From positions 10,726,001-10,790,000 of the forward strand of contig OZ024755.1 in the NCBI GenBank assembly GCA_964016885.1: 64,000 nucleotides of DNA. Direction: 5' to 3'. The notes under the pieces were generated by a model. The model did no database searches, was not told the origin of the DNA, and saw only the letters and a program-made list of their open reading frames with translations. The translations under genes and the position numbers were made by a program. Every line of letters begins with the position of its first letter. Positions within the stretch are counted from its first letter, which is position 1. This stretch comes from Eledone cirrhosa. Taxonomy: Eukaryota. Positions 1-64,000 of the stretch are shown in pieces.

Positions 1-462
1 ATGTATATAATCAAGGTCAAATTTGCCTATCATCCGGCCGTATATTTATGTGGTGTCCCTAAATTTCCCTCAGCAGTTATGGGATCATACATACATAGGT
101 ACATAAACCATGCTTTAAACTTTATTTGAAACCTTAATCTAATTATGTATTGTATTAAATATCTGGCGAATTGTTTTTTTTTATTTCTTCTTTCCAAATA
201 TATCTAATACTCCTCGAAAAAAGAGTTGCATTCTATTATATATATTTCGGAATTTATGTTTATATGTGTGTGATCTTCCTCGGACTTTAAGAGATTATTC
301 CCACTTCTCATTACATTCTAATCATGTCCCCCCTCTTTCTTTTCTATATAGCTATTGCCACTCCATGCCCCTTCCACTGTTTTATATTACTTGTCGTTCC
401 TTTCTCTGTCGTTTAAAGATGTGCAAGTCTTATTTCTTACGGAAGCAATTCGGTTCTTTGGG

Positions 463-779
463 ACCGCAACCTGGTACAGTCTGCGACTGACCCACGTTCT
501 GCTGCACGTCGGGCTGGGGGGGCCAAACTCCTCAAATACCGGTCGCTCTACGACAGGTTTGCGGTCGTACCCCTGGCAGTGGAGACTTCTGGTGTCCTCG
601 GCCCCAGCGTTACCTCCTTACTCACCACCATAGGCGCTGAGCTGGCCAGCCGCAGGTGTGAGCCCCGCGAGTTCGAGTGGCTTTTCCAGCGCGTCTCCCT
701 TGCCGTCCTCCGGGGAAACGCCTTCTCCATTCTGTCCGCCGGTGCTGTGGGTGGGCCCCATCGCGTACCAATACATTAG
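463..779 (+). mobile_element. 3' fragment of a CRE-clade/RLE-type non-LTR retrotransposon (restriction-like endonuclease C-terminus)
   Basis: GC-rich island whose frame reads RNLVQSATDPRSAARRAGGAKLLKYRSLYDRFAVVPLAVETSGVLGP...WLFQRVSLAVLRGNAFSIL. This matches the K..KY..L...F.P.A.ET.G and QR.S.A..RGNA motifs of CRE-like ORF ends. 5'-truncated. Confidence 0.8.
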
Positions 780-1026
780 TTAAATACCATTCTTTCATCT
801 GTTATTATAATTGTAATGTTAATTCTTTGCTCATTTACTTAGATGAAGTTATATTCTTCGGTCATGTAAGTACATTTTTTTCTAACATCAATAAACTTAA
901 GAACATGTTCAGTGTCCTTTTCTATGCATTCCTTTAAAACTGATATAATAATCAGCATTAAATATTTTATGTTAAAGAATATATTGTAGAAGGCCTTGAG
1001 TTCCACTTTATATATGAGACGTAAGA

Positions 1027-1076
1027 AAAGACAATGTTGGACGTATTCCTAAAGACAATGTTAGACGTATTCCTAA
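1027..1076. repeat. 24-bp tandem duplication
   Basis: aaagacaatgtt(g/a)gacgtattcct twice in tandem. Confidence 0.85.
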
Positions 1077-2939
1077 TCATGTATTTTATGTAATGTGCTG
1101 GGAAATTACAAATTCGAAAATCTCTAAATATAAGAATCTTGGATAGTAACGATTGAACGCTATATATAATAGCTGAGAAATTCGAGTAACTTATCTGTAG
1201 AGACGGAGAGAATCGGCCAGAGGTGTCTCATTGACGACCCTGACTGTTAAATGACCACGACACGTCAAGACAACGCCTCTGGGGCACCATCTGGAGATAA
1301 GGACTCGCGGATTCTTTCCTAATAATCATGGTATGGTGAGGAATAAATTACGTAAATCCTGCCACAAGACTGTTAACACATTCAGCTGCATTTAAAGACA
1401 AGCTAACTAGATAATCAGAAAGGATTTATCAACATACGTAGCTGCTTATCTGTTTGAACTGAAATTAAGTGCCTCGATTAATATGGAGCGCAAGCCAATA
1501 ATATTCTTTTTTAATTATGTTGCTTCTTTTTCGGCCTTCATTTTTACTTTCTTTTCATTGCTTTTATTCACTATTTTATTTATCTTTCAATATTTTATTT
1601 TGTTTCTATTGCTTCGTGTTATATGAATTATCTTTTTTCTAAGTGTTTTACTGCTGTTGATTTTTACTAACCAATTTTTTCCCTCCTTATTTCATCGTTC
1701 ATGTTGGTCGATTTCATTTATAAATTGTTCATTTTGTATTCAATGGTCTCTGAGAATCACAAAAGGCCACATTAATTGTATAACCACAACTGGCCATAAA
1801 TACTGCTATAAAAGAATGACTGAATTGGGAAGACGATTAGTATTTCTCTCTCTTTTATACCTTAATCTTTCGATCCACTCGAATAAAAAAAAAACCCGGG
1901 TTGTTGGTGGCATTACAGTTTAATGAGTACGTAGCAGTGTATGAAGAATGGAATAGAATGAGTAATCCTTTTCAATTGTTATTTATATTGTTATAATCAC
2001 ATCAAGGCGCTGTTGTGAGCTCTTGGCAGCGACAAGAGCTCAGCCGTCAGTCTCCGACTCTCTACTATACAGTCAACTGTCCCAAGTATCAAGTGCTGCT
2101 GAATAAGGATCTTAATAGTTTAAACTAGTAAATCCGTGACACGTGCACACGCATACATATATATGAGATAGATATCTATTTTTCTATGTTTGCATCTGGA
2201 GCGTAACTTATTTAATGGAGACATCATAATGTTTATTTAATTATGATCAGACAGTTGATGAAGCAAAAGAAACATTAGATTTCATGGTTTATCTTAATCT
2301 ATAAAGAACAAAACCCACACAGAACTAGATTCGTCTACCTAATTTGCATATCAATGCAAGCGTTCGCGCTGTGGATTAGTTAATTTCCAGAAACACCACA
2401 CCGCCGTAGAAGTAGAAATTTAACATAAATTTAATTACTGGATGAGTTCCTGCATATCATAAAGTGATGTAAACTATTAATCTCTGAAGAAGTGGTGTTA
2501 ATAAATGGGCTTACCGTAAATTATATATATATATATATTTATTTATTTGATCGTGTGTGTGTGTGTGTGTGCATGAGTGTGTATTCAGGAAAAGTGAAAG
2601 CAGACAAATCGATGGTTAGACATGCATGTGATCGACAAGAGTGAGAGCAGGGAAGGGAGGTATGCTAGATGGTTGGTGTGTGCGTGTGGATCGGTAGGCA
2701 TGTAGGATCGTAAATAGAGAGGAGGTAACTACATTTGGACACACACACACACATACACACACGTACGTACGTACGTGTGTGTGTATATATGATGAAATAC
2801 ACCCACATATTCGTGTATGTGTGGTTTCCGCTTTAGCATGTTTTGCTCGGTGACCGAAAGAGCTAAAATAATTAAAATAACTCAATCAGAGCAATTGATC
2901 AAATTATTTCCTCATACTTTGTAATTATAGATATATATA

Positions 2940-3827
2940 TAAAACAGCATCAATGACAACACCAGCAGTTCTACCAACGACAGCAAGAATGACGAAACTG
3001 CAAGCAGTATGAACTACAATTCGAACATCAGCGACAAAAGTTATGCCATTAACAATAACGGCAAAGACATCACCAGGAGGAACAAGACCATCAACAACGA
3101 GAACGTAAACATCGATAGCACAAGCAACAAGAACGACACCAACAACAAATGATACCGACTAGAAAATGATACTACCAACAATAACGACAGCAGCAACAAT
3201 GTCAGTGATGACAATTCTAAAAAGAAATCCGTAGTAAAATCTGAAAAGGTAATTAATTTTAAGCAGATATGCAAAAATAGAAACTAAACAAAATATATTT
3301 TTAAAAAAACAACAAAATAATATCGACCCGGTATAACAAAATAAAAAAATAGTAAGTAGATCAATGGATACCTCTTGTATATTGATAATAAAGATATATT
3401 ATGCAACAAAGTACATCATCGATATACAACAATAAAAGTAACAACGACTACGGCGACATCAAAGATGGCGGCAAGGACAATAACGAAATATATGTAACAG
3501 TAACAACAATAAAACAACAGTAAACAAAACAGCATACAACTACAACAGTAGCAATAGTGATAACAACACCAAAAACAAGAACAGCTACAGTAACAAAAAC
3601 AGCAATAACCATAACAGCTAAAATGACAGTAATATCAGCAAAAATAACAACGGACTCGATGGCGATGTCGGCAGTCGTTATAAGACAATAACATCTGCAA
3701 CATTAACAACAATATCAAGTCAACAACGACGACGGCGAGTAATGTAAATAACTACAAGACAATGTCAATATATATACAGTAACAACCAATATCATCTGTA
3801 TCAACAATAACATCACGACTGTAACAA

Positions 3828-3898
<71 letters not shown>

Positions 3899-4680
3899 AC
3901 AGTAACAAAAACCAATAACAACGAATACTACTAAAACATTTAAGATGGCGACAATATTAAAGTATATGTAACAATAACAGCAACAACAGAAACGCCAACA
4001 GTAAAAACGACTAGGACGAGTCCGATGGTGGCAATGGCAACAAGACATTATGAATATATGAAACAGTAACAAAGTCAATCACCACCACCACGACAATAAT
4101 TGTACTGAGAATCAGATCAACAATTGTGACAGTAAACGCCAATAAAATCCTGATCGATAATATAAAAGATGCATACTTAGGTATCAATAAAAATATAAGT
4201 AAACATCAGTAAGAAACAAAAACAAAATGTGCTTACAATAATCACACCATCAACAATATAATACAAACAACAACACCAACAACTACAACAAAAAATTACA
4301 AATAAAAACGACAAAAACAAAGAAAGGCATCAATAATAATAGTTGTTTCTACTTTTGGCACAAGGCCAGCAATTACCCAGTACTTTACTGGTACTTTGTT
4401 ATCGACACCGTTGGGATGAAAGGCTAAGTTAACAATAATAATAATAATGATAGTAATACATAAGAAATCAACATCAACGGCTACACCGAAAGACAGCGGT
4501 ATAACAACAAACACAAACAATAACAAATGATGGTGACCAACACCACGACGACCACAACCAGTATCACCAACACCACCAACACCACCACAATAACAAAACA
4601 TCTGATTCGATGTGAAAGTTGATAAACATGAGAATGAAAACGATAAAGGCCGCAAAAGGAACAATAATAATCTGCAACAT
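2940..4680. repeat. Degenerate (CAA/AAC)-rich low-complexity tract
   Basis: Decayed AAC/CAA/CAG triplets with stops in all frames; includes (TA)n at 3842-3883. Confidence 0.8.
4335..4432 (-). mobile_element. SINE family A, 3' partial copy
   Basis: Reverse complement of the family body (gcctttcatcc...gtcgataa...gtaccag...attgctggccttgtgcc...agaaac). Confidence 0.8.
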
Positions 4681-4682
4681 TT

Positions 4683-4715
<33 letters not shown>

Positions 4716-4793
4716 CATTTGCAACAAAAGTGTCAAATTCGTAAACCTCGCGACCGACAAGAAATACAGTAGCATTATCAACTAGTCGTAATA

Positions 4794-5379
4794 GTGTCGA
4801 ACTTATTTTTGGAGTCTGGGGGAAAGGTCAAAGTAGATAACATTATCTACCTTTGCAGCAATGTCGCATCTTCAGAAAGTGATGTCAACATCTGCATTAC
4901 AAAATTTTGCTCTGTCCTGAACAGTTTGACTTCCATACGGAAGTCCTCACCGTCTGATAAAACAAAGGGAGACCACTTCCAAGCAGTTATAGCCTCAAGT
5001 TTGCTGTCTGGGAGCTCCACATGAATATTGACTTGAGAAAAAGCTAGATTGATATAACATGCAAATGCTGCGTTTTGTGTTTTAAATATGTATATATTGA
5101 TGACAATACCCGACAAAATAAGTTTCCCAAATCATCCGATTAAGAAGTTTGTGTTTTGCTGGACACTGTTGGAGAAGCAAGGATAAATATTTCAGCGATG
5201 TACTGATGTGCAACCACATCCAGGGACGAACCAAAGCCAGTTGGCCATGTAAGGACTACATCAACCAGCTTGGTCATGATACAAATTGCACTGTAGATCT
5301 TCAAGAGCAATGTAGGCTCGAGGGGCAAGTCAGGACAGCGCGATTGAATGATGTACCAGCACTGCGGGAGATAGAATAA
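4794..5379 (+). mobile_element. Degenerate RTE/RTE-X LINE, C-terminal RT region (pseudogenised)
   Basis: Broken frames give ..IYLCSNVASSESDVNICITK..SVLNSLTSIRKS..FQAVIASSLLSGSST*ILT and FAGHCWRSK..SDVL..GR....P.KDYINQLGHDT, typical of RTE-clade ORF ends; stops and frameshifts present. Confidence 0.8.
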
Positions 5380-5751
5380 TCAAACAAACTAAGAAAGTTG
5401 CGTTTTAATATATTAATGGTGTGTGATATAAGAAACCAATATAGTAATGGTGTGTTAGAGAAACCCTATAGTTTGAGTTGATTGCTGACATGTGGAAGTA
5501 ATTAAATATAAGAATGTTATATTAATTAATTTCTAGGGTATTATTACATGAATTGTCATTATACACGTATTAAATAACATACAGGATTTAATACGAGTTA
5601 CTTTGTAAAGAAAATATATTTACAGAGAGAAATGGTGAGTTAGAACCCAGTTCCTTGTGATTGGATAGTGAACTTCATATTGTAGTATATCTGAGATATA
5701 ATATGGAGTGTATATTTGAACATAAATTTACGTTCAAACACACACATGTAT

Positions 5752-5821
<70 letters not shown>

Positions 5822-6959
5822 CCAAAATTAAAGATGCCATATCTGAGAATAACGACTGTAATTGTTTGTTTATTTAATATATATGTCATTCGACTTTTAT
5901 TATACATACATACATGCATACATACATACATATCCGCACACACGGTGTATTATTAAAGTTGATATCTATATAGACTGTATTAACACGGACGGTAATTAGC
6001 GACGGTATTGTTTCATTTGCAAAAAGAGCGAAAGATGAAACAATAACTACAGATAACAGTAACATCGTCATCATCAGCAACATCCTTATCATCGTCATCG
6101 TTGTTGTTGTCGTCGTCGTCGTCATCAACATCCTTATCATCGTCATCATCATCAACATCAATAACAAAAGTAGCAATAACTACAACAATGAATGTTTTAT
6201 TTGCAACAAGAGCAACAGATAGGACAATAACAGTAATAACATCCTCATCATTGTTATCAGTAACAACTCCAGCAGTATCAACAAACTATTAACAGTAAGA
6301 AAAACATCATCATCATCATCATCATCAACCTCATCATCATTTTCACCACCGTCATCATCGATATAAAACTAATAACTGCATCAACATCGCCATCGTCATA
6401 GACAAACGATATTAACAGGAACAACGACAAAAGTAAACACCCTCGGAAGAGATCTCTAGTTTAAAGACAGCTTCCTCTTTCCTTGTTAATGATTATTCGG
6501 GATCCTTCCACCTTCCTTGCTAATCATTATTGGACACTTCCGTCATCCTTCCCAACCAGGGTTAAGGAGAGCTTCTGCCTTCCTTGCCAATCAGTCTTGG
6601 GAATTCCTGAAGGGGGCCAGAGAATGGAACTTTTCTTCCTGAATAAATGGTAAATAAAACGAAAGGAAACATTGTCATAAATATTTACAATAAACAAAAC
6701 TAATTTCAACAATAAGAGCTACAACAACAATTAGAACACCAACAACAGCTAAACAGCTGCATCAAAAACAAAAGCAAGAACATAAATAACAATAAAAGAA
6801 CAAACACATCATGAACAACAAAAATAGCTACAAAATCTAAAACGGCAGCAAAAGAGCTCCTACCACAATAGTAACATCATTAATATCTACGGCATTCGTC
6901 TTGCTAAAAGTAGCGGACAAGTATCCCTTATATTTACAAGTGAAGGTGCATTTATGTAG

Positions 6960-7590
6960 TTACATAACCTGCTAGAAATAACAGCCAAATCTCCATCTGA
7001 TTATATCAAAGCGTTGTATACAAGGAAAAAACGAAAATTAGAAAATATACATGCAAGCCTTAAAGGAAAATCATACAATAATGTAATCCTAGATATGATC
7101 GAATATATTTCTTTAAAGTGGTGCCTCAGTATGGGTACAGTTTAGAGACTGAGAAAAGTAAAATAATCTCTCTCTCTCTCTCTTTTTCTCTAGAGAGAGA
7201 TTGTCCCTGCGTGTCGTAATAGGCAGTAACAATGGTTGGCGCCAGAAAGGACATTCTGTTGTAAAACTGCATAAACGATCCTATTTCACGGGGCTCGTGA
7301 GGCTAATCCCGTTTTGTTGGGTGTACATGCGTGGGTGTATTTATCAGGCTTGCCCAAGAGCTCAACAACTAGAATTTCAGTAGTAACAATAACAAGGTGC
7401 CGCATAATTGCATTTACGTAATCCTGCAATCGACTAGATATATAGCAGCCAAATCTCCATCTAATCACACTAGATTTCGTTGAAAATAATTCTGCATACC
7501 CACGTAAAATAGAGTGGGTGTTACTGCTGGAATGTCGCTGTCTTGACATGGGCCCTTCTCGATCAAAACTGACTTGTGTCTAAACAACAA
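6960..7590 (+). mobile_element. Cluster of old SINE-like fragments
   Basis: Motif ctaga(a/t)ata(a/g)cagccaaatctccatct occurs at ~6972 and ~7434. The gtggtgcc.cag.....acagt...gactga tail at ~7118 recurs at ~8506. Confidence 0.4.
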
Positions 7591-7974
7591 TTAAAATATA
7601 GTATCCTCAATAGCAGTAATTACTACTGAAGTTACTGTAGTAAATATAGCATCATCATCATAATCGTCGTTCTGATAACGATTATCATCTTTACCATAAT
7701 TATTATCATCATCATTATCAGCTTTATCATCAGCTTCAATAGTCATTTTCCCCCTTACTACCATCACTATCATCATCGTTAATATCATCACCACCGACAT
7801 CAACAATAACATCACCAACATTATCAAAATCTGCAACCCGACCGCATTATCATGTGATAGCGAAGGCAGTGAGTGGAAAAATTTGGTAAAAAAATGTAAA
7901 GAAATAGATTAAATAAATAAAACGAAAATGTAAATAAAATAGATGAAAAGTATATAAACATATATGCACACACA

Positions 7975-8071
<97 letters not shown>

Positions 8072-8739
8072 TTTATATATGTATGTAAAAGGTAAACAAA
8101 TGACAAAATAACAAAACAAACGGCACAGTATATGGAAGGAATATATTAGTTTAACGCTTGAAATAATATATATATATATATATATATATAATTGTGTGAA
8201 AATAAAACCATTCTCCTATTCATCATTATAATTATCGCTCTAATAATAATAATATTAATAATAATAATAATCACCATTGTGTGTATCATAATCTTCCCCA
8301 CCGTCAGCAACATCATGATATCCTTATCAACATCTTCAATATCATCACCACAAACATCACCATCTCCACAAACACTACTACCGCCAACATTATCTACACC
8401 ATCAACCGTATCAACACATAAGTACAAAAATAAACAAAACAAGATAAATTAAAAGTAAAACAAACAAACAAAAAATAGAATAAAACTAAAATTAAGGGAA
8501 TGTAGGTGGTGCCCCAGCCTGGCCACAGTGTAATGACTGAAAGTATAAAATATATAAGTTAAAGACAGTAAAATATATAAAACATATGAGAGGTAGGTAA
8601 ATATAAAACTCTAAACATGATGGAATATATGTGAAAATCCAACAGATATTTTCATCTGTGCCAACATTTGTGTTGTTGAAATAACGCAGCTGGCGGAAGT
8701 TGTATCTCCAACAGCAACGGACACATACCGACAACAACA

Positions 8740-9535
8740 ATAACAGCAGCAACATCACATATCTCATTAAGTTACTCAGCAGCAGCAACGGACATATACC
8801 AGCAGCAACATCACATATATCATTAAGTTACTCAGCAACAGCAACGGACATATACCAGCAACAACAGCAGCAATAACATTGCAACAATAACAAATATATC
8901 ATTAAGTTTATCAGCAGCAATAACAGCACAACAGGAGCAACAAATATATATATCAAATTACTCAACAGCAGCAATAGACACACACTAGCGACCACAGCAG
9001 CACTAACAGCTCACCAGGAACAATGAATATCATTAATTTTGCCATCAGCAGCAACATACATACACCAACAGCAATAACATTGCAACAACAGCAGCAACTA
9101 TATCAAGTTTGTTAGCAGCAGCAATAAGAGCACACCGGGAACAACTGTATCATTAAGTTACTCAGCAGCACCAATAGACACACAACACAACAGCAGCAAT
9201 AGCATTATAACAACAACTATATCATTAAGTTACTCAGCAGCAGCAATAGATACACACTAGCAACAACAACTATATCATTAAGTTACACAGCAGCAATGGG
9301 CATACAACAGCAACAGCAATAACAACAATATCAACTATATTAATTGTTTGTCATCAACAGCAGCAGCAAATATATCAAGTTCGCCAGCAACAGACACACT
9401 CCAGCAACAGCAGCAGCAATAACAACACTACTACTACATCAGTAATGTACCATCAGCAGCAACATTCACAACTCTGGTGGCAACAGCAGCAGTGACAGCA
9501 CAACAACATCAATAAGTTAATCAGCAGCAGCCCGG
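8740..9535. repeat. Minisatellite: ~12 copies of atatcattaagttactcagcagcagcaa separated by variable CAG/CAA-rich linkers
   Basis: Core motif seen near 8760, 8817, 8896, 8950, 9027, 9100, 9147, 9219, 9272, 9337, 9372 and 9507. Confidence 0.85.
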
Positions 9536-10329
9536 CACACCTACACAGCAACTATTGTAACAGCATCACCGACAGCAGTAATAACAGCAACTACTACTAC
9601 TATTACTACAACTGTTACCACAATTACTACTACTATTATTACAACTATTACTACAACTATTAGTACACAACCACTACTACAACTATTACTACTCCTACAA
9701 CTATTACTACTATTATTACTATTACTACTCTTACACAACTATTACTACAACTATTACTACTATTACAGCAGTAAGATAACCAGCAACAACAAACTTTACA
9801 GCAGTAAGCTAAACAACAGCGCAAAAACAACAGTAGCATAAGCAACAGCAACATCAACTATAACAGAAATTTAAACAGCAGTAATTGTATTATATGCAGC
9901 AGCAACACCAACAACAGCAGTAAAAGTAACAGCAGCAAGAACAACAACGGCAGCAATAAGATAAACAAAGATAACAGCAGCAACATCAAGACAAATATTA
10001 TATAAAAAGCAAAAGTAAAGAATCGCATCTGCTGGCGAAACAGCAGCAGCAAATACTAAGAGAAGAAACAACAGCGGCAAGTGTTGCAGCAAGAGTGCAG
10101 AAACAGTAGCAGCAGCAACATTGACTGCAGCAGAAACGTGCATGAACAACAGCAGCAGTAGCAGAAGCTGTAGTAAGAATGCGCGAAGAGAAGCAACTAA
10201 CTACAACCTCAGCAACAACAGTGAGAACGCAAAAGCCAGTACAGTACGAGTAAAAAAAAAGTTGCAACAGAAACAAGAGCAACAGTAGCAGCAGCAGTAA
10301 GAACAGCAGCAACGCCAGCAGCAGCAGGA

Positions 10330-10580
10330 ACGCTGTGTGCCGGTCATATCAGCATGCTAGGCGCTGCCATAGGAACAGCATCTCAACTAGATTCAGTGTT
10401 GTTTTTATTCAGTTCGGGTCAGCTATCAACTTTTACGCTGCTAAAAATCCGTCGATGCCTGGCAGGCAGGTAGGCAGATTCTGCGCCGACTACAAGATTC
10501 ATCATTATATTCCGTCGCCACTAATACCCCCCGGGGGTGGGGCCGGGTTTGATCAGGACATTATAGCCAGCAACAGTTGT
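10330..10580 (+). promoter_or_regulatory. Candidate promoter/TSS region of the KCNQ gene
   Basis: Only non-repetitive, CpG-containing island upstream of the exon, located at a strand-composition switch. Contains Inr-like TCAGTT (10409), GC-box-like GGGGGTGGGGCCGGG (~10533) and X-box-like GCTGCCATAGGAAC (10363). Inference only. Confidence 0.35.
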
Positions 10581-11666
10581 TTATCATTATTGTCATAACT
10601 GTTGTTTGTTTTGTTTGTTTGTTTGTTTGTTGGTGGAGGAGGTGGTGTTGTTGGGTCGATGCTATCTTAGTTGTAGTAAGTACTCGCAGTTTGTAGTAGT
10701 TTTTAGTTTTAATGTTGAAGTGCGAAGAGGGTGGTGTGTTTGTTAGTAGATTCAGCGTAATGTTTGGTTGGGGCGGGTACATAAGGAATCGGTTGTCATA
10801 GAGGCGTCTTTCACAGAAGCCACAGTGGTGGAGGGGTCTCAGAAGACGGGTAGGGGGAGGAGGAAGGGGAGGGATCTGTTAGTAGAGAGGAGGGGGAATT
10901 GAGGATAAGCAAAAAAGCTCGGAGAACTATATTAGTGCAAAAAAACAAAAACGAATTGGATTTTGAGTGTAAACAACAGACAGTTGGAGTGGATAAGAGC
11001 TGGAATAGAGTGGTGTGTCCAGTTGAGTGACACTCTGTCATAGTGACGACGTTTGTTACGGTGACAGTGGGGACCGAAGGAGGAGGCGGGAGAGGAGAAG
11101 AAAGAGAGTTGGAGGAGGAGGAGGAAGAGGAGCCTTTACACGACAAAAGAGAGGAGGAAGAAGGAAAAGAAGGAAGAGAAGTAGTGGTGTTAGTGGTGGT
11201 GGTGGCGACAGCCACATCTGAAGTGGCGGAGTTGGTGGAAGTGGAGGAGGTGGAGTTGGAGACGACCTTTATTAATACTACTACTGCTCCTACTACAACT
11301 ATTACAAGTACTACTATTGGAACTACTACTACCACTTCAGGGAATACTACTACTACTACTACTATTACCTTTATAGGTGGCGGTGGTGGTGATGATATTG
11401 ACCAGAGTGGAGGAGACTATGGTGTCGTTACACGTGGTATAGGTGTTGGTATAGGTGGTGTAGGTGTTGCTGGTGGCAGAGGTGCTGTTATTGTCAGTGA
11501 TGTTGGTGGTGGAGATGGTGATGGAGGTGTTGGTGTTGGCGGTGAAGGGCGAAATGCAGATGTTCCAGAAGCCGGTTTGACCGGTGAAGGTGTTGGCGGT
11601 AATGGCAGTGGTGATGAGAGTGATGTTGGTGTTGGTGGAGGAGGAGGTGGCGGTGGTGGACTGCTG

Positions 11667-13288
11667 ATGGTATTGCGAGGTGGTCAGCTCGGTTGTGCAC
11701 ACAGCGCTAACAGATGGGACGAACTCGACTCCATCGAGGTAAAGTTAGTGGACGAGCAGTGTCACCACCGTCAACACTACCACCACCACCATCAACGTCA
11801 CCTTCTCCACCACCACCGACTACTCGCACCGTCGAACTTCGAAGACCTCACTAACACTACCACCAACACCACAACCACTAACAATAACAACAACACCACC
11901 ACCAACAACAACAACAACAACAACAACAGCAACAACAACCACAGCAACTACTGCTACACCACTACTGTACCACCACCACCTCCGCCACCACCTTCTCCAC
12001 CAGTGCCACCACCACCGCCGCCACCACCAACAACAACAACATCACTGCCACCACCTTCAACATTACACCACCACCATCATCACCACAACCAGTTGTCTTC
12101 GCCGTCGTGTTTCGGGGTAATACGACCCCATCGTCACATTCCTTACCCCCCGTCATCTTACCACTATCATCCAGCTCTCGGATTGTCTCATAGCTTACCA
12201 CGCGACAATTCTGAACATTACGGAAGACAACAACAACTGCTACAACAACAACAACAGGGGCACTACTATCAGAATTGCTATTTACATAACCAACAACAAC
12301 AACGTCAACATCATCTCCTAGAAAAAGAACAACAACAACAAAAGCAACAACAATATCAACAACATCACTATCATCAACAACACATATATCAAAGCGTCTA
12401 CGAAAAAGACGACGAGGAAGCAGAAGAAAGAGAAGAAGAAGAAGAAGAAGAGGGAGAAGAAGAAGAAGAAGAAGAAGAAGAAGAAGGAGTTGAAGAAGAA
12501 GAAGAAGAAGAAGAAAAAGAAGACGAAGAAGACACAGAGGAGGAAGACACAAGTGTGCCAACAGTGAAAACAACAACTACAACATCAGTGTCAACAAGGC
12601 CATCTTCACTATTAACATCATCATCATCACCATCATCGGAACAGTTACCATCAGATGCACATGTAGCAGCGGCATTAGCAGCAGCAACAGCAACAACAAC
12701 AACATATGTGTCAGCATCTTCATCATTGTTATCATCGCCACCACAACAACCACCATCACCACCACTACAACCACCATCATCATTATTATCATCGCCAACG
12801 CCGTTAAGAGGGCGTTGTCGTCGGCCGCTACTATTATCGCGACCATTATCACCAATAGGAACTACACCATCAACTACAACACCACCTTCATCAGCAACAC
12901 CACCACAGTTGCCGTTAATTTCGGCCAGAGATTCGTTTGCTTGCACGCCGGGATTTCTCGATGAAAGCCCACCGCTTTCACCGGCTCGTGCTGAACGCAA
13001 GCCTCTTAAAGTTGGTTTCATCGGCATGGAAGAAGATGAAGATGATGATGGACTTGATGGTGAACAGGATGCTGCCGAGGACGGACGCCACCGTAATACC
13101 AGTAAATTCGGTCTCCGGAAAGGTATGAACTGTAAAAGATATCATCAACCGCGGATGTCTTTACTAGGAAAACCTCTTCATTTTCACGGCCACAGGAGAG
13201 ATGCTAAGTACCGCAAACTCCAGGCCCGGATTTACAATTTTTTGGAGCGACCCAAATCATGGCCATCGGCGTTATACCATATTTTTGT
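11667..13288 (+). CDS. KCNQ: KCNQ (Kv7) voltage-gated potassium channel, first coding exon (cytoplasmic N-terminus to start of S1); partial gene
   Basis: The exon ends in PRMSLLGKPL.....RRDAKYRKLQARIYNFLERPKSWPSALYHIFV, the KCNQ pre-S1 signature (YNFLERP..W...YH). The consensus donor GT|GTAAGT at 13288/13289 splits the Val codon in phase 2, the same position as the first intron of vertebrate KCNQ1/KCNQ2. First in-frame ATG is 11667; the frame is open from 11031, so the start is less certain than the identity. Confidence 0.92.
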
Positions 13289-13420
13289 GTAAGTACATAT
13301 AAAACTCATAATAATAATAATAATAATAATAATACCCCCCCCCTCCAACCCCCCAAAAAATTAGAATAAAGATACCCCTACCCCGCCCACAAAATAATGA
13401 TAATAGCAAAAAATAGATAA

Positions 13421-13542
13421 AAATAATTGTTTCTAGGTTAGGCACAAGGCCAGCAATTACCAGTGCATTACTGGTACTTTATTTTATCGACCCCGTAAGG
13501 ATGAAAGTCAAAGTTAACCTCGGCAGGATTTGAACTCAGAAT
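13421..13542 (-). mobile_element. SINE family A (short-tail variant), 5'-truncated
   Basis: Reverse complement of B box GAGTTCAAATCC plus body and tail. Confidence 0.85.
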
Positions 13543-13604
13543 ATAAAAATAATGATAGTAAATATAAACCTGCAATTTTATACCTATCCCACCTTTCATT
13601 GTAT

Positions 13605-13657
<53 letters not shown>

Positions 13658-13879
13658 GGCATGCCCCCATAAGTATGTGTGCTTGTGCGAGCTTCTATGC
13701 GTCTGTATGAAATTCATTTTTTTATCTATGTTTGTGATATATATTGATTTTAAATATGTATTGTGGTTGTGTTATATCGCATGTTATATTCTATTTTACC
13801 ACACACACACGTACATGTATATGAACATACACACACACACATATATATATATATATGTGTGTGTGTGTATATGTGTGTG

Positions 13880-13911
<32 letters not shown>

Positions 13912-13993
13912 ATATCGTGTGTGTGTATATATATATATATCATTTAGTTAAGTTATTCGTCGTATAGGACGTGGTGTTTTCTCGGCAGTTCCA

Positions 13994-14039
<46 letters not shown>

Positions 14040-14182
14040 TGTGTGTGTGTATAATAAATACCTTCACAAAACCACCATCATTTGATATCCATAAACACTT
14101 ACAGTGTAAGTAATCTGCCATCTTAATGTCCCGTGCACAGGCTCCCTTGTGGCCCACAAATGAACTCATTATTATCATTATA

Positions 14183-14379
14183 GGGCGGTGAATTGGCAGT
14201 ATCGGTTGAGGGTCGGACGCCATGCTTTGACGTATAGAGTTACGGCCCTTGCCATTCTGAGTTCAAATCCCGCCAAGGTTAACTTTGCCTTTCATCCTTA
14301 CGGGGGTCGATAAAATAGAGTACCAGTAATGCACTGATAATTGCTGGCCTTGTGCCTAACGTAGAAACAATTATTATCA
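14183..14379 (+). mobile_element. SINE family A, full length (tRNA-derived head)
   Basis: A box TGGCAGTATCGG, B box GAGTTCAAATCC, body ctttgcctttcatccttacggg(g)gtcgataaaata.agtaccag (resembles the Meta/MESC SINE domain from memory; unverified), (ATT)n tail. Confidence 0.9.
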
Positions 14380-14407
14380 TTATTGTTATTATTAGTATCA
14401 TCTTCGT

Positions 14408-14815
14408 GTTCTGAAGTCAGGTCCTGCGAAGGTCAACTTTGCATTTCATCTTTCCGGGATCGATAAATTAAAGAACCGGTCATTTACTGGTCAATTACTG
14501 GATGTAATCGGCTTTAACCTCCCCAAAAATTGTTGGTCTTGTTCCTTAACCAGTAAGCATTATTACACCCAAAACCCACACAAACCCCACACACACATAC
14601 ACACATCTGTTTTCGTCCTGTGCTATCATAATATTTTACTTGATGTAAACCCTTTATGGTTAATAAAGAAATCATTATTATCATTGCCTTTCATCCTTCT
14701 GGATAAAATAAAATACCAGTAACGCATTGGGCTCGCTTTAATCGACTTTTTCCCTACCTTTCAAATTGCTGGCCTTGTGCCTAAATCAGAAATTATTATC
14801 ATTATTATTATTATT
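14408..14815 (+). mobile_element. Two further degenerate/partial SINE family A copies in tandem
   Basis: Body and tail motifs at ~14430-14560 and ~14685-14800. Confidence 0.75.
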
Positions 14816-14970
14816 ATTGTTATTGTTATTGTTGTTGTGGTGTTAGTGGTTGTTGTTGTTGCTGTTGTACTTTTCTTTTTGATTTTGTTTGGTTTTTCTT
14901 TTACTTTACATGTATTTCTTTGTTATCATATTTCTTTTTGGTGACTTTATTGTTTCCCTATTTCAAATTC

Positions 14971-15036
<66 letters not shown>

Positions 15037-15250
15037 TGCATCTATATTATGATGTCTTCTTTTCAGCTGTTGCGTACCTGTACATACCTGCACATATTTT
15101 GTTTAATTAATATGATAACATATAACACGTACCTGTGACAACATCTATGTTAAGTAAACGTGATTATGTAAGATATTATGCATATATATATATTTATATA
15201 CACACACACATATGTATATATATATACACATAGACACACACTCACACACA

Positions 15251-15294
<44 letters not shown>

Positions 15295-15366
15295 AACAAG
15301 TATGACCCTGACGGCAGAGCTCATATAAATATATACATATATATATATAAATCTGTCGGTGTGTGT

Positions 15367-15691
15367 GAAGGCACATGGTTTGTATGTTAGAGCGTTGGGC
15401 TAGCACTTGACAGGTTGTGAGTGGGATTTTCGGACCGACTGTGTCCTTGAGCAAGACACTTTGTTTCACGTTGTCCCAGTTCACTCACCTGTAGAAAAGA
15501 GATGCGATGTCACTGCTGCCAAGATGTATCGGCCATCACCTTTCCCTTGGATAACCTTGGTGGTATGGAGAGGTGGCTGGAATGTATGGGCGAATACTGG
15601 TCTTCCACAAACACAACCTAGTCCAGGCCTGTGCCCCGAAGGGAAACTTTCTAAGTGCGAAATTATGGTCATTAGAGACGAATGGGGGCCT

Positions 15692-15692
<1 letters not shown>
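15367..15692 (+). mobile_element. CORE-type tRNA-derived SINE (OR1/OR2-like), diverged
   Basis: tRNA-like head followed by gtgtccttgagcaagacactttgtttcacgttg (CORE-like domain). Its 3' end recurs inverted at ~41110-41155. Confidence 0.75.
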
Positions 15693-15721
<29 letters not shown>

Positions 15722-15725
<4 letters not shown>

Positions 15726-15939
15726 CGAAGGAGTTGTGGTAAGGAAGCAGATGGACCATAACGCACCAGAGTACTCAATACTTAGGGTAGTAGAGTGGGT
15801 AATAGTAGAAAGTATGACCCCGACGGCAGAGCTCAAGCCGTTTCGACTGTTATTTCTGGACTATAGTAAGAGTTTCTTTAGTTAGTCCAGAAATAGCCGT
15901 CGAAACGGTTTGAGCCCTGCCGTCAGGGTCATACTTTCT

Positions 15940-15941
<2 letters not shown>
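15722..15941 (-). mobile_element. Penelope-like terminal remnant: 80-bp tail plus inverted pair of hammerhead 3' halves
   Basis: Arms 15807-15862 and 15884-15939 are inverted repeats, each reading GAAACGG-loop-CCGTC. Flanked by (TA)n; the tail recurs at 28960-29040. Confidence 0.6.
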
Positions 15942-15995
<54 letters not shown>

Positions 15996-16001
<6 letters not shown>

Positions 16002-16062
16002 TAACAGATTAAAGTTTAAGCAAAGAATCGCTGCTTTCACCCTTAAATTTATTATTATTACT
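15996..16062 (-). mobile_element. Family B hammerhead-like element, internally deleted copy
   Basis: ttaaaataacagattaaagtttaagcaaagaatcgctgctttcacccttaa joined directly to the terminal atttattattattacta; lies in (TA)n. Confidence 0.75.
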
Positions 16063-17135
16063 ATATATATGTATATTTGTAATATAATATAGGCAATATG
16101 TAATATGATAGGAGTGAGTGTGTAAAGTTTATAAGTTTTAAAATTTCATGTTTCTGTATATGCATTCCAGTTTCTGTGCGTTGAAATTCGTATATTACAT
16201 CCTAATATACAAACGCACACAAATATATAGCTCGGACAAAGTAGTAACTCGTATTCATGTCTACATTTGGTGAGATAGCCATGCATGACATTAAGGTATA
16301 TATGTGTAATGTGGTATTTGGTATTTATGTTATTATGAATGTGCTTGTGTATGTGTATGTATCTATATATTCATGTATGCATATATGTACCCATGCATGT
16401 ATATATGGATGAATGCATGTATGTAAATGTGTGTGAGTATGTATGCATGCATGTATATATGTAAAATGTGTATAGGAATTTGTGTATGAGTGTCTAAATA
16501 TATGCTGGGATATATATTGTCACTTCTAGCATGCATTTAACTTTTCCACTGTTTGCCTTTATATCTCAACCTGTTTGTGGGAAAGTGTACGTGCCTTTCT
16601 GCACATGTACACGCTTTTGGTTGTGTGTGTTTTTGTGTATGCACTTTTTTGGAGTGTGTATGCGTTCGACTGTTTTATGCAAATGTTGAATTGAGCATGC
16701 GTTTTCGTGCATGCATATGTATGAATCTAAAAATATATATAAATGCATGCGTGTGTGTATATCTGTATGTATGTTTGTGTACACTTGTATCTGTGTGTAC
16801 ATGCTTGCATATTTTCGTTGATGCATTTGTGTAAATGTATAAACGCATTTGAATGTGTGTGTATTTCTGTGCATCAGTGTGTTTATGTATGAAGGTGAAT
16901 GCGTGAAATTGTGATATGCTAATAGTCAAATTGTGTTTTCTTCAGTGTATGCATGTGAATGTGTGCATGAGAATGTGTGTGTATTTATGTGTGTGTGCAC
17001 CTGTATATATGTATGTGTGCTTGTATTTTTGTGCCAGAGCGTGTGCGAGAGAAGGGATATTGGTGTGTGTGTTTTAGGACACCCAGTGCTATCTGTTGTC
17101 TATGTGACTGCAGGTGCTCCATTCGGTTTTATGTA

Positions 17136-17176
<41 letters not shown>

Positions 17177-17323
17177 TTTGATTGCCTGTCTAGGAAAATA
17201 TTTATTAGAATATTGTTGAAGCGTGTATACATTTCTTGGGGACACCCTGTGTCATATATATATATATATAAATGGGTCCTTAGTATAATGACTGAAACAA
17301 ATTACTATGCATATATATACATG

Positions 17324-17386
<63 letters not shown>

Positions 17387-19143
17387 AGTACCAATGACAG
17401 GTGTCGTTAAGAATGAGAGGTTAGCCTGTACATCGTACTCGCATCAAGGTATTTTCCAGATTTTTCAAAATGGCTGGCATATATTGAAGGTTGTCATTCA
17501 TAGAAGAATGTTACAGTGGCCCCTAATGTATGTCTATTCCTGTAAATATGCCCTTTCTATATGCGAATCTTCTGGGATGTTGAAAACAATTTGACATTTT
17601 CTTTATTACCTTCTAATCATAATTTACTAATTAACCGTCACATTCCCTCTTTTCTTGAGCAGAGCCTCCCGCGATTAGTAAAGGGACCCACAGTCATCTA
17701 ATCAAATGGCCCCAAATTACATACATGCTTACATACACACATACAAGCAAACCCACACACACGCATGCATGCATACATACATATGCACACACACTCACGC
17801 GTACTTTCGTTCATACATATATATATATAGATAGATAGATACAGACATACAAACATCAACGCTCTTGACGGCGAATTCTTGGCAAAATATCGCAGCTCCT
17901 TAATTCTAAGCGACAAATAACTACGATATCTGGAACTTGTTGCAAAATCTGTAAAATATTCTTAAGATTTTAAGGATGAACGAAATTAACATCTCCCCTG
18001 ACACATATACATATAGGAAAGCATTCAGACTAGTGGAAATCAGCTGCCCTGCAGATGTTAATATAATGTAACAATATAGCGAAAATAAGAATATTTATAC
18101 TGAATTACTGAGAAACCTGCAGATACTCCACCCGACTATATCTTTAGGTTTGTAAATCTGATGATTGGGGCTCTTGGATATATTACTAACTGCCTCAGTA
18201 CAAATCTTGAGAAGTTGAGCTTCACAGAATCAGAAATAGTTCGGCTAGTTAGGAAGTTGCAAGTACAGTCCAATAATGAAATTGTAAAAATATGTAAAAC
18301 ATTACAAAAATTTAGCATGTATTAACTACATATATACACAATTATATATAGAAATATATGTATATATATATCCACATTTACCTCAAAATATATAAATCCA
18401 CACATGCAATAATATCTGTACGTGTACATATACACGCAAATATCTGGAATCATATATTAATAATTATGACGGTGTCTAAATTCCAGGGAAAGTGTCTTAT
18501 CATTGTATTAGTAATCGTTCTTTTCCTTATTGGTAAACAATTCATAAAAAATAAAGTAAAACCGTAACATACATAAATGTATACAAACATATATATAGGA
18601 CTTAGTTGTTTTTCATACCTCGGTTTCTTGTCTAAATAGAGACTGAAGCTGGCGAGTAATAAATACATGTATATCGTGCTCCTAAACAGATATTGGGTTA
18701 GTTGTAATAGGTTCACAGCTTCGAAAGCTCTCATCCAAGCATGTATGTTTACTGTACATAAACATCAGTGAAAGTGGGCTCTAATATGCCTTTGTAAATA
18801 CACATAGATGCATGCAGGCAAGCGTACATACATACATACATACATGCATACATACATATATTCATACATACATACATACATACATACATACATACATAAG
18901 CTGATTCTTTAACCGGAGGCAGGAAAGCGAATACCTGTGTGTGTGTGTATATATATATATACAGTATATGCTTGTATATATGATTGAGCAGATTATTATC
19001 AAATGCACACCAGCTGTATATGTTTTGTAAATCACCCTAATTCAATGTACCCCCACCCCACACACCCGTGTGTAATATATCCTGGAATTTTAGTATCCCC
19101 TTCATTTGATGCCCTCATGGCAAATAAAAGAAATTATTTGGGT

Positions 19144-19335
19144 GTCGGAGATGCTTTGCAGCATAGAGTTACGGCTCTTTATGATCTGAGTTAAAATCCC
19201 GCCGAGGTTAACTTTGCTTTTCATTCTTACGAGGTCGATAAAATAAAGTACCAGTCACGCACTGGGGTCGATTTAATCGACTTTCCCCTCCCCCCAAATT
19301 GCTGGCCTCGTGCCTATCTAAGAAACCATTATTGT
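19144..19335 (+). mobile_element. SINE family A (long-tail variant)
   Basis: Body plus ctggggtcgatttaatcgactttcccctcccccaaattgctggcc segment. Confidence 0.88.
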
Positions 19336-19544
19336 TATAACTTTGACTAGTCTTATTACTTGAAAGTAGAACGTCAGATAGAATGCCTCAACAGTGTACA
19401 CACCTTAAGAACGAATAGGTTGTGTCCGATTTAAAATACACGAGACATGCCATATGTCACTGCAGTGACGCTTATGACTCCATCACGAGTTATGGGTTCA
19501 TAGCTGCATTAGTAAAGAATGGTGTGTTGATGGATACCTTTGAG

Positions 19545-19745
19545 TGCCGAACACAATGCTTTCTAGTATTTGTTCCGGTTCTTTATTTTCTTAGTTCAAA
19601 TCGCGCCAATGTCAACTTTGCATTTCCTCCTCCAGAGTGGATAAAATAAAGTACCAGTCCAGGTGTGATGTTGATATAATCGACTTTTATTTTAAAAAAT
19701 AATAATAAATTGCTGACCTTGTGCCTAAATTAGAAACCTTATTTT
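19545..19745 (+). mobile_element. SINE family A, degenerate
   Basis: agttcaaatcgcgcc...caactttgcatttcctcct...gataaaataaagtaccag...ccttgtgcctaaattagaaac. Confidence 0.75.
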
Positions 19746-19954
19746 TTCAAAGTATCTCGGTCTTAATCATCTAATTTGCAATTCCATTTTTAAATATGGT
19801 AGAATGTGATTTGAGATAGATTAGTAGGCTGAGTAAACGTGAGAGCAATCATTGGTTTGCAAGTATGCAATAGTCTGTGTGTGTAAATGTTTCACACTTT
19901 CGTGGAATATTACAAAGTGTTCCAACATGTGTGTATAATTGAACGCAGCTAAAT

Positions 19955-20260
19955 ATGCGTGTGATTAGAAGTTAGGAGTTCGGCTCACGATTGTAATGTT
20001 GTGAGTTCAATTCCTGGTGGTACCCCGTGTCCGATCCGTATCGTCACGTTTCTCCAGTCTGGTTAGGTGTTAAAATATGTTGTAGCTGTAATTCAAACGG
20101 CTAACTTGTTTTATACACTATCTCACACTGAATAACCTCGAGAACAGCGTTAAGCGATACGCTCAGCCTCTTGTTTTCGATACGCTCAGCCCCTTGCACA
20201 TTCATTTCACGGGGCTATATGTTCCATCGTTCAGATAAACGGAACTATCGTTATTGAAAC
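19955..20260 (+). mobile_element. Degenerate CORE-type SINE
   Basis: tRNA-like head with B box gagttcaattcc; the tail is similar to inverted sequence at ~40070-40200. Confidence 0.5.
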
Positions 20261-20934
20261 CGATTCAGGTACAAAAGCACCAACGACAAGCGACGGTGGA
20301 ACAATCTAGCTGTAGTATATGCAAATACACCAAGCATTTATTGGCAACCACGTGTTTCCTGGTTCGATCTCTTTTTATGGCATCTTCGTCACCAAGTGCA
20401 TTTTGCTACAACCTCGTGCGAACAAGTGAATAGGGACAGCGCAATTTCGTTGAATGTGCACCATTGTTGTGGTATTTTTACACTTATGTCAGTTTTGATC
20501 AAGTTGACCTCTGGTCAAAGGATTTGCCACACAGATCATCTTTTTTCTTTACTTTTTAAAGAGTGTATCTTGCACTACATTATCAAAAGAGGATCTCCTA
20601 TTTGAAGAGTGTAGAGGCGGAATTCATATATAATTAGATTCTATTACTATTTAGCAGGATGATCCAATGCATTCAGTTACTCTCGTCAGCTCATTGCGCA
20701 TTTGTGTATTTGTGTGTGTGTAGATATACACATTCATAGTTCTATTTAAACATATGCTTACGAGTATCTACTGATATTGCAGTAATCACACTGCCATATA
20801 AGCACACACAGATAAATACATACACAGTCGACTGACACATACAAACATTAATTCTACAGATCTCTTTTTCCAACTCATTTTACTCATACATATTCCCTTA
20901 AACCCTTTCGTTTTCTCATTTTCAGTTTTTCGCC

Positions 20935-21158
20935 ATAATATTGTTTCTATGTTTGACACAAGGTCAGCAATTTTCAAAAAAAGGTAAAGTCGAGTAAATC
21001 GACACCTGTGCGTTACTGGTATGGTATTTTATTTTATCGACCTCGTAAGGATGAAAGGCAAAGCTAACCTCGGCAGGATTTAAATTCAGAAGGTAAAGGG
21101 ACGTAAACATATGCTGCAAAGTATGTTGTCCGACCAATCCACTGCCAATCCACCGCTC
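20935..21158 (-). mobile_element. SINE family A, full length
   Basis: Reverse complement of head (ctgccaatccaccgc) through tail. Confidence 0.85.
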
Positions 21159-21339
21159 GCTATAATAATAACAGAACTATTTGCTGCTCACGCGAAACAT
21201 TGCTTCTGCTATTTTAGAATTTCTTTGGGAATGTTATGGTTTTCATTGCTGCTTCGCAGCATTAATCTACAAAAGCGTACAGTATATGTACTTGTTATTG
21301 GATCTCCATCAAGTCCAACGATGACTGTGCCAGTTGTTC

Positions 21340-21500
21340 GAACAACGGACCAGATGCGTCCTTAGTGTAGTTCCCAGAGAAATTCAGCATCACACAGTAT
21401 GTCAAGTTTGCTACTTTGAATTACAGGCACATCTAAGAAGACTGGACCAATGTGAAATAAAATATCTTGCTCAAGGATACAACGCGAATCAAAATCACGA
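21340..21500 (-). mobile_element. CORE-type SINE fragment
   Basis: atgtgaaataaaatatcttgctcaaggatacaacgc is the reverse complement of the CORE-like domain. Confidence 0.55.
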
Positions 21501-21907
21501 CCATATATATAATAATAATAATAATATTAAGAGCGTATATGAAAGCATATACTATATGTTTATATACAGTAAACATAAGGAAACTTCGCTTTCATTTCAA
21601 AGAAAAAATATTTTTTCGAAATGTAACATGTATTTTCCTCGATGTTTCCCTGTGAAGTCAGAGATTCATCAGTAACGGTCGTTTGTGAATATGATTAATG
21701 TATGACTGCGTATGAAGGTGTTTAATCAAACCCTTACAAAAACTGAAGAAATGATATAAAAGACAATATCACCACAGTGCCTCAAAAACTTATGAGAATA
21801 ATGAAAACAATAGGAAGTGATTTTATGTGTATGTGTTTATATGTAGGCACACCAACATACTCATACACATACATATGTATGCGCGTGTGTCTTCGCACAT
21901 AAATGTT

Positions 21908-21965
<58 letters not shown>

Positions 21966-22539
21966 GTTTATGTGTTTGTATACGTGTATGTTTATGTGTG
22001 GATCTGAGTGAATGCATATAAGTTTAGTCTAATTAGTAAGTCAACTCATTCTACATGAACATGTAGTTATGTATAGACACCAGACACACATATATATATG
22101 TATGTGTTTGTGTGTGTGTCTCCAATCATGTGTATAAATATATATTAATGCCTCACCATGATATATATATATATATACACGTGTGTTTACACAGACATAT
22201 TGGTAGCCTCCACCATGTATACAAATATACATTAGTAACTCAATGTAATATATGTAAATATGTGCATGTGTGTATACATAATTTCCTGCGCTAGTAATTT
22301 AGTTCTAATTAAATTTTAATCAACATATATCACTTTCTTATTTTAAACGTACAAAAACATATCAAAGAATCTTCACATAAATTTGTACAGACACACATAT
22401 ACACATACATACAAGCACACACACACACACGCGCGCGCGCGTACAAACACACACACAGCCACGCATACAAAAACGCAGACAAACATACACGCATACATCT
22501 AATATATATGCACACGTATATATAGAGATAAAGAGATAC

Positions 22540-22923
22540 ATATATACATATATACATATATATGTATGTGTTTGTGTGTATGTATATTATGTATATATAT
22601 ATATATTTATGTATATTTATGTATATATATATATATTTATGTATATATATATATATTTATGTATATATGTATATATGTATATGTATATATGTATATATAT
22701 GTATGTATATATATATATATGTATATGTATATATATATGTATGTATGTATATATATATATGTATATGTATATATATATGTATGTATGTATATATATATAT
22801 GTATGTATGTATATATATATATGTATGTATATATATATATGTATGTATATATATATATGTATGTATATATGTATGTATATATATATATGTATGTATATAT
22901 GTATGTATATATATATGTATGTG

Positions 22924-22970
<47 letters not shown>

Positions 22971-23108
22971 GTATATATATATGTATGTGTATATATATAT
23001 ATGTATGTATGTATATATGTATGTATATATATATGTATGTATATATATATATGTATGTATATATATATATGTATGTATATATATATGTATGCATATATAT
23101 ATGTATGC

Positions 23109-23193
<85 letters not shown>

Positions 23194-23251
23194 TATATAT
23201 ATATATGTATGTATATATATATGTATGTATACATATATCTATATATTAACG

Positions 23252-23308
<57 letters not shown>
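22540..23308. repeat. Compound (TA)n/(TATG)n microsatellite
   Basis: Direct inspection. Confidence 0.95.
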
Positions 23309-23312
<4 letters not shown>

Positions 23313-23822
23313 AATATGCACCGCCTGTACAAATATTTACAAATTGTAAAGTGATTAATGTTTAGTTATTCACTTTCATATTTTTTTTATTTTTATTTCA
23401 TCGTTCTTTTAAATATATCCGTCTCAATTTTAATAAACATTCATTTATTTACTTCTCCTAGTCTTTGCTTTCTATTAATCAAATATCTTCCTACACTTAC
23501 ATTTCTTTCATCACACTTTGTACTGTACAATAGTCTCTCTCTCTCTCTCTCACTCTCTCTCTCTCTCTCTCTCTCATTTTCTCTCTCTCTCTCTCTCGCA
23601 CGCACACTTATTTTTCCAGGCGTTAAATGAGTAAAGTATTAATATTCGAATATGTAAAAGAATATAAAATATATAAGAAAAAAAATGTGATATATATATA
23701 TATATATATATATATTCTGAATACATATTGAAACGATTGATATGTACATACACACGCATTTGTATGTGTCTATGTGCATGTATGTCTGTAAGGCATTCAT
23801 ATGCACATATATTATATTGGTT

Positions 23823-23854
<32 letters not shown>

Positions 23855-24043
23855 ATAATAATGGTTTCTACTTTAGGCACAAGGCCAGCAATTAACCAGT
23901 GCATTATTGGTACTTTTATTTTATCGACTCCGTAAGGATGAAAGGCAAAGTCAACCTCGGCGAGATTTGAAATCAGATCGTAAAGGGACATAACTATGCT
24001 TGAAAGCATGGCGTCCGACCCTCTACCGATACTGCCAATCCAC
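23855..24043 (-). mobile_element. SINE family A (short-tail variant), near full length
   Basis: Near-identical to the 44520-44710 copy. Confidence 0.9.
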
Positions 24044-24046
24044 AAT

Positions 24047-24290
24047 AATAATAATAAATTTGAAGACTAAAATCCAAAGAGGGCTCGTTAAGGATAAATA
24101 TATATCAAATAGATAAGAACCGTAGAGCAAATATTTATTAAAATGACAGATTAAAGTTTAAGCAAATAATCGCTGCTTTCACCCTTAACGGGATCTTAAC
24201 AGATTGACTTTGTTAGTTTCAGAAGATCCCGTTAAGGGTGAAAGCAGCGATTCTTTGCTTAAACTTTAATCTGTTATTTTAATAAATATA
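24047..24290 (+). mobile_element. Family B element, longest copy, with internal ~68-bp inverted repeat and hammerhead-like motif
   Basis: The left end matches the reverse complement of 36535-36603. Arms ~24130-24197 and ~24223-24290 are inverted repeats. Confidence 0.75.
24215..24265 (+). ncRNA. Type I hammerhead-like motif with variant core (CAGAAGA instead of CUGANGA)
   Basis: AGTTT | CAGAAGA | T CCC GTTAA GGG T | GAAA | GCA GCGATTCTT TGC | T T | AAACT: stems I, II and III all pair; predicted site CUU at 24258-24260. Confidence 0.6.
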
Positions 24291-24324
24291 TATATGTATA
24301 TGTATATATGTTTATATATATATA

Positions 24325-24382
<58 letters not shown>

Positions 24383-24395
24383 TTATATATATATA

Positions 24396-24451
<56 letters not shown>

Positions 24452-24453
24452 TT

Positions 24454-24504
24454 AGTTTCAGAAGATCCCGTTAAGGGTGAAAGCAGCGATTCTTTGCTTA
24501 AACT
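24454..24504 (+). ncRNA. Second identical copy of the variant hammerhead-like motif
   Basis: Same sequence as 24215-24265, ~240 nt downstream, separated by (TA)n/(TG)n. Confidence 0.6.
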
Positions 24505-24520
24505 TTAATCTGTTATTTTA

Positions 24521-24590
<70 letters not shown>

Positions 24591-24903
24591 GTGTGTATGT
24601 GGTGTGTATGTATGTGTATGTATCTATGTGTGTGCGCAAATACATTAAGAGAACACGATATTCAGAGTTAATTATAGTAATAACAGTAGAAAAAGGAAGT
24701 CTTTCTCAGATAATACTACAAGTTGCTCGACTAAGTGGTAACCTCGTACACGGTTAAACGGTTACGAGCATTTGTTCTAATACTTTATGTCCTGTGTTCA
24801 AATCCTGCCACACTTTACTTTACCTTTCATCCTTCCCAGATCAACTAAATATAGAGTAACAGTCAAGTACTGAGGTCCAATTATTCCACTTTCACCCTCG
24901 GCA

Positions 24904-24976
<73 letters not shown>

Positions 24977-25036
24977 AGTATATGAGTCCAGTTCCTCATT
25001 ATAATGAAAAAGTGTATTCATTTTTGGGGACACCCT

Positions 25037-25221
25037 ACATATATATATATATATGTGTGTGTTTATATATATGTATATATATGTGTATATATGTGTATGT
25101 ATATATATATATGTGTATGTATATATATATATGTGTATGTGTATATATATATGTGTATGTATATATATATATATGTGTATGTATATATATATATATGTAT
25201 GTATATATATATATATGTATG

Positions 25222-25284
<63 letters not shown>

Positions 25285-25319
25285 ATATATATATGTATGT
25301 ATATATATATATATATATG

Positions 25320-25362
<43 letters not shown>

Positions 25363-25427
25363 ATATATATATATGTATGTATGTATATATATATATATGT
25401 GTATGTATATATATATATATTTGTATG

Positions 25428-25461
<34 letters not shown>

Positions 25462-25961
25462 TATATCGCCAAACTGTAATGAGGAATATCGTTTGTTAGA
25501 TTGGAGGATTATTCTTACAAAATGTCATTGAGTGGTTTCTTAATAAGTAAATAGAGAACTTGAAATATCGTTTCCACATCTTAGTTTTCAATATTTCATG
25601 AAAAAGAAAGAGTTTAGAGTGTCAAAGGTACATTGCTAATATGTGTCAAATATATATATATATATATATATATACAGACACACACATATATATATACATA
25701 TATATATATATACATATATATACATATATATGTATATATATATATACATATATATATGTATATACATATATATACATATATATATGTATATATTTATTCA
25801 TACATATATACACATATATATATACATATATATATGTATATATATACATATATATATGTATATATATGTATATATATATATGCATATATATATACATAAA
25901 TATATACACATATATATAAATATACATATATACATACACACACACACATATATATGTATAT

Positions 25962-25992
<31 letters not shown>

Positions 25993-26081
25993 ATTCTTTA
26001 CTTTGCTACCGGTTTTAGTCACGAGACTGAAGACATGTTGAACCACTTTAAACACGCACACACACACACACACACACACAT

Positions 26082-26171
<90 letters not shown>

Positions 26172-26186
26172 ATATATATATATATA
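25037..26186. repeat. Two compound TA microsatellite blocks of opposite polarity (TATG-type then CATA-type)
   Basis: 25037-25466 is TATG-rich; 25650-26186 is CATA/CA-rich. Confidence 0.9.
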
Positions 26187-26521
26187 AATGTATATACATG
26201 TTGATACACATTTCTATAATAACTGTATAATTAAAAGTGTATACAAGTAGCAATATATATCATTATTGAGGAAGATAATTGATTCTGTACTTTACACTGA
26301 TATTTGTAAGAACATTACACCAGTCTTCATCTCATCATTAACAACACTATCATGTTATTCTTATAGAAGAAGCTTTGGGCTGTTCCATCCAACATATTGT
26401 TACATATCAACCTAATGGTTTTTTTTTCATTTCCTTTCGCTAATCGTACTTGTGCAATGGAATACAAACACACACACACACACACATATATATTTATACA
26501 CATATATATATGCTCACACAC

Positions 26522-26580
<59 letters not shown>

Positions 26581-27329
26581 GAGAGAGAGAGATGCGTGCA
26601 TATATGTGTGTGTATATATATATATCGAGAGAGAGCGAAAGATGCGTGTGTATATATATATATATGCGTGTGTGTATGCTTAACCCGTTAAGTAACGTAT
26701 CAAACACAAATTCTATAATGTGAAAGATAGTTTTTTAACTAGATACATCCAAATGCTAGATTATTTTGAAAATTCTTTGAAAATCATATGCTATGTTTCT
26801 CTAGTATTATTGTAACGGAAGGGCAAATACATTTTGCCTACCTTCATCTTAATAACTGATCATTTTTAATTTAGGTGCAAAGACATAGCTGCAAACACAA
26901 CTGTACTTTACTGCTGTCATATCTTATCACCCGGGTAGACTAGATTAGATAAATTAAGCATCAGCGTGATTTGAACTCTGAAAGGAAAGAGTCGTAGGTA
27001 GATGCCTCGAAGCAATTGTTTCGATGCTCAACTGATTCTCAAAATCTACTAGCTCTCCTAAATTTACTAATTATATTGTTCAAACTAGTCTGTCAAATTC
27101 TATTCAAGCAGATGATAATGACACCTTAAATATCACTTATTATTATCCGAGCTGATCTTCGTGTTTCGGCTCCATATAACCATAAAATAGATAATCTTAA
27201 AACGAGTTAGCAAGCAACGTATTCATTATGTTGTCATTCGTTTTGTTAGAAAAACAGCAAACACCTCTCTTTTAAATTACATAGTTGAAATTCAACAAAG
27301 GCATAGCTTAAGTTTTGGCCACACTTGGC

Positions 27330-27675
27330 GCTCGGTAACCAAATTGATTCCCTCTTCTTTAAAACTAACATACCTTCAACGACAGCAAACACTACTACCC
27401 AGACCAACAACCTCTCCCAAACCCCAAGTTGCTACTATAAATGACCACCCTCTGTGATTGGTAGCCAAATTAGTTGAACCCCTTCCTTAAACCTAACATT
27501 CCTTTAACGACAGTGCGTACAATTGCTCAGACCAACATCCCACCACCTCAACGCACCCTAAATGGCCACCCACTGCTGTCGGTAACTAAATTATTTGTTC
27601 CCTTTTTGAAACGTGACATACTTTCAACTACAGCAAAACCAAATTTCCAGACCAACAACCTCTCTCCAATCCCAT
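27330..27675. repeat. Diverged ~124-bp tandem repeat, ~3 copies
   Basis: ggta(a/g)c(c/t)aaatt at 27334, 27460 and 27581, each followed by ...aacgacag/aactacag...cagaccaaca. Confidence 0.8.
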
Positions 27676-28887
27676 GAAGCCACCCTGTGCAGTCTGCACA
27701 CCATATGATATGCCACTGCTTTTGATTATATTCTGAATTATTTGAAAATTATAGGCAGTTCCTTTCATTAGTAACATGATAAGGAAAAGGTTAATATGGT
27801 GAGCCCACTGTAAGTAGTTTGAAATATGTTGAAGCAAGGAGTCAGTTGATACATCTGGTTACAGAGAGTGTTATGTTACTAAATATTTATATAGATGTGT
27901 GTGTATATATGGAATGGTGTAAAGCTCTGACAGTTGCTCCAATACTACCATCCTACGGAAATTGTTACAGAAACATAAGTAACATCATCATCTTCGTCAT
28001 CATTGTTTTCAACATCACCCTCATCAAGGCTCTCTCTGTAAGATAGATGCTACTGAAAACGAGGTACCACCATCATCACCCTCATCATAATTTCATTCTT
28101 ACCTTCATCAGCAACATCACCTTCATTTAAGCTACCTTCGAATGAAAGTTATTCCTACAGAAGTACTAATCTCTTTATCATCATCATCACCATCATTCAT
28201 CGCTATATTTATCCCCCATCATCACAATAATCATCACCATTCTCTCCCATTAAACTCAAGTACCTTTACCATCATCACGCCCTTCATCATGTTTGCTCTC
28301 ATCACTATCATCACCATCATCATCAGTAGTACCAACATCACTACGATGTAGGCACCCTCGTACGAAAGTTGTTACTTGAACCGGAGTACCAATAGTATTA
28401 TTGTCAGAATCATCACTATTATCATCATCGTCATCATCATCATCATTATTCATCAACACCATTATCAAGCCCATATACTCTAGCTTCGTACAGAAATTGT
28501 TACTGAAAGAGAAACAGCAGCATCATTATCCTCATCACAAATACCATCACTCTTTTCATCATCTTTATCATCATCACACTCATTACCATTATCAACTCAC
28601 CAACTCATCACTATCACCAACAAAATCTAGCCTACATTCGTTCGAATGTTGTTACTCAAACAGAAGTACCCCTATTATCATCATCGTTAACAACAAATAG
28701 ATTAATCCCAAAACAGACCGTCTACGTGGTTGCTCCAAATGTTAAACATACCAGCTAAATTTCCTTCAAGTTGAACTTTATCGTCTTATCTACGAAGGAA
28801 GTTTTATATATGAGTGTGCACGTTTATGTACATGGGGTTGTGTTTGGAAGTCGTATATAAGAACACACACACACACACACACATACA

Positions 28888-28959
<72 letters not shown>

Positions 28960-28961
<2 letters not shown>

Positions 28962-29168
28962 ACGAAGGAGGTGTGGTAAGGAACCAGATGGACCATAACG
29001 CACCAGAGTACTCAATAGTTAGGGTAGTAGAGTGGGTAACTATATATATATATATATTTATTTATTTATTAAAATAAAAGATTGAGGTTTAATCAAAGAA
29101 TCGCTACTTTCCCCCTTAACGGGATCTTCTGAATTTAGTCTTCGGATTTTAGACTTCACGTTTATTAT

Positions 29169-29172
<4 letters not shown>
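28960..29172 (-). mobile_element. Family B element (degenerate hammerhead-like) next to the shared 80-bp tail
   Basis: 28960-29040 is nearly identical to 15722-15802. 29057-29172 contains aagaatcgctactttcccccttaacgggatcttctgaa. Confidence 0.7.
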
Positions 29173-29216
<44 letters not shown>

Positions 29217-29453
29217 TGGTGTACTCAGGGTTGGTATCCAGTTTCGGGGTGAAAATCCAATTAGAAAATCCAACGAATTTTGAGAGGTCCACGTAAGCGT
29301 TGATGCTATGTAAAAGATAGCATCAGCATCAATAGACATTACAACAGTAAGTAGAGCTATACCAACAGCTATTACAACAGTAAATACAGCTATAGAGAAG
29401 ATGGCAACAGCACCTGTAGATATGTTGTCTTCCTTTTTCTTCTACAACTACAA

Positions 29454-29493
29454 TGGTACGCGATGGGGCCCACCCACAGCCCCGGCGGACAGA
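29454..29493 (-). mobile_element. 40-bp fragment of the CRE-like element at 463-779
   Basis: tggtacgcgatggggcccacccacagccccggcggacagaa is the reverse complement of ~730-770 with 1 mismatch. Confidence 0.8.
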
Positions 29494-29979
29494 AAAGGGC
29501 TCATATACAGTTTAGAGATTACGAAAAATATTTGAAAGTACTATTTGCCAAGTCAAATGTTCAGCTTGTGTTTTCACAATGTGTCTGACTCCGCCACAAA
29601 CACAAAAAAGACAAGACCACACTAACAGTAGATGGAGAGAACAGATCATAAAGAGATCCATCATATATAGTCTGTACTAGTAATCCAGTGTTGTGAATGC
29701 AATGCCCAATTCCTCCCAGTGTTTGATGTGCTCCTTTTTAAGGGAAACGTTTTTTGTTCTTATTCCATTCTTCTATATAGTTATTGCTATTTATTGCTAT
29801 CGATTCCTTTATGGGGTTTTATTTATATAATTGATTTAAACGTTTGTTACACCATGTAAATACTCAATGGTGTTCGTTTGATCTTTTCTCTTTTCTTTCA
29901 TCGTTTGTACTGATCCCAATGTCATGGGATCGTTTGTCCAATAAAAGCAGTTTTTATTATTATTATTATCACCATCGTT

Positions 29980-30392
29980 GGGCAGTGGATTGACAGAATC
30001 GGTAGAGAGTCGGACGCCATGCTTTGCAGCATATAGTTACGGCCCTTTGTAGTCTAGGTTCAAATCCCGCTGAGGTTAACTTTGCCTTTCATCCTTACAG
30101 GGTCGGTAAAATAAAGTACCAGTAACGCCCTGGGGTCAATTTTCCCCTCCCAGCAAAATTGTTGGCCTTGTGCCTAAAATTAGAAACCATTACTATTATT
30201 TCAGTATCGGTAGAGCGTCGGACAACATTGTTTACGGCATTTTGTTACGTCCCTTTAGGTTATGAGTTCGAATCCCTCCGAGGTTACCTTTGCCTTTCCT
30301 CCTTACGGGATCGTTGAAATATAGTACTAGTACCACAAAGGGGTCAATTTATTCGACTTTGCTCTTCCTCCAAATTGTTGGACTTGTGCCAT
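29980..30392 (+). mobile_element. Two tandem SINE family A copies (29980-30199 full; 30203-30392 diverged)
   Basis: Head, body and tail motifs occur twice. Confidence 0.88.
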
Positions 30393-30702
30393 TATTATCA
30401 TTATTATGATAATCATCATCATAATCATAATTATAAATGATGTATCGTCTTCTAATTACACTGTTGCTAGATTAGTTTAATAGCACAATATAAGCGTAGC
30501 CGTGTAAAATGCTCCCACGTGTGTAATCCGAGAGGGAAAATGCAATTGATTCAGGCAGACGACAGTTACGTAATAGGTTTAAATCGTTCTATCGACCGAC
30601 AGACCAGTTATTTTCTTTCACTCTGTCTTTAATGTTTATTCATTTACTTCAATCATCTACTTTTCTGTTTTCTATTTGTATTATTTCTATTCTATAGCTG
30701 TC

Positions 30703-30779
<77 letters not shown>

Positions 30780-31200
30780 AGTATATATATATATATGTGT
30801 GTATATATGGATATATGTATATATATGTTATCTTCTTATCATCCAGTGTTAATCCCTCATCCAACAACTTCCTATAATACACCATCCCCCATATTATCCT
30901 GTCACCAGCGTTTCCCACCTCACCACATCAAACGTCATTCTTTAATATTGGGTGGCCGCCAGTGCTAGTCAGACTTATATCTATAATCATCGAAAGGGAA
31001 TAAAAGAAGCCAGTATTAGAATAAGAACTAGTTTTGTGTATAGATATGTATGTAATTAAGATATATGTATGCATGTACTTACACACACAGTATCTATATA
31101 TATGTGCATATACAATATAGTTACAGATGTGTATGTTTGTGTGTGAGCGTGTGTGTAGACATATAATATATATATATAGAGAGAGAGAGAGGGAGAGGGG

Positions 31201-31245
<45 letters not shown>

Positions 31246-31740
31246 CACACAAAACCAATACGTAATTACACATGCATAATCACTTAAAAGAAAAGAATTC
31301 CGACACACATGTGAAAATATATACATACACACACACGCACACACACACACCAGCAATATAAGATTCAGCCCAGCACGTGTACGCACACACATGCACAGAA
31401 ACAGGAGCAGTAAGGCATACTTACGAATTTCATCCCACCGGCACCCACACAATCTCACATAATCCCACAGATGACACACCTAGACACTCCACTTCGGAGC
31501 CCCCCTCCCGAATGCCGGACCACTCGCCTATCTCCCCCAACCTTCTTGACAACTTTCTCCAAACTTTCTTGTACCTACCTGTTCTCACCCTATCCGAAAT
31601 CTCCACTACCCGACGAAGCACCCAACCCTCCTCTGATTTCTCCTAAGCGTGATGCTAATAAGAAATTGTATTTTTGCATCCCTGTGTTTGTTGTGTTTTA
31701 TTTTTACAACTATATATATATATACATATATGCATGTATG

Positions 31741-31813
<73 letters not shown>

Positions 31814-32418
31814 CAGTTGTACAGTTGTGTATTTTGTGTATGTGCAAATGCCCCCACACATACACTATCACACATATACATAAATACATATATATTTACA
31901 TGCAACAGTCCCAAACATGTGGGTATAAGTGCGTCTGTGTGTGTGTGTAAGGCCGGTCCCACATCAGAGTGGAAATCAGGTTATCAGCGTGCTGCATTTT
32001 ATATTGATTTATTAGTATAGTTACTATAAATATATCCACTGCAGACACACACACATATATATACATAGCATCATAGACAGTCACACATGCCACGTACACA
32101 AACAGCCCACACCCACATATGCATCACATGATAGACAGGCACAAATACACACCCATATAGCGAAAGTAACTCACACACATATACACACAAACACAGCGAC
32201 ACTGACACAGACACATTGCGACACTGCCACACAATAACTAACACACATTACTCATACACTCACGTAGATACAAAGAGACGTATACGAACAGAGAAATAGG
32301 CACAAATTCACAGACATCTACATTATGTGTGTACTATATGATGGTCGAAACTGTACAGTTTTAATCTCTCTCTCTCTGTATATATGTATATATACATATA
32401 TATATATATCTTTCTCGC

Positions 32419-32496
<78 letters not shown>

Positions 32497-33434
32497 GAGA
32501 GAGTGAGTGAGTTAGAAATAGACAGATAGACAGATGAATAGATAGAGAGTTAAAAAAGTAGGCAGATAGATAGATAGATATAGATATAGATATATTCAAA
32601 ATATTCCTCGAACAACAGGACCGGTTGTCTTATCTTTCGTAACATATTAACATTAAAATGAGTTTTAATTTGTTCGGTTGGCCATTGGACGTAACGAAGT
32701 TGCATAGATACGAAATACGAAATTCGGTTTACAATCCTGAAGACCCTTGTTGGGTACGTGGCATGACTTCGCAGCTACAGATTAAGACAAGCATTGTGAA
32801 CACTTTTTTATAGACGAAAACTGTTTAGACGTTTTGTCGAAACGTCTGTGCCTGTAATTCAAAGGACCAGACTTCTCATACATTCTGTCATGAGTAATTT
32901 CTCTAACAATTGCAATAAATATAAAAGTTTTGATAGAATGCACAGCTAGTTAAATTTTAATTTAAAATGAATTGTATTTGTAATGCAAAGCACTAGCTTT
33001 CCCAAATGATATTTTACGTTAAATCTCTGTGAAAATCATTTGACAAGGAGACGTGCTTGTATGAAAACTCAGCCACATGCATGCTAATTTCATGAAGAAG
33101 ACTTTTCACTGATCAAACAAATAGAATATACATCGTCAAAACTGACGTAGATCCATTCCATTCCACTTCAGAGTTTATAGATTAGAAATCCTAATTGTAA
33201 TGGAGTCGAATTAATGGATTGTATGAAAACTATCATCTTTCTGCCCTTGTCCCAATTTCAAAAATAATTATTTGGTCACTGTTTAATGTAGATTTAAGAA
33301 GTTATTTTGAATAAATGGAAATAAAATGTAATCAATATAAGACGTTACTTAAGACGGATCATCCACTAATGGAACCAAATTGGAAGGAACTGAAAATATT
33401 TATTACAGCATATATATATAAACATACTTGTGTG

Positions 33435-33477
<43 letters not shown>

Positions 33478-34023
33478 TACGAGAGATAGCTAAATAGATA
33501 GATACCCAGATACGAATATGTCTATGTACGTGTATGTGTGTATTCTTATACATGAATGCGCATACACACACACATATATATATATATGTATATATACATA
33601 TATATATAGAGAGAGAGAGAGCGAGGAGCGAGCGAGTTGCACATATATTCTATATATTTAGGTTGATGTGTACACGAGATTCACTGAATCCAATGGTTAA
33701 TTAATCCAGTATATGTGAGACAATACATACAGAAAATATTGCGTGAGCCTGTGTGTGTGTGTATGGGGATGGTATCTGTGTGAGAGTGCCTTCTTCATCA
33801 ATGTGTTTATTCAAAGATATTAAATGTGTTTATTCAAAGATATTAAATGTATGGTCGTCACTTTCAGCAGAATGTGAAACGGTGATACTATGCAGATATA
33901 ACCAGAAAAGAATTCTAAATGAAACCTAGGCTTTCGCTTAATTTTGTTTATACTATATATTTACACATACCTATACACTCCCACACACACTCACACACTA
34001 ATACACATATCTCTCTGTCACTC

Positions 34024-34064
<41 letters not shown>

Positions 34065-34111
34065 TGTGGTATATCTCTATATACCCATCCTCCTATTTCT
34101 CTCCCTCTCTC

Positions 34112-34151
<40 letters not shown>

Positions 34152-34589
34152 TGTGTGTGTCTGTGTGTGTCTGTGCGATGACGTACGCCCGGGTCCTTTT
34201 GTATGCATGTCTTACATTTGTCATTAATGGATAAAATTTCAAGAATGCACAGCCTCGCTTTGACAACTGAATTTGTTGTTTTTGATATTTCATTGGTTTT
34301 CTCATCCGTTTTTCCTATTTTTCTTTCTTTGTATTTTGTTCTTTACGTTTTACCTATTCTAGAAGCGCTAACATCTCAAGGTTACTCTAGCGACATTCGG
34401 TTACTTGGTTACGTAACAAAGAGAGCTAATGAAACGAAGCTATGATCTAAATTTACAATCAGGGTACATTAGCAAGAGGGTATTCTGCAATACTGAAAAT
34501 CTGTTATTCTGCTATACTCTTTTCTATCCAATACTGACTGCTGATGGAATATAATCAATGTTTTGTTATATGGTTTCATATAATGATAT

Positions 34590-34845
34590 TAATAATGGTT
34601 TCATATTTAGGCACAAGGCCAGCAATTTTGGAGGAAGGAAAAGTCGATTAAATCGACCCCAGTGCGTGTCTGGTACTTTATTTTATCCACCCCGTAAGGA
34701 TGAAAAGCAAAGCTAACCTCGCCGGGATTTGAACCCAGAACGTAAATGGCCGTAACTTTATGCTACAAAGCATGTTATCCGATGCTCTAAATAACATTAA
34801 TTGTTTTTAATGTTGGCACAAGGCCAGCAATTATCCCAGTGCATT
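34590..34845 (-). mobile_element. SINE family A (long-tail) plus adjacent tail fragment
   Basis: Reverse-complement body; a second ggcacaaggccagcaatt at ~34815. Confidence 0.85.
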
Positions 34846-34933
34846 ATGTATATGTATAGCTGTGTGTTGTGTGTATATATATTATATATATGTATATATA
34901 TTATATATATGTATATATATATTCACACATACT

Positions 34934-34982
<49 letters not shown>

Positions 34983-35148
34983 CTATAAAAGTGTTTATGT
35001 ATGTATATTGATATACATATTAATGCGAATATAATATGACAAATATTTATTTTTAAAAAACGCGAAGCTTGTATTGTTCAGCTTCGTGTCGCGGATATAA
35101 AATAATGATTTCTAGTATAGGCAAAATGCCAGCAATTTTGGGGAAGGG

Positions 35149-35150
<2 letters not shown>

Positions 35151-35186
<36 letters not shown>

Positions 35187-35189
35187 TAT

Positions 35190-35240
<51 letters not shown>

Positions 35241-35276
35241 TATATAAAATAAATATAAAATATATATATAAAATAT

Positions 35277-35329
<53 letters not shown>

Positions 35330-35363
35330 TATATGAAATATATATAAAATATATATATAAAAT

Positions 35364-35397
<34 letters not shown>

Positions 35398-35438
35398 ATA
35401 TATATATATAAAATATATATAAAATATATATATAAAAT

Positions 35439-35489
<51 letters not shown>

Positions 35490-35959
35490 TATATAAAATA
35501 TATATAAAATATATATATAAAATATATATATATATAATATATGTATATATAATATATATATATAATATATATATATTATATATATATTATATATTATATA
35601 TATATTATATTATATATATATATATTTTATATATATATTTTATATATATATTATATATATATAATATATATATATATTATATTTTATATAAAATATATAA
35701 AATATAATATATATATATAATATATATATATTATATATTATATATATATATTATATATATATATATATTATATATATATTATATATATATTATATATATA
35801 TATTATATATATATATATTATATATATATTATATATTATATATATATTATATATATATTATATATTATATATATATTATATATTATATATTACATATATA
35901 TTATATATTATATATATATTATATATATATTATATTATATATATATATTATATATATAT

Positions 35960-35990
<31 letters not shown>

Positions 35991-36037
35991 ATATATATAT
36001 TATATATATATATATTATATATATATTATATATATAT

Positions 36038-36068
<31 letters not shown>

Positions 36069-36432
36069 ATATATATATATATTATATATATATTATATAT
36101 ATATTATATATATATATATTATATATATATTATATATATATTATATATATATATATTATATATATATTATATATATATTATATATATATATATATTATAT
36201 ATTTATTATATATATATTATATATATATATATTATATATATTTTATATATATATATATATTATATATATATTATATATTATATATATATTATATATTATA
36301 TATATATTATATATATATATATTATATATATATTATATATATATATATTATATATATATTATATATTATATATATATTATATATTATATATATATTATAT
36401 ATATATTATATATATATATATAATATATATTT
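35151..36432. repeat. ~1.3-kb almost pure AT array
   Basis: Only a handful of G/C bases; AA-interrupted units on the left, TT-interrupted units on the right. Confidence 0.95.
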
Positions 36433-36605
36433 ATTAAAATAACAGATTAAAGAACCGCTGCTTTCATCCTGAACGGGATCTTCTGAAACTAATCTGTTAT
36501 TTTAATAAATATTTTTTTTTTTTATATATATTTATATATTTGATATATATTTATCCTTATCGAGCCCTCTTTGGATTTTAGTATTCAAATGTATTATTAT
36601 TACTA
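36431..36605 (-). mobile_element. Family B element with deletion across the predicted cleavage site
   Basis: Reverse complement reads aaataacagattagtttCAGAAGAtcccgttcaggatGAAAgcagcggttctttaatctgttatttt; lacks gcttaaacttt. Confidence 0.75.
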
Positions 36606-36606
36606 T

Positions 36607-36676
<70 letters not shown>

Positions 36677-36834
36677 ATATCTATATATATATTATATTTG
36701 TTACTCTAAATATAAATTATAGATTTAAAGAATTAGCTTTTAATGAATTCCCTTTTCTATCAACCAATTACCTCTACCCAACCCACTTCCAACCCTCTCC
36801 TACCTATAAATACCATATTTATTTTTTGATACCC

Positions 36835-36885
36835 AGATTCCTGATGATTTCTAAAGAATGAAACAATTCTAGTCCTGTAGAATCT
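36835..36885 (+). ncRNA. Type I hammerhead ribozyme, canonical core, within a Penelope-like pseudo-LTR remnant (~36695-36902)
   Basis: AGATTC | CTGATGA | T TTC TAAA GAA T | GAAA | CA ATTCTAGTCC TG | TA | GAATCT: 6-bp stem I and GUA triplet (cut after 36879). TATAAATA lies upstream at ~36805, ATTAAA downstream, and (TA)n on both sides. Confidence 0.75.
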
Positions 36886-37006
36886 CATCTATATTAAATA
36901 CTATATATATATTATATATATATTATATATATATTATATATATATTATATATATAATATATATATTATATATATATATATATATTGTATATTATATATAT
37001 ATATAT

Positions 37007-37039
<33 letters not shown>

Positions 37040-37627
37040 ATATATATATATATACACACATGCACACACAGGCACACACATTCACACACTCATATATATA
37101 TATATTTATGAGTGTGTGAATGAGGGTGTGAATGATATGAAGTATCAAATTACTATGGGATCAATCAAATTGTCATCCAATTTCCAATCGAAAGGGTTTC
37201 GATTCTCTAAAGTGCCAGTTAAATATTTATGTACATTAAATCAAGCAAATGCTACCCATGAAAAGCATCTTGAGTTGTATATCTTTAGGATTATTTATTT
37301 ATGAAACAATATATGTATACATTTATTTATTGTCCAGTCGTTTTTACAGGGTAATATTAACACTTTTGTGGCCATATTCTAAAGAAATACACTGTATTTC
37401 AAATGTTTAATGACGAATTCCAAAGGATGTCTTAAACTGATTATTTCATTATTTAAAATTGAATTTGAAACACATATCGGAAAAGTTTAGTTTAAATAGG
37501 AACAACTTAAAATGTGGTGTTTTGAGCCGGTTCTCGCCTGGTTGGTATCGAAAGAGTAGTTTTCTGACGTGCTAAGTCTCAGAATGTCAGAAGTCATGCT
37601 CAGTGCTGATGATGGGTTTTTTTTGTT

Positions 37628-37659
<32 letters not shown>

Positions 37660-37857
37660 TGTAGTGGGGGTAGTAGTAGTAGTTGTAGTATTGGTAGTGT
37701 GGGTAATAGTAGTAACAGCAACAGAGGAGTACATCATTTATATTTTACAATCTTAACCATAAGCCTTGAAGCTAATAACTATATATTTGTATCCCACCAT
37801 GTGAATGCGTTATATCTAACAATCTATCTACACACACATACATACACACACGCACAC

Positions 37858-37901
<44 letters not shown>

Positions 37902-38221
37902 CTGTGGCCATGCAGATACTTACTTAGTCTCTGAAATGAAAAGACACTCATTAAATATAATACCTGATCAAAATTACATTTTAACGTAGAGAAAGCTTTA
38001 CGTATAGTTTCTTAACTTCTAATGCTGTTCAATTAACATTCAACGTCAAAATACAAATGTAGTTACCATTAATAATAATAATAATAATAGTTTACGTTTC
38101 GAAGAGAAATATTCAACTACAGAGAAACCCAGTTCTGTAAACTTATCTTATGTTCACTAAGCACCATAATTACCAAGATAGGAATCATTTGTATGTTCGT
38201 ATGTAAATATGCGTCTAGTGG

Positions 38222-38389
38222 TGTGTATATATATATATGTATATATATATATATGTATGTATGTATGTATATATATATGTGTATATGTATGTGTATATGT
38301 ATATATATATATATATGTGTATGTATATGTGTATATATGTATATATATATATGTGTATGTATATGTGTATATATGTATATATATATATA

Positions 38390-38438
<49 letters not shown>

Positions 38439-38871
38439 ATATGTATATATATATGTATATATGTATGTATATACATGTATGTATATATGTATATATGTAT
38501 GTATATACATATATATATACATATGTATATATATATGTATATATATATATATGAATATGCATATATATATATATGTATATGTATATATGTATGTATATAC
38601 ATATATATATACATATGTATATATGTATATATATATATGTATATGTATATATGTATGTATATATGTATATGTATGTATATATGTATATGTATATATATAT
38701 GTATATATGTATATGTATATATATATGTATATATGTATATGTATATATATATGATATATGTATATGTATATATATATGTATATATGTATATGTATATATA
38801 TATGATATATGTATATGTATATATATATGATATATGTATATATATATGATATATGTATATATATATGTATA

Positions 38872-38902
<31 letters not shown>
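38222..38902. repeat. Compound (TA)n/(TATG)n microsatellite
   Basis: Direct inspection. Confidence 0.95.
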
Positions 38903-39165
38903 TGAATCATCTGTCATAGACAAATGTAGGTTGGTATTACATAAATACTCGTAGAATGGCTCTTTGACATACTACAGGTTTGGAATCGATCTCTTACTGT
39001 AAATGGTTTCCTTTCTGCCAACTAACCATAAATATGTGCTATACCCCAAAGCACACTTCTAGGACCATTACAATTTATCATCACCCTATCAAGTATATAT
39101 CACTGGTACACTCGGCCAGCATAACGAGTTACGCCGATGTATTTATGTATGTTTTAATGTCTCTC

Positions 39166-39280
<115 letters not shown>

Positions 39281-41209
39281 GAGAGTGTGTGTATGTAGAT
39301 GTATTTATTATTATTTGCAGTTTATTTACATATTTATTTTTAAAGAGTATGTAAATTTTGTGATGAATTCGAAATTCGAAAACCATAGAAAAAGATAAGA
39401 AATAGAAAGGTTTATCGAATTCCACGTTCCTTTGCCGGGTATACTATACTTTATTTAATTATATTCACGGCTAATCCATCGGGTATATTATTCATATATG
39501 TTGAAAAAGCTGGAATTAAGTTCGTGGAAGTTCTGGTGGCTAATTCTAGAAGCTGGAGCAATAAACTAGAGAAATAAGAAAATGAACATATTGAGAAACT
39601 CTATCCGAACAATATTTCTGCATTGAAACCAAAATAAATCTAAGATGGTTAGTTACAATACATCTGGGATACAAGACCGAATTACCTTTCTAGAATTTTC
39701 TACAGGAAAGTTCTGATACCTCATATTTTGTTTTAAGCTTTGTTTTCGTTATTTTTTGTTGTTGATATTTTTTTCTCTGTTGGTTTACTGGTGATTGTGC
39801 TGTTTATGACTTCTCCATGAGCAACAGAAACCTAATTTAAATTGATATAACTAAAACAAGGTTATTGAATTCAGCTTCTGGATACAACTGACATTGAGTT
39901 TAGCCTCTCGTCTACAGACACTTCTCAAACACACTATCGGTCCTTTTTCTTCTGTTTATTGTATAATCAAAACGTGAGCTATACATTGTTGTCGTTGTTT
40001 AGAACTCAATATATTTTGTGTACGTTGGACTTCCGTCGGTTCAACCGATGAATCTTGTAGTTGTTTCTCCAACGAAACAACTTGCGCTTGAAATTAACGT
40101 GCAAGTGGGTGAACATTATACAGGCACAGATACGTGTACACTTGAAATAATTGTCAGTGAGATTCAGCGTGACATAATGTGTGAGAAACGTGGAAATTCA
40201 GACACGCACATCCACGCACACACACAGACACACACAAACACAAACACACACACGCACACACACATATTTCTTTTTTACCGAGCACGATATCATTAAAGGC
40301 AAAGTTGTCTCTGAGGTGATTCACAGAGATTCACATACCGCAAATATTTTATCCGACGATCTAACGACTCTGGCAATTTGTCGCCTTACGCTTTCCCATA
40401 TATCAGTGTAAACAAAATTTAGTTAGTTAACACTAATAATTTGAAAGGGAATAAAAATGTTATACTACTGTGATAAAACCAACTGCATGAAATCACTCTG
40501 TAAATCCAATTACGGACTGAATAAAAGCAGAAAATAATATTTATATTTGGAGTTAGTTTCGTTCTATGAATCCAATTATTAACGAAGGAAAGTTTTTTTG
40601 TTTTTTTTCCAATATATTGGATTAGATTAGTAATGAGTTAGAAAACTACATCAGTTGCATAAATTGGACTGATAGAATATACAAAATTATTTTTAGTAAT
40701 ATTCAAATTCACATCACAATTTATAGCCTATAATTGTAAATATCCGCAGTTGTTGTCATAGATACCTACTCGTTATAGAAGAGATATGTCAGTTTGGTAG
40801 ACGATAGCTTCTCCCGGGATATTTCATTGTAGAATGGATCACTGAACACCAAACATTCAGTCCATCGATCGCCGGTAACCTAATCAAGCGATCCAATCGA
40901 AGGACAAAGCTGACTGAAATGATTGCACATGCATATCATTCTGTGTTTCTCACAAAACATACCAAATCGTCTAATAGAAGGACGACAGGGTACTGAGGTT
41001 GACATAGATTAACCTCTGTTAGTTAAGACTATGACTCAGACATATCGTAGTAAAGATTATGTTGTGATATGTCTGTAATGTAAAGTGCTACAATGATATA
41101 AAGTGGAAAGACCCCTTTCGGTCACGAATGACCATGGAATTTGCACCTAGAAATCCCCCTTGATTAGTCTGTTTACGCCTACCCACACACACACACACAA
41201 ACACACACA

Positions 41210-41279
<70 letters not shown>

Positions 41280-41463
41280 AAGAGTTTTATATCTTTATGA
41301 ATATTTGAAAATTGACAAGAATGTCTATATGTGTGTGTATTGCAAACTATATTCAGACAATGAGTTGGCAATGAGGGTTAGTGGATGAGTGAATGTTATT
41401 AATATGCTCAAATCCATACCATAGAGACACATGGACGCTAACACATGCTCATACACAAACGCA

Positions 41464-41505
<42 letters not shown>

Positions 41506-42187
41506 TTAATATTATTATTATTATTACAAATTTACAATGGAACAGCATCTGATTAAATAGGCTATTCAAGTAAGTATTATTCTTCACATGCAAAATTACT
41601 TGTAGTTGTGTTTTCAGTATCATATGTATAAAACACAAATCAGCACGCGAGGCGGTAAATATTAACGAAGATTGAATATTGATGAATGAACAAATTTTGT
41701 TTTTCATCATATTTAATTATCTGGTTATGGGAAATCAATTGCTCCAGTTAGTAGTTGAAATTTCTCAATAAATAGTCGTGGAACTGTCTGCATACATTCA
41801 GTAATTCAGAACTTTTGTTCAAAATTGCAAAACTCTGAAATATTTCACACATTTCCGAGAGCCAGAGATCACATCTTCCGGACAATTAATACAGCTTCCA
41901 GGATCTATAATAGGTCATTCGATTTCATAGTTTATAATATTATTACACTTTAGTTACCAGATATGTTTAAACAAAGATTAGATTCAGTTAACCCTTGCAC
42001 TTACTTTCATATCTATTTATTGAGAAATTTCCAATTATCATTTAGTTCAAGTCATGCTTTTACAAAACACGCAAATTTCAAGAGGTTTTAACATCTAAAT
42101 ATGTTTACATACACTGATCTATATATTGAGTTCGTTTATCATTACAGAGTTCAACACATCACCAATCTCACTTTAACTCTTTCCGTC

Positions 42188-42258
<71 letters not shown>

Positions 42259-42339
42259 ATAAATCGATACATATGTGTATATGCACACATGTCTATGTAT
42301 GTGTCTAATATATATATATTAGACACATGTGTGTGTGTC

Positions 42340-42489
42340 CAGGGTTCAGTTAGTAAGGTAGTCAGTACCTTAGTAGAGTGAGAACATCAAGTTTAATACA
42401 AAAATATGTTGTACAGGGCTAGACCTTATAATTGTTTCTTATTAATGAAACAGTTCTAGCCCTGTAGAAGCAATTTCTATATTAAACTT
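42340..42489. mobile_element. Penelope-like remnant: inverted pair of hammerhead 3' halves related to the 36835 ribozyme
   Basis: GAAACAGTTCTAGCCCTGTAGAAGC..TCTATATTAAA (42447-42487) resembles 36860-36898; an inverted copy lies at 42389-42438. Confidence 0.65.
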
Positions 42490-42493
42490 TATA

Positions 42494-42541
<48 letters not shown>

Positions 42542-42911
42542 GAGACATACACATAGATTTTAAAACACGCATATATATGTATGTGTGTAAGTGTGTTTGT
42601 GTATGTGTGCATCTGTATGCATATATACGTGTTGTTTAGATTTATATATTTATATATTCCATTGGCAGGTCAACCAATTAATTATTCTTTCGATTAAACA
42701 TATCAGCTGGGAGCCAAAGATTTGAGAATGTTTGCAGACTTGCAGACTAGCAAACATTTGTCAAGATGAATACTGTATAAAGCAGGAAAGGAATAGTTAC
42801 TTATCTGTGATATATTCACTATATAATTCACAGAATCTCAAAGAATCGGCTGCTATTGAATGTAAGAAGTTTATGTTTGCTTTCATAATTTGGCAATAAA
42901 TGAGGCAGCTG

Positions 42912-42963
<52 letters not shown>

Positions 42964-43016
42964 GTGTATCTATGTGTATGCACACACATATTTGTATATG
43001 TATGTATATATATTTG

Positions 43017-43089
<73 letters not shown>

Positions 43090-43781
43090 TTGGAGAGATA
43101 TATACATATAGAGTGAGAGAGAATTGTGTGCGATTGAAACCTGTAAAATATCACAGAAATTAAAGAAATACTTCGTTTGCAGTCTGACGATATTCTTCTT
43201 CTTACATTTGGTTGTCGTGATTGATGTTGTTGTTGTTGTATATTTTCTATTCCCGATTGACATTTATCGAGACCATGTTTAAATTATGCTTGGTTCCTGA
43301 AAAAAGAAATATATATATATATATATATATATATTCGAAATATTTCATAGCAACCAGTAAATGAATATCTCTTTTTTGTTAACATTGTAACGATACATCA
43401 TATGACGTATTTAATTTTCTTCCATCCTGTCAAAGTATAAGTGGCTTCGTAAGAACTAAACCAGCTAGAATGCCCCACACATTTCTTTTCTGCTACATGA
43501 GTGATATAATTATTCAACTTAATGTATGAAATTTGAAGGGATTTTTTTCTCTACGTATGTGTTCAGCATTTGAAATGTATTTCGTAGTAGAAAAAAAAAG
43601 CCACAAATATGGGTGTGGTGGGGAGGTGTTTGAGCCAATGCATATGTGTGTGAAATTATTTCTTTTGCATTTGCAATGGCATGTTGAATACATCTGAATC
43701 CACGAAACCGAAATATGATTTGTTAGCTACTCCTTCACTGTATGTACATACATACATGCATATGTAGATACAAGAATGCAT

Positions 43782-43854
<73 letters not shown>

Positions 43855-43895
43855 CATATATATATATACATACATATATATATATATATACATAC

Positions 43896-43968
<73 letters not shown>

Positions 43969-44307
43969 CATATATACATACATACATACATGGATACATA
44001 TACATACACATATACACATACATACATTCATATATACATAAATATATACCTATGTATTCTTATTATTATCATATGTCCCTAGGGTTCTGTAACTACTGAT
44101 TTGAATAAACGCCTGCAAATGCTAAGCTTTATTGAGTAAGGAAAATGAACCAAATTATCCTGCATCGTTCAAATCTAACATACAAGTGGTGCAGTGAATC
44201 TAAAGATTCTTCCTTTTAGTTTCCTGGAATATATATATGCTCACATCTACCAACGTAAGTGGGATACGACGCACTTACACACACTACACCACACATATAT
44301 ATATACA

Positions 44308-44507
44308 NNNNNNNNNNNNNNNNNNNNNNNNNNNNNNNNNNNNNNNNNNNNNNNNNNNNNNNNNNNNNNNNNNNNNNNNNNNNNNNNNNNNNNNNNNNNN
44401 NNNNNNNNNNNNNNNNNNNNNNNNNNNNNNNNNNNNNNNNNNNNNNNNNNNNNNNNNNNNNNNNNNNNNNNNNNNNNNNNNNNNNNNNNNNNNNNNNNNN
44501 NNNNNNN
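44308..44507. other. Assembly gap (200 N)
   Basis: Run of n. Confidence 1.
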
Positions 44508-44519
44508 AGGTTCTTTTTT

Positions 44520-44710
44520 AATAATTGTTTCTACTTTAGGCACAAGGCCAGCAATTACCCAGTGCATTACTGGTACTTTATTTTATCGACCCCGTAAGGA
44601 TGAAAGGCAAAGTCAACCTCGGCCGTATTTGAACTCAGATCGTAAAGGGACGTAACTATGCTGGAAAGCATGGCGTCCGACCCTCTACCGATACTGCCAA
44701 TCCACCGCCC
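44520..44710 (-). mobile_element. SINE family A (short-tail), full length
   Basis: Ends in ctgccaatccaccgccc (reverse complement of the 5' end). Confidence 0.9.
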
Positions 44711-46381
44711 TTTACTTCTTTTTTAATAATAAGTTGAAAATGCACTTGGAGTCTTTAAGAAGGTTTATTTATAATTCCTTATATATTCACAGATCCATTG
44801 CACTCATGATACCTCGATTCCAACATCCTCTGCGTTCAAGCATTAATAGGTTTATTGTAATTGGGAAGAATCGGTTTCAATTGAACACCCATCTCATGAT
44901 TAACCGCCTAACTAGTTCAGTATTCCACAGTTAAGAATCAACGTTATGTTAAATGTACCTATCCTGAAACTTCCATCCAGTATTGTCTCGACTTTACGCT
45001 ACGTTCGACATTTGCCCAATACACTAACTACACTTTGGAATCGGACAGGGGACCTCACGATTGTGAAGCAAACTGCTAAAGCCCTATAAACTCCTCAGCC
45101 AAGCAAGCGTCTAATAAAATATGAGACAAATCCTCAAACTTATGTAGGAAAAATGTATATTAACATAGCCCTGCATACGCAGAGTCTGAGAGAATATATC
45201 ACGGATGTTTATACCTTTCATTAATGTTTTTCTCATTAAAACAACCACAACACATCACATCTATAACATCATCAATAACGGCAACTACAAAACCAACAGC
45301 AACAACTATAAAGTCAGCAACAATAACAAAATAGACCTACATTTGCAATATGAGCCACAATTACAACAGCAGCCATAAAACAAACAACACGTACATCAAA
45401 AACAAACACTACTACCGCTGCTGCTGCTACTACTACTACTACTACTACTACTTCAAATATATCAACTTCCATCTAGAAAAACAAATAATACAACAGCAAG
45501 AGCAACAACAAATTGTTAAAATTAGACATCGAAATAATATTACTGTTTCTCCTGAAGGTAAACAATCAGATGCCAAATTAATCTGTAAACATAATGTGTA
45601 GATAAACAACATAAAACATAACATTTTGTACACACACACACATACATACACACATATATATATATATATGTGTGTGTGTATGTATGAATGTAAGTGTGTG
45701 TACATATGCATGTATATGTATATGTGTGTGTGTGTTTGTATATATATATATATATATATATGCACACAAGATAACTTTGTTTTACATCCTTAATCGAGCC
45801 GACCATTAGAAACTATTGAAAATCACTTTAAAAACATCAACAACAACGCCACCGACATCATAAGCATTAATAAGACACAATCAACAGTAACAAAATCAAC
45901 TGCAACAAAAACATGAATAGTAACAAGAACAGCTTCAATAGCAACACCTCAAACAATAGCAACATAAAGAACAACACCATCAACAAAACCACAACACCAA
46001 TATCAAAGACATCAGCAATATCAACAACAACAAGCCTTAACAAGAACACCTGCCACGCTACCTCACCGCCACACCAAAAACAACTATGTAACTACCATAA
46101 CCACCACTAGAACAATAACAACTTCAACACCACCGCCACCGCCACTTCTAACAACGACAAAAGCAGATCACTTACTTCTAAACGGAATCTATTTCAAGGT
46201 ACGAATATATATTAACATTCTAACTGTCTATTATTAGGAAATTAATGTATAAATGTTATTCGACTTAATGGTAGGGATGGAGATGGGACGGGATTAACGT
46301 TTGTAAGACATATCAATGGAAGACATATTGTGTGTGAATACATATATATTAGCATGTATGTTTGACTGCTACATATATGTA

Positions 46382-46453
<72 letters not shown>

Positions 46454-47087
46454 TGTGTGTGTGTGTGTGTGTGTATTTATTGTCAGAGAAACCTGGTGTT
46501 TTGCTTCACATTAACCAGCTTCAGACAGTGAACAATGAGATGTATTCTATATTTGCATATTAAAAGATGATTAAAAATTAAACTAAAATATCGAGTGATG
46601 AGTAGTGAAAGCAGCTCAGCAACTTTTTTATAAGATTTCAACAACAATAACAAGAACAATGACCTCCGTAACCCCATCAACTATTTTCACCAATTCCAAT
46701 ACCTGAAATCGTAGAATTGTGTGGAATCAGATTTGGCAGGAACAGCAACTTATTTTTCCTGAATTTCCTATGTTACTTAACTAAAGCAAAAAAGAACTGG
46801 CCGTCCGAGCGAACCGATAAATTGTGATTTCATTGGTATTTCCATTGCTGATACTATCTCCAATTCGCAACTCCTGACAGAAGGAATGATTTCAACTCAA
46901 ACGTCACAGAGCCGGTCAGTTACAGTAAACACCCCGTCTTAATTCCCCCAATCCACAAACTCCGACATAATTAAAGGTGTAGGTGACTTCGGCTATATTT
47001 GAAACTGGAATGTAAAGAACCGGAATAAAAATCGATTCTCTGACCACTCAGCCAATTTCCCAAAATTTATATGAATGAGATTTGAAT

Positions 47088-47277
47088 ATAATTGTTTCTA
47101 CTTTTGGCACAAGGCCAGCAATTATTCCAGTGTATTACTGGTACTTTATTTTATCGACCCCGTAAAGATGAAAGGCAAAGTTAACTTCGGCGGGATTTGA
47201 AATCAGACGATAAGGGGCCGTACCTCTTTGCTGCAAAGCATGGCGTCCAACACTCTACCGATACTGCCAAACCACCA
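47088..47277 (-). mobile_element. SINE family A (short-tail), full length
   Basis: Same motifs as the other copies. Confidence 0.9.
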
Positions 47278-47706
47278 CCAGATTTGAATATAATAACATG
47301 AAATTTCAGTTGTAATACATAACCTACAAATTATATTTCTTACACCGAACTCATATAAATTAAAAAGAGAGGTGTATATCTGGTAGGTAACAATGTAGGA
47401 AGAAAAGCTGGGGAAGATGTATTTAAAACCTTACGAGTCAGCGATAGTGAATCAGCCATTTGACACAATCGGTTTCATCTCACATTGTTCAAAGAATGCC
47501 GAATATAGCAGAATGTATTTCTACCTCACCATGACATATATTTCGTTTTTATGAATATGGATGTTGACTTCGCCTTTCACTATTCTCTATTGAGTAAAAG
47601 GAATTAATAAGTAGAAAGCAAGTATTAGAATATCGATATAATAGACGTTATATCTTGCAACAAATTTGCGCCCTTGTATGAAAGTTAGAAAACGACACTA
47701 CTGGCG

Positions 47707-47793
<87 letters not shown>

Positions 47794-48497
47794 TGTTTGT
47801 GTATGTATAGGAATTTGTGTGTATGTGTACGTGTTTCTATAGTATTTCTATAGCTGAATGCAATTAATTCATTCCTATGTCGTGCAGAAGTTTCTACATT
47901 GCCTCACTTATTTCTGCAATACCTTAATCGGATAGAATATGTCTATCATCTGCTTAACGCTTTAAAATCCAGGGATAAGTACTAGAATTACGGACTTGAC
48001 ACATGCCGATATATACAATACACATCTAGAAACTTACACAATAACATTTTTTTATATCTCTAATATTATTCTGTGATTTCCATAGCACTCTATTGGAAAA
48101 CAATAACGTGTATCCCTGTGTACTGGTGTAGATGCTGGACATTCGTCTGTTCCGACGAAGAGTGCTCCAGTTGTTCAAACAAACTGACAGCTTTGTCTTA
48201 AAATTATCGTGTGTAAGGCTGAATCATTCTACAGTTACGGGTAATATTAAAGTAGTTTTCATGGCAATTCATCTTGACACAATGTGTGGAAAATATGGCA
48301 CTTTGAACTTCAAGTAAAATTCAATTCGTTTTTTTTCCAGTTTGGAGCAACGTGGAATAAGGATTCTTGTTCAATAACAAAGAGCTCCATCGGGAATCGA
48401 ACTCACAACATTTACAAACTTACACAGTGATATAATTCTTTTTATTTCTACTCTTGTTTGTGGGTTTTCATATGCTTCTTTGAAAGTAAAAACATCC

Positions 48498-48728
48498 TTG
48501 TCTAGCAAGTGATTTGATCTGAGATTGTGAGTTCAAACTAAAGCAATTATGTAGTAGATGAGTCAAGTTAGCCACAGTTGTACTTGTCTAGTAAGTGACT
48601 TGATCTGAGACTGTGCTCTAAAGCTAAAGTAATTATGTAGTGGGGGAGTCATTTTAGCCACAGTTGTACTTGTCTGAAAAGTAACTTGATCTGAGAACGT
48701 GTGTTGAAGCTAAAGCAATTACAGTGTG
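48498..48728. repeat. ~86-bp tandem repeat, ~2.7 copies
   Basis: cttgtct...aagt.a.ttgatctgaga...ctaaag.aatta at 48498, 48583 and 48669. Confidence 0.88.
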
Positions 48729-49047
48729 GAAGAATCGTTTTAGATATTCAAAGGCACGTAAAATCTCTTAACTTCACTTTACATTTATTATTTATTTATT
48801 TTTTTAATGTTAAATGTATAGTAAAGCTGACAGTTTTTGAGAGATTTTGAATGGTTAAATGTATATTTCCAAGTCATAATTTCTAATATATATTCGATCC
48901 AGCTCAAAAGCATTTTCAAATACTGAATTAAAGATAGTTGACGGTCTAACTCTAATGTGGTTATCATATAGAAGGCCATACAGTCCGCGATTATAATCCG
49001 CCGAAACTTACAGACATTGAAGTAAACGCACTGTAAAATCAGTGTTT

Positions 49048-49079
<32 letters not shown>

Positions 49080-50090
49080 TGTATGTATGTATGTATGTAT
49101 GTATGTATGTATGTATGTATGTATGTATGTATGTGTGTTGATGGCAGTCAGTCAAACGTAGGAGATAATTTGATATATAAGAGATGGATTAGATTGTTAT
49201 GAAGTGGTAGACGAAAAGGAAAGTGTGTATATAGACTGAATACAACATAGAAGAGATTCCTCCTTTTTGTCTATATGGATGTATATAAGTATTGGCATGG
49301 TGTGTACGACACTATTTATTGGATTGTGAGAGCGAATGAAAAGTTGAACCAAAGAAAAGTAGTGTAAGATTGACTCATAACGCACAAGATATATGAAAAC
49401 ACGATGGAAAGTTTAACCATTAGATCAAATATTACTTTGGCAGTTCGCCACCTCTGAATTATGGTGAGGTGTAAACGTTTACGAACAACAAAGAGGTGCC
49501 AGACTACACAATATTAATTGAAACTCACACACATATTTCATTTATTTTCTACAGTAAGAAGACATAAGCAAGCGTACCAAAGACTCTACAATATATGCCG
49601 TAATATACGGCTGCTATAATAATAGCAACATCATATATGCAAATATTTACATATATTCACTCATAGACACACGCGTGCAAGCATAAAAATATACGCACAT
49701 TGATATCCACACACATATATAGATATATAATTATATATATAGATATAGATAAATGAGAGAGAGAGAGAGAAAGAGGAGAGCGAGTAGACAAAATCTGACG
49801 TATTCTTTGTTCTGTTAATATTTTTTATTATTATTAAAAACACGAATATTAATATTATATATATATATATATATGAGAGAGAGGGAGAGAGTAATGTGTG
49901 AGACACTATTGTTTACAAGTATGTACAGTTCATTGTGGATTCAAAGGCAGCCATTTACAGTATACTCATAAATATGTACGTGAATATATTCCGACATATA
50001 TACAGGCACGTGCACACAGTTATCCCTTTACATATACTTATACATACAGACACACGCTCCGTCTCTCTCTCTCTATATATATATTATATG

Positions 50091-50156
<66 letters not shown>

Positions 50157-51537
50157 CACGCATTCATTCAGGCAATTTCAGAACATATGTACTTGCGAGT
50201 GTGTATGTATCTATTTTTATACATAAATTCCTTTCACGTTTCCCATCTGTCGATACATTTATAATTTTGTGTAAATAATGATCTATTATCTATCACAAAT
50301 CCTCATAAGTGATTTTGGAGAGTAAGGAATTTGAATATGTGTTGTTCATAACTGTTTGTTCGTGGTCTACTATCTAGAAGGAATATAGGAAGGGAACTGA
50401 ATCGATCTCCATCGCTTTCGACGATGAGTGTTCTAGTTCGAGCAACGGATTAGCCAATATACACAAACTCAGGCTGTTCTCGTTTGAGATCTCAGTTAAC
50501 ATTTACCTCCTATAGATAAATGTGATATCCACGGTAATATTAATATCTCCGAAGTATGTTAGAATACGAAAACAGAATACTTTGCTCTAGAGAATGCAAT
50601 AAAATGTTTTAAATAACTGTTTCAAGAACTAATCCCAAGATCTAAGTTGTTCTCTCGTAAATATGATGAAGTCTGTTGGTTAAGATATAGAGCGCTTAAC
50701 TCATGATGGCGTTGTAGTAGTTCCACCCAGGCATACAGCGTTTCTTAGATATTTTTATAAAACCCGGCATAGACTTTCCCTCTCCAGGTCGGAATACAAT
50801 CGATTTACCTCATCCAGACAAAAATATGAAGTGAGAAACAATCACAATACTATATTGTAACTTTATTTATCGACCTCTAACTGACGAAAAGCAAAGTTGA
50901 ATTCGGTGGGATTTGAACAAATATTGATGCCCCAGCATTTTGAAGTATAACTGAATATATGGGTGGAACTAAATATTTGAGAGTTTATATATCTGGTCGA
51001 TAATTTCATTAGGTTGGCATGAGGGTTTCGGTAAATTCACATTCGGGAATTTTGGTGCTTGTGTATCAATTCAAATCAATACAATAAATCACTCCTGGAA
51101 GGAATGTTTGTAAATCCACCCATCGAATGGCATTACTTACATAAATAAGACATCAGCTACTAAATGTTCTATGCTGGTAAAAATAATGTCTTTGAGACAC
51201 AGAAGGAGGAGGATCGGAACTTTCAATGTTTTAGTGATTTTTCTAAGATAAATATTTAATGCAGGATATAAAGTGGATCCGAACATCCGGAAATCCAAGC
51301 CCGATGTAATACATCAGTTATTGCATTTCATGATAAAAGCTTTATCGGATTCCGTTGAAGAGGAAACAAAAATGGTTACTCATGCGCAGAGGACATATTT
51401 GATTGAATATCATTGGATTTAGTGATTTTGAACAAACTATATAACTATATACATGTTTGCATATACGTGCAATCACACGCACAAACAAACACATCACTAT
51501 ACTCACGAGAACGAGCATATATATATATATATATGTG

Positions 51538-51605
<68 letters not shown>

Positions 51606-51751
51606 CTGGAATATAAGAATTGACGCCACACACGCGTGGTGAACGATATAAGATTTCAAAGTATATATTGTCTTGTCAAACCATGAAAGTATACGACATG
51701 TGTATTTAATATACACTTACATGTATGTTTAAATTCATGACGGATCTCCTA

Positions 51752-51825
<74 letters not shown>

Positions 51826-53226
51826 GAGAGAGAGAGCAGTATGTATATATTAATGCATATTCCGTGAAATATAATGTGATTACAGATATATGTGTGGCTT
51901 CTTTTACAGCATTGTTAAAGTATTGTATTCCGTGAGGATGCAGTATAGTGAAATAATTAAAGGCTTGCTTCACAGTCATTAAGTTACGAGTTCCATCCTG
52001 CTGCATGGCATCTTGTATGAGTGTTATATACAATAAGCGATTTCTGCCAGAAGGAGAGAGAGAGAAAGCGAGAAGGAGTTAGAGAGGAGGAGGATCGACC
52101 CCAGTTGAATGAAAGACAAAGTTAACTTCAGTGAGATTACACCTCAGAGCGCAGCAAGACCGAATGAATGCTGCGAAACATTCTCTACAACTCTCTAATG
52201 AATCTGAATGTCAACAGATGATGCAAAATAAAAATGGGTGAAGAACAAGTTATGTTTATCAAAATGATGCAAATAGAAAAAGCTTGAGAAAATGAAATAA
52301 AATGAGCGTGGGTAGGCGAAAGAGATTAGCTTCACGTTGCTTTAAGCAAGACGAGAAAGTAAAAAAGAAAATGTTTATATTTTGATAAATATGGAGATCG
52401 GTGTTTTCCATATTTATCAGAATGGATATTATGATAAAAAGAATTTCTGGAATAATGATAGTTGTGTATAAATATTTTTTGCTTTTTGAATAATATTGTC
52501 ATATTTTAAATGCACTATCATGATTTTTAAACATTTTGTTTTTCTTTATAACAATCATTAAATAGATCAGTGGGCCGGTAAAATGAATTTTATAAATAAG
52601 AAAGCTGTCAAACTTTGCTGAACAGATATCTGTGTTTATATATCGCTTTCGCACGCACTCATCACCATTGACGTGTGTTGTATATTGTGATATTTATGTA
52701 TCATTGATAATATTAAACACAACATATGGCGGTATGTGGGTTAGGGGTTAGGGTTAGACTTGCATGCATTGATGACTGCTGCTCTTTAACAAACGATGAT
52801 CCCAACACTTATGGCTAGCTGAGATACACCCAGTTGGATATGATTTCATAACCCGTGGCAAATCATAACTGAAAAGGGCCTTTCCTTTAGATATAAATTT
52901 TGAAAATTTGTAGGTAAACAAATCGTATGAATGGTATCAACCATTGTTTTGTATTCCTCCTAGTTAATAAAACTGGCAACACTTATATAATAAAACTGTC
53001 ACTTATGATGACATGGGTACACTCGCACAAGAGTAGTTTATTAAATCATATTCACTGAACTTGAAATCCAGCTTTATTCAAGAGATTCTATTCAATGATA
53101 TTCTACCCGTTCAACCATGAAAGTAATCATATCTGTTTTCTGTAAGATAAAGTTTCCATTTGATATTTGATTTAAAGCTTGTCGTTACTAATATAGAGAT
53201 TACGCGATAGGATCTATCTTACAGTT

Positions 53227-53450
53227 CAGGTTGAAAACCCTTTATCCGAAATACTTCGGAACGGACGTGTTTCAGATATCAGATTTTTTCGTAATTTGGA
53301 ATATGTTTACACAGTATATATAAATTAGAATCGTTTCGTGGTGGATCACAAGCCTACACACGATGTCCATTTACATTTCATAATATAAATTATGAAACTA
53401 CCTTCAGGATATGTGTATATGTAGTAACATATACTCTGAATGTAGTTTTA
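53227..53450 (+). mobile_element. Tigger/pogo-type DNA transposon left end (Tigger4/MER46-like)
   Basis: CAGGTTGAAAACCCTTTATCCGAAATACTTCGGAACGGACGTGTTTCAGATATCAGATTTTTTCGTAATTTGGAATAT resembles the MER46/Tigger4 terminus as recalled; no right TIR seen. Confidence 0.6.
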
Positions 53451-54679
53451 TATAAATTTCATATACCCCGGAGGTATATTTAATTACATATATTAAAAGT
53501 AGTTTTATATAGATTAAATATACTCTGGAGGTAGTTTTATATAATTTACATATACATTAGAGGTAGTTTAATGTCAATGTTAAAATATAACCTCTTATGA
53601 AGGAAAGGACGGTCAGAGCGGTCAGAGAAGAAAAAGAAGAGACAGTGTGTGTGAGAGAGAACGAAAGGATTAGAGTATAAAGCCTATGATGAGCCTATGA
53701 TGAGAGATGGGAAAGTTAGAGAGAGAGAAGGAAAAAAGAAATGAGAGCGATGGAGCAAAAAAATTTGACATGGAGAATTACGGAAGATAAAACAATGGAG
53801 AAAAGTTGAAAAGAACGTAAAATGAATAAAGAACCATAGTGGCTTAATCACACACGCACACACGCACACACACACACACAGATACACACATACATACATA
53901 TATACATACACATATATATATATACATAAATATATATATGTAAAAGTATATATGTATATATATATATATATATGTGTATATATTTATATGTATATATGTA
54001 TATATATGTATATATGTATATATGTATATATATATTTATATATTTATATGTATATATGTATATATATATGTATATATATATGTATATATATATTTATATG
54101 TATATATGTATATATATATGTATATATATATGTATATATATATTTATATGTATATATATATTTATATGTATATGTATATATGTATATTTATATGTATATA
54201 TGTATATTTATATATATATGTGTATATATGTATATATGTATATATATATATGTATATATGTATATATAAACTGATCCAGCTCTTTTTTGCTGCCCTGTAC
54301 ATCACCTTTTCACAAAGCGGTTTTGTTTGTTTAAAACCATACTAGGTGATGAACACAGCTGCAGTTGTTTGTAAGACACTTCAACATCCAATAGATTTTA
54401 TAAATTGTTTGCTACATTTAGCAATTCTACTAAACACAGCTGGACTGATTGATGTAAAATACTTCGAAACGAATAAAAAGGATAATAAATATGAGTCAGT
54501 ATTCTAGAGAGTTTTGATATATACTTAATAAGATGGCCTTGCTAAAGTTCACCTGATCATTATTCGTTTAGTTTAGGGTTGTTTTAAGGGTATTGTCGTT
54601 GTCTTAGATGTATTTTGTAAACATACAACGCAATAACACTATGCCTATTATTATACACACACATACATTCATATATATA

Positions 54680-54724
<45 letters not shown>

Positions 54725-64000: not shown

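Follow-up and report, generated by a model that had tools for sequence, protein, structure and literature searches.

A short repeated element with a hammerhead-like motif, CAGAAGA in the core, occurs in several copies in the window (the whole 64,000-nucleotide stretch of Eledone cirrhosa DNA analysed here), and raises the questions of what kind of element carries the motif and whether a hammerhead with A in place of the conserved U4 (U4A) still cuts. The role of hammerheads in Penelope-like elements (PLEs) is at stake, since these elements conserve the ribozyme although insertion in vitro proceeds normally with a catalytically dead version (PMC11167929). A high-copy family with a fixed core change constitutes a natural experiment on this role. 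Absence of cutting by the U4A ribozyme would mean that amplification in vivo can do without cleavage; cutting would mean that a purine is tolerated at position 4 in some contexts and that descriptors anchored on CUGA undercount such ribozymes.

Hammerhead fold and core of the family

A type I hammerhead descriptor, run at three stringencies, matched the window with one core deviation allowed only at 24220 and 24459 (copies A and B) and at a canonical motif at 36841, and matched none of 100 dinucleotide shuffles (54 kb without microsatellites, both strands). Copies A and B both display the type I topology, with three stems around the junction and stem I open (Table 1), and all core positions are canonical (C3 G5 A6 N7 G8 A9, G12 A13 A14, A15.1-U16.1, H17) except for the change of U4 to A. 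Proximal stem I (24215-19 with 24261-65) is extended past the bulge by nine more base pairs (24199-207/24266-74), which an earlier note on this DNA had missed; copy B is without this distal strand, from its truncation point. Stem III comprises five pairs (24243-47/24255-59) closed by a near-palindromic loop of 7 nt. The earlier note had all three stems pairing correctly, which holds for A and B, two of the four core-bearing copies, but not for copy C, where the G15.2-C16.2 pair is broken, a U·G stands at the base of stem II and stem I is shortened, nor for copy D, in which an 11-nt deletion takes out the cleavage site. As that note had also stated, every core-bearing copy carries CAGAAGA (24220 and 24459 on the plus strand, 29131 and 36485 on the minus strand), and stem II opens with a U10.1·U11.1 pair both here and in the canonical motif near 36835. 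Copy E, a fifth insertion, begins in loop II and so lacks the core. Judged from sequence, the U4A motif is almost certainly homologous to hammerheads.

Table 1. Features of the U4A element and of a second hammerhead family in the window
Feature	Position	Strand	Remarks
Tail of about 85 nt beyond the usual 3' end	24047..24130	-	only on the inverted 5' piece
GCTCT...GAGCNCT motif, tail start	24080..24128	-	resembles a motif at the tail or 5' start in consensi of the Hydra clade
3' end in inverted, 5'-truncated form	24131..24197	-	starts inside the core; 65/67 nt complementary to A
Copy A, core and stems	24199..24290	+	preceded by inverted piece 24047..24197
Stem I, 5' strand	24199..24219	+	distal 9 nt 24199-207, 7-nt U-rich bulge 24208-14, proximal 5 nt 24215-19
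Core strand C3-A4-G5-A6-A7-G8-A9	24220..24226	+	U4A = 24221
Stem II	24227..24239	+	U10.1·U11.1, three C-G pairs (24228-30/24236-38), 5-nt loop
G12-A13-A14-A15.1, stem III, N17	24240..24260	+	predicted cleavage after 24260 (N17 = U24260)
Stem I, 3' strand (24261-74), and AT-rich 3' end into (TA)n	24261..24290	+	
Spacer between A and B	24290..24450		microsatellite, outside the element
Copy B	24451..24529	+	same sequence as A; truncation point 9 nt before the core
Copy C	29133-29063 within 29063..29174	-	91.5% to A; inverted tail piece 29139-29174
Copy D	36492-36426 within 36426..36602	-	inverted 3' end and tail 36490-36602
Copy E	15988-16046 (direct part), 15988..16060 overall	-	short inverted tail piece
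Canonical CUGAUGA type I hammerhead, second family	36835..36885 or 36835-36901, core 36841	+	U·U, 3-bp stem II, about 22 nt before (TA)n

Thermodynamic prediction placed the hammerhead fold of copy A 2.1 kcal/mol above the minimum free energy (MFE) at 37 C, and because the fold of the canonical motif at 36841 lies farther above its own (7.6 kcal/mol), distance from the MFE is not discriminating. The stability of copy A is unremarkable (z -0.63), and the predicted pairing probability of proximal stem I is only 0.05-0.08. Compensatory changes were found at none of the 13 pairs among six near-identical window copies, nor was any paired change found in sequencing reads. Local scans with Rfam models gave no hammerhead match for the U4A motif or for the canonical control at 36841; an Rfam search of the whole window yielded only microsatellite-driven, miRNA-like matches among the 150 of 566 matches listed. 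Also considered was a pistol-like or PK-hammerhead fold, the latter having a pseudoknot in place of helix II (PMC11300833); this was set aside because stem II here is an ordinary hairpin. Two minority bulge letters of copy A (C24208, G24212) complete a local hairpin of 8 bp (24201-24219) that competes with stem I.

Positions 24198-24288 were compared at 80% likeness with four of 23 sequence runs, tabulating letters from 2% upward: raw DNA reads (X21; 8,233 matched, from a reduced-representation library with duplicates), a contig set that is possibly the window's own source (X1; 9,082 matched), and contigs of organism B (X5; 1,421) and organism C (X6; only 3). At 24221 neither T nor any other letter reached 2% in any of the four runs, with a read depth in X21 of about 5,000; A4 is therefore the family state, among relatives at least 80% alike (a CUGA sister family below this limit would be invisible), and the motif is a hammerhead variant rather than a canonical member. 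The view that U4A is a family trait and not local decay is thus upheld, and so is the proposal of a retroelement family whose core CUGA-based searches would miss. A coding constraint on A4 was set aside: U4 would give one frame a stop, but this frame ends four codons later.

Closer examination of the reads indicated that 24199-24219 is native to the family, with 1,404 and 705 reads continuing into one shared, non-microsatellite upstream flank, which was not found elsewhere in the window. A second ribozyme upstream was considered and set aside: the flank before 24199, of which 30 letters were available, opens with letters in which another, minimal hammerhead could end. CAGAAGA was also present in the loose-end consensus of 23 organism B contigs with a different upstream flank, and the organism B flank variants that keep the core number 23 and 52 contigs, with a consensus agreement of only 0.47-0.48. 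Three sites show at least 20% of another letter in some run, namely 24208 and 24212 in the bulge (57% and 73% in X21) and 24233 in loop II (97% of organism B); all are predicted to be unpaired and non-core, for which we calculate a chance of about 0.06 (35 of 91 positions are of this kind). CpG sites show 5-10% decay, and low-level core changes in X21 (C3 4.7%, A6 2.2%, G8 about 7%, G12 about 4%) are as expected of ageing copies. The sequences of organisms A and B are distinguished by about one position, which leaves little evolutionary depth to show selection.

Insertion structure and origin of the element

All five direct copies in the window, which is AT-rich DNA with abundant (TA)n and (CA)n, end at one common AT-rich point before (TA)n, and (TA)n adjoins the 3' end of all five insertions, a target preference shared with Hydra-clade PLEs. 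The hammerhead lies 28-30 nt before the 3' end, in the manner of the terminal-repeat hammerheads of PLEs but in variant form. The left end of insertion A sits in (AAT)n, within the tail of what we take to be a SINE-like repeat with an (AAT)n end (23860-24046, plus strand). Read on the minus strand, 24197-24047 proved to be the element's own 3' end running on into a tail, a feature absent from the earlier note. Inverted tail pieces also precede C, D and E, so that in four of the five insertions 5'-truncation goes together with an inverted 5' piece and a tail on one side; tail pieces recur in the loose ends of 303 reads, and opposite-strand joints were also found in reads. Inverted, 5'-truncated copies with a one-sided tail have been described for PLEs, with a tail usually cited as 30-40 nt against about 85 nt here (10.1101/2021.04.23.441226), and the PLE tail corresponds to the stretch between two reverse transcriptase (RT) start sites (PMC11167929). 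Strand switches make up 14 of the 15 joints listed (of 17), and 10 of these 14 start at 24215-24223; fold-back at the palindrome by proximal stem I is a likely cause of such joints.

The tail itself opens with GCTCT, followed 37 nt later by GAGCCCT, the only match to this pattern in the window, where 0.04 would be expected for a gap range chosen after the motif had been seen; pairing of GCUC with GAGC is absent from the predicted fold. By eye, GCTCT...GAGCACT appears in the tail or at the 5' start of three of six Hydra consensi and GCCCCT...GGGCACT in one, with the motif present twice in Hydra-1_Ajap, in its GCCC/GGGC form in Hydra-1_Crog, and absent from the one octopus Hydra consensus of that file (PMC8557442 File S7). 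The spacer is longer here than the 12-17 nt of those consensi. A remark on the GCTC/GAGC motif was not found in the available text of PMC8557442, and the GCTC-hairpin-GAGC-ACT motif of Hydra-clade consensi could represent an RT start or recognition signal.

With Hydra-clade ribozymes the element shares the type I layout, a short stem II, placement close to the 3' end, insertion at (TA)n, and U10.1·U11.1, which we counted by eye in 14 of the 25 families tabulated (PMC8557442 File S2). Nearly all families in File S1 of the same study target (TA)n, and the clade is described as having a stable stem III of 3-4 bp and an inverted 5' copy in one family, and includes an octopus member (PMC8557442). 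Conversely, loop III is 7-9 nt here as opposed to about 1-3 nt in the clade, and the canonical core near the 3' end that characterizes Hydra-clade elements is matched here in layout, whereas the core is U4A. All 25 tabulated families have U4 (PMC8557442 File S2), partly by construction, since these ribozymes were found with a CUGA descriptor. No RT or GIY-YIG domain was detected with Pfam among 253 ORF pieces of the window, and none was linked to the short copies; nor did a protein search with a single frame through copy C give a match. Four 11-mer probes of the family found no match in the PMC8557442 supplement, where line breaks could hide one. A Naiad origin was provisionally set aside, as no probe matched the Naiad consensi, subject to the same line breaks. 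Exact 18-mer matches in metagenomes (12 of 12 loci) and 15-mer matches in viral contigs (34 of 34) did not extend into the motif and were dismissed as chance. On the features given above, the element is very probably of PLE origin, and membership of the Hydra clade is reasonably probable.

A model of insertion can be proposed in which the RT/endonuclease of the element would nick AT-rich DNA and reverse transcription would begin at two sites on the RNA separated by about 85 nt. From one of these starts would come the direct copy, whose end lies about 28 nt past the predicted cleavage site, and from the other the inverted piece with its tail. As inserted copies span the cleavage site, the template would be uncut or re-joined RNA, such that a slow ribozyme would cost little, and the motif may persist as a folded element whose cleavage is low and perhaps assisted by protein.

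Lunse et al. 2017 reportedly describe about 150,000 PLE-associated hammerhead variants. Full-text literature searches gave no description of a natural U4A hammerhead or of this family, with the figures of Perreault 2011 and Lunse 2017 being places that could contain U4A. The main text of PMC3088659 does not include it, and Figure 5 and Figures S6/S7 of that paper could; the natural core variants reported there (Perreault et al. 2011) are single-position departures from an otherwise complete core, as is the present one, and U4C and U10.1-U11.1 are both listed. The text of a 2026 octopus repeat annotation contains neither 'hammerhead' nor 'ribozyme' (PMC13282606; its consensus library is held at Zenodo). 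The minimal hammerheads (min-HHRs) of metazoan PLEs resemble this family in occupying a PLE terminal repeat, in their mostly dispersed, truncated copies and in a near-palindromic loop III, and have low activity in vitro; they differ in that helix III is absent or 1-2 bp, helix II is long with G10.1-C11.1, an extra nucleotide follows A9, and the core variant reported is U3-A8 rather than U4A (PMC4209133). The U4A family has instead a 5-pair stem III, a 3-bp stem II and U·U. A hammerhead at a PLE 3' end is of a known kind and U·U at 10.1/11.1 was already known (PMC3088659 section 8; PMC7229834; Hydra-clade families of PMC8557442), while a U4A core fixed across a family appears to be new.

Predicted cleavage by the U4A core

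The reading we tentatively favour as a whole is that of the 3' end (pseudo-LTR) of a (TA)n-targeting PLE, probably of the Hydra clade, in which U4A would slow cleavage strongly while the fold is kept. As a control, viral contigs were scanned with one stem-II pattern in which a single core letter was changed, and stems I and III were checked by script; the pattern fixes G10.1-C11.1, unlike the U·U of this family, and counts refer to contigs rather than independent events. With U4, an estimated 1,900 stretches were matched, and among 133 distinct matches sampled 125 form the full fold, compared with 33 of 76 distinct matches for U4C (L188-L273), none of 12 candidates for U4A, none of 22 for U4G and one of seven for G5A. 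The absence of U4A from full folds suggests that this change probably slows cleavage strongly. Two further observations from this control are that U4C is fairly common in phage contigs, at about 2% of the canonical estimate, and that the G5A match with a complete type I fold (L304 61-88, minus strand) is either a decayed copy or another variant.

Published work on the core points both ways. In pairwise mutagenesis, mutants of the CUGA region were low in activity except for a C3G/G8C swap, and double mutants within that region gave no rescue (PMC9901934); in the structure, a sharp turn of the backbone lies between U4 and G5 (PMC11300833), and U4 touches the A6-N7 phosphate (PMC3088659 section 8). 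Natural variants such as U4C keep activity, however, and tertiary contacts may offset core changes (PMC3088659), while A6C is active in Mn2+ (PMC7151607). Retained function in the present family is suggested by the canonical state of all other core positions and by the flank variants of organism B that keep the core. Weighing the phage control, the mutagenesis and the structural role of U4 against the otherwise canonical core, we favour slowed cleavage over both a dead ribozyme and a fully active one.

The strongest competitor, which we regard as somewhat unlikely, is that the same PLE 3' end carries a dead ribozyme, with a U4A founder amplified without need of cleavage and a core that has not yet decayed. 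Such an origin would agree with the absence of A4 from complete phage hammerheads, with the lack of covariation noted above, and with the finding that ribozyme-dead RNA of the PAc element inserts normally in vitro, its ribozyme cutting only with protein (PMC11167929). It would also agree with a shallow burst, as 6,229 of the 8,233 matched X21 reads are 90-99% like copy A and the two organisms are near-identical. Against it stand the core-keeping flank variants in organism B, at the low consensus agreement given above, the tendency of common variants to avoid core and stems, and the canonical ribozymes kept in 25 of 25 Hydra-clade families (PMC8557442), from which the motif would normally matter.

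At the other extreme, near-normal cleavage would require that tertiary contacts or an element protein rescue A4, the contacts proposed linking loop II to the U-rich bulge of stem I, or the core strand to loop III. The complete architecture with its 5-pair stem III and long, bulged stem I is compatible with such rescue, as are the active natural core variants (PMC3088659) and A6C in Mn2+ (PMC7151607) and the complementarity of loop III UUCU to A4-A7 over 4 bp. This match is short, however, would occupy G5, and is also present in loop III of the canonical motif at 36841; given in addition the phage U4A candidates, none of which folds fully, and the lack of rescue in double mutants (PMC9901934), we consider a fully active variant improbable. 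An active purine-4 hammerhead, rescued by a tertiary contact or an element protein and adjusted to leave most RNA uncut and fit for insertion, is a speculative proposal to which we give only slightly more credence. Were it true, PLE families listed as hammerhead-less may hide similar cores.

Other origins, the tandem pair and neighbouring features

A source other than a PLE, such as a SINE end or a MITE with a borrowed or coincidental hammerhead-like fold, would explain why no ORF is linked to the element and why Rfam returns no hammerhead for the U4A motif; it is very unlikely, since the canonical motif at 36841 also escapes Rfam, shuffled sequence never matched the descriptor, and variable inversion points with a one-sided tail misfit fixed terminal inverted repeats.

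The two sense copies A and B match at 79 of 79 nt and lie at a distance of 239 nt from one another, much as had been described before. Retrozyme units range from 170 to 400 nt, and the arrangement had been interpreted as a tandem layout like that of retrozymes, with a unit of about 240 nt, in which the two ribozymes could fold as a dimer and set free an RNA of unit length or a circle. The identical copies are consistent with this, as are the near-palindromic loop III, a cross-copy stem III probability of 0.85 when 24199-24535 is folded alone, and the derivation of animal retrozymes from PLEs (10.64898/2026.07.22.740005). We find the interpretation highly improbable and abandon it, given that the 161-nt spacer is microsatellite (96% AT/TA/GT/TG steps), the upstream sequence native to the family is a different one, insertions C, D and E stand alone, the probability of a cross-copy stem I is only 0.09, none of the 15 joints listed (of 17) returns 239 nt, and copy A is predicted, in context, to be locked in a 67-bp hairpin with the upstream inverted piece (0.88, plus-strand transcript).

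Retrozymes resemble the U4A family in carrying a type I hammerhead in a repeated, non-coding element (PMC7229834; 10.64898/2026.07.22.740005), and U·U likewise stands at the base of helix II in the axolotl retrozyme HHR_Amex2 (PMC7229834). They are tandem, however, with a conserved body and, in these sources, units of 220-390 nt, whereas U4A copies are dispersed, with one tandem pair and microsatellite between; a tandemly conserved unit with one hammerhead each is not found here. Copy B, which starts immediately after (TA)n, is a second insertion or local duplicate, and the A/B pair may also reflect an assembly duplication. A dimer is not needed, as stem III has five pairs; in folding models one would be possible in a trimmed construct, but would not be the design of the family.

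With respect to the genomic setting, an exon matching KCNQ potassium channels (13140-13289, plus strand) is followed by a GT donor, which places the U4A locus probably in a long intron. The repeats of the window as a whole have a cephalopod-like appearance. If the KCNQ intron reaches that far, A, B and the canonical motif at 36841 are sense, and C, D and E antisense. A 120-aa frame at 417-779 (plus strand), which has no Pfam match, presumably resembles the C-terminal restriction-like endonuclease of a non-LTR retrotransposon. In the second hammerhead family, loop III of the canonical motif is a 6-nt complement of its own cleavage site, and the alternative hairpin could block cleavage. A core-less relative of this second family lies at 42404-42500 (plus strand; 81% over 52 nt), with an inverted piece of its own 3' end before it and (TA)n after it.
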